Of a stretch of DNA of 64,000 bases, positions 1 to 64,000 are shown one piece after another. The translations under genes were made by a program, and so were the position numbers. Position 1 is the stretch's first letter, and every line of letters begins with the position of its first letter. The notes beneath the pieces are model-generated. The model was not told the DNA's origin. It made no database searches and saw only the letters and a program-made list of their open reading frames with translations. The stretch lies in assembly GCA_046759445.1 (NCBI GenBank), contig JBHICG010000007.1, positions 29,027 through 93,026 on the forward strand, written 5' to 3'. The stretch is from Candidatus Scalinduaceae bacterium. GTDB taxonomy: Bacteria; Planctomycetota; Brocadiia; Brocadiales; Scalinduaceae.

Positions 1-6
1 AAAGCC

Positions 7-426
7 ATGGCCGGTGCGGGTGGAGACTTGATAGTAGCGCTTGAAGCTGCTAGGAACATAAACCTGGATGATGTGGTAATATCAACCCAGATCATAGACC
101 TATTGGATATAGAAAAAATGGTGGACAAATTGGGAGTAGTAGTAAAAAAGAAAAAAGCATTGAAAGAGAAAGAGAAGGTGGAATTGAGAAAGAAATCGGA
201 GAGAGAGGATTTTTTCAAGTTACCAAGAAAAATGCCAAAAGATTTGAAGATTCCTAAAGAACTAGAAAAGGAATTTAAAAAAGCTAAACCAGAAATGCCT
301 GATGAGTTAGAAAAGAAGATCGAAGAGGAGTGGGAAGCCCTTACTGAAGAAGTACCTGAAGAAATGGAAAAAAAAATGGAAGAAGAATGGAAAGGGAATA
401 TCAAAGAATATCCTGTCACTCAGTAG
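7..426 (+). CDS. Hypothetical protein, Lys/Glu-rich tail with repeated P-x-E-(L/M)-EK-(K/E) units; possibly the 3' end of a gene starting before the window
   Basis: ORF track; lies at window edge; no family recognised. Confidence 0.5.
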   Translation: MAGAGGDLIVALEAARNINLDDVVISTQIIDLLDIEKMVDKLGVVVKKKKALKEKEKVELRKKSEREDFFKLPRKMPKDLKIPKELEKEFKKAKPEMPDELEKKIEEEWEALTEEVPEEMEKKMEEEWKGNIKEYPVTQ

Positions 427-487
427 CGGAAGGCTTTAGCCTTCCATTATCATATAGCAATCATGGAAACCTGAAGGTTTCCGCTAC
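423..487. repeat. GTAG-tagged REP doublet (REPIN-like)
   Basis: GTAGCGGAAGGCTTTAGCCTTCC ... GGAAACCTGAAGGTTTCCGCTAC; the GTAG tag supplies the TAG stop of the upstream ORF. Confidence 0.7.
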
Positions 488-509
488 TTCTTGATAAATG
501 AGATTGCGT

Positions 510-920
510 TCAGTAAAAGCTCTTAAACGCAATCTCATACCTGGCAATATCAACGGGGTGTACGCCAGTAATTATTTCTTCAGAAGGTTTTCTACCTTCA
601 CACTTAAACAGTCTGACTCCAAAATTTACGATACTATAAACTTCCTAGACTTATTCATATTCTACCCTTTACCAAAGAAGAACCAAGAGACTTAAACACT
701 ACGTTTTTTGAAAAGAACCATTTCCTTAATATCTACAGTTTCTATAGTATCAGGAACGTTTTCTGTAGGTATTTCTGCTTTTTCAGTTGATGCTTCCTGA
801 GAGAAAATTACCTCTTTTTTCACTCTATATTTTTTCTATTTTTCCTACTTTTGGTATTTCTTCTACTTTCTCCAATTTGGCTTCTTGATTTTCTTCAAAT
901 TCTTTCACTTTAGTTAGAAC
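510..920 (-). pseudogene. Decayed paralog of the FxLYD-domain gene at 15874-17325
   Basis: Minus strand ends EEIITGVHPVDIARYEIAFKSFY* versus EEIITGVRPFDIARYEIAFKESY*; upstream frameshifted NVVFKSLGSS-like segment matches NVEFKPFGSS; 5' limit approximate. Confidence 0.8.
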
Positions 921-1097
921 TATCATGAACGTTTCTTATAAGAAGTAAATTAAAAAATGTTTTGAAATTTTACAGATTTTTGTTTTAATACTCGTTTTAG
1001 TTTAAATAGTAAAAGCTGTAATCAATGTTTTCTTGTTCTCATTGCTGAAAAGAGGGATATGATGTTGGTTTTTTATGCTTTTAAAGGAGGTTAGGAT

Positions 1098-1601
1098 ATG
1101 AGTTTTTTAATAACTACCATAGCAATGTTTATATTTTGGATACTTCTTTCCGGGGAGTTTACTTTTATCCTTATAACTTCAGGGGTCATAGCAAGTCTTA
1201 TTGTTGCGTACCTTTCACATGATATTTTTATAGGGAAGGCTGATTTAAAAACTGAAACCGGAAGGGTGTTCAAGTTTATTAAGTATGTACCCTGGCTGCT
1301 GTGGGAAATTATCCTGGCAAATGTTGAAATTGCATATCTTGTCCTTAACCCAAAGCCGCTGGTAGATCCGCAGCTTGTCCGTTTTAAACCCGATCTAAAA
1401 ACAGACCTTGGGATTGTAACCCTTGCCCACTCGATAACACTTACACCCGGTACGGTAACAGTTGAGGCAAACAAGGAAGAATTTGTCATCCATGCAATCT
1501 GGCAGAAATCAGCCGAAGGTATCATAAGCGGAGAAATGCAACGAAAGGTAAAGGAGATAGAGGGAGAGGTAAAGGAGTTAGAGGGGGGAGAAAGTGTTTG
1601 A
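1098..1601 (+). CDS. mrpE: Na+/H+ antiporter subunit E
   Basis: FWILLSG, ANVEIA, LAHSITLTPGT motifs; AAGGAGG RBS. Confidence 0.95.
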   Translation: MSFLITTIAMFIFWILLSGEFTFILITSGVIASLIVAYLSHDIFIGKADLKTETGRVFKFIKYVPWLLWEIILANVEIAYLVLNPKPLVDPQLVRFKPDLKTDLGIVTLAHSITLTPGTVTVEANKEEFVIHAIWQKSAEGIISGEMQRKVKEIEGEVKELEGGESV

Positions 1602-1848
1602 TATTGCATTAGTTGCAGTAACATTGGCAATTATGTTAACGCTCTATAGGGCGATAAAAGGACCAACGGTATATGACAGGGTCCTTGCAGCAAATGCGAT
1701 AGGTACTAAGGCTGTAGTCATTTTAGCGCTTATTGGATTCGCATATGGCCGTCCTCATTTTCTTGATTTAGCTGTGGTTTATACATTAATAAACTTTATT
1801 GCAACAATAGCTTTTCTTAAATATAGAGAAATGGAGAGATTGGATTAG
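1594..1848 (+). CDS. mrpF: Na+/H+ antiporter subunit F
   Basis: RAIKGPTVYDRVLA motif; three TM segments; overlaps mrpE. Confidence 0.93.
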   Translation: MFDIALVAVTLAIMLTLYRAIKGPTVYDRVLAANAIGTKAVVILALIGFAYGRPHFLDLAVVYTLINFIATIAFLKYREMERLD

Positions 1849-1949
1849 GAAATTTAGGAATTTAAGAATTGAGGGATTAAGGAATTATTCAATACCATAA
1901 TCCATCGAAAAAGAATTCCTAAATTCTTAAATTCCTAAATTCCTAAATT
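1847..1949. repeat. Inverted pair of octamer tandem arrays
   Basis: AGGAATTT-like units at 1847-1887 face AATTCCTA-like units at 1914-1949. Confidence 0.85.
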
Positions 1950-1967
1950 AGTCATAATTATTTAATC

Positions 1968-2279
1968 ATGGATATTAGAACAATAATTGCCGGAGTTTTC
2001 TTAGGTATAGGATGTTTCTTTGTTATCGTGACCGCCATCGGTATTGTAAGGTTTCCTGACTTTTTCTCCAGGTTACATCCTGCAGGAAAAACTGACACCG
2101 TCGGACAGGCGCTTATCTTTATAGGCCTGATGATATATGAGGGATTCTCTCTGATAAGTGTTAAGCTCCTAATCATAATAGTATTTATCTTTATTGCAAG
2201 CCCAACAGCAACACATGCTGTCGCACAGGCTGCATTTTTAAAAGGGGTTATACCCTGGAAAAGAAAGGAGAAGAAGTGA
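1968..2279 (+). CDS. mrpG: Na+/H+ antiporter subunit G
   Basis: GIVRFPDFFSRLH and SPTATHAVAQAA motifs. Confidence 0.95.
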   Translation: MDIRTIIAGVFLGIGCFFVIVTAIGIVRFPDFFSRLHPAGKTDTVGQALIFIGLMIYEGFSLISVKLLIIIVFIFIASPTATHAVAQAAFLKGVIPWKRKEKK

Positions 2280-2293
2280 TGGTGTATTGGGGT

Positions 2294-2444
2294 GGAGCAT
2301 TCCCAATTTGTTGTAAATAAGTGTATATGTGGATTCGGCCTCTGGCCTTAATCCACCCTACATCGTACCATACATCGTTATATGTAGGGTGGATTAAGCG
2401 AAGCGAATCCACCTTTATTATCTACAACAAATTGGGAATGCTCC
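2294..2444. mobile_element. MITE-like element, 22-bp perfect terminal inverted repeats enclosing two back-to-back GTAG REPs
   Basis: GGAGCATTCCCAATTTGTTGTA (2294-2315) / TACAACAAATTGGGAATGCTCC (2423-2444); internal ...AATCCACCCTAC and GTAGGGTGGATTAAGCGAAGCGAATCCACC. Confidence 0.75.
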
Positions 2445-2510
2445 CGTATCGGAGTGGTCCAAAGCCAATGGCTGAAAATATTTCTATGACATATCCATGG
2501 TATTACAAAA

Positions 2511-3059
2511 ATGATTGATATTTTACTGCTTCTCATTTTATTAGTCTGCGCTTTTTTTGCAGTTTTTATGAAAGACCTGCTGAGTGCGATTATTATACTT
2601 GGTGTGTACAGCTTTATAATGGCGACAATATTCACTTGGTTGAATGCGGTTGATGTTGCCTTTACTGAGGCATCTGTTGGAGCAGGGATTACGTCTGTAT
2701 TAATGATCGCAGCATTGAGCAGGACAAAAAGGTATGAGTATCATTATACAAAATCTCAAAGAAGAAATCCTTCAGCCTTGTTTTTGAAGATAATGTCTCT
2801 CTTTCTTGTAATAGTTACAGGTGCAGTCCTGGTGTATGGGGCGATTGACATGCCCACGTTTGGAGACCCTGACTCACCTGCAAGTAAACATGTGTCGCCA
2901 AGATATATAGAGGAATCCCACCATGAGACCGGAGTCAAAAACTTTGTTACCGCTGTGCTTGCAAGTTACAGGGGATACGATACACTCGGAGAAACTACGG
3001 TAATTTTTACCGCCGGTATATGTGTTATATTGCTACTGAGACGGAGGGGAAAAGATTAG
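2511..3059 (+). CDS. Mrp subunit, DUF4040 / MrpA C-terminal part (MnhB N-terminal-like)
   Basis: AVDVAFTEASVG and NFVTAVLASYRGYDTLGE motifs. Confidence 0.9.
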   Translation: MIDILLLLILLVCAFFAVFMKDLLSAIIILGVYSFIMATIFTWLNAVDVAFTEASVGAGITSVLMIAALSRTKRYEYHYTKSQRRNPSALFLKIMSLFLVIVTGAVLVYGAIDMPTFGDPDSPASKHVSPRYIEESHHETGVKNFVTAVLASYRGYDTLGETTVIFTAGICVILLLRRRGKD

Positions 3060-3062
3060 ATG

Positions 3063-3870
3063 ATTATGTCGGGTAAGAAACCCAAACTACTTGTAAAAAT
3101 GGAATATTGTAGGGCGCATTTCTTATGCGCCATATATTGATTACTGAAAATTCAGAGTAATTCTCTGACTGCCGGCAGACCAGCCTATCGGTTGGACAGG
3201 TAGGCAAAGGATGTCTTTGTAGGGGTTCAAGATTTTGAATCCGTACAACAAAATTTTGGATAGGCGCTGCAATTGAAGTGCATCGGCGCCTTGGGCCAGG
3301 GTTGTTAGGAATTTCAATCATAGTTTCCCCCCACTTCTTGCTTTCGCATCGTGCCGATACGGTGCAAGAAAGCAGTGGGGGGATTAAGACCTGCCCTGGT
3401 GCGATCCGCCCTTCGGTTTGGGCCAGGGGGTGTGTAGATATTCCGTCCCTTCCTTAAGAAGGGCATACACACCCCTGGCCCCTCTTTTTAGAGGGGAGTT
3501 TGAAAGTCGCTCGCCGAAGCGAGCCTAACTTGAGAATTAGTTTTTGGTAATCTGCTATTTCACAAAGGTAAAAGGTGCGATATCTTAAGGAATATTACTT
3601 AACAGGACAGGCGTAGGGTGGATTAAGGCTGTCAGGCCGAATCCACCAAAAACGTCTGTGTGGTATTATTGTCTATGAGTTAATATAGGAGGGTTTATCA
3701 ACGAGGAGGCTGTTATTTCTTTACGGTTGTGACATTTAAGAGATTTAAGGATAAGGGCGGATTCGCTTTGTCACCCTGAACTTGTTTCAGGGTCTCTTAA
3801 CATATTGATACATATAGATTCTGACCCCCATAGCTTCCTTGCGTAAGCTAGGAATGGGGGCAGAATGACA
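3063..3870. repeat. About 800-bp mosaic of nested palindromic repeats plus a GxxExxY gene fragment
   Basis: GTAG REPs (3109, 3218, 3613), TGTCA-tagged pair (3769-3870), CCCCTCTTTTTAGAGGGG, CCCCCAC...GTGGGGG; 3260-3308 translates IGAAIEVHRRLGPGLL. Confidence 0.8.
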
Positions 3871-3914
3871 CTTTTGGATATTTGGGTTTTCCGCAACAGA
3901 TACTAAGTAGAAGC

Positions 3915-4340
3915 ATGAAAGAACATATTATAATACGAACTGTTTCAAAATTTTTTACCCCTTTTATCAAATTGTATGCATTTTACGTTATTGCTCATGG
4001 TGACCTCGGTCCTGGCGGTGGTTTTCAAGGGGGTGTAATTTTGGGCGCAAGCATGATCTTATATGTAATTACATTTGGCATGGATGAAGGCCGAAAGAGG
4101 GTATCGCAGAAAATTGGCGATATCTTTATGTCAACAGGTGTTTTGTTATATGCGGGGATTGGGTTGTTTTGTATATTAGCAGGAGGGGCATATCTGGAAT
4201 ATGCAGAACTTCCTCTAGGTTCGCATCATCTTGCAAGCCATTTAGGTATCTACGGCATTGAAATAGGCGTAGGGATTACAGTTGCTTTTGTGATGATAAC
4301 AATATTCTTTGAAACGGCAAGGAAAGAAAGGGAGCAGTAG
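3915..4340 (+). CDS. mrpB: Na+/H+ antiporter subunit B (MnhB domain)
   Basis: HGDLGPGGGFQGG motif; ATG at 3915 preferred over the upstream TTG. Confidence 0.93.
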   Translation: MKEHIIIRTVSKFFTPFIKLYAFYVIAHGDLGPGGGFQGGVILGASMILYVITFGMDEGRKRVSQKIGDIFMSTGVLLYAGIGLFCILAGGAYLEYAELPLGSHHLASHLGIYGIEIGVGITVAFVMITIFFETARKEREQ

Positions 4341-4376
4341 TGCCCCTGTAATATTTTTTTCATTTTTTGGCAAAAA

Positions 4377-4428
4377 AAATTAAGAATTCAGGAATTGGGG
4401 AATTCAGGAATTCCTTAATTCCTCAATA
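4377..4428. repeat. Octamer tandem array with a short inverted arm
   Basis: AAGAATTC AGGAATTG GGGAATTC AGGAATTC followed by CTTAATTCCTCAAT. Confidence 0.75.
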
Positions 4429-4460
4429 TTATAATTCTGACTCGTTCGGGTTAGACAATC

Positions 4461-4850
4461 ATGACTGATGTAATTTATTTTATTCAGACAAAATATTACT
4501 ATTTAGTAGTTATATTCCTCATGATGATTGGACTTTATACAACGATATCTTCGAGGAATCTTATAAAAAAGGTTATAGGTATAAATATCTTTCAGATCTC
4601 AGTCTTTCTATTTTATATTGCAATGGCTAAGGTTAAACACGGAACGGCTCCTATATTGTGGGAGAAGGCCCATGTTTACGATAATCCTCTCCCTCATGTG
4701 CTTATCCTTACCGCTATAGTTGTTTCTGTAAGCACAACTGCGGTTGCTCTTGCCCTTATAATAAATATTCATAAAGAATATGGAACGATTGAAGAAGACA
4801 GGATCATAGCAAAGCAAAAACTAGATATCGATAGGGGCAACATAACATAG
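4461..4850 (+). CDS. mrpC: Na+/H+ antiporter subunit C
   Basis: NLIKKVIG and NPLPHVLILTAIVV motifs. Confidence 0.95.
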   Translation: MTDVIYFIQTKYYYLVVIFLMMIGLYTTISSRNLIKKVIGINIFQISVFLFYIAMAKVKHGTAPILWEKAHVYDNPLPHVLILTAIVVSVSTTAVALALIINIHKEYGTIEEDRIIAKQKLDIDRGNIT

Positions 4851-4851
4851 C

Positions 4852-6375
4852 ATGAAATTCATTCAAGAGTTACCAGTCCTCATAATTGTCATTCCTCTTA
4901 TCTTTGCGCTTATAATCCCTCTGGTAGGTAGATTAAACAGACTTCTCCCATGGGTTATTGCGTCAACCATAACATTCTTTTGCTTTCTAACCTCCATTTC
5001 CCTTCTTATTACTGTCCTGGATACAGGGAAGATAAGTTACTGGTTAGGCGGTTGGGAACCACCCTGGGGGATAGAGTATGCGATTGATTACCTGAATGCA
5101 TTTGTGCTGGCAGTTGTTTCATTTATTGCCTTTATTGTTTCTCTTTATTCAAGGAGGAGCGTAGAGTTAGAGATTAATGAAGACAAACAATCAGCGTTTT
5201 ACTGCATATATATGCTTTTTATTACAGGGCTCATGGGGATAGTCATAACAGGTGATATCTTCAATATATATGTATTTTTAGAGATTTCCTCTCTTGCAGG
5301 ATATGCCCTGATTGCCATTGGAAAGAAAAGGGAGGCCCTTGTAGCAAGCTATAATTATCTTATATTAGGTACCATTGCCGCCACATTTATACTAATCGGT
5401 ATCGGTTACATTTATATGGCAACAGGTACTCTAAATATTGGCGATCTACAAGAAAGATTACCGGCATTATTTCATTCAAAGATGGTATTAGTTGCCCTCG
5501 CATTTTTCACGGTAGGCCTTAGTCTGAAACTTGCCTTATTCCCATTACATACCTGGCTTCCTGGCGCCTATACACATGCCCCCTCAGTTGTGAGTTGCAT
5601 AATGGCCGCAACAGCGACAAAGGTTGGCGTCTATGCAATGTTAAGGATCATATTTGGTGTTTTTAAAATAGAGTTTGATATACATTTTATCCCTATTGCA
5701 AATATATTAATCGTTATTTCTTCGATGGCCATAATTGCGGGTTCTGCGCTTGCCATTGCACAGACAAATCTTAAAAGGATGCTTGCGTATTCAAGCGTTG
5801 GACAGATAGGGTATATCGTCCTAGGCGCAGTCCTTGCCAACCAGTTAGCAATGACCGGAAGTATTATCCATATACTGAATCATGCGTTGATGAAAGGGGC
5901 ATTGTTTATGGTTGTAGGCTGTATTGTTTACAAGACAGGTATAGAAGATATTTCAGGGTTGAATGGAATGGGTAAAAAGATGCCGTTCACAATGGCTGTA
6001 TTTACTATTGCAGGGCTGTCTATGATGGGAGTTCCCCTTACAGTCGGCTTTGTCAGTAAATGGTATATTGCTATCGGCGCGCTGAATGCCGGCATGTGGT
6101 ACCTTATTCCCGTAATAATTACAGGTTCTCTGCTTTCGGCAGTATATGTCTGGAGAATTATCGTAAATATATACTTTCCTGAAGAATTACCGGAACACGA
6201 ATTACAATATACAGACGGTGGGGCCGAAATTGACTACAAGTCACAGTATTCAGAAGCGCCCTGGAGTATGCTGGCACCTACAATAGCACTTGCCGTGCTT
6301 TGTATATATTTTGGAATTACCGCCACAACCCCTCTGTCTATAGCTGAGAAGGCGGCTGTTATGTTGTTGCAATAA
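4852..6375 (+). CDS. mrpD: Na+/H+ antiporter subunit D family (copy 1)
   Basis: DIFNIYVFLEI, KLALFPLHTWLP, KRMLAYSS, NHALMKG motifs. Confidence 0.93.
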   Translation: MKFIQELPVLIIVIPLIFALIIPLVGRLNRLLPWVIASTITFFCFLTSISLLITVLDTGKISYWLGGWEPPWGIEYAIDYLNAFVLAVVSFIAFIVSLYSRRSVELEINEDKQSAFYCIYMLFITGLMGIVITGDIFNIYVFLEISSLAGYALIAIGKKREALVASYNYLILGTIAATFILIGIGYIYMATGTLNIGDLQERLPALFHSKMVLVALAFFTVGLSLKLALFPLHTWLPGAYTHAPSVVSCIMAATATKVGVYAMLRIIFGVFKIEFDIHFIPIANILIVISSMAIIAGSALAIAQTNLKRMLAYSSVGQIGYIVLGAVLANQLAMTGSIIHILNHALMKGALFMVVGCIVYKTGIEDISGLNGMGKKMPFTMAVFTIAGLSMMGVPLTVGFVSKWYIAIGALNAGMWYLIPVIITGSLLSAVYVWRIIVNIYFPEELPEHELQYTDGGAEIDYKSQYSEAPWSMLAPTIALAVLCIYFGITATTPLSIAEKAAVMLLQ

Positions 6376-6380
6376 TACAT

Positions 6381-6829
6381 ATTTAGGAATTGAGGGATTC
6401 CTGATTCGAACGGGTCGGAACAAGAATATTTTAGATTCCCGTCCGAACGGCATGGCCGGGCGGGTACGAATTACGATTTGGAATTCTCAATCCCCCTTAG
6501 TCCCCCTTTTCTAAAGGGGGAGATAGGTGGATTTAAATCATAATTTTTTGCTAAAATTGGTCAGGATTAAAGGATTGGGGAATTGGGAAATTGATTGACG
6601 ATTAAATATTGAAGATTTAGAGATTCAGGAGGGACATTACAGCCTTGTCATCCTGAACTCGTTTCAGGATCTTCGATTTCGGAATCTCTTGGGTTCTAAA
6701 GCCAGAGATCCTGAAATAAGCACACTGTGGTTGTACACCAGGATTCAGGATGACAGAGGGGAGATTGGGGAATTTAGGGTATTAAATATCAAAATTCCTA
6801 AATTCTTAAATCCCTTAATTCCTCAATTA
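6381..6829. repeat. Octamer arrays with embedded palindromes
   Basis: AGGAATTG/AATTCCTA arrays; CCCGTCCGAACGGCATGGCCGGGCGGG at 6437; CCCCCTTTTCTAAAGGGGG; TGTCATCCTGAACTCGTTTCAGGATCT (6646) and its inverted partner ending 6755. Confidence 0.8.
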
Positions 6830-6857
6830 TTATAATATTTTAAAAGGAAATTTAATA

Positions 6858-8342
6858 TTGGAAACAGTTTATTCATCTATACCTTTTTACGCATTAATTG
6901 TACCGCTCTGTGCCGTTGTTCTTATAGGTATATTCTACAATAAACCAAACCTGCGGGAAACGTGGACGATTTTGGCCTCTTTTGCTAAATTTGGTTTGAT
7001 CGTCTCTATGCTTCCAACGATAATTGATGGGAAGGTCATAGAATGTTCTATAGTAACAGTCCTTCCGGGGCTTGATATTAGTTTCAGGATCGATGCCCTG
7101 GGAATATTCTTTGCCCTCACTGCATCCTTTCTCTGGATTCTTACGTCATTCTATTCTATCGGTTATGTGCGAACCCTGAATGAACATGCGCAAACAAGAT
7201 ATTTTATCTGTTTTGCAGTCGCAATATCCGCAACTATAGGTGTTGCGTTTTCTGCAAACATGTTCACAACCTATCTTTTTTACGAAATGATCACCTTAAG
7301 CACATACCCCCTCGTCGCACATAAGGAGACACCGGAGGCGCGTTCAGGCGCAAAAGTTTATTTTGTTTTTCTCTTCGGCACCTCTGTAGCATTTCTCCTG
7401 AGCGCCATCTTTCTGACATATTATGCAACAGGTACACTTGATTTTTCGAATAGGGGTATATTCAGTGATGCAAGGGGGAAGGGGTTAAGTGATATATTTC
7501 TGATCGTTACCTTTGGCCTCTTTATAGCAGGGACTTCAAAAGCGGCAATGATGCCTTTTCATGCATGGCTTCCTCGTGCCATGGTCGCTCCTACACCTGT
7601 GAGCGCTTTTTTACATGCAGTGGCAGTTGTTAAGTCGGGCATCTTTGTCGTTGTAAAGATAGTTCTTCATTTATTCGGGATTAACCTCTTGGCTGAATTG
7701 AGACTTGGTATAGTCCTTGCATACTGTGCATCCATTACCATGATAGTTTCATCTATAATCGCCCTCAGGCAGGATAACCTGAAGGCAAGGCTTGCATATT
7801 CAACGGTTGCCCAGCTTTCATATGTAATATTCGGCGCTGCCCTACTTACGCCTTCAGGTATAACCGGAAGCATTATGCATATTGTAATTCATGCATTTGG
7901 AAAGATAACGCTCTTTTTCTGTGCCGGGGCTATATATGCCGCGTCTCATAAGACCAAAGTAAGCGAACTTGATGGGATTGGAAGGAAGATGCCTTTCACC
8001 ATGACTGCCTTTGCCCTGGCCTCACTCTCAATTATTGGAGTTCCTCCTCTGGGTGGTTTTATAAGCAAGTGGTATCTGGCCAAGGGTGTAATAGAAGCAG
8101 GGGAAATTCCGATAATTGCCGTCCTCGTAATAAGCACAATACTTAATGCCTGTTACTTTCTCCCTATTGTGTATAAGGCATTTTTTAAAGAATTGCCATC
8201 GGGCGAAACGGCGGAAAGAAACGAGGCCCCCGCCATTATGGTGGTGCCATTGGTGCTTACGACCGTTGGAACAGTGCTTTTATTCTTTGTACCATCAATA
8301 TTTCTTGATCTTGCCAAGATGGTTGTGGCAGGTTTAAATTAA
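6858..8342 (+). CDS. mrpD: Na+/H+ antiporter subunit D family (copy 2)
   Basis: PFHAWLPRAMVAPTPVSAFLHA and LKARLAYST motifs; TTG start. Confidence 0.92.
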   Translation: METVYSSIPFYALIVPLCAVVLIGIFYNKPNLRETWTILASFAKFGLIVSMLPTIIDGKVIECSIVTVLPGLDISFRIDALGIFFALTASFLWILTSFYSIGYVRTLNEHAQTRYFICFAVAISATIGVAFSANMFTTYLFYEMITLSTYPLVAHKETPEARSGAKVYFVFLFGTSVAFLLSAIFLTYYATGTLDFSNRGIFSDARGKGLSDIFLIVTFGLFIAGTSKAAMMPFHAWLPRAMVAPTPVSAFLHAVAVVKSGIFVVVKIVLHLFGINLLAELRLGIVLAYCASITMIVSSIIALRQDNLKARLAYSTVAQLSYVIFGAALLTPSGITGSIMHIVIHAFGKITLFFCAGAIYAASHKTKVSELDGIGRKMPFTMTAFALASLSIIGVPPLGGFISKWYLAKGVIEAGEIPIIAVLVISTILNACYFLPIVYKAFFKELPSGETAERNEAPAIMVVPLVLTTVGTVLLFFVPSIFLDLAKMVVAGLN

Positions 8343-8438
8343 ATATTCAGGCTCAATCAACGGAGCTAAGCTCAGCTTTGAATGATTGAACAAGCAAGCA
8401 TTTTACTTTTTGTTTAGCAATTGGAGGAAGATTTTGAT

Positions 8439-8684
8439 ATGAAAAAAGAATTCAATTTTTTCGATAAACCCGGGAACATAAAGAAATTGAATATTTTTTT
8501 CTACGTAACCCTCGGTATTCTTGTTGTGTTAGATTTCTTTATTGAGAAACATCCACATGTTGGATGGGAAAAGATACCATCTTCTTATGCCCTTTACGGC
8601 TTTCTTTCCTGTGCCGTGATTATTGCCATATCGAAAACACTTGGTAAACTCTGGCTTCAAAAAGGAGAAGATTACTATGACTAG
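8439..8684 (+). CDS. Small two-TM membrane protein of the Mrp cluster
   Basis: GGAGG RBS before ATG 8439; YALYGFLSC and EDYYD C-terminus; overlaps next gene. Confidence 0.8.
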   Translation: MKKEFNFFDKPGNIKKLNIFFYVTLGILVVLDFFIEKHPHVGWEKIPSSYALYGFLSCAVIIAISKTLGKLWLQKGEDYYD

Positions 8685-10488
8685 CTTTATACCCCCAGTG
8701 TCATTTTTTATTTTTGGGGCGGTTCTATTCTTATTTATAAGGGGAAATGTACTCAGGGTGTTCCTGCTCTTGATTCCAGCCATTACATTTATGAACCTTG
8801 TTAATATGCCGGAGGGAACACATTACACCATTAACTTCCTTGATTTTGAGATAATTTTCTGCAAGGTTGATAAAATGAGCAAGGTTTTTGGATATATTTT
8901 TGTGATCATGACTTTTGCGGGAAACCTTTTTTCAATCCATTTAAAAACAAGGGACGAACACATTGCTGCCTTATTATATGCCGGAGGGTCTTTAGGTGTT
9001 GTTTTTGCGGGAGATTATTTCTCTCTATTTGTCTTTTGGGAGCTTATGGCAGTTGCCTCAACTTATCTCATATGGGCGCGTAAAACTAAGGCAGCCAAAG
9101 ATGCGGGATTCAGGTATGTTATAATACATTTTCTTGGCGGTCAATTTCTTTTTGCCGGAATAATTATATATGTAGTATCCACCGGATCTATAAGTTTTGG
9201 CTACCTTGGTCTAAATGGACCTGCTTCATGGTTGATCCTTCTTGGATTCATCTTGAATGCGGCTGTACCGCCATTCTCTGCATGGCTCTCTGATGCATAT
9301 CCGGAATCAACTGTTACAGGTACTGTTTTTTTGAGTGCATTTACAACCAAAACGGCTGTTTATGTGCTTGCAAGAGCCTTTCCTGGCGAACAAATACTAA
9401 TGTGGGCAGGGATTGTAATGGTTGTATACGGGATTGTTTATGCACTCATCGAAAACGATATGAGAAGAGTTTTATCCTATAGCATAATGAACCAGGTGGG
9501 TTTTATGATTACGGGAATAGGAATTGGGACTACGCTGGCGATAAATGGTGCTGTATCACACGCCTTTGCACATATATTGTACAAGGCACTTTTAATGATG
9601 TCAGCAGGTGCGGTACTCTTTATGACTAATAAGAGCAAGTGTACTGAATTGGGCGGTTTATACAAGACTATGCCAATTACTCTTATATTGTGTTGTGTTG
9701 GAGCAGCTTCTATTTCCGGATTTCCTCTAACAGGTGGATTTACAACCAAATCAATGATAATTGCTGCCGCAGGAAGTGAACACCTCAGTGTTATATGGCA
9801 TCTCTTGATGCTTGCCTCGGCAGGTGTTTTCCTGCATGCAGGTATCAAGTTCCCTTATTTTGTCTTTTTTGCAAAAGATTCAGGTTTGAGGCCAAAAGAA
9901 CCTCCAATTAATATGCTTCTTGCCATGGGGCTTCTATCCATTTTATGCATACTTGTAGGTGTTTGGCCTGAAGCACTTTACCGGATATTACCTTATCCTG
10001 TTGACTTTGTTCCTTATACGGGCGCTCATGTGGTTGGCCAGCTTCAGATTCTTATGTTTTCGGCCCTTGCTTTCTTTGTGCTCTTAAAATTTCTTAAGCG
10101 GACAGAGACAATAAGCCTGGATACCGATTGGTTCTATAGAAAAGCTACTATGGGATTCCTCTGGCTTCTGGAAAATCCATTGGCCTGGTTTGGTAATCAG
10201 GTTAGGACCACAATTTTTGCAACCATTCCCCAATCTTGTATATGGTTCAGCAGGAACCCTCTGTTGGCTTTAAAGGTGGCTGGTAACTATATAGTGATTG
10301 CGATATTTGAGGAACAATTTACTAAAGAAAAGGTAGAAAGGATAAGGAGTCGAATAGTAGAGAAAATGACTGTCTATCCCGGGAATGTAATCAGATACTC
10401 GCATGTTGGTACAACTGTAATCTGGGTAATGGGATTTTTGTTGGCATATTTGATAATATATATTGTTTCAGGCAGAATAGTTGTATAA
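8677..10488 (+). CDS. mrpD: Na+/H+ antiporter subunit D/A family (copy 3)
   Basis: WLSDAYPE, FTTKTAVY, RRVLSYS, SLDTDWFYRK motifs; AAAGGAG RBS before ATG 8677. Confidence 0.92.
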   Translation: MTSFIPPVSFFIFGAVLFLFIRGNVLRVFLLLIPAITFMNLVNMPEGTHYTINFLDFEIIFCKVDKMSKVFGYIFVIMTFAGNLFSIHLKTRDEHIAALLYAGGSLGVVFAGDYFSLFVFWELMAVASTYLIWARKTKAAKDAGFRYVIIHFLGGQFLFAGIIIYVVSTGSISFGYLGLNGPASWLILLGFILNAAVPPFSAWLSDAYPESTVTGTVFLSAFTTKTAVYVLARAFPGEQILMWAGIVMVVYGIVYALIENDMRRVLSYSIMNQVGFMITGIGIGTTLAINGAVSHAFAHILYKALLMMSAGAVLFMTNKSKCTELGGLYKTMPITLILCCVGAASISGFPLTGGFTTKSMIIAAAGSEHLSVIWHLLMLASAGVFLHAGIKFPYFVFFAKDSGLRPKEPPINMLLAMGLLSILCILVGVWPEALYRILPYPVDFVPYTGAHVVGQLQILMFSALAFFVLLKFLKRTETISLDTDWFYRKATMGFLWLLENPLAWFGNQVRTTIFATIPQSCIWFSRNPLLALKVAGNYIVIAIFEEQFTKEKVERIRSRIVEKMTVYPGNVIRYSHVGTTVIWVMGFLLAYLIIYIVSGRIVV

Positions 10489-10493
10489 AAAAG

Positions 10494-10969
10494 GTAAAAG
10501 TTTAGCCCACCGCAAAGCCGCACCCGTCCGAACGGCATGGCCGGGCGGGAAGAGCGCAAAGGAAACCAAAAGTGATAAAGGAAGTAGGGGTTCAAAATTT
10601 TGAACCCGTACAACAAAATTTTGAATAGGTTAGGTGCTGCAATTGAAGTGCATCGCCATCTTGGGCTAGGGTTGTTAGAATCAGAAACATAGGGTGGATT
10701 AAGCCCCTACAGCTTGCTAGCGCAAGCTAGCAGTGGGGGCGAATCCACCTTTTTATTCGCCAAATCAATCTATTTTTGGTGGTTTCGGCCTACTCCATTA
10801 ATCAATTTAAGAAACACTCATACTCTCAGAGATGACGGATAAGTGGAAAGAACATAGTGCATCACATGTTGGTCATTGGCAATTCCGCTGTTCCGGAATT
10901 GCTTAGGTGATTATGCCTGTCCTTCGGACAGATAAGAAGAATCACACCCCGACTCCGATCGGGAATCTA
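10494..10969. repeat. Nested palindromic mosaic with GxxExxY remnant
   Basis: CCGCAAAG 9-mers, CCCGTCCGAACGG element, GTAG REP, LGAAIEVHRHLGLGLLES fragment (about 10630-10683), REP with 36-bp insert, GTCA REP with two inserts. Confidence 0.8.
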
Positions 10970-11072
10970 TTTTCGGGTCTAAATAAAGCTAAGAAAGTAA
11001 AGTTTAATAGCTTTAGTAACAAAATATGTTTTGAAACTAAGTTTTAAACTTTTATAATATAAACAAAATCAA

Positions 11073-12071
11073 ATGAGTACAAAAAAGGTTTTTATTACAA
11101 TTGGAATTGCTTTTTCTATCTTTCTGATGACCCTTCCACTTGTAAGTTACAGATTCCTTAAAGACGCAGTAGAAGCTGAAGTTTTCAATCATTTAGTTAC
11201 GGTCAGAGAGTTGTTGAAAAGTCAGATAGAAGGTTATTTCCAGGACAGGTTTGGAGACGTAGACGTCCTTGCAAGCAATCCCGTAACCGGACAGGGTTTT
11301 TCCAGATTGTCAAGGGCTTTTAGCGACTCCGGTCTGGGCGGTTCACAATATATTAAGTTAGCAGGTCTTTATCAGCCGCTGATGGAACATTATTTAACTG
11401 ATTACGGTTACGTGAACATATATTTTGTTGACAAAGATGGTGATGTAATGTTTTCTGCAATAAGAGAGGAGTTTACGGGATCTAATTTACTTACTGGAAG
11501 ATATAAACAATTCAGTATTGGCCAGGTTTTCGCTCGCGGTTTAGATGAAGTGGCGTTTGAGGACTATACATGGAATGAAGAGATGCAGGAATTTACTTCT
11601 TACTTTGCCGCACCAGTATACGATGGACAAATGTTATTGGGTGTATTGGTAATAGAAATCCCTTTCTCTCATTTAGATGCTATTATGACTAACAGAGCAG
11701 GCCTGGGAGAAACGGGAGAAATGTACCTGGTAGGTTTCGATGGCTATATGAGATCGAATTCCAGGTTTGTTGAAGAACCAACCATACTTCAGAAAGAAGT
11801 AGATACAAAAGCAACAAGGGAGGCATTAAACGGAATCGTTGGAAAGAAGATAATAAAGAATTATCGAGGTGTTTCGGTATTAAGTGCGTATACAGCGTTA
11901 GATCTTAAATTTGTTAATTGGGCACTCCTGGTCGAGATTGACGAAAAAGAGGCGTTTGCCGCCGTTAATACGGTAGAAAGAAGAGTTATAATACTTGGAT
12001 CCTTAATTGCGAGTATAACTTTTCTGTTCATCTATTTAGTAAATAGAAGAAGGAATCAACAAATACTCTAA
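11073..12071 (+). CDS. Stand-alone dCache-domain membrane protein (TM-Cache-TM, no output domain)
   Basis: YFAAPVYDG, GLGETGEMYLVG.DGYMRSNSRF, NYRGVSVLSAY, WALLVEID motifs. Confidence 0.85.
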   Translation: MSTKKVFITIGIAFSIFLMTLPLVSYRFLKDAVEAEVFNHLVTVRELLKSQIEGYFQDRFGDVDVLASNPVTGQGFSRLSRAFSDSGLGGSQYIKLAGLYQPLMEHYLTDYGYVNIYFVDKDGDVMFSAIREEFTGSNLLTGRYKQFSIGQVFARGLDEVAFEDYTWNEEMQEFTSYFAAPVYDGQMLLGVLVIEIPFSHLDAIMTNRAGLGETGEMYLVGFDGYMRSNSRFVEEPTILQKEVDTKATREALNGIVGKKIIKNYRGVSVLSAYTALDLKFVNWALLVEIDEKEAFAAVNTVERRVIILGSLIASITFLFIYLVNRRRNQQIL

Positions 12072-12130
12072 GAATCTTTAGAAGAATCCAAACCCTGATT
12101 CATAATTGTGGTGTATTCAGATGTTCCTCA

Positions 12131-13513
12131 TCACATGCCCATTGTCACTAACCGCCAGGTAAAGATACTTGCAACGTAACCCAGGGCAATAACAGGTGAC
12201 CATTTTAGATGAGACAAAAATGTGTAATTTTCACGGCTAATACCCATCACAGCCACGCCTGCCGCCGAACCTATCGATAGCAAACTGCCCCCCACACCAG
12301 CGGTTAAGGTTACGAGGAGCCACTGATCTACTCCCATTGTCAGGTCCATATTTAAGACTGCATACATAATGGGGATATTGTCAACAACAGCAGAAAGTAT
12401 CCCTACTGCCGTGTTTGCAGAAGTATATCCCATGAATTCATAAAAGCCTCCTCCCACGAGGCTGAGATAGCCGACGTACGACAATGCCCCCACAGCAGTC
12501 AGAACGCCAAAGAAGAAAAGTAAGGTATCAAATTCCACCTGCTCCACTGATTTGAAAAACTCATAGCGGGAAACCTTACGTCTTTCCTCTTCAAGGCATA
12601 ATTTTTTTAAAAATCTCTTCTCTCCCCACTTTATCATGTAGTACTGCGCAAACATAAGATATCCTAAACCGGTCATCATACCTAAAAAAGGAGGAAGGTC
12701 TAGAAACTGGTGAAAAGAGACCGCTGTAGCAATCGTTAGTGCGAAGAAAAGCATACACCTTTTGGCTCCCGGTTTCATTGCAATGATTTCCTTTGCGCCA
12801 GAGGGTTTCCCCTTTGGAAGAAAAAGGCTCATGATAAATGCCGGGATGAACCAGTTAACAATAGACGGAATCATCAGAAAAGCAAATTTAACAGTCTCCA
12901 CCTTTCCGGACGTCCATACCATCAGTGTAGTAATATCTCCAAAAGGGCTCCAGGCGCCGCCGGCGTTGGCAGCAACTATGATATTGACAAATGCCGGTAC
13001 GATAAACTTCCTGTTACCGTCACTTACCGCAAGTGCTACTGTTGACATAAGCAGGGCACTGGTCAAATTGTCTGCAAGGGGGGACAGGAAAAAGGTTATT
13101 ATTCCAGTAGCCCAAAAGAGTGATCTAAAGCCCAACCCTTTAGACAGCAACCAGGCGCGCAGGGCCTGAAACACATTTAAAGAACTGAGTGTATTAATAT
13201 ATGTCATAGCAACCAGGAGGAAGAAAAAGAGTGCTCCAATCTCTGAAATAAGATGCTCAACAAATTCGAGAGCTCCTCCTTCATGCCTCACCTCAAAATG
13301 GACCGTACTGCCTTCTTTATAAGAATATATACTGGCGTGCTTTGCCTCATGTTTTATCTCATAAATACCAATAAGCAGCCACATGAGGCAACCTATCAAT
13401 ACAACTGGCTTGGATTTCTTTAAATGAATCTTTTCCTCAAAAACGACAAGAAGATAGGCAATTATGAATAAAATAAGTGTTAAGTATCCTACCCACGTAT
13501 TAATTAAGTTCAT
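12131..13513 (-). CDS. nhaD: NhaD-family Na+/H+ antiporter
   Basis: KSKP, LADNLT, AANAGGAWSPFGDITTLMVW, VDNIP, GGSLLSIGSAAGV motifs. Confidence 0.93.
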   Translation of the reverse strand: MNLINTWVGYLTLILFIIAYLLVVFEEKIHLKKSKPVVLIGCLMWLLIGIYEIKHEAKHASIYSYKEGSTVHFEVRHEGGALEFVEHLISEIGALFFFLLVAMTYINTLSSLNVFQALRAWLLSKGLGFRSLFWATGIITFFLSPLADNLTSALLMSTVALAVSDGNRKFIVPAFVNIIVAANAGGAWSPFGDITTLMVWTSGKVETVKFAFLMIPSIVNWFIPAFIMSLFLPKGKPSGAKEIIAMKPGAKRCMLFFALTIATAVSFHQFLDLPPFLGMMTGLGYLMFAQYYMIKWGEKRFLKKLCLEEERRKVSRYEFFKSVEQVEFDTLLFFFGVLTAVGALSYVGYLSLVGGGFYEFMGYTSANTAVGILSAVVDNIPIMYAVLNMDLTMGVDQWLLVTLTAGVGGSLLSIGSAAGVAVMGISRENYTFLSHLKWSPVIALGYVASIFTWRLVTMGM

Positions 13514-13633
13514 TGATTATCATCCTTTTTTCAATCGCAAGTGATTCTATAATATATACTGAATTTCCTATTTTGTTTATTGATAGGATAAAATTATCAA
13601 AATATTATTAAATAATTGTCAAATATCAACCAG

Positions 13634-13764
13634 GTAATAGTTCACCGCAAAGGCACAAAGAAAAAACAAATTTTTGTTATAGGGGTTCAAAATTTTGAAT
13701 CCCTACTTTCTAAAAAATAATAACTTTGCGTCATCTGCGTCTTTGCGGTGGTCTGAACTGTTAC
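13634..13764. mobile_element. MITE-like element with GTAA(T/C)AGTTCA ends, CCGCAAAG 9-mers and a nested REP
   Basis: GTAATAGTTCACCGCAAAG ... CTTTGCGGTGGTCTGAACTGTTAC; internal TAGGGGTTCAAAATTTTGAATCCCTAC. Confidence 0.65.
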
Positions 13765-13842
13765 ACAATCCGCTCATATGGTGATTAGTACAAATATTTT
13801 ATGCTTTGGGTTTAATTAATTAGTCAGTAAACATATAACGGG

Positions 13843-14265
13843 TTAAGTAGATTCAGGGCGTATGACTAACATGGGATGGGTGGCGTTACGTAAAACACGG
13901 TCGGTGACGCTGCCATAGAACAGGCGGTCGAGGCCGGACCAGCCGTGTGTCGCCATTGCTATCAAGTCTACTTTTTCGTCCTCGGCCACGCTCAGAATAG
14001 TCTTGACGGGGTCGCCCTCTTTGATCAGTGTACGTACCTTTACGCCATCCTCTGTGAGGGCGGACGCTTTTTCCGTTAGGTAGCGATGTGCCTTTTCACA
14101 GCTTTCACCTTTGTCGAAATCCCCGAGGGTGGCGTCTCTCCCGGCGACAACCTGCAACAAAATCACCTCTGCGCTGAACTGACGACCCATCGCCTGGGCA
14201 TGAGGCAGTATGCTTTCGGACAGGGACGAACCGTCTAGTGTCACAAGAATTTTCTTATATGTCAT
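13843..14265 (-). CDS. Universal stress protein (Usp)
   Basis: YKKILVTLDGS, DLIAMATHG, GSVTDRVLR motifs; visibly GC-richer than flanks. Confidence 0.95.
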   Translation of the reverse strand: MTYKKILVTLDGSSLSESILPHAQAMGRQFSAEVILLQVVAGRDATLGDFDKGESCEKAHRYLTEKASALTEDGVKVRTLIKEGDPVKTILSVAEDEKVDLIAMATHGWSGLDRLFYGSVTDRVLRNATHPMLVIRPEST

Positions 14266-14534
14266 TAGGCTCTCTCAAGATGCTAAGGAATTGCTTTTTT
14301 ATATGTGTGCACATTAAAGCAAAATATCACAGGATTGCAACTATTTTTCTCAAATTTTACACAAAATTGTTTTTCTCAGTTCATAAAAAGAATGGTAAAA
14401 AGGTAATATCATAGCATTATCCTAACCTGGACAAGCCAGAACCAAACAGGAGATTAATAAATTACAATATACAATTACAAAATCATAACTAATGTTCAAA
14501 TCATTTGTTTCATTTTTTTGTTTTGATCATTCGG

Positions 14535-15715
14535 TGTACTGCACCCCTTTTATCAAGCAGCAAATTTTGTAGTACATGATAATTGTTCTTTTTCAAATTG
14601 TTCTGGTGTTTTATAGTTTAACGAAGAATGTGGAAAATCTGTGTTGTATTTAACTATCCAAGCATTAAGATCATCTTCAAGTTGAAACGGTGATTTCCAT
14701 TCTTTAATCCAGATAAGATCTTCTTTTATGGTACGCATGACTCGTTCAGTGTCAGCATTGCCTTTTGGGTTATTGTAACAGGTAAATATTTGCTTAATCT
14801 CTAACGCTGAACACTCTTTCATAAACTTTTGTGAAGTTGGTTGAGATCCGTTGTCTGATATAAGAGACAGATCTTTGTTCTTTGATAATATCCCATTGGG
14901 AAACTGGTTGTTCACTGCATGATTAAGAGCTTCGAGCCAATCATCTGCTCTGGAATGCGTCTTTAGTGAGTATCCGACAATCTTTTTAGAATGCCAGTCC
15001 AGGACAACAACCAGGTACAACCTCCAAAGGAACTAACCATGACTTTGGTCATATCAATGCCCCAGTATTGGTTAGGTCTTGTAGCACGCGGTTTGCTCCT
15101 ATGAGGAGCGTTTGCGCGTATGGCCTTAAGCCGGGTATTGGGTTTAACAAGAAGATTATGTTTCTTCACAAGCAGGTATACACGCTTGTGATTAAGTACA
15201 ATATTTTGCCTGTATTTAAGATATGCCCACACTCGTCTATAGCCCCAAAAGGGATGTTCCGCTTTAATATTTAATATCACGAATACGGGAGAGTATTTCT
15301 TCATTTCGCTTTTGCACTTTCATAGATTCTCTCCTTCCCCCTAAAGGGGCCTACTTCTGGTAATTCGTATTCGCTTTTTTTTAATTCAACGGTTAAATCA
15401 GCTATTATGCGTTTAAGTCTTTGTTTTCTTCGACCAAACGACGTTCTTTTTTAGATTTCTTCGTGGTATCAAAGATTTCATGAGATTTAGTTTGAAATTC
15501 ATTGAGCCAATAATAGTATTGACTTTGTGTTATTTGATGCCGATTGCAGAGCTCGGCAAGCGGGATTTTGTTCTGGAGGGACTCCAGAACAATCTTAGCT
15601 TTAGTCTTTGAGTCCCATTTACGATATTTCATAATGCCCCCTTTCTTAAGTATGATGTTATTATAGAGTAAAATACTCTAAAATTACACCTGCTTACTTA
15701 ATGGGGTGCAGTATA
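14535..15715 (-). mobile_element. IS3-family insertion sequence (1181 bp) with degenerate transposase
   Basis: Imperfect 26-bp IRs TGTACTGCACCCCTTTTATCAAGCAG / TATACTGCACCCCATTAAGTAAGCAG; TCGG duplicated at 14531-14534 and 15716-15719; HTH orfA, WGYRR, W.ID, SDNGSQ, N...ER motifs. Confidence 0.92.
14553..15632 (-). pseudogene. IS3-family transposase (orfA/orfB) broken by frameshifts
   Basis: Split into ORFs 15405-15632, 14963-15304 and 14553-15020; 7-bp duplication at 15264-15277; A8 slippery run at 15375-15382. Confidence 0.85.
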
Positions 15716-15800
15716 TCGGACATTGTAATTTGAAATTTGTTTGCTATTTGGAATTTGTTATTTGGTGCTTATCAGATATCATACAAAGCTTAATAAATAA

Positions 15801-15853
15801 ATATTTTGCCCCCTCTGCTATCTTGTGATAACAAGATGAGGGGGTCAAAATAT
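15801..15853 (-). terminator. Hairpin downstream of the FxLYD gene
   Basis: ATATTTTGCCCCCTC ... GAGGGGGTCAAAATAT stem, followed by a T-rich tract on the minus strand. Confidence 0.55.
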
Positions 15854-15873
15854 TTTTACTAAGAGACTATCGA

Positions 15874-17325
15874 TCAGTAGGATTCTTTAAATGCTATCTC
15901 ATATCTAGCAATATCAAAAGGGCGTACACCAGTAATTATTTCTTCGAAAGGCTTTATGTCACCACTCTTAAGCCGCCTGACTGAGAAATCAAGATTCGTG
16001 ATCATACCGTAATCCTTGCTATATACTTTCATGACGAACGAAGCAATACGAGAGTCGTTTTCTGAATTATTTTTGATCTCTCCTGTCACAGTAGACGAAG
16101 AACCAAAGCTGGTAAAAAAAACCCTCCTTACATAAAAACCACCACCGACATTTTCGAAACCTTCCAATTCCCTTGAGGTTTTTTTCTCAACGGATTTTTC
16201 TTCTTCAATTTGAGGTTGTTTCACTGTAGTTTCTGCCATTGCAACCTCAAACTTTCTTTCAATTATTTTTATTCCCTCTTCACCCATAGCTGGTGTTAAT
16301 GGCATTTCAGCAAAAAAGACAGTATATTTAGCAATTTTTTTTGGTTCTACCCCTACTATTATCTCTTCAAATGTCTCCGTACTATCCTTTCTAAAACTAC
16401 GAATGGTGAACCCATGACCTCCCAAAATGACATTTTCTTCATTATAGGCCTGAACCTTAAAATCTATCATACCGTAGCTTCTGTCAGATTTATTCATTAT
16501 TTCGCCACTTATGAGTGAAGAAGAACCAAACGGTTTAAACTCAACGTTTTTGATAAAAAACCCTTTTCCTATATCTGTAAAGCCCTTCGTTTCAGAAATT
16601 TCTTCTTTAGGGGCTTCCGAAACTGCAACCTTTTCTTTTATTTCAGCTTTGGGCTCTTTATCAATTATTTCCTCTTTCCTTTGGACTATCGTTCCTGATT
16701 CCAAATTGGCTATTCTAGTGTTTAATCCTTCAATATCCTTTGCTAAAGATTCGAGGGGAGTTGCCGCCTGCTTCTTAAAACCCTCTTCTATTGCCAGAAG
16801 CATTTTTTCCTGCTCATCCAATCTATTCGCTAGATTATTGATAACCTCTCTCTGTTCATCCATAGCTACTATCATGGTTTCTAATGGTTTCTGAGCCGTT
16901 GCATATATCTTCTCAAGTACAGCAGTTTTAACCTCCTGATCCTCTAATCTCTTTGCCATCTTAGAAAATCTCTTCTTAAATACATTCAAAGTTCCTTCAT
17001 ATGTTTTTAGGATATCGCTCACTCCTGACACTGAACCCATTTTCTCAACTTTTTCAACCTTAGCATTGAGGTTGGTTAGTAATATTTCTATGTTAGAAAG
17101 ACTTTCATTAACATTTGTCAGTTGTTTGTCTGTAGCCTCATGATTTTTCTCAAGGGCTGAAAATCTTTGCTCCAGCTTATTAAAATTTGCCACCCACTCA
17201 GTTAATGATTTTTCAAAGTTTCTTAAATCCTCTAACATACTAGCATCTGAAGAACTATTAGCACCAAACAGAACGAGAATCAAAATACCAATAGTAATAA
17301 GTTTCATCATATTACCATGCTCCAA
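15874..17325 (-). CDS. Exported coiled-coil protein with two FxLYD-like C-terminal domains
   Basis: Signal peptide, long heptad region, duplicated GF..(I/V)G.GF...(V)...FGSSS...GEI.N.S ... FEEII.GV.P..IA.Y. Confidence 0.8.
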   Translation of the reverse strand: MEHGNMMKLITIGILILVLFGANSSSDASMLEDLRNFEKSLTEWVANFNKLEQRFSALEKNHEATDKQLTNVNESLSNIEILLTNLNAKVEKVEKMGSVSGVSDILKTYEGTLNVFKKRFSKMAKRLEDQEVKTAVLEKIYATAQKPLETMIVAMDEQREVINNLANRLDEQEKMLLAIEEGFKKQAATPLESLAKDIEGLNTRIANLESGTIVQRKEEIIDKEPKAEIKEKVAVSEAPKEEISETKGFTDIGKGFFIKNVEFKPFGSSSLISGEIMNKSDRSYGMIDFKVQAYNEENVILGGHGFTIRSFRKDSTETFEEIIVGVEPKKIAKYTVFFAEMPLTPAMGEEGIKIIERKFEVAMAETTVKQPQIEEEKSVEKKTSRELEGFENVGGGFYVRRVFFTSFGSSSTVTGEIKNNSENDSRIASFVMKVYSKDYGMITNLDFSVRRLKSGDIKPFEEIITGVRPFDIARYEIAFKESY

Positions 17326-17359
17326 AAGTATTTAATTTAAAAAAACAATATTATATAAT

Positions 17360-18940
17360 CTAAAATTTTAACATATATGCTGCCGTAATACACTCAATGT
17401 TTTCTATTGATAAGATAGTTTCCTGAGGAACTACAGCATTAACATTTAGGACTATTATTGCCCCACCTCCACTCTCTTTCGTACCAAACGACATATGCTC
17501 GATGTTAATATTCTGATCGCCTAATATTTTACCAATTATTCCTATCAAACCTGGCTTATCCTGCCCAAATAAGATTAGGACATGGCCTGTCGGATTCATG
17601 TCAACACGATAACCATTTATTGTTTCTATTCTAGATTCTTCATTTTTAAAAATAGTACCTGCAACAGATCTTTCGCCATCACCAGTATTAATCTTAGCGA
17701 AAACAAGATTCGTGTAATCCTCTGTAGCGCTACTAATAATTTCATTAATTTCTATTCCTCTTTCATTAGCCTTCAGTCGAGCATTTACAATATTTACGTC
17801 CTCTTCTAAAACATGCTTCAACAACCCTGCCAACAAACTATCTGTTAGGGGGTGTATGTTACTCTTGGAAACTTCACCGCTATATTGAATGTCAAGCGAT
17901 TTTAACCTGCCTCTTACTAACTGAATTAAAAGAGAACCCATTTTTTCTGTCAGTAACATATAAGGTTTAAGCTGCTGAAATTCTTCCGGACCTTGAACGG
18001 GCATATTAACCACATTTCTTATGTTTTTACCAATCAATGCATCAGCCATTTGTTCTGCCGCATCTTTAGCTACTGCATGCTGAGCCTCTTCTGTTAGCGC
18101 TCCAAGATGTGGTGTTGGAAGGACATTGTCAAGCTTTAACAGTTTATTATTTACTGGTGGTTCCTTCTCAAAAACATCAATAGCTGCCCCGGCAACCTTA
18201 CCATTCATAATTGCATCATAAAGCGCATCTTCTGACATTATGCCACCTCGCGCACAATTTATTATTCTTACTCCACTTTTCATTAGAGCAAATTCACGAG
18301 TCGCAATTAGGTTTCTTGTCTCGTTTCTCAGAGGAACATGCAAAGATATATAATCAGACTGTCCCAATAGCTCATCAAGATTTTTAACCTGATGAATATT
18401 CCATTTGGAAATTGTTTCAGACGAAATAAAGGGATCGTAACCTATTACCCTCATTTCTAGCGCTAATCCTCGTTTTGCCACCTCTTTCCCAATCCTGCCT
18501 AATCCAACTACACCGAGGACTTTTCCAGAAATTTGAAAACCGATAAATTTTTTACGTTCCCATTTTCCTTCACGAACAGAATTACAAGCTTGAGGTATGT
18601 TTCTTGACAAAGCTAATAGAAGCGTAATTGTATGCTCAGCGGTAGATGTTGCATTTCCCCCAGGGGTATTCATAACCATGATCCCCTTTTTTGTTGCAGC
18701 AGATACATCTACATTATCAACTCCAACTCCTGCTCGACATATTGCGCGAAGTTTTGTCGCATTTTCAATTACTTCTGATGTGCTTTTTGTATTGCTCCGA
18801 ATAATCAGACCATCATACTCACCTATTTCCTTTTTTAACTCTTCCGGTGAGATATCAGGTCTCATAGTTGTCTGAATGCCAACATTTTCTAAAATAGTTT
18901 TACATATATCTGGAAGATTGTCTGTTATTAATACCTTCAT
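17360..18940 (-). CDS. serA: D-3-phosphoglycerate dehydrogenase
   Basis: RAGVGVDNVD, GLGRIG, NCARGG, PHLGA motifs; ASB and ACT (DKPGLIG) domains. Confidence 0.96.
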   Translation of the reverse strand: MKVLITDNLPDICKTILENVGIQTTMRPDISPEELKKEIGEYDGLIIRSNTKSTSEVIENATKLRAICRAGVGVDNVDVSAATKKGIMVMNTPGGNATSTAEHTITLLLALSRNIPQACNSVREGKWERKKFIGFQISGKVLGVVGLGRIGKEVAKRGLALEMRVIGYDPFISSETISKWNIHQVKNLDELLGQSDYISLHVPLRNETRNLIATREFALMKSGVRIINCARGGIMSEDALYDAIMNGKVAGAAIDVFEKEPPVNNKLLKLDNVLPTPHLGALTEEAQHAVAKDAAEQMADALIGKNIRNVVNMPVQGPEEFQQLKPYMLLTEKMGSLLIQLVRGRLKSLDIQYSGEVSKSNIHPLTDSLLAGLLKHVLEEDVNIVNARLKANERGIEINEIISSATEDYTNLVFAKINTGDGERSVAGTIFKNEESRIETINGYRVDMNPTGHVLILFGQDKPGLIGIIGKILGDQNINIEHMSFGTKESGGGAIIVLNVNAVVPQETILSIENIECITAAYMLKF

Positions 18941-19210
18941 AATTACTTATACATCCTCATGCTTAATTCTCTTAGTTTGTAATTTAATTAAGAATATTAA
19001 CATGCACTTAGGCAGAAATCAAATTCAATCTATTTCCCAAATTCAAACATAGAAATTGAGTAAATCCTTTTAAGAAAAATTTAGATGCATTTTTTAACTA
19101 TTGTAAAGGTTTGACATAGATTGGAAAGTTTAAGCGAGGATGACCATCTAAGACACACGGGGAAAAAATAAGAACTAGGCTTTTAGTCGTTACTCCCTTG
19201 CCTGGAATAG

Positions 19211-19284
<74 letters not shown>

Positions 19285-19533
19285 TACCTATACAGTTTTA
19301 CATAAACTGAGCGATTTACCATCTGTGCAAAAACCGGGTGAGCGCTCTTGTAGATAGGTTGATTGGAATTTCCCTTTAACTAAACGCAACCTGAAGTTTT
19401 TAACAGTATAGATTGTTAGATTTATGTTATACTATATCAGTAAACATAGTATGTCAATTAGAAAATCTACATCGTCTTCCTTAATGAGGAGCAGTATAAG
19501 AGCACATATTAATCACTCTTTTATATTATTCCT

Positions 19534-19653
19534 TTAGTCCATTAGTGTCATTGGCTGCCCACAACACTCTAAGGTGCCAGCGCCTCCTTCCTTTACGTCA
19601 ACCACTGCGCCACATATTTCACATTCATATGCTTCACCAGATTCTGTTGGCAT
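19534..19653 (-). CDS. Desulforedoxin-like Fe(Cys)4 protein, 39 aa (absent from ORF track)
   Basis: MPTESGEAYECEICGAVVDVKEGGAGTLECCGQPMTLMD*; CxxC...CCGQPM signature; AAAGGAG RBS. Confidence 0.9.
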   Translation of the reverse strand: MPTESGEAYECEICGAVVDVKEGGAGTLECCGQPMTLMD

Positions 19654-19706
19654 TGACTATTCTCCTTTCTGTGTATAAAATAATATCCAAATGTATCTGG
19701 AAGAAA

Positions 19707-20414
19707 TTAGATCAATAATTTTCCCGCAGTTATGAGAAAATATTCTCCTGTAGCTATCATTAAGTAGCCAAAACCCTTTTTGATAACCACGCTCCATTTT
19801 CCAGTCTTTGGCATACTTGACATCAAGCCTGCAAATGTACCTACGATAATTAAGAGAGTTCCTAATCCTATTGAAAATACGAAAAGTAAAGTTACACCGT
19901 AGAGGACATTTTGTTTAGCTGCCACAAAGGTTAAGACAACACCCAATACAGGTGCAGTACAGGGTGCGGCGACTGTTCCAGCAAGGAGGCCCACTATAAA
20001 TGCTCCCAGGTATCCACCAACCTTCTTACTTGATTGCCTGCTTGTAAGGAACGAAGGTATAGGCAACGCGAAAGCATCTAACATTGATAAGCCTAAAAAG
20101 ATAAAGATATTTGCAACGACCAGGTAGAGCACCGGGTTTGTACTGGCAGCTCCAAAGAGCTTGCCTGTGATAGCGGCAAATGCTCCAAGAGTAGAATATG
20201 TTACTGCCATTCCTATAACATAAAATATTGAAAGGGAAAAACCCTTTATTCTGGATTCGCCACTGTGTCCTCCGATATAAGCTATTGTTATCGGAATCAT
20301 TGGATACACGCAGGGTGTAAAGCTTGTGAGTACACCACCTAAAAAAACTGCTATGTAGGCAAAAAGGGGCGCTGTATTTAAATAGCCTTCTAGCCCTTGC
20401 AAAAAACTTTCCAT
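19707..20414 (-). CDS. ccdA: CcdA/DsbD transmembrane disulfide reductase
   Basis: SFTPCVYPMIP and APCTAP motifs. Confidence 0.92.
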   Translation of the reverse strand: MESFLQGLEGYLNTAPLFAYIAVFLGGVLTSFTPCVYPMIPITIAYIGGHSGESRIKGFSLSIFYVIGMAVTYSTLGAFAAITGKLFGAASTNPVLYLVVANIFIFLGLSMLDAFALPIPSFLTSRQSSKKVGGYLGAFIVGLLAGTVAAPCTAPVLGVVLTFVAAKQNVLYGVTLLFVFSIGLGTLLIIVGTFAGLMSSMPKTGKWSVVIKKGFGYLMIATGEYFLITAGKLLI

Positions 20415-20426
20415 ATAATGTTATCC

Positions 20427-20756
20427 TTACAAAACTTGCTCAAATTTTTGTGCGAGCTTACTCTTACTTGTGACACCAACCATAGTTTCCTTTATTTCTC
20501 CATCGCTAAAAAGAATTAAAGTCGGTACGGATAACACGCCATATTTAGTCGCCAGTTCTTTGTTTCCATCTACATCAATATCTACTTTCACAATCTTGAC
20601 TTTACCATCGTATTCTCCGGATAGTTCACCTAAAATGGGTGTTTGTGTCTTACAAGGTCCACACCAATCTGCAAAAAAGTCAACTAATACAGGCACTTCT
20701 GATTTAATAACAATCTGCTCAAAATCCTCGTTTGTAATTGCTGCTATGTTTGCCAT
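20427..20756 (-). CDS. trxA: Thioredoxin
   Basis: WCGPC active site. Confidence 0.96.
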   Translation of the reverse strand: MANIAAITNEDFEQIVIKSEVPVLVDFFADWCGPCKTQTPILGELSGEYDGKVKIVKVDIDVDGNKELATKYGVLSVPTLILFSDGEIKETMVGVTSKSKLAQKFEQVL

Positions 20757-20947
20757 TATTGATTTTTCCCCCTTTCGTGATTAACTTTCCAACTTTATTG
20801 GAACATTACCAAATCATAAACTCTTAAACGACTAATGTACAAAAAATTAGAAGCCTGAATCCCAACAAATATTATAATAAAATGATATTAAAAGTAAAAG
20901 CATATTGGATTAAGCATTCATTCTAAGTTAAACAATTTTTTCCCGAC

Positions 20948-22321
20948 CTAGAGCTTATCAGAAACTAAGCAAATATCGTGCTTCTTAATCTTATTGTATA
21001 GACTCGCCCTTGATATCTTTAGTAATTCTGCCGCTTTCTCCTTGTCCCAATTGACCTTGTTTAAGGTATCAGAAATTATCTGTCTTTCTGCGATATCAAT
21101 CATGTTATGGAAAGTCTTATCATTTTTTTCTGTTTTAAATGGATATTCTTCATATGATAATTGTAAATCTTCCGTTTCAATGGTATCTGCTTTAGAAAGC
21201 ACCACTGATCTCTCAATCATATTCTCTAATTCTCTTACATTACCCGGCCAGTCATAACACATAAGCTTACGTAATGCTGTTCTTGATACTCCCTTAACAT
21301 TTCTATTATTTTTTTTACAATATTTTTTTAAGAAATGTGCTGCAAGGAGAGAAACATCATCTAGTCTTTCACGAAGAGGAGGTAAATTAATTGTAATTAC
21401 CTTCAGACGATAGAAAAGATCTTTCCTAAAGGTACCTTTTTGTACGCAAGATTCCAGGTCAGTGTTTGTTGCCGTTATAATTCGTACATCTACCTTCAGT
21501 GTCTTATCACTTCCTACAGCTTCAAACTCACAGTCCTGCAATACCCCGAGCAATTTTGCCTGTATATGGAAAGGTATATTACCTATTTCATCGAGAAAGA
21601 TTGTACCTTTGTCCGCCATACGAAACCTACCGATTCTGTCTTTTGTCGCACCAGTAAAAGAGCCTTTTACGTGTCCAAAAAGTTCACTTTCAAGCAATGT
21701 TTCAGTAAGAGAGGCACAATCAACCTTGATGAATGGTTTATCTTTTCGCATACTATTATAATGAATAGCTCTAGCTACTAACTCCTTACCTGTACCGGTT
21801 TCGCCCTGGATTAGTACATTTGCCTCTGTGTCGCTAACGCTATTTATCAGCGCATAAACTTTTTTCATCTTGTGGCTTTCACCTATGATATTTTCAAACT
21901 TAAATTTTAATTCTAATTCAGAACGTAATCTGTCTACCTCCCTTTCCAGGCTTCGCATTTGCAAAATCTTATCTACGATCAAAACCAGTTCATCTCGTTT
22001 GAAAGGTTTAGTAACGTAATCTGCCGCTCCCAATTTCATTGCTTCCACCGCATTGCTAACCGTGGCATAACTCGTCATTACTATTACGTCAATATTATTA
22101 TCCAACATTTTAATTTTTTTTAATAAACCTATACCATCCATATCAGGCATAACCAGGTCTGCTATTACTATTGAGTAATTATCATTCTTTACTTTAGTAA
22201 AGGCATCTTCCCCGCTGTATGATGCCTCTGCATCATAACCACGACTATTTAAGAGTTCTATACACATTTCTGCAAGTGAGTTATCATCATCAACAACAAG
22301 AATTTTCTTTTTTAACTTCAT
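20948..22321 (-). CDS. Sigma54-dependent response regulator (NtrC/AtoC family)
   Basis: REC domain, GETGTGKE, GSFTGA, WPGNVRELEN, Fis-type HTH. Confidence 0.95.
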   Translation of the reverse strand: MKLKKKILVVDDDNSLAEMCIELLNSRGYDAEASYSGEDAFTKVKNDNYSIVIADLVMPDMDGIGLLKKIKMLDNNIDVIVMTSYATVSNAVEAMKLGAADYVTKPFKRDELVLIVDKILQMRSLEREVDRLRSELELKFKFENIIGESHKMKKVYALINSVSDTEANVLIQGETGTGKELVARAIHYNSMRKDKPFIKVDCASLTETLLESELFGHVKGSFTGATKDRIGRFRMADKGTIFLDEIGNIPFHIQAKLLGVLQDCEFEAVGSDKTLKVDVRIITATNTDLESCVQKGTFRKDLFYRLKVITINLPPLRERLDDVSLLAAHFLKKYCKKNNRNVKGVSRTALRKLMCYDWPGNVRELENMIERSVVLSKADTIETEDLQLSYEEYPFKTEKNDKTFHNMIDIAERQIISDTLNKVNWDKEKAAELLKISRASLYNKIKKHDICLVSDKL

Positions 22322-23577
22322 GTCATTTTCTCTTCATTAACGGGCAAAGTTATTGTGAAACTTGTACCTCCGCCTTCCTCACTTTTTACAATAATGTCTC
22401 CACCATGGTTTTTAACTATATCGGAGCAAATATTGAGCCCTAGCCCAGTTCCCTTGCCTGGTTCTTTAGTAGTAAAAAATGGCTCAAAAACACAGTTCAA
22501 ATTTGTCCTTGATATTCCATGCCCAGTGTCATCAAATGATAGTTCCAAAGAATTTATGTTATCTTTAAAAACACTTGATATCCTAATCTCTCCTCCATGT
22601 GGCATTGCATCAATGGAATTTTTTAACAGATTGAAGAAAACTTGTTGAATTTGGTTTTCGTCCACGCTTATTTGTGGTATTTCATTATCCAGATTCAAGC
22701 TGATTCGGATCTTATGTACCTTTATAACATGTTCCATAAGAGAAATTGTACTTTTTATTAATGCGTTTATATCCTGCAAAGTTCTTGTATCTCTAGATTT
22801 CTTGGAAAAATCTAAAATTTCATGAATAATTTTTTGACATCGTAAAACCTGGTTTGAGATTATTTTTAATCTAGATAATGCCTTTTCGCCTTTTAAATCC
22901 TCCTCAAGCAATTCGCAGTATCCTGATATTGTTGTTAATGGACTATCAATTTCATGTGCAAGACATGACGTAATCTGTCCAATAGATGCTAATTTCTCTG
23001 CCTGAAAGAGCTTACCCTGAGTAGACTGTAGTTCTTTATATGCAAGCTTAAGTTCTCTTACTCTTTTGCTAAGTTCTTTTCTCTGTTCTTCCCTTTCTTG
23101 TTCTAACTTCTTCCTTTCCGTAACGTCTCTTTCAAACTCAATAACATAAACGGTTTTTCCAAGATCATTTTTTATTGGAAAACTGATAAGTTCTAAATAA
23201 TGTTTATTTCCATTTAATTCGTAGGTAGTCGATGATAGTTGAGGTTTATTTTGTTCAAAACACTTCCAGGTATCACAATGAGAACAGGGTTCGTTATTAT
23301 TCCAAAACTCTTCATAGCATTTTCTTCCTATCAAATTTTCCTTTGAATCACCTATTTTCCTTGCAGCCGTCTTGTTTAACAAAATTACTTTGAAATTCCT
23401 GTCAACTATCTTAATAGAGTCTTCAATCCCATCTAATACAGATTGTAAAAATTTCTTACTCTGTATATTGTCCTTTATGGCGCATATACTCCCAATCTTT
23501 TTACAAACATTTTTAAATGCTTCTTCAAATTGGTAAATTAAGCCTATATTAGTGGTTATTCTTTCTTTGGATGTCAT
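22318..23577 (-). CDS. Cytoplasmic PAS sensor histidine kinase
   Basis: Cys-bearing PAS (KCYE...PCSHC...C), AHEIDSP H-box, N/G/F boxes; 4-bp overlap with the regulator. Confidence 0.93.
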   Translation of the reverse strand: MTSKERITTNIGLIYQFEEAFKNVCKKIGSICAIKDNIQSKKFLQSVLDGIEDSIKIVDRNFKVILLNKTAARKIGDSKENLIGRKCYEEFWNNNEPCSHCDTWKCFEQNKPQLSSTTYELNGNKHYLELISFPIKNDLGKTVYVIEFERDVTERKKLEQEREEQRKELSKRVRELKLAYKELQSTQGKLFQAEKLASIGQITSCLAHEIDSPLTTISGYCELLEEDLKGEKALSRLKIISNQVLRCQKIIHEILDFSKKSRDTRTLQDINALIKSTISLMEHVIKVHKIRISLNLDNEIPQISVDENQIQQVFFNLLKNSIDAMPHGGEIRISSVFKDNINSLELSFDDTGHGISRTNLNCVFEPFFTTKEPGKGTGLGLNICSDIVKNHGGDIIVKSEEGGGTSFTITLPVNEEKMT

Positions 23578-23730
23578 GATAGAAATTAATCAGGATCGGC
23601 TTTTGATGAAATAAAAAAAATTGTTATATTTTTTATCATGTGGGAAATAGAAAATCGTAATATTAACTATTGTATGTACTTACAATAATCCTACTCTTGT
23701 AATATGAAAAAAGCAAGTAAAAGTTAAGCC

Positions 23731-23926
23731 AACCCTAACAGGCTGTTATCCGAGAATTGAGGGAAACATCATTTTGTCATCTTTGAATTTATTTCAGAAT
23801 CTTTAAATTTAAGAGGTTTTCAAGAGTGCAAGACTCCGAATCAAGTTCAGGTATGATTCTATCCGTCCTTCGGACAGTTTAGCAGAATCACCAAGGACAA
23901 TTCTCGGATAACAGCCTGTTAGGGTT
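23731..23926. mobile_element. MITE-like element with 29-bp perfect inverted repeats
   Basis: AACCCTAACAGGCTGTTATCCGAGAATTG (23731-23759) / exact reverse complement (23898-23926); decayed TGTCA REP pair inside. Confidence 0.8.
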
Positions 23927-24104
23927 TGACATGGTAAAAAAAGGTTTATATAATTGTGTCTATTTAAACACTTCAGGAGCTTTCCGTGCCCTCCTGAAAA
24001 ATTGCTGAGGTAGGTAGTTACAATTTCTTGTAAAGACTTACCTTTATTATATAAAATATGTTATAAATATTTACAATAAATCAAATTCTGGAGGATAAGT
24101 CTTG

Positions 24105-24347
24105 ATGAACGATAAAACTCAAGAAGCACAAACAATAGTGCAAATATTGGAAGAAGCAGTAAAAAAAGAACAAGATTCTAGTGAATATTACTCAAGTGCA
24201 GCAAAGCAATCTGGTAAACCTACTATCAAAAAAATGTTCCTAAAACTTGCAGAAATGGAAAAAGGCCACATGACAGAACTAAATAAACAGTTGGCTGATG
24301 TTAAGGCACAAATAATGGTTGATAGTGCTATCACTGGCGGTAGTTAA
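24105..24347 (+). CDS. Small rubrerythrin/ferritin-like half-domain protein
   Basis: EAVKKE...YY and LAEMEKGH; GGAGG RBS. Confidence 0.8.
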   Translation: MNDKTQEAQTIVQILEEAVKKEQDSSEYYSSAAKQSGKPTIKKMFLKLAEMEKGHMTELNKQLADVKAQIMVDSAITGGS

Positions 24348-24525
24348 ATTCCGAGATTAAAAGGTTCTTGAACACACATTATCTACCTTTTAACTCCCAA
24401 ATAAAGAACAACAGGCAAGAGACAGAGTGATAAGCTGTCACCAGATGCAATATTTTTTGCGTCTTGTAGAAACAACCATCAGTTATGCTTACTATTATGT
24501 TTAAAACCATTTCTGGAATATCTTA

Positions 24526-25305
24526 ATGACAGGCGGACTAACACTAGGCGACACACCAAGAAAAAAAGCTATTGTCATAAGTCATGAACGCTCTGGCACT
24601 CATTTCCTCATGAACACCTTAGCACTCAATTTTGGTTACATTTCTAAACCCTGGATAAATTTTGATTTTGAAATAGGTATCAATTTTCATTCTTCAAGAG
24701 AATTGTTAGCTTTCTTCAAAAAGATGCACGATTTACCAATTTTAAATATTATTAAATCTCACCATCATATTTCATTTTTTTCGGATTTTATTGATTATTT
24801 GGCAGAACAATTTCATATCTTCTATATCTACCGTGATCCACGAGATGTGATGGTAAGTTTTTGGAGGCTAATACAAAATCTTTCCTGGGACGAAGGGCCG
24901 AAGACAGATAGTGTTTGTCAATTTATGCGTACCGCCCCACGAGGCGCCATCCTTCGCTATCAAAAAGAACAATCACCGACCATTTTACATAGGTGGCAAG
25001 ATCATGTGATTGGTTGGATTAATTTTGCAGAAGAAAGCCGTAATCAAAAGGCCATAGTAATTCGTTATGAAGACTTGAATTTGAAATTTGACGAAATAGT
25101 TAAAGAAATTGGGATAAGAATAGATTTTTCAGCAGAAAAACCTAAACGCCCAGATAGAGAAGATAATGTGATTCTACCCGGAACAGGACAAGTTTCTGAT
25201 TACCGAAAATTTTTTACTCAAGAAGACCGAGATTTCATTCTCAATACTGTGGGTGAAACAATGAATCGTCTGTGCATAAACCTTTTACAGGACAGACAAG
25301 CATAA
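24526..25305 (+). CDS. Sulfotransferase-domain protein
   Basis: ERSGTH 5'-PSB loop, YRDPRDVMVS 3'-PB motif, IRYEDL. Confidence 0.88.
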   Translation: MTGGLTLGDTPRKKAIVISHERSGTHFLMNTLALNFGYISKPWINFDFEIGINFHSSRELLAFFKKMHDLPILNIIKSHHHISFFSDFIDYLAEQFHIFYIYRDPRDVMVSFWRLIQNLSWDEGPKTDSVCQFMRTAPRGAILRYQKEQSPTILHRWQDHVIGWINFAEESRNQKAIVIRYEDLNLKFDEIVKEIGIRIDFSAEKPKRPDREDNVILPGTGQVSDYRKFFTQEDRDFILNTVGETMNRLCINLLQDRQA

Positions 25306-25317
25306 AGGTAAAAGAAA

Positions 25318-26304
25318 ATGGGTATAGACCGCGATATACTTCATCAATTATATTATTATCTTAAATTGACCAGACATCTGGAAGAAAGGGTTACATCTCT
25401 GTATCGTCAGGGAAAGATTGTAGGAGGTGCATGGACAAGTAACGGTACGGAAGCAATATCAGTTGGGTATTCTTATGCTTTAGAAAAGGATGATGTAGCG
25501 GCACCTTACTTCAGAGATATGGGTGTCTTTCTGGTAAGGGGTATTACTCCAAGAAGGATTATGGCACAATATCTTGGTAAGAAAACGGGTGTAACAAAAG
25601 GCAAAGATGGTAATGTTCATATAGGCGATATAAATTTCGGTTCTTTTGCTTTTCCAAGTCATCTGGCAGATAATTATCCTGTAGCCACTGGCGCTGCACT
25701 GGCATTTAAGATAAGAGGTGAGAAGCACATTGCAGCCGCTAGCACTGGAGATGGAGGAACCAGCAGGGGTGATTTCCATGAGGCCCTTAATCTTGCATCA
25801 GTACTTAAGCTACCCGTTGTCTTCTTCTGCAACAACAATCAATACGCATATTCAACACCACATACAAAACAGATGGCCATAAAAAACGTTGCAGAGCGCT
25901 CTCTTGCTTATGGGATTCCAAGCGAAATTGTAGATGGCAATGACATAATTGCTGTATATTTAACGGCAAAAAAGGCTTATGAAAAGGCAAGGGCAGGAGA
26001 AGGCCCTACATTTATAGAGTGTAAAACCATGAGAATGCATGGCCATTCAGAACATGACGCCGCTAAATATGTCCCTAGAGAACTCCTTGAAGAATGGAAG
26101 AAGAAAGACCCTATAGTTAAAATGGAAAAGTATCTACTTGAAAATGACGTTGCTTCTGAAAATGAAATAAAAGATATAGACAAACGTGTTAGAGATGTAA
26201 TAGAAGAGGCAGAAGAGTTTGCCGATAACAGCCCTTATCCTGAAGGTAAAGATGCTTTAGAGGGGCTTTATGCAACTCCTATAGAAAAGGTAAAAACACT
26301 ATGA
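25318..26304 (+). CDS. 2-oxoacid dehydrogenase E1 alpha subunit (TPP-dependent)
   Basis: GDGGTSRGDFHE...NNQYA TPP motif; RMHGHSEHD; substrate not determined. Confidence 0.93.
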   Translation: MGIDRDILHQLYYYLKLTRHLEERVTSLYRQGKIVGGAWTSNGTEAISVGYSYALEKDDVAAPYFRDMGVFLVRGITPRRIMAQYLGKKTGVTKGKDGNVHIGDINFGSFAFPSHLADNYPVATGAALAFKIRGEKHIAAASTGDGGTSRGDFHEALNLASVLKLPVVFFCNNNQYAYSTPHTKQMAIKNVAERSLAYGIPSEIVDGNDIIAVYLTAKKAYEKARAGEGPTFIECKTMRMHGHSEHDAAKYVPRELLEEWKKKDPIVKMEKYLLENDVASENEIKDIDKRVRDVIEEAEEFADNSPYPEGKDALEGLYATPIEKVKTL

Positions 26305-27275
26305 AAGAAATAACATACGTAGAGGCAATACATCAGGCATTGTGGGAAGAAATGGAAAGAGATAATAGTGTCTTTATCCTTGGTGAAGATATTGGGGTAT
26401 ATGGCGGTGCATTCAGAGTTACAGAGGGTATGCTAGAGAAATTTGGCGAGCTACGCGTAATTGACACACCACTTTCAGAATCAGGATTTACGGGGGCTGC
26501 AATAGGCGCTGCGCTTGTTGGGATGAGACCTGTTGTTGAAATGCAGTTTGCAGACTTTATCTCATGCGCTTTTGACCAAATCGTAAACGTAGCTGCAAAG
26601 AACCACTATCGATGGGGGGCTAATACTCCAATGGTAATCAGGGCTCCTTATGGTGGAAATATTCATGGAGGTGCGTTCCATTCTCAATGTCCGGAAGGAT
26701 GGTTCTTTCACACTCCTGGACTTAAATTGGTTGCACCGGCTTTCCCATCCGATGCTAAAGGCTTACTCAAGGCTTCAATTAGGGATAATGATCCTGTTAT
26801 CTTTTTTGAGCATAAATTTTTATATCGAAGAATAAAAGAAGAAGTACCTGAAGATGATTACACAGTGCCTATTGGCGAGGCGCGAATAGTACAGGAAGGA
26901 AACGATATATCCCTAATAACCTATGGGGCAATGGTTCATACAGCGCTTGAAGCTTCCAAAAAATTAGAGGAAATCGGAATTAGTTTGGAAATAGTCGACC
27001 TTAGAACCCTTTTACCATTAGATAAGGAAACAGTTTACGATTCAGTTAAGAAAACTAATAAAGTAATTGTCCTTTATGAAGCAACAAGAAGTGGAGGAGT
27101 AGGAGCTGAAGTTTCTGCCCTAATCTCAGAAGAGGTTTTCAACTATCTAGATGGCCCAATCGTCCGTGTTTCAGCACCTGACACACCTGTCCCTTATAGC
27201 CCTCCAATGGAAGAATATTTCCTCCCCCAGCTAGAAGACGTTATTACGGCAGCAGAAAAGCTTGCCGCATACTAG
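26301..27275 (+). CDS. 2-oxoacid dehydrogenase E1 beta subunit
   Basis: GEDIGVYGG, DTPLSE, EMQFADF, HSQ, DLRTL motifs. Confidence 0.94.
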   Translation: MKEITYVEAIHQALWEEMERDNSVFILGEDIGVYGGAFRVTEGMLEKFGELRVIDTPLSESGFTGAAIGAALVGMRPVVEMQFADFISCAFDQIVNVAAKNHYRWGANTPMVIRAPYGGNIHGGAFHSQCPEGWFFHTPGLKLVAPAFPSDAKGLLKASIRDNDPVIFFEHKFLYRRIKEEVPEDDYTVPIGEARIVQEGNDISLITYGAMVHTALEASKKLEEIGISLEIVDLRTLLPLDKETVYDSVKKTNKVIVLYEATRSGGVGAEVSALISEEVFNYLDGPIVRVSAPDTPVPYSPPMEEYFLPQLEDVITAAEKLAAY

Positions 27276-27414
27276 AGAAAATTCCCCAACTTTTGCAGGA
27301 AAAAGGTTTTAGACAATAAACACATACCCAAATTTAGATTGAAAAAATATGTTATATCTGCTAATTTCGTATCTCAGATTGCAAATTTACTTGCTATGAT
27401 AGAGGAAAACAATA

Positions 27415-27487
27415 GCCCCCATCGTCTAGAGGCCCAGGATACATGGTTCTCAGCCATGAGACAGGGGTTCAAATCCCCTTGGGGGTA
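27415..27487 (+). tRNA. tRNA-Glu(CTC)
   Basis: GCCCCCATCGTCTAG...CATGG TTCTCAG CCATG...GGTTCAAATCC...TGGGGGTA. Confidence 0.96.
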
Positions 27488-27740
27488 CACTTGTTTTCTA
27501 AATACCTCTTAAGTGTTTCATCTCTTACTTTACTAAAAAAAGAAACGATATTGCTCACACGTTTAAAAACCGCACATAAAAAATATTTAAAAATGTTATC
27601 AAATAAAAACATACCATTCTAGTAATCGGATATACTATCATTTAAACTTTGTTTTTAAGGCTCAAGATTTCATGTCAATGACAAATTGATTTAATAATAG
27701 ATAACTAAATAGTGATGTAGAAAGGATATATTATCTAGAA

Positions 27741-28979
27741 ATGCCTTTATTAAAGTCTGTTTTAGAGCAGTACAGTCTTGTGGCTAAAAAACTTAAGTTA
27801 GACAGCAGGATACGTGAGAGATTAAGACATCCTAAACGAGCCTTAATAGTTTCCATACCAGTCGAAATGGACAATGGAAACATGAAAGTTTTTAAAGGAT
27901 ATAGAGTTCAACATGATATTACATTGGGACCATCAAAAGGAGGAATCCGCTATCATCCAAATGTGAGCTTGGAAGAAGTAACCGCATTATCTATGTTGAT
28001 GAGTTGGAAATGCGCATTGATACAACTCCCATATGGCGGCGCAAAGGGGGGAGTATGTTGTAATACCAAAGAAATGTCACAGAAAGAGATAGAACGACTT
28101 ACAAGACGTTTTACAACAGAAATTATATGGGCAATCGGCCCTGAAGAAGATATACCTGCTCCAGATATGAATACTAATATGCAAACTATGGCATGGATGA
28201 TGGATACGTACAGCATGCAGAAAGGACATACCATCTTGGGAGTAGTTACAGGTAAACCATTGGTATTAGGAGGTTCTGTAGGAAGAGAGGAGGGGACTGG
28301 ACGGGGCGTTTTTAATATGGTACAAGAGGCCTCGATTGTTGCCGGGAAAGACCTAAAAGGACTTAGAATTGCAATACAGGGGTTTGGAAATGTAGGTTCG
28401 GTAGTTGCTAGGTTACTTTTTGAGGAAGGATGTAAAGTTATTGCAATAAGCGGCAGTAAGGGAGGAATTCACAATGAAGGAGGTATTAATATTAGTAACT
28501 TAATTAAACACGTTAAGGAAAACAAACCCATTACTGATTTTCCTGATACAGATTATATAACAAACAAAGACCTTCTTACCATAGATTGTGATGTTTTGAT
28601 TCCTGCAGCAATTGAAGGACAAATAACTATAAACAATGCGCATGATATTAAGGCTAAAATAATAGTGGAAGGTGCGAATGGACCAACCACGCCCGAGGCA
28701 GATAAGATTTTATACGATAGAAGTGTGCTTTTGATTCCCGACATATTAGCAAATTCAGGAGGAGTAATTATCTCGTATTTTGAATGGGTACAAAACATTC
28801 AATTCTATTTTTGGAAGGAAAATGAAGTAAAAAAACGTTTAAAAGAAATAATGAGAAACACATTTAAAAGAGTTTTGTTGTTATCAAGAGAAAAGAAGAT
28901 AGATATGCGAACTGCCGCATGGATGCTTGGTATTAATCGTATATCAGAAGCACAAAAAACTAGAGGACTATATCCCTGA
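27741..28979 (+). CDS. gdhA: Glutamate dehydrogenase (Glu/Leu/Phe/Val family)
   Basis: KGGIRYHP, GGAKGG, DIPAPD, GFGNVG, EGANGP motifs. Confidence 0.95.
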   Translation: MPLLKSVLEQYSLVAKKLKLDSRIRERLRHPKRALIVSIPVEMDNGNMKVFKGYRVQHDITLGPSKGGIRYHPNVSLEEVTALSMLMSWKCALIQLPYGGAKGGVCCNTKEMSQKEIERLTRRFTTEIIWAIGPEEDIPAPDMNTNMQTMAWMMDTYSMQKGHTILGVVTGKPLVLGGSVGREEGTGRGVFNMVQEASIVAGKDLKGLRIAIQGFGNVGSVVARLLFEEGCKVIAISGSKGGIHNEGGINISNLIKHVKENKPITDFPDTDYITNKDLLTIDCDVLIPAAIEGQITINNAHDIKAKIIVEGANGPTTPEADKILYDRSVLLIPDILANSGGVIISYFEWVQNIQFYFWKENEVKKRLKEIMRNTFKRVLLLSREKKIDMRTAAWMLGINRISEAQKTRGLYP

Positions 28980-29147
28980 AGAATTTACGTTTTGAAATTT
29001 ATAAAAATTGGTTAAAATACATTATGGATACAAGAAAAGACATTGCAAATTCTTGTTCGAGTATTAAAAAGCCAAACTTAGTGACATGATTATATTAAAC
29101 ATCTCGGGGGGGATATTGTAAATCCTTAAAGAAAGGAGGTGAGAATT

Positions 29148-29588
29148 ATGTCAAGCGATCTGACCAAATGGCCTCAGTGGCCAACATTTACATCACTTCA
29201 AAAAGAGATGAACAGATTGTTCGAAGACTTCTTTGGTAGAGAAGATGCCCTCCATGCCAGACATTATCCATTACTGGATGTTAGTGAAACAAATGATAAC
29301 ATCATTGTGAAAGCAGAATTGCCAGGTGTGGATCCAAAAGCCGTTGATATCTCAATTGCAGGTGACAATTTGACAATTAGAGGTGAGAAAAAAGAGGAAA
29401 AGGAAGAAAAGGGGAAACATTTTCATCGGATAGAGAGAAGTTCAGGAAGTTTTTCAAGAACAATTAATCTGCCTGCCTCCGTAGATAGTAATAAAGTGCA
29501 GGCAGAATATAAAGACGGTATCCTGAAAATCAATCTTCCCAAAAAAGAAGAAACAAAAGCAAAAAAAATCGAAGTGAAAGTTAAATGA
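29148..29588 (+). CDS. Hsp20 small heat-shock protein
   Basis: AELPG, ERSSGSFSR, AEYKDGIL motifs; AAGGAGGTG RBS. Confidence 0.95.
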   Translation: MSSDLTKWPQWPTFTSLQKEMNRLFEDFFGREDALHARHYPLLDVSETNDNIIVKAELPGVDPKAVDISIAGDNLTIRGEKKEEKEEKGKHFHRIERSSGSFSRTINLPASVDSNKVQAEYKDGILKINLPKKEETKAKKIEVKVK

Positions 29589-29633
29589 TTAATGCCCCCC
29601 TCGGGATATTTGCTTAAAAAAAGGAGAGTACTT

Positions 29634-30038
29634 ATGCCTATAGAGAAGTGGGATCCATGGCAAGAATTGACAACTTTACAACAAAATGTAAATGAATTAT
29701 TTAATAATTTTTTTACTCGTTTTTCCTCAACAAAGGAAATAGCTTTTACACCTCAGATAAATATGTACGAGACAGAAAAGGAAATTATTCTTAATGTTGC
29801 ACTCCCAGGCACCCTGCAAGAAGATATTGATATATCTTTAGAAAAAGACGACGTATTATATATTAGAGGCGAAAGAACTAATCCACATGAGGCAATTGTT
29901 GGCCTGAGGCATATAGAAGAATTGTGTTACGGGTATTTTGAAAGGAGAGTACATTTGCCAGCTAAGTGCTCTAATGAAGAGATAAAAGCTGATTTTTCCG
30001 AGGGGATCCTTAATATACGGTTGATTAAAAAGGTGTAA
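29634..30038 (+). CDS. Hsp20 small heat-shock protein
   Basis: WDPW, ALPG, YGYFER, ADFSEGIL motifs; AAGGAG RBS. Confidence 0.92.
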   Translation: MPIEKWDPWQELTTLQQNVNELFNNFFTRFSSTKEIAFTPQINMYETEKEIILNVALPGTLQEDIDISLEKDDVLYIRGERTNPHEAIVGLRHIEELCYGYFERRVHLPAKCSNEEIKADFSEGILNIRLIKKV

Positions 30039-30041
30039 TAG

Positions 30042-31109
30042 ATGTATTCTAGCGGAGTTAAAGAAAGAGACTATTATGAGGTTTTAGGAGTAAGTAAAAA
30101 TGCAACAAATGATGAAATAAAAAAAGCGTATAGAAGACTTGCTCTCAGATATCACCCTGATAAAAATCGGGGAGATAAGGAAGCTGAGCAAAAGTTCAAG
30201 GAAGCTGCAAATGCTTACGAAGTGCTCAGTAATCCTGAAAAAAGGAAAATGTACGACTCACGGGGTCATGCAGGACTTGAAGATATGGGTTTCCGTGGTT
30301 TTGAAAGTTATGATGACATTTTCAGTAGCTTTGGAGATGTATTTGGGGATATATTTGGAAAGCGATTTTACAAAGAAAGAGCAGGTCCTCAAAAAGGTTC
30401 AGACCTTAAATACAACATGTCCATTTCGTTCCTGGATGCAGCATTGGGATGCAAAAAACAGCTCCGATTTGATAAAAAAGAAATTTGTGAAACATGCAGA
30501 GGCTCAGGCGCTAAGAATGGGGCTTCAACGGTATGTTCTCAATGTAATGGCACTGGCCATGTAAGCAAGCAACAAAAACCTTTTGGAGGTTTTTTTACTA
30601 TTAGTAATCCCTGCCCTAATTGTAATGGTTCAGGAAGGGAAATTAATAATCCATGTTCTGTTTGCAATAGTGAAGGGAGAGTTTTGAAAACCGGATTATT
30701 ATCTGTTAAGGTTCCCGCCGGGATTAAATATGGCTCTACGTTAAGACTTTCTAATCAAGGTGAAGCAGGCGTTCGAGGTGGCAGCGCTGGCAATTTATAT
30801 ATATGTGTTAATATAACGCCACATACCTATTTTGAGAGAAGAGGCTTGGATATACAATACGATGCAAAAGTCCCTTTTACTAAAGCTACTTTGGGAGGAG
30901 AAATAGAAGTGCCAACCTTACGTGGAAAGGCAATGTTAAGAATACCAAGGTACATACAGCCAAATCAGATATTAAGAATGAAAGGGCAAGGAATTAAGAC
31001 TGAGGATGGTAGAAACGGCGACCAATTAGTAAGAATAATTATAGATGTACCAAAAAAAATATCTCCACGTCAGGAAGAACTCCTAAAGGAGTTGTCTAAA
31101 CTTGAATAA
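30042..31109 (+). CDS. dnaJ: Chaperone DnaJ
   Basis: HPD J-domain and four CxxCxGxG-type zinc-finger repeats (fourth is CxxCxSxG). Confidence 0.96.
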
Positions 31110-31255
31110 TCAATACAGCTCGCTAATACTGCCTGAAATACTTAGTTTCAGGATTACGCCTTTAGTTTTTCTCATACCTTCAGAAGGTCTTAAGTACATT
31201 TTATTATTTAGACAATTTGAAAATTGTATTTGCATCTATTTATGAATGGAATGAA

Positions 31256-32212
31256 TCACGGTGTGTATTTCGCACCTTGGTAGGAGTTGCGACGTTCTAA
31301 TTCTTTAGTAATGGCCGCAAACACCTCACCCTTGCCCATATGCCATATGGGCGAGATTAAGTAGTTGCCATGTGTATCACCTACTAATCTTTGTATGACT
31401 ATATCAGGTGAGAGTCTTTCTAGAAAGTCACAAACAATCGATACATACTCTTCCATTCCCAACGTTTTTATCTTTCCCCTAAAATATTCATTTGCCATTG
31501 CCGTGTTCTTTGCAATATAAAGATGATGGAGTTTTATACCATTAAGGCCGATATTAGAGACTGCTCGTGCAGTTTCCATCATATCATCCCAATCTTCTCC
31601 AGGAAGACCAAGGATTACGTGCGCGCAAATTTTTATATTTGGTTTATCCTTGGTACGTACGATTGCGCTTTCGAATGCCTTATAACCATGTCCACGATTT
31701 ATTAACTTTAATGTGCGGTCGTGCATCGATTGTAAGCCATATTCAATCCATACGTGATATTTTTCGGTATAACTATTGATGAGATCTAGTATTTCGTCTG
31801 TTATGCAATCAGGCCTTGTACCTATAGAAAGACCAATTATGTCTTTGTTTAATAAAGCTTCGTCATATCGTGATCTTAATGTGTCAATATCGGCATATGT
31901 ATTAGTAAATGCCTGAAAGTATGCAATAAACTTTTCAGCACCATACCTTGTTTTCATGAATTTTATACCTCTTTCAAGCTGCTCTCTTATGGGGGTAACT
32001 GTTTCACGGACATTTGGACTGAAACTTTCATTTGCGCAGTAAGTACATCCCCCGACTCCTACTAGCCCGTCCCTATTAGGACATGTAAAACCAGCATGAA
32101 TCGAAATCTTGTGAACTTTGAATGGAAAATTTTCCCTTAAAAAGAGGCTAAATGGATAGTACCTGTGTGTCTTTAGCCACGTTCTTTGTCTTTGAATAGT
32201 AAGTGTAGTCAT
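31256..32212 (-). CDS. YhcC/TIGR01212-family radical SAM protein
   Basis: GFTCPNRDG....GCTYC, YFQAFTNTY, GTRPDC motifs. Confidence 0.93.
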   Translation of the reverse strand: MTTLTIQRQRTWLKTHRYYPFSLFLRENFPFKVHKISIHAGFTCPNRDGLVGVGGCTYCANESFSPNVRETVTPIREQLERGIKFMKTRYGAEKFIAYFQAFTNTYADIDTLRSRYDEALLNKDIIGLSIGTRPDCITDEILDLINSYTEKYHVWIEYGLQSMHDRTLKLINRGHGYKAFESAIVRTKDKPNIKICAHVILGLPGEDWDDMMETARAVSNIGLNGIKLHHLYIAKNTAMANEYFRGKIKTLGMEEYVSIVCDFLERLSPDIVIQRLVGDTHGNYLISPIWHMGKGEVFAAITKELERRNSYQGAKYTP

Positions 32213-32464
32213 TCCTTTTTAATTAAAAGACTGGTTTTTGTATTTTGCTTGGAAAAACATATTACAATTATCTCACGAAAGCTATGTAAGTTGATTAGAA
32301 ATGTGATATTGGCAGTTATGATTCTGGGAAGGTTTTAACAAAGTTTCTATATTTCTAGATGGCAAACGTTCATATAAAAATTTAGTTTACCATTGATATG
32401 ATTTTATCTAAATCATTAAATAACAATACTTAGAAGTTTAAAGATTCATGTAAAGTTGCAAATT

Positions 32465-32674
32465 TTATGAACCAACAAAATTGGTATCAGGGTTTTGGGC
32501 CTTTTTAATGTTCTTAACTCTCCTGTTTTCTTCCCGACGACGCTTATCAGAAGGTTTTTCAAAATAAGCACAACGCTTTGATTGATTTATTATGCCTTCC
32601 TTATCACACATCCTCTTAAACCTTCTAAGAGCTTCACGCAAGCTTTCATTCTCTGAAACTTGAACCTTAGCCAT
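32465..32674 (-). CDS. rpsU: 30S ribosomal protein S21
   Basis: ESLREALRRFKR and YFEKPS motifs. Confidence 0.95.
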   Translation of the reverse strand: MAKVQVSENESLREALRRFKRMCDKEGIINQSKRCAYFEKPSDKRRREENRRVKNIKKAQNPDTNFVGS

Positions 32675-33193
32675 AGGCAAAAGACTCCTTTGTGAAAAAA
32701 CATTTTTAAAATCTAAATTAAGTCAGTTATTTTATTATTTAATATATTAATCGTCAAGGGAAAAGTTAGTGCAAGAATTAATGATTATAAATCTAAAATG
32801 AGGCAAAAGACTACTTAGTTTACTCCGAACAACTTTTTACATAACATCTTATTAGAATAAGTGTTATGTCAAACTAGACAAAGCTGGTATCTAAATCTTC
32901 AAGTATTTGACAAACAAGAAAGTTACAACTTAGCTTTGTAAAAAAGCCCGGCAGAATTAAGCGTAAGTATAACAACATTCGGCAGTTACCTCCAGACATT
33001 TACTATAATATTTTATTATTTTAGTTATTACTATTTCAGTAACATTAGAATTAATAAGTCATCAGAATCTAGTTGGAAATCAGAACGCTTTAACAAAAGT
33101 TTAGACTTTAAGAAATATGACTTAAGTGTGCAGATTTATGGAGGTGATAACTAATTAGTATTTCTTGTAAAAAGAAAGCTCCACTTTACATAT

Positions 33194-35824
33194 TTAATTT
33201 AGCATCTCTTTTATGTATTTTACTCTATCCTTAGTCTGCTCTATTCTGATTGAAGTCAACTCGCGTATAAAACCAAACAACTTGATTGATTTCTGTTCAT
33301 CTATAATACTTGTATAAGCATCTATTGCCTTATCATAATAATTTGCCTGCTCTCCCTCAAATAGCAAGGCCATTTCTTCATAAAGATTGCCAATACGATA
33401 TTGTGCATTAACGGGTGTTATCCCCACAAATTTGTCTATTATCTCACTAAATTTCGCTATAGCTTCTTTATAATTTATCTTTGTACCCTCATCATCACCT
33501 ACATCATAAAGGGCCAAACCCACATAATGATATGCTTCTGCCAATGCGTAGGAATGTTCTTGTGCCTCCTCTATATAACCCTCTTTAAGCTCTTCAAGTA
33601 CATTTTTGTATCTTCTTTCCATCGCTTCAACAAGACTGATGCTCAATGGAATCCCAGAATCTTCCAATTCATTCTGACATTCTACTTTTACGAATGGAAG
33701 GAGTAATTTTAATAGACTCTCCAAACCCAAACCCTTAACAAGATAGAGTTCACCTACAGAATGGAATCTCTTATTCACCTTCCTATAACTTAGAATAATA
33801 TCTATCTCATCTTTATTCATTTTAAATTCTTTATTCAAGAATATAGACAGCTCACTATCATTGTCTCTATTCAGTTTCTTATATAATTTTAACAATTTGA
33901 TTAAAATAGCCAATTTGCATGAAGGCGTTTCTCCATGTAATACAGTTCTTCTATAAAATATAAGCCATGGATCTCTACAGGAAAAACTTTTAAATCTTGT
34001 GTCGTCATAAAAGACTTCCAAGGCAATTTTAAGTTTATACTTATCCCAATCTTTTGTTTCTTTGTAATTTAGTTCCCGATATGTTCTGTCAATTCGATCA
34101 AAATATTCTTTTATTATACCTTTCATTTGAATAGTATTAACTTTTCGATGTAACTTTAATTCATGAGGACTATACTTTAAGGCATCTCTATAATGAACAA
34201 TAGCCTGTTCATATTTTTGAGCATGGTAATCACTATCTCCAAGATATTCATAAAACCTTTTAACCATTCTCCTTGGTCTAAGTCCTTCCTTTTCTTCCTT
34301 ATCTGAAAGTTGAGACTTTTCAAAATGTTCTATTATTTCTTTTGGAGTCTGCAACGATTTTTTTGTAAGGAAATCTAATCCTGAAACGTATTCATACACT
34401 GAATTACATCTCTGTAACAAATCCTGGCTAAGGTCGTTAAGCATCTTTGCCTTTTGTATACAATCTCTTGCTTGTTGAAACAGGCCAAACTCTGCATACG
34501 CCTTCCCTAGTTTGATAAGTATATTTGCAGTTATTTTTCCATCTGTTTGTTGATTGCCTTCATATTCTTTCCTGTATTTGTCAATCGCTGTCTTATAAAT
34601 AACAGTAACGATTTCAACTTTATTGCTTACAATACGCACTACATGTACTTTTATATCTCCCGTGTCAGCGTCTATCTTAACACCAGAGACTTCTCTACCA
34701 TCAGGAAATTTTATCCATGGTGTTTTTTTAATGATACTAGCCGTAAAAACCGTATCCTTACCCTTAACTAAGTCTTTTGAAGTTAGAACCTTATCCCATG
34801 ATATTTCATCTTCTTTTTCTGTACATGGTCTGACAATCTTAAAATTCCTTAATATATCTACTTCATTTTTTCTAAATGAATTCCAATTATTTGGTTTTTC
34901 CATTAACCGTTCATCCTGAGCCACTTCATTAGGCAAAATCCTCATTGTCATTTCACCTCCTAGTCGCTCTACTATCATTCCACTCAAAACTGCTTCAGGA
35001 ATCCCTCCTACCCCAAAAATAAGATCTACCTTATCTCTCATAACTGCAAAGGTGGGAGTAAGATCATCTTCCTTAACAAGGATTACTTTAGCCCCAAGAT
35101 CTTTTATCGTCTTGACAAGTCGTTTATGCCTTGGCCTATCCAAAACAAAGACTTTCATTTTCATTATTTCATTGTGAATATTTTGTAAAGTTATCGCTTT
35201 GTTCTTACGTTTTAGTGTATTTTCAGCCATGAGATTTAGATTCTTTGCAATCCCTTTATTCACATTGACGCCAGCACCTTTATATTTATTACCAACTATC
35301 GTCTTAATTCCATACATATCTGGAGAATTAAACAACCCTCCCCTTTCGCTGTATCCAACTGCAAAGATTGCCCCTCCCTTTGATTTCTCATCAACTATAC
35401 AACGGTCATTTTCAAAGGCGCTAAGCACAATATCTGCTTCATTCCCCTTGTGTCTTGTTGCAGAACCAAATCTTTCTCCTATGTACAACATTGGCATATC
35501 CTTACGCTCTCCCTCTGCATTTACAACATAAGCCTTCCACCAAGCGAAGCTATTATAGATATGCCTGAGCCACCAGACAGCCGTACCTCTTGTACGAAAT
35601 ACATTAAAACCTTCACCATTTGTACTGAAATACCTTAAGGACCTTGCAGCAACAACTCCCACAGCATGTCTTAATTCATTTCTGTTTACTAACTGAAGGC
35701 CTTTCTCAGGAGTCCGCAAATTGTATTCTCTTGGAATAAAGGCCTCCAAAATATAAGGGTCATCTATCTTCTTGGAATCAAAACTTTTATCCTTAACAAA
35801 TAAAACATCCTTTTCATTTTCCAT
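33194..35824 (-). CDS. GlpX (class II FBPase)-like domain fused to TPR repeats and a helix-hairpin-helix motif
   Basis: EGE..DMPMLYIGE, LDRPRH, GVGGIPEAVL; TPR-like helices; IILSYR....FHSVGELYLVKGLG. Confidence 0.8.
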   Translation of the reverse strand: MENEKDVLFVKDKSFDSKKIDDPYILEAFIPREYNLRTPEKGLQLVNRNELRHAVGVVAARSLRYFSTNGEGFNVFRTRGTAVWWLRHIYNSFAWWKAYVVNAEGERKDMPMLYIGERFGSATRHKGNEADIVLSAFENDRCIVDEKSKGGAIFAVGYSERGGLFNSPDMYGIKTIVGNKYKGAGVNVNKGIAKNLNLMAENTLKRKNKAITLQNIHNEIMKMKVFVLDRPRHKRLVKTIKDLGAKVILVKEDDLTPTFAVMRDKVDLIFGVGGIPEAVLSGMIVERLGGEMTMRILPNEVAQDERLMEKPNNWNSFRKNEVDILRNFKIVRPCTEKEDEISWDKVLTSKDLVKGKDTVFTASIIKKTPWIKFPDGREVSGVKIDADTGDIKVHVVRIVSNKVEIVTVIYKTAIDKYRKEYEGNQQTDGKITANILIKLGKAYAEFGLFQQARDCIQKAKMLNDLSQDLLQRCNSVYEYVSGLDFLTKKSLQTPKEIIEHFEKSQLSDKEEKEGLRPRRMVKRFYEYLGDSDYHAQKYEQAIVHYRDALKYSPHELKLHRKVNTIQMKGIIKEYFDRIDRTYRELNYKETKDWDKYKLKIALEVFYDDTRFKSFSCRDPWLIFYRRTVLHGETPSCKLAILIKLLKLYKKLNRDNDSELSIFLNKEFKMNKDEIDIILSYRKVNKRFHSVGELYLVKGLGLESLLKLLLPFVKVECQNELEDSGIPLSISLVEAMERRYKNVLEELKEGYIEEAQEHSYALAEAYHYVGLALYDVGDDEGTKINYKEAIAKFSEIIDKFVGITPVNAQYRIGNLYEEMALLFEGEQANYYDKAIDAYTSIIDEQKSIKLFGFIRELTSIRIEQTKDRVKYIKEMLN

Positions 35825-35859
35825 AATTTCATATAGAATCAACAAAAGATTAAGTTCAT

Positions 35860-37371
35860 TTAGTTTCTCGTTATATCCATGTTGTTTCCAGCCTGGTTTA
35901 AGTGAGTGTTCAGTTCTTTAAAATCGTTCAGGTGATTAAAGCAGTCCATTTCTTCTAAAAAAACTTCTTTTTCCGTCTTACCAAAGGAGCGAATAGTGTC
36001 CTTTGCCCGGCAATACGGCCTCAGCAATAAAAGCCTAAGTAAATAAACAAAAGGAAACCTCGATTTAAAAGTAGGTGTGGTTTTAAAGAATGTTGAGTAT
36101 TTTTTTTTATACTTCCATTTTGTAAACTGCAACTCCTCTGAATCAAGATACTTTGTACGAACATTTGCCCAGAAGCCATTGTATTTACGATAGTCATCTA
36201 AATTGGTAATAAGACCTGCCTTTATAAGTTCTTCTCTTATGCCAGTCTTAGGATATGGAGTAATGATCTGATCACTAATGAAATCAATATTATATCTGTC
36301 GAAGAATTCGTAATTTTGCGCAATATCTTCTTCTTTATCCTCTGAATTTCCGATAATCATCCCACCTATTATGAGCATATTATTTTTATGTATAAGCTCT
36401 ACAGCCCTTTTTATGCTGTCCAAGATATTACCTTTCCGCATCATTCTGAGATTTTGTTTGGAAACATTTTCTATACCTAAAAAAACGAATTCAAATCCTG
36501 CACGTGCCATTTTCTCCGCTAGTGTATCTGAGGATGCAATACCCGTACATGATGTCTGCACGATATATCGGATGTCGTTGTGTCCCGCTTCTGTAATAGC
36601 ATCACAGAGTTCCTCAAATCTTCTAATATTCAGAGTAATATTGTCATCCGCAATGGTCAAATATCTTGCACCATGCTGCTTTGCATTGGCGATATCCTTT
36701 ATAACACGTCCTATTGCATAAGTTCTGAATTTTCTACCGTACATATGGTTCATACTGCAAAAGTTACATGGCATAGTACAACCGCGAGAGGTCTCAATAA
36801 TATCAAGCTGTTTTGCACCAAAGGAGTAACCACGCCAGACTCGATTTGTCCTGTTTGGAAGAGCTATTTTTGTTAAGTCTTCCAGCGGCCTGGGGGGGTT
36901 GTGAATAAATGCCCCATTTTGACGGAATGATAAACCCATAACATCCTTATAACTGGCTTTACCTTCTATGGCATGGACGAGTTCTCCGAAACTCAGATCA
37001 CTCTCACCTCTGAGGATGAAATCGAAGGATTCAGCATTGCCATCCTCTGAAATCTCTTTGTACATAAGCGTTGCGTGATACCCTCCCAACACAATCTTTA
37101 TGCTTTTATCCATATTTTTAAAGAATGCAGCAACACGTCTGGCAGTATCAAATTGGAAACTCATTGCGCTCAGACCTATCATCTCTGGGTTGTATTTTGT
37201 GAGAAGCTCTTTTAGGGATGACACCAGTTTATATCTAACAAGAATGAGATCTGCCGTGTAAACGTCGTGTCCCCTCAAATTCCCCGTAATTGAGGAAATG
37301 GCCAGATTAGGAGGCAGCCATCCCCTAAACGCTGGAACCATGTCGGGCATGGACAGAAGTAAAATCCTCAT
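35860..37371 (-). CDS. Cobalamin-binding radical SAM protein
   Basis: N-terminal B12-binding domain (IVLGGYHAT); TSRGCTMPCNFC; DDN; TPYPKT. Confidence 0.92.
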   Translation of the reverse strand: MRILLLSMPDMVPAFRGWLPPNLAISSITGNLRGHDVYTADLILVRYKLVSSLKELLTKYNPEMIGLSAMSFQFDTARRVAAFFKNMDKSIKIVLGGYHATLMYKEISEDGNAESFDFILRGESDLSFGELVHAIEGKASYKDVMGLSFRQNGAFIHNPPRPLEDLTKIALPNRTNRVWRGYSFGAKQLDIIETSRGCTMPCNFCSMNHMYGRKFRTYAIGRVIKDIANAKQHGARYLTIADDNITLNIRRFEELCDAITEAGHNDIRYIVQTSCTGIASSDTLAEKMARAGFEFVFLGIENVSKQNLRMMRKGNILDSIKRAVELIHKNNMLIIGGMIIGNSEDKEEDIAQNYEFFDRYNIDFISDQIITPYPKTGIREELIKAGLITNLDDYRKYNGFWANVRTKYLDSEELQFTKWKYKKKYSTFFKTTPTFKSRFPFVYLLRLLLLRPYCRAKDTIRSFGKTEKEVFLEEMDCFNHLNDFKELNTHLNQAGNNMDITRN

Positions 37372-37774
37372 GGTTTATTATTTACACCTTATCAAAGCAA
37401 AAGATAAATACCTAAAATGGCTTGAATTCAGGTATCTTATTAACCCATTTTATATCTATAAAACAAAACTGAGTGGTAATAAACATAACCCCCACATAAT
37501 ATGCATTCCTCTTTCTTTAACTTCGCAACATCATTAATTCTTTATAACAAACATTTGAAAATTTGTAAATTAAAATCAACTCATAAAGATGACTACAAAG
37601 GCGCTGGAAGTAAAAATCTAACATTTAAAATGTTTTATTAGATTCTCAAAAAACGAGATTTGTGAATATGCAAAAGAGAATTACCCAGCTACAGCGTTTT
37701 ATCGCCAGTTTCACGGAGTAAAAAAACAAATTGCCAGTAATTAAGCGTTATGTAAAAAAAATTTAAAAAAGTTG

Positions 37775-37802
37775 TTGACATAAATTTTAAAATGTGTATA
37801 TT
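37775..37802 (+). promoter_or_regulatory. Sigma70-type promoter upstream of the porin gene
   Basis: TTGACA-N16-TATATT. Confidence 0.55.
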
Positions 37803-37809
37803 GGTTGAA

Positions 37810-37828
37810 ATTGAGACTCAGTCTCAAT
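37810..37828. promoter_or_regulatory. 9-1-9 palindromic operator, Fur-like
   Basis: ATTGAGACT C AGTCTCAAT directly after the -10 box. Confidence 0.65.
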
Positions 37829-37930
37829 CATATTTCTTTCAGATTAACAGCTTCTCGTTTTCGATATGTACATACTTATATGCCGTCTATAGCAATTGGA
37901 AATTAGGATTGCTTTTTTATTTAAATACCT

Positions 37931-37949
37931 ATTGCAACTGAGTCTCAAT
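37931..37949. promoter_or_regulatory. Second copy of the Fur-like operator
   Basis: ATTGCAACTGAGTCTCAAT, an inverted near-copy of box 1. Confidence 0.6.
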
Positions 37950-38129
37950 TTCAGCTATATATTATGTTTTACAACAAAAATATATTTCTCTTTGATTCCA
38001 CTAATAGATCGTAAGTCCTACTGGATAAATAACTTATTCAGGTTTTAAATTTGAGACATAATCAATCTCATAGAATAAATGTCCAAGTATTAGCCTATTT
38101 TTTTAACCAATGTTAGAAAGGGGTTTGTT

Positions 38130-39566
38130 ATGAAGAAATACATGATTATGTTCGTGTGTTTGTTTGTTTTTGTATTTGGTATTGTATATCCAAATACCTA
38201 TGCACAAGAAGGGACTGATGACCTTAATGCTAAGATCGAAGCAATGGAAAAACAACTTAAGGAGCTAAAAGAACAGTTTGAAAAACAAGAAGAGTCCTCT
38301 AAAGCAGAAAAGAAGGAGCTTCAGGCATTAAGGCAAGAGGTGAAAGGTCTTGTCCCTGGAGACGAATTCTACTGGGCAAAAAGGGCTCAGGAACTTAGAG
38401 AAAAAGGTCTTGCCCCATGGTTCGGTAAGCAGGAGACAAAACCATTCTTAAGCAGGCTTGGTAGAAACACATATCTGGGCGGATATATGGACCATGAGTT
38501 GCAATTCAGCGAAAAACAGGATAAAAAGTCGGCAAAAGAACATACATTCGATCAACATCGTCTTATACCTTTCATATACTCGGATGTTTCAGACCGCATT
38601 AAATTTGCCACCGAAATAGAGATAGAACATGGAGGACCGGATTCACCAGGCGGTGTTATCGAGAGAAGTGGTGAAATAAAGATCGAATTCGCAACGATAG
38701 ATTTTCTTATAACTGATTGGTTGAATTATCGCGGCGGCATAATCCTGAGCCCTCTTGGCAAACTCAACCTTGTCCATGACTCACCCCTCCTAGACCTTAC
38801 TGAGAGACCCATGGTTAGTCGAAGGATAATACCCACTACCCTTAGCGAGGCAGGCATGGGATTTTTTGGAACCCTTTATCCGACAGAAGTCTCAAAATTA
38901 GATTATGAGCTATATGTCGTTAATGGTTTCCAGTCCCTTCTGGAAAGTGGAAAACAGGCTACAAGTAATGCGGAAAATTTTATAAGGAGTTCAAGAGGTA
39001 GCTTATCCAAAGATAATAATACCAATTTTGCAGTAGTAGGCCGTTTGGCCTATAGCCCATTCATAGGCTTAGAAGTTGCTGGTTCTTTCCACACGGGCAA
39101 TGTCGACGAGAGAAACAGGAATCGACTAACCATTACGGCCCTTGACTGGACATACCAGAAAGGGGCATTTGAATTGGTAGGTGAGATCGCTCATGCCTCA
39201 TTTGATAGAGACGGTGTTGTAGCGGTGAAAAACGTAAGCACATTGTTGCCAGGCGACTCATTCGGTTATTGGATAGAACCACGATACCACTTAATGCCAC
39301 AATTCCTTAAGGACCTTGCTCCAAAAATCTTTACGGAAGATTCTACTTTTACGGCCGTAGTAAGATTTGGCGGGACTGACATGGGAAATTTTGGTGTTGG
39401 TAATGGAAAATTAAGGAGAACGCGCCTAACGCCCGGTTTTAACTTCAGATACACCGAGGATACCGTGTTTAAGGCGGAATACCAACTCAACTGGGAACAC
39501 GGGCGTGTCATAACTCCTGAGGTAAGTAATAATGTGCTGCTATTCTCAGTAGCCACATATTTTTAA
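38130..39566 (+). CDS. Outer-membrane porin-like beta-barrel with N-terminal coiled coil
   Basis: Signal peptide, FATEIEIEHG, KAEYQ, terminal aromatic YF. Confidence 0.8.
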   Translation: MKKYMIMFVCLFVFVFGIVYPNTYAQEGTDDLNAKIEAMEKQLKELKEQFEKQEESSKAEKKELQALRQEVKGLVPGDEFYWAKRAQELREKGLAPWFGKQETKPFLSRLGRNTYLGGYMDHELQFSEKQDKKSAKEHTFDQHRLIPFIYSDVSDRIKFATEIEIEHGGPDSPGGVIERSGEIKIEFATIDFLITDWLNYRGGIILSPLGKLNLVHDSPLLDLTERPMVSRRIIPTTLSEAGMGFFGTLYPTEVSKLDYELYVVNGFQSLLESGKQATSNAENFIRSSRGSLSKDNNTNFAVVGRLAYSPFIGLEVAGSFHTGNVDERNRNRLTITALDWTYQKGAFELVGEIAHASFDRDGVVAVKNVSTLLPGDSFGYWIEPRYHLMPQFLKDLAPKIFTEDSTFTAVVRFGGTDMGNFGVGNGKLRRTRLTPGFNFRYTEDTVFKAEYQLNWEHGRVITPEVSNNVLLFSVATYF

Positions 39567-39816
39567 CATGAAAATAAGCCCTGGAATTTTCCCGAAAGGC
39601 CCACCTGCTATTTGTCGGCAGACAGAGTTCCCCAAAGGGGTATGAACGTTTAATCAGCAATCAACAATGAATATAACTGCACTAACAAAAAATCCAATCC
39701 GCCTGGCTTCGGTAGGCAGGTACTTCAGATTTATAAGTCCACACGATATTTGAGTAATTCCACTATTACCTTAACACCTATAACCTTTCACTTTTTGCTA
39801 ATAGGAGGAAATAAGA

Positions 39817-40104
39817 ATGTCAGTATTAATAGTTGGCGGAGATCACCTTGGAAGTATTCCAAAAGAACTTAAGAAGATTGGGGTAGACGATATAAGACAC
39901 ATGAGTGGCAGGAATAAAAATGTCATTAAGAAAGGTATGCCCTTGACTATGGATCTGGTTATCGTATTGTACGATTACGTAAATCACAATCTAACAGACG
40001 TAATAAAGAAATCGGCTAGAGAACTTAGCATTCCTGTTATTTTTGCAAGACGTTCATGGTCATCAATATACAAAAAGCTACCTCATTGTCTAATCCAAAA
40101 TTAA
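39817..40104 (+). CDS. DUF2325-family protein
   Basis: MSVLIVGGDHLG, DYVNHN, PVIFARRS motifs; AGGAGG RBS. Confidence 0.85.
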   Translation: MSVLIVGGDHLGSIPKELKKIGVDDIRHMSGRNKNVIKKGMPLTMDLVIVLYDYVNHNLTDVIKKSARELSIPVIFARRSWSSIYKKLPHCLIQN

Positions 40105-40477
40105 CCCGATTGCATAGGAATTTCCATTTTTTTAGACAATATTACAGGATGATCAGGATAAATTTTAATTATGTTAATCAATGATTCATTTTTGTTTGGA
40201 GAATAATCTTTTCTTTCTATTTCTACTCTCTACTTCTTTACTTCTTTACTTAGCTCTGTAGATTAAATCAAATTTTTTTAAAAATCCTTTTTGAAATACC
40301 GGATATTTTCTAAAATCATGATTAGCAGGAGTATTAAAAATCTTGTATATCTGTAAGAGACTAAGGGCAAGATTCCCTTGGTCTTCTCGACTTAATCCTG
40401 TCAAAAATCCCGTCCAAATGGCGTTATTTTAAATCAGTTAAAAAAATATTGTAATTATTTATCCACGAATCAACATT

Positions 40478-40509
40478 CACCCCGTTAGATAGTAAATTTC
40501 TAACGGGGC
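40478..40509. repeat. Short palindromic element
   Basis: CACCCCGTTAGATAGTAAATTTCTAACGGGG. Confidence 0.55.
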
Positions 40510-40761
40510 AAACGTTCTCGAATTTTAGCTAATTCCAGCATTAATATGTTTTTATAAAAATTTTATCTGTAACATCACAGAAAAACTTTGCTTGATTTTA
40601 TACCTGTTAAAAAATAAGATATAAATATGTTATAGGATCAATGCAACATGTGAAGATAGTTGAAAAGGATTTTATTCCTCCATTACCCAGTTAGAAAGAA
40701 AATCCCACCTCGTAGGTGGGAGTCCCCCGCTCTAACTTTTCAAACGGGGTTTACGTTTATT

Positions 40762-41193
40762 ATGTTACCAAAGAAAATTTTATATGTAATATCTCCGCTT
40801 TTGATTGGAATTACCATATCCGTATGCTTACTTGCCATCCCCCTCATACCAGGAACCACTATATTCGTAAGTGAAGGGGGGGCTTCCCCACGTGAACATG
40901 CATGTGGATGTAAGACTTCACCAGATTGCTGCTGCGTAAAGACGTCAGACACACTTGGAGTAAAATGCTCGTTGAATGAAAACTCGAAAGATATATTTTC
41001 AACATTCATACAAAGTCTAGCATGTTCAGGTATTCCAGACCAATTTACGGCAGTATTAGATACAATTAACTTACCAGAGGATATCATCCTTATCCTGAAT
41101 CTTTATGCATTTTGTTACCTAAAGACAATACCATCAGTTTTCCCAATTTCATTCTTGATTTCCCCTCCAGACAAGCCACCAAGGATTACCTGA
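40762..41193 (+). CDS. Cys-rich small protein ending in PPDKPPR (DUF2946-like leader protein)
   Basis: TM segment, HACGC...CCC cluster, C-terminal PPxKPPR; lies upstream of an outer-membrane protein. Confidence 0.65.
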   Translation: MLPKKILYVISPLLIGITISVCLLAIPLIPGTTIFVSEGGASPREHACGCKTSPDCCCVKTSDTLGVKCSLNENSKDIFSTFIQSLACSGIPDQFTAVLDTINLPEDIILILNLYAFCYLKTIPSVFPISFLISPPDKPPRIT

Positions 41194-41529
41194 CTCCCTT
41201 AAAATAACACATTTGTGTCTTACCCACTTGCAATCCTGTTTATGACATGCAGGGTATACGTAGACTACATAGTGAGGCAAAGCTGCAACCAAAAAGATGA
41301 AGTAGATGATAAGCAGTTAGGCAGTTGCGATCTGCCAGTTGCCCAATGTCATCAGCTTACTGTACAAAACACGAGCTGAATAATTATTAAAAAAACCTAC
41401 AGAAACCAGTTCTCGTTTAGTTGGGAAAAAGGGTTTTTACGAGGAAATACGTATAGCCCCTGGCATGTCTGGATATCTTTTCCGCCTGTGGATTGCCGTA
41501 AACATTCTAATGCATAAAAGGAGTCAATC

Positions 41530-42480
41530 ATGTTATTTAAATATAAGAGTTGGCTATTACCATTTTTACTCTTTAATGGTATCATTATTTCTAATCAGGC
41601 ATTTGTAATGGGGCGTTCCTTCCAGAGTGATAGCGCTGTTTTGATATCGCATGAAGGCCTCCAACACGGATCCGATACGGATTCTTCCAATCAACAGAAC
41701 ACGCACCAAAAAGGCCTGCACTTTTCTCATCCTCTGTTTACTGAATCTCCCTCCCCGGACAAAAAGATCCGGATGGACTACTTTTTCAAAAACCTCACCC
41801 GTGAGGAAGGAGACCAGCACACACCTCGGCTGGAAGCCGAATATGCATTCTTCCGCAATCTGAGTGTCGAGGTCGACGTTCCCTACACCTTCCAGAAAAG
41901 GTTCGTTGAACCAAGTGGTCGATCCACGGTGGACCGGCTCGATAACGTCGAAATAGGACTGAAGTACGCCAACTTCATGTTCGAGGACGCCGGTCTACTT
42001 TTGGGAGGAGGACTGGAACTGGGTCTTCCCACCGGAAATGACAAAAAGGGAATTGGTTCCAACAATGAACTGGAAATCGAACCCTTTCTCGATTTTGGTT
42101 ACAAACCACACCCGGACTGGGAAATCGTTGGATTTGTCTCCCTCGGGTTTCCAACCAATGAAAACATCACATCCCCAGCCGGGGAGTATGAAGCCGAGGA
42201 AAACGAAGCCGGGGAGGATGAAGCAGATCAGGAACTCGGTTGGAATCTTTCCATCCTCTATCATCTCAGCCCCAGGATAGAAACACTTTTAGAATTCCAC
42301 GGTGAAAGTGTATTTGGAGGAGAAGAAGATGGATTCTCATCGGTTCGTGTGGGACCCGGGATCAAGGTTCAGCTCACCAATAATCCGAACCTCCAAATCG
42401 GCGTGGGTACGAGTTTCCCGCTGGCCGATGATCGGGAATCCGATTTTGAGTCGATCTTCTCTCTATTTTACCATTTCTAA
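41530..42480 (+). CDS. Outer-membrane transporter-family beta-barrel (MetA-pathway-like) with His-containing N-terminus
   Basis: Signal peptide; EAEYAF, LPTG..KGIG, terminal YHF; GC-richer body. Confidence 0.75.
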   Translation: MLFKYKSWLLPFLLFNGIIISNQAFVMGRSFQSDSAVLISHEGLQHGSDTDSSNQQNTHQKGLHFSHPLFTESPSPDKKIRMDYFFKNLTREEGDQHTPRLEAEYAFFRNLSVEVDVPYTFQKRFVEPSGRSTVDRLDNVEIGLKYANFMFEDAGLLLGGGLELGLPTGNDKKGIGSNNELEIEPFLDFGYKPHPDWEIVGFVSLGFPTNENITSPAGEYEAEENEAGEDEADQELGWNLSILYHLSPRIETLLEFHGESVFGGEEDGFSSVRVGPGIKVQLTNNPNLQIGVGTSFPLADDRESDFESIFSLFYHF

Positions 42481-42559
42481 ACGAGAAATGACCAGGGTAG
42501 AGGGTCTGGCACAACCGGGTCCGCTGCCCATCCTTTTTTGGCGTCGAGGTTTCAATCCC

Positions 42560-42748
42560 GTTAAATTCAGAGAAAGGATAAGTGATTCTGGAGGTACAAT
42601 CGTATTCTTTGCGCCCGGGTTATCCAGCCAGATAACACACAATCTTAGTTCCACATTCTCAGTCCAAATCCCAATCCTTCAAAATCTTGGGAGAGATCAT
42701 CAGGATATAGACCTTAAGGTCTTGTTTGGTATTGGCTATAGCTTTTAA
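42560..42748 (+). pseudogene. Orphan C-terminal fragment of a second beta-barrel gene
   Basis: DSGGTIVFFAPG...SVQIPILQNL...Q....VLFGIGYSF*; no credible start of its own. Confidence 0.65.
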
Positions 42749-43054
42749 ACCGGGGTTGGGAACGTGTCAGCATCATTGTTCCGTTTTATGGTTGGCATGA
42801 ATATTGAAGGCATACAAGTGATCATTAGCGCCATTTATGTCCAAGACAATTTTCCACAAAGGACATAATTGTCTTAAAAGCAGTTTCAGAGATATCTATA
42901 AACTCAAACCCGTACTGCATAAGTACTATTCTCACCTGGGAGTTGATCCCAAACCAGACAAGCAAACGTATTAATCGTGTTCTGATTCGGATAAAGCGAG
43001 AAATTCAAACGAACTTTCTTTTCCCCCTTATAGAGTTCTTTAAAATATCTAAAA

Positions 43055-43160
43055 ATGACATCTCTGAACTCGTTTCAGAACCTATATAAATTAAGGTGTT
43101 AAGAGGGCCTGAAATCGAAGATCCTGAATCGAGTTCAGGACCTGGTTCGAGGTGATGAAA
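43055..43160. repeat. Decayed TGTCA-type REP pair with nested palindrome
   Basis: CTGAACTCGTTTCAG ... GATCCTGAATCGAGTTCAGGA. Confidence 0.55.
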
Positions 43161-43296
43161 CCGTGTTTCCACAACAAGTGCAAATTATTATTAATGAAAA
43201 TACAAGTCAAAAAAATAATGTGGTTATAGGGTATTTGTCAATTTCATAATTAATGAAGACAATATAGTGTGTGGTATATTTAAATATGTATCTTTT

Positions 43297-43791
43297 TTAT
43301 TTGTAATTTACAAACTGCATGGAGAACTCATATTTTTGATCTTTAATTTCCTTCATGATTGTCTGGAGTTCGTCTATCTTCTTCCCCGATACCCGAACCT
43401 TATCTTCCTGAATCTGAGCTTGTACCTTAAGTTTAAGGCCCTTTATAAATTTGACGAGTTCCCTCGCCTTTTCCATAGGAATACCTGACTGAAACGTCAA
43501 TGCCTGACGTATTGTGCCTCCCAACGCATTTTCAGTCTTTCCAAAATTAAGCGCTTTAAGGGGAACCTTTCTTTTTTCAAGTTTTTCTTTTAAGATATCC
43601 GTTAAGCTTTTCAGTTTGTAATCATCATCTGCAAGTAAAGTTATCGAATTATCATCATTCAAAGAAATAGATGACTTACTTCCCTTAAAATCATATCTTA
43701 CGGCGAGTTGTTTCCTGGCTTGATCGACGGCATTTTTAACCTCATGCATTTCTACCTTGCATACAATATCAAACGAATGTGTTTCTGCCAT
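43297..43791 (-). CDS. yajQ: YajQ nucleotide/c-di-GMP-binding protein
   Basis: SFDIV, RYDFKGS, QAQIQEDKVRVSGKKIDELQ motifs. Confidence 0.95.
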   Translation of the reverse strand: MAETHSFDIVCKVEMHEVKNAVDQARKQLAVRYDFKGSKSSISLNDDNSITLLADDDYKLKSLTDILKEKLEKRKVPLKALNFGKTENALGGTIRQALTFQSGIPMEKARELVKFIKGLKLKVQAQIQEDKVRVSGKKIDELQTIMKEIKDQKYEFSMQFVNYK

Positions 43792-43988
43792 ATATACGTC
43801 TCCTTAAAATATATTAACTTCAGCACACCATGACTCTTTTGCACATCAAAAATTCCGAACTCATCCAGGTAACACCTTTGTACTGCTACATTCTTTGTTT
43901 TAAAAGTTTATCATTGAACACTTAAAAGTCAAATGGTTTACTTAATTTTAGTGGATATCTGCCCTCAGTTTCTTTCCAATTTAAGAGA

Positions 43989-44198
43989 CTATTCTTCATC
44001 ATCATCTCCAGCAAGGACATGCCAGTATCGATAAATTATTACCGATATTACAACAGCATATAAAACTGTCATGCAAATGCTGTAAAATGCCCATGGTGGG
44101 AAACCAAATACCTGAACGTCCATTTCTTCCGAAAAAAACCACGGCACTGTGGCAACGAGAGTTAGTATGGATATTATATACAGTGTAAGTCTGCTCAT
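43989..44198 (-). CDS. Small two-TM partner of the SSS symporter (DUF3311/DUF997-like)
   Basis: VPWF...FGFPPW; immediately downstream of the SSS gene. Confidence 0.7.
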   Translation of the reverse strand: MSRLTLYIISILTLVATVPWFFSEEMDVQVFGFPPWAFYSICMTVLYAVVISVIIYRYWHVLAGDDDEE

Positions 44199-44283
44199 GT
44201 GGTTGTATAAAAAATATTCACATGGAAAGATTTAAATTTTTCATATTCCATAAAAGTTTTGATTTTAACCTTGTTCCATTCAC

Positions 44284-45753
44284 TTAATATTTATTTCGTT
44301 TGAAAACAGTAACAACACCAATAGTCAAAAAATTCGCTATAAGGCCCCACACACCTGCATGAAAACTCCAGGGTTTTGCAGGAATCAAACCACCTGACAT
44401 ATTAGCCGTTATCAGCATAATAGTAACGCAGATTCCCACAATTAATCCAGCCAGCACGGCAGTTCCATGCAGCTTCTTCAAATGCAGGCCAAGAAAAAGT
44501 GCAGGAGCTGCCTGACTTAAAAGGTCAAGCTTAATCTCTACCAGACGCCAGATAGTTTGCGGCAATACGAGAGCAAAGTAAGTCATTACACCCATAACCA
44601 ACCAGGATATAATTTTCCCCGTTTTAGTTAACTGTTCTTGTTTGGAGTTGGGACGGAGACGTCTATATATGTCCTGTGTGAAGAATGAGGAGATAGATAA
44701 TAATGCTGAATCAATAGTAGACATAATTGCTGCAACAGCCGCACATAGGAACAAAACCAGAAGCATTCCAATACCGGGCAAATGTTTTGCCATATCAGTG
44801 AGAAGAATGAGAATGATCTGTTCACTTTCTCCTTTATTAAGTCCCGTAAACTGTGCCGCACCTACAATACCAATGATTACTATAAATAAAGTTGTAACCA
44901 GCGGCATGAAAACCATAATCATAAATGACCTTGCGAGGGTTTTTTCATTCTTAGCAGCATAGATGCGCTGGATTGCATGAGGGTAAAGGGGTATCCCGAA
45001 GAAAACTATCATCAATGTGCTAAACCATATCCGTTTGTATTCAGCATCAGGTGGCAGCCAAAAGTCCGGTCGTATATTCTTTAGCTTTAGAGCCGTTGCC
45101 GATAGAGCGCCGTACTGATACTCAACTACCATAAAGATAAAGATACACCCAGAGAGCAGCAATATCCCCTGGATGGCATCAGTCCATGCGACACTTCGCA
45201 TCCCCCCGAGTGTTTCATAGATGACCATGATAAGAGCCATGGCTATAACCCCCCATGCAAATGGGACAACACCACCCGTTGATGATTCTACAATATACCC
45301 TATGGCTTTCAGGTTTGTAAGAATGTATGATCCCAGTGCAAATATGGAAATTAGGCTTGTAAGTACCGTTAAAGTGTGATTGCTATAGCGATAGTTGAAA
45401 TAATCACCTGTAGTAATAAATCTGTTTTTTCGAGATAGGCGATATAAAATAGGAGCGTAGAGCAAATAAGCTCCTATTACGGCCGTCATGAACGTTACAC
45501 TAACAAGAAATTTATATCCATCTCTGTATGCCTTTCCAGTAAAACCAATCAGGGTGTTACCGCTATACTGAGTGGCATAAAGTGTAAGAAATAGGACAAA
45601 CATGCTCATCGTGCGACCGGCAAGGAAAAAATCAGCCATTGAATCCTCTTTCCTCGCAGCGCGACCGATGAGGCCGATTATGATAAGGGATAAAAAATAG
45701 GCGGACATGAAGATTATACCGCCTGTGCAAAGAAGTGGTGTTGAGGGCGTCAT
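44284..45753 (-). CDS. Sodium:solute symporter (SSS; PanF/PutP-like)
   Basis: DFFLAGR, GGMRSVAWTDAIQG, AAIMSTIDS motifs. Confidence 0.93.
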   Translation of the reverse strand: MTPSTPLLCTGGIIFMSAYFLSLIIIGLIGRAARKEDSMADFFLAGRTMSMFVLFLTLYATQYSGNTLIGFTGKAYRDGYKFLVSVTFMTAVIGAYLLYAPILYRLSRKNRFITTGDYFNYRYSNHTLTVLTSLISIFALGSYILTNLKAIGYIVESSTGGVVPFAWGVIAMALIMVIYETLGGMRSVAWTDAIQGILLLSGCIFIFMVVEYQYGALSATALKLKNIRPDFWLPPDAEYKRIWFSTLMIVFFGIPLYPHAIQRIYAAKNEKTLARSFMIMVFMPLVTTLFIVIIGIVGAAQFTGLNKGESEQIILILLTDMAKHLPGIGMLLVLFLCAAVAAIMSTIDSALLSISSFFTQDIYRRLRPNSKQEQLTKTGKIISWLVMGVMTYFALVLPQTIWRLVEIKLDLLSQAAPALFLGLHLKKLHGTAVLAGLIVGICVTIMLITANMSGGLIPAKPWSFHAGVWGLIANFLTIGVVTVFKRNKY

Positions 45754-45775
45754 ATTATTTAATATATTTATTAAT

Positions 45776-45979
45776 TACTATGGGGAGTTATAGTCTATAT
45801 GTCATTCTGAACCCTTCGCCTAAGGCAATCTCCGATTGCACTGTCGTCTCTGAGTAGCGAAGTGAAGAATCTCATACTTCCGGCTCAGGATAAACTCCGT
45901 GAAGAATCTGTCCTATTATCGAGATTCTTCATTATCTCAGGATAACATTACTGTAAACTATTTTATGCTCCCAGTAGTA
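45776..45979. repeat. Degenerate MITE-like shell containing TGTCA-type REP remnants
   Basis: TACTATGGGGAG ... CTCCCAGTAGTA ends; internal GTCATTCTGAACCCTTCG, GTGAAGAATCT twice, AGATTCTTCA. Confidence 0.5.
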
Positions 45980-46164
45980 TATCCTACACTAAATTCCTTC
46001 TTCAAAACAGGAACTAATTAACTTGGTAATTAATTGCTTATAATTTATAATATTACGTTTTCCAAATATCATCAAAAATTATACAAAAGTAAGTAACATG
46101 GACATGACTCAGACAAATTTATTAAGGTGGATTTACCCAGGTCAAGAATAAATAAGCCTAGAAA

Positions 46165-47376
46165 ATGCGAGATATTATACAGAATGAAATACATAAAATA
46201 ATCGATAACGCAATCGAGTTAAGGCATCGGTTTCACGAGATACCAGAAAGGTCGTTTGAAGAAAAGGAAACTGCGCACCTAATCGCTCAAGAATTGAGAG
46301 GTATGGGGGTCGCTGTTAAAGAGGGATTGGCCAAGACGGGCATCGTTGCAACTATTAAGGGTAAACGTCCTGGTAATATTGTTGCCTTACGTGCAGATAT
46401 GGATGCTCTCAAAATAGAAGAGGAAACATCAAAACCATATACATCAAAACATAAAGGATTTTCACACTGTTGTGGGCACGATGGGCATATCGTCTGTGCG
46501 TTAGAAACCGCCCGCATCCTTGCATCTCTTCGCAAACGATTAGCGGGTACGGTCAGGGTTATTTTTCAACCAGGGGAAGAGATCGGAAATGGCGCACAGG
46601 CTATGATAGACGCCGGTGCATTGGGGGAACCTCTGCCTTCAGCTATTTTTATGCTACATTCATGGCCAGGTTTAGAATCTGGTATGGTTGCCTCAAAACC
46701 TGGCACGATAACGGCGGCAAATGATCATTTCGGTATAACCGTAAAGGGTAAGGGCGGTCATGGTGCACGACCCCATGAAAGTATCAGTCCCATTGTAAGC
46801 GCTGCGCATTTAGTGCAAAAAATAAGTAATCTTACCAGCGATGGAGACAATCATCCGTGCGTCGTGAGCGTGGGAGTGATGCGAGGAGGAACACAGGCAA
46901 ACGTTATACCTGATTACGCCTCTATCCAGGGAACAATTCGATCCCTTAACGAAATAAGCCGCCAAAAAGTACTTGAAATGTTCAAGAAAACAGTGGGAAA
47001 TATCTGTGTCAAGGACAGTGTGGAAGAAGCAATAAATTTTCATAAATACTGTCCACCCGTAAATAACCACCCTGACCTCTATCACCTCTTTGAAAGGACA
47101 GGCGATGACCTGTTGATCCCTGAAAAAAGAGCGTATATTACAAAGCAGAGCATGGGGTCAGAAGACTTTGGATATTTTACACAACTTATCCCTGGTCTTC
47201 TTATTCGATTGGGTATGGGAAAATCATCTCCGCCCCTTCATACAAGTAATTTTGATTTTTGCGACAGCTCTCTTGCAGCAGGAATCACGATACTGGTTGG
47301 TTTAGCAATGAGGTCAGCAGAAAGTGATTTTAAAATAAACATAGAAAGAGTTGATGAAACCGTTCAAAAGAAATGA
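46165..47376 (+). CDS. M20D-family amidohydrolase
   Basis: RADMDAL, HCCGHDGH, FQPGEE, GKGGHGA, SEDF motifs. Confidence 0.93.
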   Translation: MRDIIQNEIHKIIDNAIELRHRFHEIPERSFEEKETAHLIAQELRGMGVAVKEGLAKTGIVATIKGKRPGNIVALRADMDALKIEEETSKPYTSKHKGFSHCCGHDGHIVCALETARILASLRKRLAGTVRVIFQPGEEIGNGAQAMIDAGALGEPLPSAIFMLHSWPGLESGMVASKPGTITAANDHFGITVKGKGGHGARPHESISPIVSAAHLVQKISNLTSDGDNHPCVVSVGVMRGGTQANVIPDYASIQGTIRSLNEISRQKVLEMFKKTVGNICVKDSVEEAINFHKYCPPVNNHPDLYHLFERTGDDLLIPEKRAYITKQSMGSEDFGYFTQLIPGLLIRLGMGKSSPPLHTSNFDFCDSSLAAGITILVGLAMRSAESDFKINIERVDETVQKK

Positions 47377-48478
47377 CTTTCCCACATTAGGCGTAGAGGA
47401 AGAATTCCATTTGATAGATCCTGAAACAGCAGACCTCTCTCCTTCAGTTGATGATGTTATGGCACACCTTGATACCGATATGCAGGAAAGGGTGTGTTAT
47501 GAACTATTGAAGTGCATATTAGAGAATCGCACGGGCGTATACACGACCGTGAACGACCTCGTTAATGGTATAGCTGAGGGAAGAACTCGTCTTGCAGGGT
47601 ATTGTAAGGAACTTAACGTAAACATTGTTGCCAGTGGAAGCCATCCTTTTGGTGATTGGAGGAAACAACCTTTTGTAGATAATGAACACTATCGTTGGGT
47701 TAAAAATAATCATGGTTATATAGCCCATCGTTTGCTGTCTTTTGGCTTACATATACATGTTGGGATAAAAAATGAAGAAATTGCCATTTACATAATGAAC
47801 GAAATGAAGCGATGGACCTATCCCTTATTAGCTCTTTCTGCAAACTCTCCATACTACGAGGGCGGAGAAACTGGATTGGTTTCAACACGTGCACATCTTT
47901 TTCACTCTATGCCCCGATCGAAATTTGCTCCACCCTTTAAATCATTTTCAGAGCTTATCGCTTATTATGAAAAACTCCTTGCTGTTGGTGATATAACTAG
48001 ACCTGGTGACTTATGGTGGATCATACGTCCTCAGCCACCACTTGGCACTGTTGAGTTTAGAATCTTTGATCTCCCTACATCCGTTCGCCGTATTGGAGTA
48101 TTTGCCGCCATATTACAGGCTGCTGTAGCTATCTACCAGGACTTTTTTTTGGCAGGAAAACCTGCAAGTTTTTTTAATTCAGGATACCTCGAACAGAATT
48201 GGTGGTCAGCAGCCAGAAATGGACTCAACGCTGATATTATTGAGCCAGAAACCGGAGAAATTATTTCTATGCGCAATCAACTTAAACGCCTGTTGGCGTT
48301 CGTCGCCCCCAAGGCAAAAGAACTTCATGCTGAGCCGCATTTCAATCTTGCTAAAAAAATGATTGAACAGGGAAACGAGGCTGAATTGCAAATAACACTT
48401 TGTAAAAACTTAAACGGAGATTTACGCGCCCTAGAGCGAGAGCTCGCCAGGAAAACGGTTGAATTTTCTACTGACTAA
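47354..48478 (+). CDS. YbdK/GCS2-family carboxylate-amine (gamma-glutamyl) ligase
   Basis: TLGVEEEF, GLHIHVG, ALSANSP, WWIIRP...GTVEFR.FD motifs. Confidence 0.92.
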   Translation: MKPFKRNDFPTLGVEEEFHLIDPETADLSPSVDDVMAHLDTDMQERVCYELLKCILENRTGVYTTVNDLVNGIAEGRTRLAGYCKELNVNIVASGSHPFGDWRKQPFVDNEHYRWVKNNHGYIAHRLLSFGLHIHVGIKNEEIAIYIMNEMKRWTYPLLALSANSPYYEGGETGLVSTRAHLFHSMPRSKFAPPFKSFSELIAYYEKLLAVGDITRPGDLWWIIRPQPPLGTVEFRIFDLPTSVRRIGVFAAILQAAVAIYQDFFLAGKPASFFNSGYLEQNWWSAARNGLNADIIEPETGEIISMRNQLKRLLAFVAPKAKELHAEPHFNLAKKMIEQGNEAELQITLCKNLNGDLRALERELARKTVEFSTD

Positions 48479-48666
48479 CGTTTACGTGTAGAATTTATGG
48501 GTAACATGATGTAAACGTTTTCTTTATAATTACAGAAATATTTTTTCAACTTTAAATATTCATCTTCTACCCACCTGAATAACCCGCCCCATTGAAGTAT
48601 TTATCCGAGCGAACGTAGTCAAGGGCGTGATTCTTGTTTTGAGCATAAAAAACATGCATCAATTAA

Positions 48667-49638
48667 TTACCGGTGAATCTCAATCGGACTATCAAAGAGT
48701 TGATATTGAGTAATCCGTTTAGGAAAATATTTCTGCCATATATCCCTGCATGCCAGTTCTTTTGTAACATCTGGATTTTTGCAACCACATAAGTGTGTGC
48801 TTATACCATATCTTTCCGCAAGTAAGGATATACGTCTATGCTGCTTTGCTCTGAAATGTGGATTGAGGGCCCTAACCTTTGACCTGTTCGCAAGAAGGCT
48901 TAAAACAACACTGCTATCAAAGGCCCTTGAAATTCTGTTTAAGGCTACCGTATGCCCTAATGTATTACGAATGTTTTTATATATGGTGGGTCTAAGAAAT
49001 AGATAATTTATACCCGCACTCTTTACGCCCAGGCTTTTTAATACCTTAAACAATGGTTCAAGGTTATTAATTGTGTCCGTCAAACCCGGGATTAATGGAT
49101 CCAGTTTAATCTCTGGCGTAATCCCTATATTAATTAAAGAGCTTATATTCCTTAGTCTGGTCTTGGGATTTGCTGCATGTGGCTCGATCAATCTTTGAAT
49201 GTTACTGTCCAGCGTTGTGATACCTATACTAGCCTGAACCAGATTACGGTATGTGCTTAATAAGGCAATAAATTTTTTGGGAATGTAACCTTTGGTAAGA
49301 AAACTTATGCCTATACCTTTTTGGAGTAAAAGGGACATTAAACTGAATGTGGTATCCAGGATTTTTTTTACCGGTTGAAAGGCATCGCATGAGGGGCTGA
49401 AGTACACAAACCCTGGCAACTTCTTTTTGCGATGCAGTTCATCCTCTAGTTTTTTTGCTATGTTAGTGTATAATACAACAGTCTCATCGCCAGGATAATT
49501 TGAATACCCTCTTGCATAACAGTACGAACACAGATGCACACAACCTGCAGTTGGGTTTAATGTAAAGATATTATTGAGGCATTTAAGCGAAGATGGTGAT
49601 AAAACGCTGGATTTTCGTTCTTTGAGTAGCACCTTCAT
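48667..49638 (-). CDS. Radical SAM protein, spore photoproduct lyase-like family
   Basis: NPTAGCVHLCSYCYA, DAFQP, LTKG, EP.A.....R, PLIPGLTD motifs. Confidence 0.85.
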   Translation of the reverse strand: MKVLLKERKSSVLSPSSLKCLNNIFTLNPTAGCVHLCSYCYARGYSNYPGDETVVLYTNIAKKLEDELHRKKKLPGFVYFSPSCDAFQPVKKILDTTFSLMSLLLQKGIGISFLTKGYIPKKFIALLSTYRNLVQASIGITTLDSNIQRLIEPHAANPKTRLRNISSLINIGITPEIKLDPLIPGLTDTINNLEPLFKVLKSLGVKSAGINYLFLRPTIYKNIRNTLGHTVALNRISRAFDSSVVLSLLANRSKVRALNPHFRAKQHRRISLLAERYGISTHLCGCKNPDVTKELACRDIWQKYFPKRITQYQLFDSPIEIHR

Positions 49639-50001
49639 ATTTAAGTTAACCACTGATATCCATGGAATTACAAGAACCTTTACTAATGTATTATACAAAT
49701 ATAAAGTAAATTGTCTGGAAAGCCAATAAAAACCTGTACATTTTATCTAGTAACAAAAGATTAAAAAAAACACGTTTGACACGTACTTTTATGCTGACTA
49801 TATTTAGGTTATTAAATTTTGTGTACTGATTATATATCGGAAAGTCTATAACTTATTAAATATTTCATTTATAAAACTCGCTAGTTTTATTACGATGTGT
49901 TGTACAAAGTCTTCAAGAGTAGTTTTATTTTGCGAAGCTCATCCGTCAACGACATTTTGACGGACGTAATAAATAAATTAGCGACAGAATGGAGCTAATT
50001 T

Positions 50002-50421
50002 ATGAAAACAATAACTGATTCAGTAAATATTTCAACGCAGGGAAATACAGACATAATCGATATCACACATCAGGTAGAAAACATCCTGAATAAAACAGGC
50101 CTAAAACAGGGGACTCTCACCGTATTTGTTTCCGGGTCCACGGCAGGAGTAACAACTATTGAATACGAGCCAGGTCTGTTAAAGGATTTGCCTGAGGCTT
50201 TTGAAAAACTCGCACCCACCGGAGTTACTTACCATCACGATGCTACATGGGGAGACGGAAACGGATACGCACATGTGCGGGCGGCTTTACTGGGTTCCTC
50301 ACTCACGGTTCCCTTTAATAATGGTAGACTCTTTTTAGGCACGTGGCAGCAAGTCGTCGTAATAGACTTTGATAACCGACCTCGAAATCGTAGCATAGTT
50401 ATACAAATGACGGGCGAGTAG
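50002..50421 (+). CDS. YjbQ/UPF0047 family protein
   Basis: HHD..WGDGNGYAH and LGTWQ motifs. Confidence 0.93.
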   Translation: MKTITDSVNISTQGNTDIIDITHQVENILNKTGLKQGTLTVFVSGSTAGVTTIEYEPGLLKDLPEAFEKLAPTGVTYHHDATWGDGNGYAHVRAALLGSSLTVPFNNGRLFLGTWQQVVVIDFDNRPRNRSIVIQMTGE

Positions 50422-50525
50422 TTTAATAAGCCTGCCCTTTAACATGGTGAAGTTATAACTTCTACCGATACACATGAAATTTCGGGTTTCCTTTTTTCTT
50501 CAAAATTTATCATAGGCGTAATTAT

Positions 50526-50990
50526 ATGAAGATTTATATCGGCACAGATCATGCGGGCTTTGAACTGAAAGAAGAGCTGAAAAAGTTCCTTGAAGGTTTA
50601 GGTTGTGAAGTTGAGGATATGGGAGCTTATGAATTTAATGAAGCTGATGATTATCCGGATTTCATTTGGCCGGTTGTTAGGGCAGTGGCCGAAGATATAG
50701 CCAAGGGCCTGGATACAAGAGGAATCGTTATTGGAGGCTCTGGTCAGGGAGAAGCGATAGTGGCTAATAAAGTAAAGGGTATCAGGGCAGCAGTCGTTTA
50801 TGATAAATATAGCGCCAGGATGTCGAGAGAACATAATGACGCTAACATAATATCTCTAGGGAATAGGACATTAAGCATTGACGAGGCAAAAGAGTTAGTT
50901 AAGCTTTGGCTGGAGACGCCGTTCAGTAATGAAGAGAGGCATAAAAGAAGGATTGAGAAAATTAGGGCAATAGAAAATGATAATTTGTAA
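50526..50990 (+). CDS. rpiB: Ribose-5-phosphate isomerase B (Glu-type active site)
   Basis: DHAG, DDYPD, GGSGQGE, REHNDAN, RH.RR motifs. Confidence 0.93.
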   Translation: MKIYIGTDHAGFELKEELKKFLEGLGCEVEDMGAYEFNEADDYPDFIWPVVRAVAEDIAKGLDTRGIVIGGSGQGEAIVANKVKGIRAAVVYDKYSARMSREHNDANIISLGNRTLSIDEAKELVKLWLETPFSNEERHKRRIEKIRAIENDNL

Positions 50991-51248
50991 TATCTTTTAT
51001 ATTATCTTTAAAATAAATAGAAGGGCAATTATTTACCGAAGACATTAAGAGTTAACCTGGACATTGAAACTAAGGTTTTTTTCCTCCATAAATAAGGGGA
51101 AATCCTTATTTATTTCTTTTTCGAAAAGCTTTATAATAATAATAAAGATGCACGCAATTTAAGGAACTTCTTTTAAATATTCATTGTTAAATCAAATAGA
51201 AGAATATTTAAAATATCTCACATCACCAATTTAAAAGAAGGGGGGGCT

Positions 51249-52391
51249 ATGCGAAGAACCAGCAATAAACTTTCCTTTGGTTCCGTCTTTATTGTATTTT
51301 CTTCTCTCATTTTTGGTTTTATTTGTTTCCTGCCATCTGTTGCTTTTACACAATCTGCAGATGAACCATACGAACTAAACCTACCTTCATATGTATTGGA
51401 ACCCATAATCCCGGAAGACAATCCATTGATGAAAGGAAAAGTAGATTTAGGTCAAAAACTTTATTTCGACAAACGACTTTCTGCAGATGATACCGTCAGT
51501 TGTGCAACTTGCCATGACCCTAATAAAGGATTCGCAGATGGAGAAGTAGTTGCGATCGGAATAAAAGGACAAAAGGGTGCCAGAAATAGTCCTACCGTGC
51601 TAAACGCCGCCTTTTTTGATACCCAGTTCTGGGATGGAAGAGCATTGACATTAGAGGAACAAGCGAAACTACCCATAACAAATCCAATAGAAATGGGCAT
51701 GCCTTCTCATGATGCTGCCTTAGAGAAAATATCGAACATACCTGAGTACAGAACTGATTTTAAAACTGTCTTTAGTACGGACAGTATTACGATTGATCAT
51801 ATTGCGCAGGCAATTGCATCATTTGAAAGAACGCTTATTAGCTTTAATTCACCATTTGATAGATTTATGGCAGGAGTGGATGATGCAATAAGCGCTTCTG
51901 CAAAAAGAGGCTGGGAGCTGTTTCAGGGAAAGGCACGCTGTTTAACCTGCCATGAATTTAACGTATCTTACCCTTTTTTTACTGATAACAAATTCCACAA
52001 TATAGGTGTCGCAATGAAGGATAAGGATTTTGGACCTCTAGCACGCAAGGCTGACAGCCCTGATGCAGACCCATCCGCACTTGCACGTGAAAAAGCGTCT
52101 TCTGAACTCGGACGTTTTTTAGTGACCAAAGAACCAAAGGATATCGGTGCTTTTAAGACCTCCGGACTCAGAGACATAGCCTCCACCGCCCCGTATATGC
52201 ATGATGGCAGCGAGCCTACACTGGAAAGTGTTATTGAATTTTATGATAAGGGTGGTGTCCCCAATCCCAATCTGGATGGAGGGATCAGGCCGCTTAATCT
52301 CTCAGAAGAAGAAAAAAAGGATTTAGTAGAATTTATGAAGGCTTTAACAAGTGATGACTTACCAGAACTTATTAAGGCTCTTAGTCCATAA
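51249..52391 (+). CDS. Di-heme cytochrome c peroxidase/MauG-family enzyme
   Basis: CATCH and CLTCH, QFWDGRA, NPIEM, TAPYMHDG; Tyr 14 residues after that His; signal peptide. Confidence 0.92.
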   Translation: MRRTSNKLSFGSVFIVFSSLIFGFICFLPSVAFTQSADEPYELNLPSYVLEPIIPEDNPLMKGKVDLGQKLYFDKRLSADDTVSCATCHDPNKGFADGEVVAIGIKGQKGARNSPTVLNAAFFDTQFWDGRALTLEEQAKLPITNPIEMGMPSHDAALEKISNIPEYRTDFKTVFSTDSITIDHIAQAIASFERTLISFNSPFDRFMAGVDDAISASAKRGWELFQGKARCLTCHEFNVSYPFFTDNKFHNIGVAMKDKDFGPLARKADSPDADPSALAREKASSELGRFLVTKEPKDIGAFKTSGLRDIASTAPYMHDGSEPTLESVIEFYDKGGVPNPNLDGGIRPLNLSEEEKKDLVEFMKALTSDDLPELIKALSP

Positions 52392-52441
52392 AATTAAAAT
52401 GCACAATACTCGTGCAAAAGACTTTTTAGGAGGCAAATAAC

Positions 52442-53530
52442 GTGAACATTAAAAAGGATAGACAGGACAGAAAAACAAAATATGAATCATTATCAGAATT
52501 AAACCGTAGAGAATTTTTAAAGACTGCAATTGCAACTGGAGTATTTGCTGCTGGTTCGGGATTAATTACAAGTTGTTCTTCTCAAACGCTTATGCACCAA
52601 GTTGAAGCAAAATACGGAACAGATGAATTTACGTTTGCTTACATATCCGATTCACACCTTTTAGACCGTGGCAGGGATCATAGATTTGCAGTATCATTAA
52701 TAAAGGCAGTAGAAGATGTGAATGCCATGGACCCTCAACCAGACTTTGTACTTTACGGAGGAGACCTGGCACAATTAGGTCTAAAAGAAGAATTATCCCT
52801 CGGGAAAGAAATAATCGCCAAACTAAAACCTAAGTTACATATGATGGTAGGTGAACATGACTGGTATTTTGATATGGGTGAGGTATGGAGGGAATATTTT
52901 GGCAAACCTACATATTCTTTTAATCACAAGGGAATACACTTTATTATACTTAATAGTGTAGTGGTGAAGGATTATTGGTCAGAACCTAAAATGACGCAAA
53001 TGGAGCGAATGCTATTCATGGCGCAACTTGATAATCCAAAGGGCAGGCCATTTACCGTTGGCGAAGAACAACTCAAATGGCTGAGTGATGACCTTGCAAC
53101 AGTAAACAAATATACACCTATTGTGGTATTTTCACATTCACCTCTGTATAAATACTATAAGGCATGGAATTTCTGGACTGACGATGCAGAGGATGTTCAG
53201 GAACTATTATCTCCATTTAACACCGTAACTGTCATACATGGACATACACACCAGGTGCTTACGAATAAGATAAGGAACATTACTTTTCATGGTATGATAT
53301 CAACAGCCTGGCCATGGCCCTATGCGCCAGAAGGTATACCAAAGCTTACGGTTCAAATGGATAGGCCAGATCCATTTAACCAATTTGACGGTACTGGATG
53401 GGGAATAGTCGATACACTTCACGACGGAAACGTTAACAAAACTTATAAACTATGGGATAGGAATCCAATGACTGTTTCATATGATAAGGTATCGACAGGT
53501 AGAGGACTTGTACCAGGACCTTCTTATTAA
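52442..53530 (+). CDS. Tat-exported calcineurin-like metallophosphoesterase, probable lipoprotein
   Basis: NRREFLK Tat motif, LITSC lipobox-like; DSH, GD, GEHD, H, GHTH metal motifs. Confidence 0.88.
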   Translation: MNIKKDRQDRKTKYESLSELNRREFLKTAIATGVFAAGSGLITSCSSQTLMHQVEAKYGTDEFTFAYISDSHLLDRGRDHRFAVSLIKAVEDVNAMDPQPDFVLYGGDLAQLGLKEELSLGKEIIAKLKPKLHMMVGEHDWYFDMGEVWREYFGKPTYSFNHKGIHFIILNSVVVKDYWSEPKMTQMERMLFMAQLDNPKGRPFTVGEEQLKWLSDDLATVNKYTPIVVFSHSPLYKYYKAWNFWTDDAEDVQELLSPFNTVTVIHGHTHQVLTNKIRNITFHGMISTAWPWPYAPEGIPKLTVQMDRPDPFNQFDGTGWGIVDTLHDGNVNKTYKLWDRNPMTVSYDKVSTGRGLVPGPSY

Positions 53531-53545
53531 TTTTAAGCAGATAAT

Positions 53546-53610
53546 AGATTTCCGATCAGGTCGGAAATGACAATGTATACTTTTTGTCATTCCCACAAAA
53601 GTGGGAATCT
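53546..53610. repeat. Back-to-back TGTCA-tagged REP pair
   Basis: AGATTTCCGATCAGGTCGGAAATGACA ... TGTCATTCCCACAAAAGTGGGAATCT. Confidence 0.75.
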
Positions 53611-53725
53611 AGAGACTTAAATCAATAATAGCTTTCGTGATCCTTGGTGTAACGGAGTACCTTGAACATTTAATAAAATATTAATTAATATAAATAGAAC
53701 AAAAATATGATAGGAGGAAATAATA

Positions 53726-54442
53726 ATGAAAACCACATATATTGTTTTTACAAGCCTATTTACCCTTTTGATTGTTTTTTCTATGTCAGCAAAGGCCGAA
53801 AACAACTCAGTTGCTGATAATCCTGGTGTTATCACATCATCTGAAAAACAGTCCGTTCAGATTGTTACTGCCTGTGATGGGAAAAAAAGGGTTATTGTAG
53901 AAGGATACAGAGAAGGAGAACCAATGCCAGAACACAAGGCAAGAGAAGTTGCAAAACTCCTTATGGCCTTAATGGATTTCTGTGAACAAGAAATTACGGC
54001 AAGGTTACCCAAGACTGAGATGGCTTTAAAGCTTTCAGTTAATGGCAATCCTTTCATAAGCGTTAAAGAGATAGAAGAATTACCGCTAGTTTTAGCGCAC
54101 GGAGGAGTACCACACACAGAAAGAGAAAAAAGAGTCTGGACAGCAGAAATGGATCGTCTCATTAGTAATGGATATAAAGTTTTCCATGACCCGACACTTG
54201 GTACAAATGGAATTTCTTGCGACATGTGCCACCCTGATGCCTCTAATACGCACCCTGAAACATACCCAAAATTTCAGACACAAATCAAAAAGGCATCACT
54301 CCTAAGAGATATGATAAACTGGTGTATTGAAAACCCACAAGAGGGTGTAAAGCTTTCAGGTGACGACCCCAAAATGAAAGCTTTGGAGGCATACATAATT
54401 TCTGCCCGTGCTGGTAAAGTCCTTGAATCAGGAAAACACTAA
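53726..54442 (+). CDS. Exported mono-heme cytochrome c with SoxA/TsdA-like fold
   Basis: Signal peptide; CDMCH; YPKF...LRDMINWCIENP.EG..L..DDP.M.ALEAY. Confidence 0.8.
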   Translation: MKTTYIVFTSLFTLLIVFSMSAKAENNSVADNPGVITSSEKQSVQIVTACDGKKRVIVEGYREGEPMPEHKAREVAKLLMALMDFCEQEITARLPKTEMALKLSVNGNPFISVKEIEELPLVLAHGGVPHTEREKRVWTAEMDRLISNGYKVFHDPTLGTNGISCDMCHPDASNTHPETYPKFQTQIKKASLLRDMINWCIENPQEGVKLSGDDPKMKALEAYIISARAGKVLESGKH

Positions 54443-54493
54443 TAAATTCATACCTGCATTGTTGTTATTTTGTAGATTATGAAGATTAGGCTT

Positions 54494-54949
54494 ATGAGAA
54501 TTTATATTGGTACAGACCATGCCGGTTTTGAGCTAAAAGAGGAATTGAAAAAGTTCCTTGAAGGTTTAGGCTATGAAGTAGAGGATAGGGGAGCTTATGA
54601 ATTTATTGAAACTGATGACTATCCGGACTTTGTTTTTCCTGTTGCTAAAGCTGTTGCCGAGGATACTGAAAATAGAAGAGGAATCATTCTCGGCGGTACT
54701 GGTATAGGCAATGGAATTTTGGCAAATAAAGTAAAAGGTATAAGGGCTGGAGTTGTTTATGATGAGTACAGCGCAAAAATGTCGAGAGAACATAATGATG
54801 CAAATGTGATGACATTAGGCGCTAGAACATTACCCATTGATAAGGCGAAAAAATTGGTAAAGATTTGGCTTAATACGCCTTTTAGTAATGAAGAGAAACA
54901 CAAAAGAAGGATTGAAAAAATCAAGCAACTAGAAAATGATAATGTCTAA
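54494..54949 (+). CDS. rpiB: RpiB paralog with atypical active-site loop
   Basis: Close paralog of 50526-50990; GGTGIGN in place of GGSGQGE. Confidence 0.85.
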   Translation: MRIYIGTDHAGFELKEELKKFLEGLGYEVEDRGAYEFIETDDYPDFVFPVAKAVAEDTENRRGIILGGTGIGNGILANKVKGIRAGVVYDEYSAKMSREHNDANVMTLGARTLPIDKAKKLVKIWLNTPFSNEEKHKRRIEKIKQLENDNV

Positions 54950-55011
54950 ATATTCTAAAAATTATATTAAACAAGCAGAATAGATCTTTAATCATGGACC
55001 GAAAACATATA

Positions 55012-55043
55012 GCTTGGGTGAGTCTATAAGACCCAACCCAAGC
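55012..55043. terminator. Hairpin between convergent genes
   Basis: GCTTGGGT GAGTCT ATA AGACCC AACCCAAGC. Confidence 0.45.
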
Positions 55044-55100
55044 CTTCTAACAAGGTTTACGTTGGCTGATTAAGTGGCATCCCAATGTATCATCTCTGAC

Positions 55101-55532
55101 CTATGTTTTGATCCTGTTTCTCCTTTTCTTTCTAATATCTCTCCTAAAACCTTTTTTATCACGCTTTAAATTTTTATGGTCACGGCGCAACTTTCTTTTA
55201 TCATGATCAGAATCTCTCATAGCATCTCTGCCTGGTCTTTTCTTATCTGTTCTGAAATCACGTCTATGGCGTTTATGACCATCTATGTTGTCTCGATTCT
55301 GGACTCCATGTTTTTTAAGCAATTTTCCACGACGCTGAGCATTTTTGGCAATATCAGGATGTTTGCGTAAAAATTCCTTATCCTGATACAGATTTCTTGC
55401 AACCCCTGGATGATTTTTAAGCCAACGCTCATTGTTTAATAGACGTCTGCCATCTTCTTGTGCCCAAACAACTCGTCCTATGCCAAAAGACATTGTGATA
55501 ACCGCAACAATTAAAATAGCCTGTCTTTTCAT
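55101..55532 (-). CDS. Exported basic, low-complexity protein
   Basis: AAGGAGG RBS before MKRQAIL; signal peptide ending VWA; (W/F)L.(N/K)HP repeats; Arg/Lys/Asp-rich tail. Confidence 0.7.
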   Translation of the reverse strand: MKRQAILIVAVITMSFGIGRVVWAQEDGRRLLNNERWLKNHPGVARNLYQDKEFLRKHPDIAKNAQRRGKLLKKHGVQNRDNIDGHKRHRRDFRTDKKRPGRDAMRDSDHDKRKLRRDHKNLKRDKKGFRRDIRKKRRNRIKT

Positions 55533-55619
55533 CTCTTCCTCCTTTTCTCGTAATAGTTTATGTGCTTTTAAGTTGTAACTACTTCTTTTACTCTGGGGCC
55601 CCATTAGTCTCGTTACTAT

Positions 55620-55647
55620 ATTAAACACACATAAACGAAAAAGTTTC
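55620..55647 (-). promoter_or_regulatory. Putative ECF-sigma promoter
   Basis: GAAAC-N16-GTTTAAT on minus strand; near-copy at 57098-57125. Confidence 0.6.
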
Positions 55648-55679
55648 GTAGGAATTTTGATTTTAAGTGGATATGACCA

Positions 55680-56300
55680 TTATCTTCGCTGACGTTTGTT
55701 TTTTGGACGGACGTCCCTCTTGGGTTTTGGGAAAGGACGCTTTCTTTTGATATCTCTATCTTGAGACTTAAATTCCCTGCGTAATTGTTGCCTGCGTTCT
55801 GGAGGTAGCGATTTCCATTTCTTTCTCTTCTCCTGCAGATGTTTTCTTTGTTCGGGTGACATTCCTCTCAGCCTCTTATGCCGTTCTCTTATTCTATTCT
55901 TTTGTTCTGGAGATAAATCTTTCCACCTGCGATACTTTTGCTTGATAGCTTCTCTTTTGTGAGGAGGTAAATCCTTAAACCTGTGCCAATTATTTCTTAA
56001 TCTATTCTGTTCAGCCGGGGGAAGTTTTTTAAATCGTTTAAAATTATCTCTAATTTTATGTTTATCCTGTTGACTTAAGTTTTTCCATCTTTTATATCGT
56101 TGGCGTATCTTTTCTTTCTCATCCTCAGGCATCGATCGCCAGCGGTTGAGGGAATCCTGATTAAACCTGGAATCAGGCAAATCTACCACATCCTGCGCAC
56201 TGCTTTCCCGGGTAAAAGGCAGAATACCAAAACACCCGTAAAACAACACAATTGACATCAATGTCCTTGAAATGAACAATGAGACATTTTTTCTATTCAT
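55680..56300 (-). CDS. DUF3106-like exported helical-repeat protein
   Basis: Signal peptide; repeated (W/F)..L(S/P)PE.(K/R)..(I/L)R units. Confidence 0.8.
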   Translation of the reverse strand: MNRKNVSLFISRTLMSIVLFYGCFGILPFTRESSAQDVVDLPDSRFNQDSLNRWRSMPEDEKEKIRQRYKRWKNLSQQDKHKIRDNFKRFKKLPPAEQNRLRNNWHRFKDLPPHKREAIKQKYRRWKDLSPEQKNRIRERHKRLRGMSPEQRKHLQEKRKKWKSLPPERRQQLRREFKSQDRDIKRKRPFPKPKRDVRPKNKRQRR

Positions 56301-56574
56301 CGGTCTTCACCTCATTATTAATATCTTCATCAATCATCTTATAATCCTTTAAGAAATCAACTTCTACATCTTGAAACATGTCAAGATTTTCTAATATGTC
56401 TAAATCCTTAATTATCTCCCGATCTTCTTGAGAAATTTCTTTGTCTGTATTCTTTTCTTCCTGATTTTCTACAGTTTTTTCTTCATTATTTTCAGCCAGG
56501 ATTGCGTTGACGTTCATCATTACCATAAAAACTATTAAAAGTGTTTTTTTGTTAACACACATAAGATATTTCAC
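56293..56574 (-). CDS. Small acidic exported protein
   Basis: Signal-like N-terminus; EIIKDLDILENLDM resembles the anti-sigma C-terminus. Confidence 0.65.
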   Translation of the reverse strand: MKYLMCVNKKTLLIVFMVMMNVNAILAENNEEKTVENQEEKNTDKEISQEDREIIKDLDILENLDMFQDVEVDFLKDYKMIDEDINNEVKTDE

Positions 56575-56575
56575 A

Positions 56576-57079
56576 TCAGGATCCTATGGTATTCAAATTT
56601 TCAATGATTTCCCAATCTTCCAACCAATCTATATTTTCAATAATGTCAATATTTTGTACTAACTCCAACTCCCCTAATAGTTCCAAATCTTGCGGATTCA
56701 TTGAAGCCAGCATGTTATCTGTCTTTAGGTTAATAAGATAATTCGAAAATGTCAAAATACATACGATTATGACCATCGATACCGTTGCCCAAACAAAAGC
56801 CGGCTTTCTCACTGTAAAGATGTCTTTTAGGTTTAAAAGGAATCGTTCATACCAGGGCCTCTCTAAGGATAATCTTTCCCAGAAACGGGATATATAGCCG
56901 GGTTCAGGTTCCACATCCTCCCATTTCGAAAGTAGATCCCAGGATTTTTCAAAACGGACCATTTCCTTCTGGCAATGAGGACAATCATTCAGATGCTCCT
57001 TAACTTTTCTCAATTCTTGAGCTTCAAGCTGTGCATCCAGGTATACGGGAATAAGTTTTTGTATACTTTGACAATCCAT
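56576..57079 (-). CDS. Zinc-binding (ZAS, zf-HC2) transmembrane anti-sigma factor
   Basis: MDC...YLD.....HLNDCPHC; single TM segment. Confidence 0.9.
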   Translation of the reverse strand: MDCQSIQKLIPVYLDAQLEAQELRKVKEHLNDCPHCQKEMVRFEKSWDLLSKWEDVEPEPGYISRFWERLSLERPWYERFLLNLKDIFTVRKPAFVWATVSMVIIVCILTFSNYLINLKTDNMLASMNPQDLELLGELELVQNIDIIENIDWLEDWEIIENLNTIGS

Positions 57080-57097
57080 TTTACGTCTCCCTATCTT

Positions 57098-57125
57098 ATT
57101 AAACACATAAACATGAAAAAAGTTT
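57098..57125 (-). promoter_or_regulatory. Putative ECF-sigma promoter before the anti-sigma gene
   Basis: AAAC-N17-GTTTAAT on minus strand. Confidence 0.6.
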
Positions 57126-57155
57126 GTTTTATTTTCATCTAATATAAATTAATTT

Positions 57156-57770
57156 CTAATCGAACTGAATTAAATCTTTTAGCTTTTCTTTTAGATTAAG
57201 TTTAGCTCGACTTAGGAGAGATTTGACCGCTGCAATCGAACAATTCATGGTTTGCGCAATATCATCATAAGAAAGTTGCTCATAACGCCGTAAATTAACG
57301 GCCATACGTTGATTTTCGGGCAAAGAGGCAATTGCATCTTTAACGGCCGCAACTGTCTCCTTTTGATCTATTGTCTGATAGGGATTTTGGTTATCTGCAT
57401 CAGTTAGTTCGTGTTTTACTGGATTACCTTTGACTTCAAAGGTCTCCTCAAAAGAAACGACAGAGCGTTTTTTTCTTAACTCATTAAGACAAGTGTTCTT
57501 GGCGATCTGGTATAGCCAGGTCTGGAATTTGGCCTTCGGTTTATAAAGACGTGCGTTTTTGTAAACCTTAACAAAAACATCCTGAGTCAAGTCTTCGGCT
57601 ACCTCTTTATTGCCCACAAATCTGTATATCAGATTCATGACTCGTTTGTAATATTTATCCATGAGTTTCTCAAAGGATGCTTTATGCCCTTCTTGAAACT
57701 CAAGCATTAGCAGAACGTCTGGATCAGTAAGATAAGGGTTTTGCTCTCCCTGAGAACCAGAAAAAGACAT
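57156..57770 (-). CDS. ECF RNA polymerase sigma factor
   Basis: AEDLTQDVF, FQTWLYQIAKN, LSYDDIA, VKSLLSRA motifs. Confidence 0.95.
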   Translation of the reverse strand: MSFSGSQGEQNPYLTDPDVLLMLEFQEGHKASFEKLMDKYYKRVMNLIYRFVGNKEVAEDLTQDVFVKVYKNARLYKPKAKFQTWLYQIAKNTCLNELRKKRSVVSFEETFEVKGNPVKHELTDADNQNPYQTIDQKETVAAVKDAIASLPENQRMAVNLRRYEQLSYDDIAQTMNCSIAAVKSLLSRAKLNLKEKLKDLIQFD

Positions 57771-58118
57771 AGTTGTCTTGAAGGGTTTCTAATTGTTAAA
57801 TTGGTCTATAGGAGTGAAGTAACAGAAAAGCAAGTTTCAGCAGTTATTACGTTAACGCATTAAGGAACATAAAACAAATTTTTTCGCTCCTCAATATAAA
57901 CGCACAGTAAGGGATAAGTCAAGGAGAATTTAGTGTTTTTTAAAGAAATACAAAATACTTAGTTGCTATATCGCAAGTCAGATATTTTTTATTTTATGTC
58001 AAGGCATTCAAAATTAAAGTATAAAATCGAAGTTACTAAAGCCAATGAAGAGAGAAGGGTTGGAAGTATATCAGGGTACGTTATAAGAGCCTCTCAAGAA
58101 CAACTTCCATTCCTACTC

Positions 58119-58553
58119 CTAAAAACTGCCTGTTATATAGTTCTCGAGCTGTTTAATGGTAAATTCTTGCTCAGTTACGATTCGCTTTACGACATCACCA
58201 ATGCTCACAAGGCCAATCAACTGACCCTCATCCAGGACGGGCAAATGACGGATACGCTTATCCGTAAATAACGCCATACACTCTTTCATTGTCTGCTCAG
58301 GGCTTATATAGCACACCTTAGAATCCATCAGCTCTCTGACGGATGTACTCTTGGAGGATCTTCCCTTTAGAATAACCTTCCTCGCATAATCACGTTCCGA
58401 AAACATTCCCACGACCTTTCCTTCTTCAACTACCACTAATGCACCCAGGTTTTTATCGGCCATTACTTCCAAGGCCATGTATACAGAATCCTGAGGCTCA
58501 ATGGTCCAGACGTCATCAGGTTTGTCTCTTAAGAGTTGCCTGACCGTAATCAT
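58119..58553 (-). CDS. CBS-pair protein
   Basis: GMFSERDYARK, IRHLPV, SIGDVVK motifs. Confidence 0.94.
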   Translation of the reverse strand: MITVRQLLRDKPDDVWTIEPQDSVYMALEVMADKNLGALVVVEEGKVVGMFSERDYARKVILKGRSSKSTSVRELMDSKVCYISPEQTMKECMALFTDKRIRHLPVLDEGQLIGLVSIGDVVKRIVTEQEFTIKQLENYITGSF

Positions 58554-58720
58554 AATGTGATCCCATCCTTTCTTTAACGTTCAAGATCTAAAATTAAGTA
58601 GTCATGAAGTATATTTTGTCAATGTAGTAAAGATTGTAAAAAAGTTTTATATCTTTAACTTTCAAATAGTTACGACTTTTCTGCTTCATTTAACGGATAG
58701 GCTAATATACATTAATAATT

Positions 58721-58736
58721 AGCAAATATAGTACCT
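58721..58736 (-). promoter_or_regulatory. Possible sigma54 -24/-12 promoter for the CBS gene
   Basis: AGGTAC-TATAT-TTGCT (GG-N10-GC); GACAAAATGTC palindrome about 170 bp upstream. Confidence 0.4.
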
Positions 58737-59197
58737 AGATATAAATACGACAAACCTTTTGCAATCAATGTTTTTCTAAGTATTTTAATCAACTTAAGAT
58801 AAAGAATATATCCCAACTACCTATAAAAATGAGATATTAAAACGATATAATACCAAATTGCATAAATTGTCATTTATGAATTAGTTTTCTCATATCCAAG
58901 AGACAAAATGTCATAAACTCATTATTTAGCCTATTGTTGGTATATTTGGCTCAGAAATGGATAGGTAACCCTTGGCAAGATAAGTATTTAGTTGACCCAG
59001 CAACTTTTTTCAAATTTTTGTTAATTAAATGCTTAAACAAAAGACTCCTATATGGCATAAGAATTTTATAAATTGCTGTTATCAGATAACTAAGGTGTTT
59101 CTGCCGAGTAAACTCAATAGTCATTTTAATATTGACAAACTATAAACAAGTTATATTCCCATAAAATAGATAAATGAGAAAAAAGGGTGGTCTTACT

Positions 59198-60067
59198 TTA
59201 TTGCATCAATTGGTTTTCAAACCGAGAGTTTTGCCCGATTACTATAAAGAAAGGATTTAGCAGATTATGTTTGTTATACCTTAGCGGCTCTTTGGCCTGT
59301 ATATCAATGACTCTCCCTCCTGATTGTTCGACAATTACCTGTCCGGCTGCAGTATCCCACTCCATCGTAGGCCCAAATCTCGGATAGACGTCGGCTTTGC
59401 CTTCTGCCACTAGACAAAACTTCAATGAGCTTCCTGCAGATATTAGCTTAACTTCACCATGCTTGTCTTTTATTTTCTCTATAAACTCTGAAAGTTCCTT
59501 TGTTGCATGTGAACGGCTGCCAATGATGGTAGGGGAATCTTTTTTGTTATTAGCACTTAAGGGTAGTTTTTGTGATTTATAGAGTAGTTCTTTCATTGAT
59601 AACTTAGCAGTCATAATTTCACTATTTAAGACCTTATAGGCTCCGAGGCTTGTGGCAGCAAAGTAAAAGGTATCTTTTACTGGTACATAGATAACTCCAA
59701 GAATTGGTTTATTTGCATGAATGAGTGCAATGTTCACGGCAAACTCTCCATTCCTCTTAATAAACTCCTTTGTTCCGTCAAGTGGGTCAACGAGCCAGAA
59801 GTATTCCCATTTCTTTCTTTCATCATATGGGATATCTCTCCCTTCTTCGCTTAATATAGGCAATATCTGGTTATTAACGGTGGTTGTCTTTTTCAGATCA
59901 TCTGCAATAATCTCGTGGGACCGTTTGTCTGCTAAGGTTAAGGGTGACTTGTCATCTTTGTGCTCTACAGCAAAGTCTGAGTCGTATACATCAAGGATCG
60001 CTTCGCCCGCACACTTTGCAGCAAGGAGTACAGGGAGAAGGAATTGATTGTGTCCAGTGCTTTCCAT
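59198..60067 (-). CDS. cysQ: 3'(2'),5'-bisphosphate nucleotidase CysQ
   Basis: SPLTLAD, LSEE, LVDPLDGTKEF, GSSLKFC, EWDTAAG motifs; start uncertain. Confidence 0.95.
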   Translation of the reverse strand: MESTGHNQFLLPVLLAAKCAGEAILDVYDSDFAVEHKDDKSPLTLADKRSHEIIADDLKKTTTVNNQILPILSEEGRDIPYDERKKWEYFWLVDPLDGTKEFIKRNGEFAVNIALIHANKPILGVIYVPVKDTFYFAATSLGAYKVLNSEIMTAKLSMKELLYKSQKLPLSANNKKDSPTIIGSRSHATKELSEFIEKIKDKHGEVKLISAGSSLKFCLVAEGKADVYPRFGPTMEWDTAAGQVIVEQSGGRVIDIQAKEPLRYNKHNLLNPFFIVIGQNSRFENQLMQ

Positions 60068-60141
60068 GGCCTTTATTTTTTTGATTGAGTTTTGTTTTAG
60101 ATTAAAGAATAAATAGATTAAATTACGGGGGTATACCCCTT

Positions 60142-60831
60142 TTAAGTTATTTCCCATCTATCATGCAACCAGTTATAGTGCTCCCTTGGCTTAAAATTGC
60201 CCTTATACGCCATGCTTTGGCATGCCTGCACATAATAACCCAGACAATAATATTTTAAACCAAGAGATCTGGTGTATTCTATTTCTTTCAAAATACTGAA
60301 GATTCCCAAACCCAAATGAGAGACCTTTGCATCATAAATAAAATATACACTATTCAGACAATCCTTACCCTCATCTAAATAACCAAGGCCGATTAATTCA
60401 TCATTAAGATAAAATTCGGACTGTAGGCTTGGTGTTGAGGGTGAGTAAAAGTTAAAGATGAATTCCTCCAGATTACATTCTTCTGAAAAACGTTTAGATG
60501 AATGATCTTTGTAAATCTCAAAGGCCCTTTCGCTAAATTTAAGTGGACCAAAGACTACCTTTATCGCACTATTCTTTTTCAAATTGCGTTTTTGACTCTT
60601 AGTCGGTTTAAATTCATTCGATAAAATTCTAATAGGAATGCATTCACGACAGTCAGGGCAAGAAGGTTGAAAAAAATATATGCCAAACTTTCTCCAGCCT
60701 TTTGCAAGTAAAAATGAAACATCTGATTTGTTGAGTTCACCTGCGAGAAAGTATTTTAACTGTTTTTTTTTATCCGGCAGATATGGGCAAGGACAAGGTT
60801 TTTCGAGTTCTTGACTTTTAAATAAAATCAT
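60142..60831 (-). CDS. ATE1/Bpt-family aminoacyl-tRNA--protein transferase
   Basis: CPYLP, GWRKFG, C..C..C.PIR, SVYF.YD, LGYYV..C.SM.YK motifs. Confidence 0.9.
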   Translation of the reverse strand: MILFKSQELEKPCPCPYLPDKKKQLKYFLAGELNKSDVSFLLAKGWRKFGIYFFQPSCPDCRECIPIRILSNEFKPTKSQKRNLKKNSAIKVVFGPLKFSERAFEIYKDHSSKRFSEECNLEEFIFNFYSPSTPSLQSEFYLNDELIGLGYLDEGKDCLNSVYFIYDAKVSHLGLGIFSILKEIEYTRSLGLKYYCLGYYVQACQSMAYKGNFKPREHYNWLHDRWEIT

Positions 60832-60875
60832 AATTAGCAATGAAAAGATAAAGGTGTTTAAGTGATATACATCCA

Positions 60876-61952
60876 TTATATTGGCATAAGGTCCCTACCT
60901 GCCGCCTTAGCGCCTAATCTCCATGACATTTTGGTTTGCCTTCTTTCCAGTTTTGTAAGTTCCGAATACATAGAAATCGCTCTACCTTTCGATTCAATAC
61001 TCTTGCTTATGGCTTCCGCCGCAAATATTCCCGTCGATAATGCGCATGAAATCCCTTCGCCAAACGCATTTAAAAATCCTGCTGCCTCACCAACCAGAAG
61101 TATGTTTCCCTTTCCCAGATAAAATCTTCCTTTCGGACACATATCGTTACCAAGACAACCAGACTTTCTTACTATCCTTTTGAGTTTGAGACCAAATCTT
61201 TTTTCCAGTAATTCGGTATATTCCAAAAGATAAGACTTAATCTTATTGCCCTGTTTTACGGCAGTACCAAAGATTTGCATGTCATCCTTGACACTAAACC
61301 ACGCATAGACATCACCATACTGTGGTTTCAGAAAACCGTGAAAATAATAGGGGTCTAAGTCAGACCTGCCTTCATAGTAATTCTGATAAGCGACGAACCA
61401 CTTCAATCCTTTTTCAAACTCAGGATCAAGCCTTGCCCTGATTATGGATCTGCTACCTTCTGCACTTACTAAATATTTACACTTAATATCTACTGTTTTA
61501 CTATTTATGTTATCATGGCATTTCAACAATATATGATCACCAACTTCGCTAAAGTCTATAAGGGCAAAACAATCTTTGATCTCTGCCCCCGAGTTTTTAA
61601 CAAGCCAGTAATCATACTTAGACCGCCATACATTTGGCGCTCCTTTGCCGTCTTTACTGAATGGCCAATCAGTATAGTTTACGTCATCACTCCAGAGTCT
61701 TACTCCCTTTAAGAGTTCTGGTGTAACATAAACTGACTTTGGAATTACTCCAAAATATTTTTCCGTCAAATCCTGTGATTTTCTAAAGATGATACCGGAA
61801 CAAATCTTATATCTTGGCAGCTTCTTTTTCTCTAACACCAGCACACTTAAACCTTCGTTTACCAAAACTCTTGCTGACGCTGCACCAGAAGGTCCTGCAC
61901 CTACTATTACAACATCATATTCTCTTTTATGTATGATTTCCTCCGTTACCAT
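60876..61952 (-). CDS. Geranylgeranyl reductase-family FAD oxidoreductase
   Basis: GAGPSG, PRYKICSG, YAW, GEAAG....FGEGI motifs. Confidence 0.88.
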   Translation of the reverse strand: MVTEEIIHKREYDVVIVGAGPSGAASARVLVNEGLSVLVLEKKKLPRYKICSGIIFRKSQDLTEKYFGVIPKSVYVTPELLKGVRLWSDDVNYTDWPFSKDGKGAPNVWRSKYDYWLVKNSGAEIKDCFALIDFSEVGDHILLKCHDNINSKTVDIKCKYLVSAEGSRSIIRARLDPEFEKGLKWFVAYQNYYEGRSDLDPYYFHGFLKPQYGDVYAWFSVKDDMQIFGTAVKQGNKIKSYLLEYTELLEKRFGLKLKRIVRKSGCLGNDMCPKGRFYLGKGNILLVGEAAGFLNAFGEGISCALSTGIFAAEAISKSIESKGRAISMYSELTKLERRQTKMSWRLGAKAAGRDLMPI

Positions 61953-62022
61953 AGCAAAAGAAGAAAGCAAGTTGACAAATCCACCCTCTAATCCACCTTT
62001 AATAAATGGGAAGTGAGGGGGA

Positions 62023-63774
62023 TTATTTAGTGCGAACCTGCTTGCGTGAAAAATAATCCTTCGTCATGCTTATGACTACACCGTTAAGGGCTATAACACC
62101 AATGAGGTTTGGAAATGCCATCAAGCCCAAAGTGATATCAGAGAAATTCCAGACGAATTCTAAATCCATAATTGCACCCACAAAAAGGGCTATGACGTAT
62201 AACCAGCGGTAAGGCAATATTGCATCACGGCCGAATAGGTATTCTGCACAGCGGTCACCATAATATGACCAGCTTATGGCCGTAGAAATGGCAAATAATA
62301 TTAAGCCGAGAGCAACTATAAAACCACCAAAATATGGTATCCCGGTACTGAATGCATTCTTTGTTAGTACTGACGAATCCGCTTTACTTGTCCACTCCCC
62401 AGTGATAATGATTACGAGTGCCGTCATAGTGCAGATGATCAGAGTGTCTATCATAGGTTCCATCATTGCAACGAGGCCTTCACGTACAGGTTCATTTGTC
62501 TTTGCTGCGGCATGAGCAATAGGAGCACTGCCCAGCCCTGCCTCATTAGAAAATGCAGCCCTCTTTACACCCCACGTTATCGTGTACAACACAGTGGCGC
62601 CTGCAAAACCGCCGGCTGCCGCAGTCGGCGTAAAGGCATGCCTGATAATCAGACAAAACGATTCTGGTATCTTGGTATAATTCCATAATATAATAAAGAG
62701 CGCTCCAGCAACGTAAAGAGAGGACATAAAGGGCACAAGCTTACTTGCAACCTTTCCTATCCTCCTGATGCCACCAATAATTACCAGGCCCACGATTACG
62801 GAAATTATTACACCGATAATCCCTCTTAAGAAAAACTTTTCTGGTGTAAACGTGCCTATCATGCCATCTTTAATCTTATTAATATTACCGTCTTCATTTA
62901 CAAATCCAAGTTCTTCTACTGACTTACCATCATTCAGGGACACAAGCGTAAACTCATCTTCACCACTTGTCATGTCTTTAATTTCAATACTATTTTTATC
63001 CGTAGCTGTTACGGCAAAAACAAACCTTGGAGAATTCTCTGGATGATTGTTTATGGCATACAACAAATCACCAATAGTCCTCGCATGGGACATATCAATC
63101 GCAAGTGTCCTGCCATCTCTTACGTTTATGACAAAATCTGCACCTTCAACTGTGCTCACACCATTCCCATTGTTTAACTTGGATAAGGGAGTGTCATTGT
63201 AATATTTCTGTGTAGCAAAGTGGTCAATAAAGGCAATTGTCATTGAGTTTGACTGTACCATATTACCGCCGCCAAATGTAGCCACAAGGCCACAAGTAGC
63301 AAAGAGTACCGCTAACCACCTGAAGTTCTTGCCTAATCCCTTTTCAATATAATACATTGGACCGCCACTCACAGTACCGTCTTCATGAACGACACGGTAC
63401 TTCTGTGCAAGAGTGCATTCTGCATATTTAGTAACCATACCAAAGAATGCAGATATCCACATCCAGAAGAGGGCGCCTGGACCACCGGCATGTATGGCAG
63501 TTGCAACTCCTGCAATATTGCCAACTCCAACGGTTGCAGAAAGAGCCGCACAGAGCGCCTGAAAATGTGTTATATCGCCCGCATCAGCAGGGTTATCATA
63601 TTTGCCTCTCGTAATAGCTATACTGTGCCAGATCCTTCTGAATTGTGGAAAGATGAGCCTTATGCTAAAATAAACACCTGTACCCACAAGCAGGATAACC
63701 AGTGGCATACTCCATATATAGCTGGCCACTTTTCCCAGGAATTTAGTTATCTCGTCTAAAAAAGCTACATTCAT
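62023..63774 (-). CDS. Alanine/glycine:cation symporter (AGCS) with inserted extracellular domain
   Basis: VGVGNIAGVA, GGPMYY, FSNEAGLGSAPIAHA, DTLIICT, WSYYG motifs. Confidence 0.94.
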   Translation of the reverse strand: MNVAFLDEITKFLGKVASYIWSMPLVILLVGTGVYFSIRLIFPQFRRIWHSIAITRGKYDNPADAGDITHFQALCAALSATVGVGNIAGVATAIHAGGPGALFWMWISAFFGMVTKYAECTLAQKYRVVHEDGTVSGGPMYYIEKGLGKNFRWLAVLFATCGLVATFGGGNMVQSNSMTIAFIDHFATQKYYNDTPLSKLNNGNGVSTVEGADFVINVRDGRTLAIDMSHARTIGDLLYAINNHPENSPRFVFAVTATDKNSIEIKDMTSGEDEFTLVSLNDGKSVEELGFVNEDGNINKIKDGMIGTFTPEKFFLRGIIGVIISVIVGLVIIGGIRRIGKVASKLVPFMSSLYVAGALFIILWNYTKIPESFCLIIRHAFTPTAAAGGFAGATVLYTITWGVKRAAFSNEAGLGSAPIAHAAAKTNEPVREGLVAMMEPMIDTLIICTMTALVIIITGEWTSKADSSVLTKNAFSTGIPYFGGFIVALGLILFAISTAISWSYYGDRCAEYLFGRDAILPYRWLYVIALFVGAIMDLEFVWNFSDITLGLMAFPNLIGVIALNGVVISMTKDYFSRKQVRTK

Positions 63775-63811
63775 AAGTGGTAAGGGTTATAGTATGTATA
63801 CAAAAAATTTT

Positions 63812-64000
63812 CACCGCAAAGTCGCAAAGAGTACAAAGTTTTAAAGATCCACAGTCTAATTTTATTCCTTTATAAGATACCGCAAGAGGTTTTTGCCGTT
63901 CAAAACTAAAGCCCTTGATAGTCAATTCATGACAAAGACATTCTTCGTAGGGTGGATTAAGCCCCCACAGCTTGCTAGCGCAAGCTAGCAGTGGGGGCGA
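63812..64000 (-). pseudogene. GxxExxY gene remnant flanked by CTTTGCG 9-mers and a GTAG REP
   Basis: 63949 to 63848 reads YEECLCHELTIKGFSFERQKPLAVSYKGIKLDCG; REP with 36-bp insert runs to the window edge. Confidence 0.75.

Follow-up and report, generated by a model that had tools for sequence, protein, structure and literature searches.

Thiosulfate oxidation by the Sox system is divided among SoxAX, SoxYZ, SoxB and SoxCD, each with its own role (outlined in PMC5336275), and in TsdA two conserved arginines are important for activity (PMC6879331, in the portion available). MauG-type di-haem enzymes are described in the accessible part of one source as being, for the most part, weak in dye-linked peroxidase activity and having an E haem of low potential (PMC11892367). 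The characterized examples modify tryptophan in a neighbouring protein, and in MbnP the target lies within a conserved WxW motif (PMC11951088, available portion). BthA, also of the His/Tyr type, turns over H2O2 when electrons are supplied from outside, and its function is termed undiscovered in the accessible part of its description (PMC6405878).

The locus considered here lies in a 64,000-nt stretch of DNA (the window) from an anammox bacterium of the Candidatus Scalinduaceae, and encodes a di-haem enzyme (P0001), a metallophosphoesterase-fold protein (P0002) and a c-type cytochrome (P0003) (Table 1). As the original prediction had it, the genes are three co-oriented ORFs, and every motif it listed is present as stated (Tyr332, GEHD, AWPWPY, CDMCH and MINWC..NP). 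Given the conservation of Tyr332, E138, W290, W292, Y294 and C200 set out below, these are not chance occurrences. The intergenic gaps are 50 nt (P0001/P0002) and 195 nt (P0002/P0003). The claim that all three proteins carry export signals held up in part: P0002 has an NRREFLK motif with conserved R22 and R23, while its scores fall just below the cut-offs of two sets of Tat models (15.9 vs 22.7; 14.9 vs 16.7) and Sec signals in P0001 and P0003 are a visual judgement. Promoter and terminator scans of the locus stayed at chance level, and metatranscriptome contigs from two runs of one study overlap parts of all three genes, an observation that is uninformative on strand, level and co-transcription.

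Table 1. Features of the three-gene locus; positions are counted from the first letter of the window.
Feature	Position	Strand	Details or basis
P0001, CCP_MauG-family di-haem c enzyme	51249-52391	+	380 aa; PF03150, 202.5 bits
P0002, twin-arginine metallophosphoesterase-fold protein, core subunit 1	52442-53530	+	362 aa, GTG start; PF00149
P0003, mono-haem SoxA/TsdA-fold cytochrome, core subunit 2	53726-54442	+	238 aa; PF21342
Tyr332 codon of P0001, distal-ligand position of the six-coordinate haem	52242-52244	+	Alignments
AWPWPY motif of P0002 (W290, W292, Y294)	53306-53323	+	Sequence, conservation

Judged by its sequence, P0001 is a MauG-type His/Tyr di-haem enzyme. It has two CxxCH motifs (CATCH at 85 and CLTCH at 231), and at the distal position of the E haem Tyr replaces the Met of the His/Met haem that marks canonical bacterial cytochrome c peroxidases; His/Tyr ligation of this second haem is predicted. 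The tyrosine was expected exactly 14 residues after the PYMH histidine, and Tyr332 does follow His318 at that distance. It is present in 78/78 locus homologues covering the position, and the inter-haem Trp128 is kept in 73 of 77. Alignments place Tyr332 opposite the Tyr of MbnH (6e1c) and opposite the Met of the canonical peroxidases 1iqc and 3o5c. It also aligns with the Tyr of an annotated Methylobacterium MauG, and in a match of equal lengths to P. denitrificans MauG (query 294-337, chain 256-299) it would correspond to residue 294 if the alignment is ungapped. P0001 lacks an equivalent of MauG Trp199, which we take to be the surface Trp located two positions ahead of the second CxxCH; this absence is uninformative, because the annotated MauG lacks it as well. 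Since the genome encodes a separate canonical His/Met peroxidase on another contig (C5), plain detoxification is unlikely to be the whole role of P0001. The earlier dismissal of H2O2 detoxification is supported to that extent. The predicted role of P0001 is that of a peroxide-driven oxidant or electron sink.

P0002 has the fold and motifs of a calcineurin-like metallophosphoesterase (DxH, GD, GNH with Asn replaced by Glu138, H and HxH), with a PF00149 score of 55.5 vs 21.5 bits and Rv0805/GpdQ as the closest folds in Foldseek (E about 1e-11). In alignment, its GEHD (137-140) stands where GpdQ has GNHD. The predicted dimetal ligands, assigned from the GpdQ alignment and family knowledge, are D70, H72, D108, E138, H232, H268 and H270, all invariant in 135/135 aligned homologues. 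W290, W292 and Y294 of the AWPWPY segment are likewise each invariant in 135/135, and in the AlphaFold model the loop that carries them (residues 288-297) has a pLDDT below 50.

P0003 combines one CDMCH (165) with MINWCIENP (196-204). Its Cys200 is present in 135/135 aligned homologues, and the haem is predicted to be ligated by His169 and Cys200. Both the PF21342 SoxA/TsdA profile (42.9 vs a cut-off of 27 bits) and fold comparison assign it to this family, with the N-terminal haem domain of SoxA as the best match (1h31 residues 53-145; Z 12.0, rmsd 1.3 over 90 residues) and Cys at the ligand position. The active-site Arg residues of these cytochromes are absent: where TsdA has Arg 4 and 14 residues before the haem Cys, P0003 has Met196 (134/135) and, in most homologues, Gln186. 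The SoxA equivalog TIGR04484 gives 37.6 vs 110 bits. The idea of a catalytic SoxA/TsdA-type haem is weakened by these two replacements and by the match to the N-terminal haem domain of SoxA. P0003 also has an extra N-terminal domain with a conserved Cys50 (CDG; 74/77, the other three being gaps), for which a fold search gave a best Z of about 5 and no match standing out.

The neighbourhood search that the original prediction called for supports the trio as a conserved system: both partner genes were found in 76 of 80 GTDB loci retrieved via the phosphoesterase. Where the sequence extends far enough downstream, the cytochrome gene is next to that of the phosphoesterase at 77/77, 44/44, 15/15, 14/14 and 17/18 loci (five overlapping sets). 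The fixed unit is the phosphoesterase plus the cytochrome, and the partner genes vary. A MauG-type neighbour occurs at 75/75 top GTDB loci vs 2/46 in metagenome clade D, and two other clades keep the pair and its WPW motif without one. The swap of partners matches phosphoesterase clades in a quick tree. In clade A, whose hosts include anammox, Nitrospinota, NC10 and methanotroph bacteria, the di-haem gene lies directly upstream of the phosphoesterase at nearly all loci. Rhizobial and Burkholderiales loci carry genes for a cupredoxin-like protein and a cbb3-like oxidase. Among 57 clade-D loci, which come from related, apparently incomplete MAGs, HiPIP is found in 11 and PufC in 7, and reaction-centre genes are present in 5/5 of the genomes with such loci; at many clade-D loci, neither an electron-acceptor gene nor a sulfur gene lies close by. 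No locus in the tallied sets combines a MauG-type gene with HiPIP, PufC or ccoN. The pair is widespread and unstudied; among titles and the beginnings of abstracts (subscription papers were mostly out of reach), no description of the system was found.

A core role in anammox was considered and rejected, as the module occurs in 23/81 genomes of the order, and a link of the betaproteobacterial trio to ammonia oxidation found no AMO match in three genomes searched. Hosts of the trio that are in culture and non-pathogenic include Methylocapsa, Methylocystis and myxobacteria; Sinorhizobium meliloti is such a host for the oxidase version.

Sulfur genes are the only substrate-class neighbours that recur. 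Of the 57 clade-D loci, 16 have SoxY, 14 have SoxZ and 7 have the flavocytochrome c flavoprotein; three arrangements occur. Clade-B loci, too, are adjoined by SoxYZ and flavocytochrome c. In genomes G487 and G669, SoxYZ adjoins the pair and SoxC scores over the cut-off, while neither SoxA nor SoxB does. The Scalinduaceae genome (97% complete) has no SoxY or SoxC match, so a complete Sox system is absent from it, and SoxY occurs in only 1/11 clade-A genomes tested vs 17/18 short-cytochrome genomes; this apparent mutual exclusion of the CDG domain and SoxY is confounded by phylum. The sulfur link for this window is therefore one of homology only. Nor is the pair simply a replacement for SoxAB, because locus L115 has canonical SoxB directly beside the module and genomes G651 and G408 carry canonical SoxB or SoxA. 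The original suggestion of an oxidative-hydrolytic module for an S-, P- or N-substrate gains support, with sulfur as the likely class from the neighbourhoods of relatives; the neighbour clusters show no recurring gene specific to N or P.

Complex prediction weakly supports binding between the phosphoesterase and the cytochrome. The score was 0.55, in a calibration in which 18/157 solved complexes, and both of the passing mismatches, reached the mark at 0.60 or below; the best control scored 0.00, the runs agreed in at least 52% of contacts, and the partner pLDDT was at least 74. The mirror-tree correlation of the pair (0.85; 0.61 for clade A alone) is due to common ancestry and does not speak for binding. 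An inter-subunit disulfide, sought as a phosphoesterase Cys covarying with cytochrome Cys86, was rejected, no such pattern being present.

The data point to an oxidation pathway not described before, with sulfur compounds as its probable substrates. In the favoured explanation, whose chances we judge to be about even, the pair is an exported two-subunit enzyme that oxidizes a donor, probably reduced sulfur, and the His/Tyr enzyme is a peroxide-driven electron sink. The donor would most likely be a soluble reduced sulfur compound (thiosulfate, polythionate or sulfane sulfur), oxidized in a Sox-like manner. Its sulfur would be oxidatively attached to a carrier cysteine, that of SoxY in the clades encoding SoxYZ and possibly the Cys50 domain of the cytochrome itself in this one. 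The dimetal subunit would bind the anion and hydrolyse off sulfate, much like SoxB. Electrons would leave via the cytochrome haem; the invariant WPWPY loop would lie where the two subunits meet or serve as an electron relay. They could then pass, in this window, to the di-haem enzyme, activated by H2O2 to a high-valent state that reduces peroxide to water, and in other lineages to cupredoxin and a cbb3-like oxidase (O2) or to HiPIP and PufC (the photosynthetic reaction centre). For this anammox bacterium, the module would be an accessory system coupling the removal of reduced sulfur to that of peroxide. A more specific form is offered tentatively: the GEHD phosphoesterase and Cys-ligated cytochrome would be an unrecognized periplasmic sulfur-oxidizing family for bacteria without SoxAB; in this clade, a cysteine carrier domain of its own would take the place of SoxY, and a bis-Fe(IV)-forming di-haem enzyme would be the catalytic peroxide sink. 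Hosts gaining electrons from reduced sulfur in this way would then include anoxygenic phototrophs, rhizobia, myxobacteria, methanotrophs and anammox bacteria, and the MauG-type family would have a role beyond protein modification.

It is also conceivable, though unlikely, that P0001 is a maturase whose oxidation of Trp290/Trp292 in the phosphoesterase yields kynurenine or a quinone cofactor, with lineages that lack it relying on the cupredoxin-like protein, on Lcl_C or on self-processing. The precedents of MauG-type enzymes and of MbnP cited above favour this, as do the His/Tyr enzyme adjoining the methanethiol oxidase cluster and the immediate upstream position of the di-haem gene in clade A. 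Clade D carries a fourth gene of its own, Lcl_C (54 loci, of which some duplicate the same place), and for one quinone cofactor, CTQ, the maturase differs between enzymes (PMC11951088, available portion). Conservation of WPW had been named beforehand as a condition of the original prediction, and the motif is indeed invariant, but this invariance extends to clades without a MauG-type neighbour. PF03150 is unmatched in 8 of 14 clade-B/D genomes searched (G408, G487 and G669 among them) and on S. meliloti pSymA, and WPW is retained even in G408, a single-replicon 7.15 Mb genome. Conversely, WPW is lost where the cytochrome is missing: the cupredoxin-paired sister clade has an F/Y-P-x-P motif instead, and locus L087 has WPL. 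The motif tracks the cytochrome and not the MauG-like enzyme, and the proposed Trp modification is therefore weakened.

Another, rather improbable, reading is a redox-active dimetal centre, with E138 favouring di-iron or di-manganese chemistry, that acts on a non-sulfur donor, for instance a compound of reduced N or P, with the cytochrome as relay only. GEHD is common to all clades, including a sister clade that has no cytochrome and has cupredoxin next door in 14/16 genomes, and such a reading would suit a cytochrome without thiosulfate-binding Arg residues, the clade-A hosts and the scarcity of SoxY among them. It is countered by the recurrence of sulfur genes and not of N- or P-specific ones near the pair, and to our knowledge no redox-active member of the metallophosphoesterase fold has been described. 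Finally, an ordinary stress operon, made up of a peroxide-removing enzyme, its cytochrome donor and an unrelated but co-regulated phosphoesterase, would fit the ECF sigma-like and Fur-family genes in neighbour clusters near 20/80 and 10/80 clade-A loci, respectively, and the treatment of ccp genes as detoxification enzymes in the anammox literature (PMC10156729 and PMC13253579, in the portions available), but it is very improbable with a His/Tyr enzyme, a canonical His/Met enzyme elsewhere in the genome and a phosphoesterase-cytochrome pair that persists without the peroxidase. Overall, the original interpretation is partly supported.

Should the sulfur reading be true, marker-gene surveys based on soxB and soxA would miss a route that occurs in many phyla, and redox-linked enzymes would belong to a superfamily now classed as phosphatases. 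For the roles of His/Tyr di-haem enzymes outside mau and mbn clusters, the module offers three defined proteins as a test case, and its natural counterparts that lack the enzyme can serve as controls.

Compared with known systems, P0001 shares its distal-position Tyr and inter-haem Trp with MauG, which acts on pre-methylamine dehydrogenase, and with the MauG-like protein beside methanethiol oxidase. It differs in scoring below the curated MauG cut-off (TIGR03791; 256.6 vs 443.85 bits), in having no mau or mtoX gene among the ORFs of the window, and in that the motif that would be its substrate is kept where the enzyme is absent. MbnH, which converts a Trp in the WxW of MbnP to kynurenine, is, in sequence, the His/Tyr structure nearest to P0001 (6e1c, E 2.8e-49), and here too the neighbour has an invariant WxW. 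Unlike that system, P0001 falls below the MbnH cut-off (TIGR04039; 256.1 vs 362.85 bits), the neighbour has a metallophosphoesterase fold (PF00149) and is not MbnP, and a third gene, the cytochrome, is always present. TsdA resembles P0003 in its haem-domain fold (Z 11.7, rmsd 3.2, 104 aligned) and in the Cys at the ligand position, and differs in that P0003 has a single haem, with Gln and Met at the two Arg positions. Like the Sox system, the pair joins a Cys-ligated SoxA-fold cytochrome to a protein of the dimetal hydrolase superfamily, with SoxYZ adjoining in two other clades; unlike it, the cytochrome is mono-haem, with no SoxX and no active-site Arg pair, in a genome without SoxY or SoxC. 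The hydrolase is of the GpdQ/CpdA kind and carries GEHD; its sequence shows no detectable similarity to that of SoxB (best E 1.3) and no TIGR04486 match, and it lacks SoxB's second domain (5'-nucleotidase C-terminal). BthA is distant from P0001 (6nx0, E 4.2e-12) and, in the accessible part of one account, is without the inter-haem Trp that P0001 keeps (PMC11892367). PhosA, its neighbour in Burkholderia, is described as a purple acid phosphatase (PMC6405878, available portion). In both BthA/PhosA and the present locus, a His/Tyr di-haem enzyme adjoins a phosphatase-type gene, whose role in Burkholderia is unknown according to the accessible part of the same report.

The three open reading frames, motifs and coordinates of the original prediction all agree with an ORF and motif check, and its placing of a MauG-type Tyr, not the peroxidase Met, in the di-haem protein is borne out by sequence alignment. 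Tyr332 of P0001, a CCP_MauG di-haem protein by profile search, aligns with Tyr in MbnH and in one annotated MauG, and with Met in canonical peroxidases; the protein scores below the cut-offs of both the MauG and MbnH models. P0002 is a twin-arginine metallophosphoesterase-fold protein whose nearest folds are Rv0805 and GpdQ, and its metal-site motif, GEHD, carries Glu at residue 138, where the GpdQ equivalent is Asn. P0003 is a mono-haem cytochrome of the SoxA/TsdA fold. Judging from its sequence, the window's copy of P0002 may be a Tat lipoprotein, because a lipobox-like stretch ending in Cys46 is seen by eye after the twin-arginine signal; most relatives have not kept this stretch.

Coordinates of the trio, its flanks and features at related loci (G, relatives' genomes; C, contigs; L, relatives' loci)
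Feature	Location	Strand
RpiB-family gene	window 50526-50990	
P0001, di-haem protein	window 51249-52391	+
P0002, phosphoesterase	window 52442-53530	+
Lipobox-like stretch of P0002	window 52562-52579	
P0003, cytochrome	window 53726-54442	+
RpiB-family gene	window 54479-54949	
ECF sigma factor, zinc-finger anti-sigma, DUF3106 gene	window 55680-57770	-
AMO/pMMO-family gene	G366:C6:1015797-1016501	
Anammox phosphoesterase copy, internal TGA stop	G050:C6:199388-200404	
Divergent cbb3-like oxidase with SCO and hemA (clade B)	L084:8692-11807	
Divergent cbb3-like oxidase with SCO and hemA (clade B)	L235:9549-12679	
Exported Lcl_C gene (clade D)	L110:7532-8116	
PufC and HiPIP with module	L156:5612-6757	
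Mixed: cupredoxin-like protein, His/Tyr enzyme, pair	L136:961-4340	
Mixed: distant His/Tyr enzyme (37% to P0001), pair, Lcl_C	L108:2276-6154	

A GTDB scan confirmed at least 571 phosphoesterase relatives, and the best 80 of these, being the query's closest relatives, represent a single clade (A). Within these 80, the di-haem gene occurs in 79, the cytochrome in 77 and both in 76, so that the trio does recur in other genomes, as the original prediction requires; where flanking DNA sufficed, the counts were 75/75 and 77/77, respectively. Hosts among the same 80 include Planctomycetota, Myxococcota, Acidobacteriota, Kryptoniota, Nitrospinota, NC10 and methanotrophic Pseudomonadota. Clade-A cytochromes possess an added, well-predicted N-terminal domain with a conserved Cys (74/77), which is absent from clades B and D. 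In G366, the AMO/pMMO-family gene stands ~4 kb away from the trio, and a second CCP_MauG gene runs divergently from it; G082 and G366 each hold eight CCP_MauG genes over the cut-off.

We infer that the host is an anammox bacterium, because the named close homologues are from Brocadiales. The phosphoesterase is accessory in that order, since it was found in 23 of 81 genomes. The source genome encodes a separate His/Met peroxidase in addition to P0001. On either side of the trio lies a diverged RpiB-family gene, the two being direct copies, and relatives also carry several RpiB paralogues. Two same-genus genomes gave no match to the phosphoesterase, and the trio may have been gained or lost between the RpiB copies. 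The sigma factor cluster lies just downstream, and ECF sigma-like genes cluster near 20 of the best 80 of at least 571 relatives. In L031, the phosphoesterase is seemingly fused to the cytochrome through a string of unknown bases, which is probably an artefact of assembly.

The conserved core is the phosphoesterase-cytochrome pair, not the trio. In clade B (rhizobial plasmids, the single-replicon genome G408 and seven Burkholderiales genomes), the upstream gene encodes a cupredoxin-like protein, so labelled by eye from a His/Cys/His/Met pattern, Pfam matching only a C-terminal carboxypeptidase-regulatory domain; the same cytochrome lies downstream, and cbb3-like oxidase genes adjoin or lie near. 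The divergent cbb3-like oxidase of L084 and L235, tied to this clade, has three haem motifs in subunit II and scores below the ccoN/ccoO cut-offs. SoxYZ and flavocytochrome c are close to the pair in S. meliloti and G408. Clade D comprises 57 of the best 80 metagenome loci plus seven Burkholderiales genomes; in those 57, the di-haem gene was found 3 times, SoxY 16, SoxZ 14, flavocytochrome c flavoprotein 7, HiPIP 11 and PufC 7, and many clade-D loci showed neither an acceptor gene nor a sulfur gene. Reaction-centre genes were found in 5/5 HiPIP/PufC genomes tested. PufC and HiPIP sit with the module at L156, L236-L239 and L241, not beside pufLM, which is at least 35 kb distant or on other contigs. 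The two mixed arrangements sit at the base of, or within, clade D. Of 14 genomes from clades B and D that were searched, 8, among them G408, gave no CCP_MauG match, and the other six carry one to four such genes elsewhere.

The phosphoesterase clades separate in a quick maximum-likelihood tree of 89 rows, which takes in one clade-A row in three and for which the careful search was left unfinished. The WPW motif singled out earlier (W290/W292 of AWPWPY) proved unchanged, as did Y294, E138 and the cytochrome's predicted haem ligand Cys200, in 135/135 aligned pairs, one of 136 candidates (L153) being excluded. A sister clade keeps GEHD without WPW or cytochrome, with a cupredoxin next door in 14/16 genomes, and in one plasmid-borne copy, which has no cytochrome annotated next to it, the motif reads WPL. 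The presence of WPW thus follows that of the cytochrome. Compared by neighbourhood, all GEHD clades examined are tied to electron carriers.

Three acceptor cassettes replace one another around the pair, which suggests that it would yield electrons, with the His/Tyr enzyme as clade A's peroxide-driven sink; BthA is a His/Tyr-type enzyme able to turn over H2O2 (PMC6405878). Sulfur genes are the substrate-class neighbours that recur beside the pair, and in G487 and G669 SoxYZ adjoins it and SoxC is present, while neither SoxA nor SoxB scores above its cut-off. If the Sox model (PMC5336275) is a guide, sulfur could be attached oxidatively to a carrier Cys, with hydrolysis at the dimetal site. The N-terminal Cys domain of clade A could stand in for SoxY, but the genome pattern in favour of this is confounded by phylum; neither SoxY nor SoxC had a match in the source genome. 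The score of a predicted complex of the two proteins (0.55 versus 0.00 for the best control) hints at a physical complex. The likeliest reading, at roughly an even chance, is an exported module for oxidation whose electron sink can be swapped; it becomes fairly probable once a non-sulfur donor is also counted.

It is conceivable, if rather doubtful, that the His/Tyr enzyme instead modifies a Trp of the phosphoesterase. This survives because of strong precedent within the MauG-type family, the alternative maturases known for one cofactor (PMC11951088) and the exported Lcl_C (PF07603) gene after the cytochrome throughout clade D, possibly a maturation factor or accessory subunit. That the genes form an ordinary stress operon is highly improbable.

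We could not find an earlier description of trio or pair in the literature searched, although subscription papers and supplements may bear on the point. As for the catalytic SoxA/TsdA-type haem originally suggested, the cytochrome matches the N-terminal haem domain of SoxA (45.4 bits) much more strongly than the C-terminal one (14.0 bits), and has Met and Gln where TsdA carries its two Arg, so that alone it is probably not a TsdA-kind thiosulfate-activating haem. These positions are presumably Arg109 and Arg119, given a 27-residue numbering offset. Both arginines are named in PMC6879331. The phosphoesterase gave no alignment with SoxB. Canonical Sox genes coexist with the module in L115, G651 and G408, and module-adjacent SoxY is divergent (120.1 and 83.2 in the two copies scanned, one clade-D and one rhizobial, versus a true-SoxY cut-off of 125). 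The system is real and widespread, is assembled from known families, and belongs to none of these named systems.
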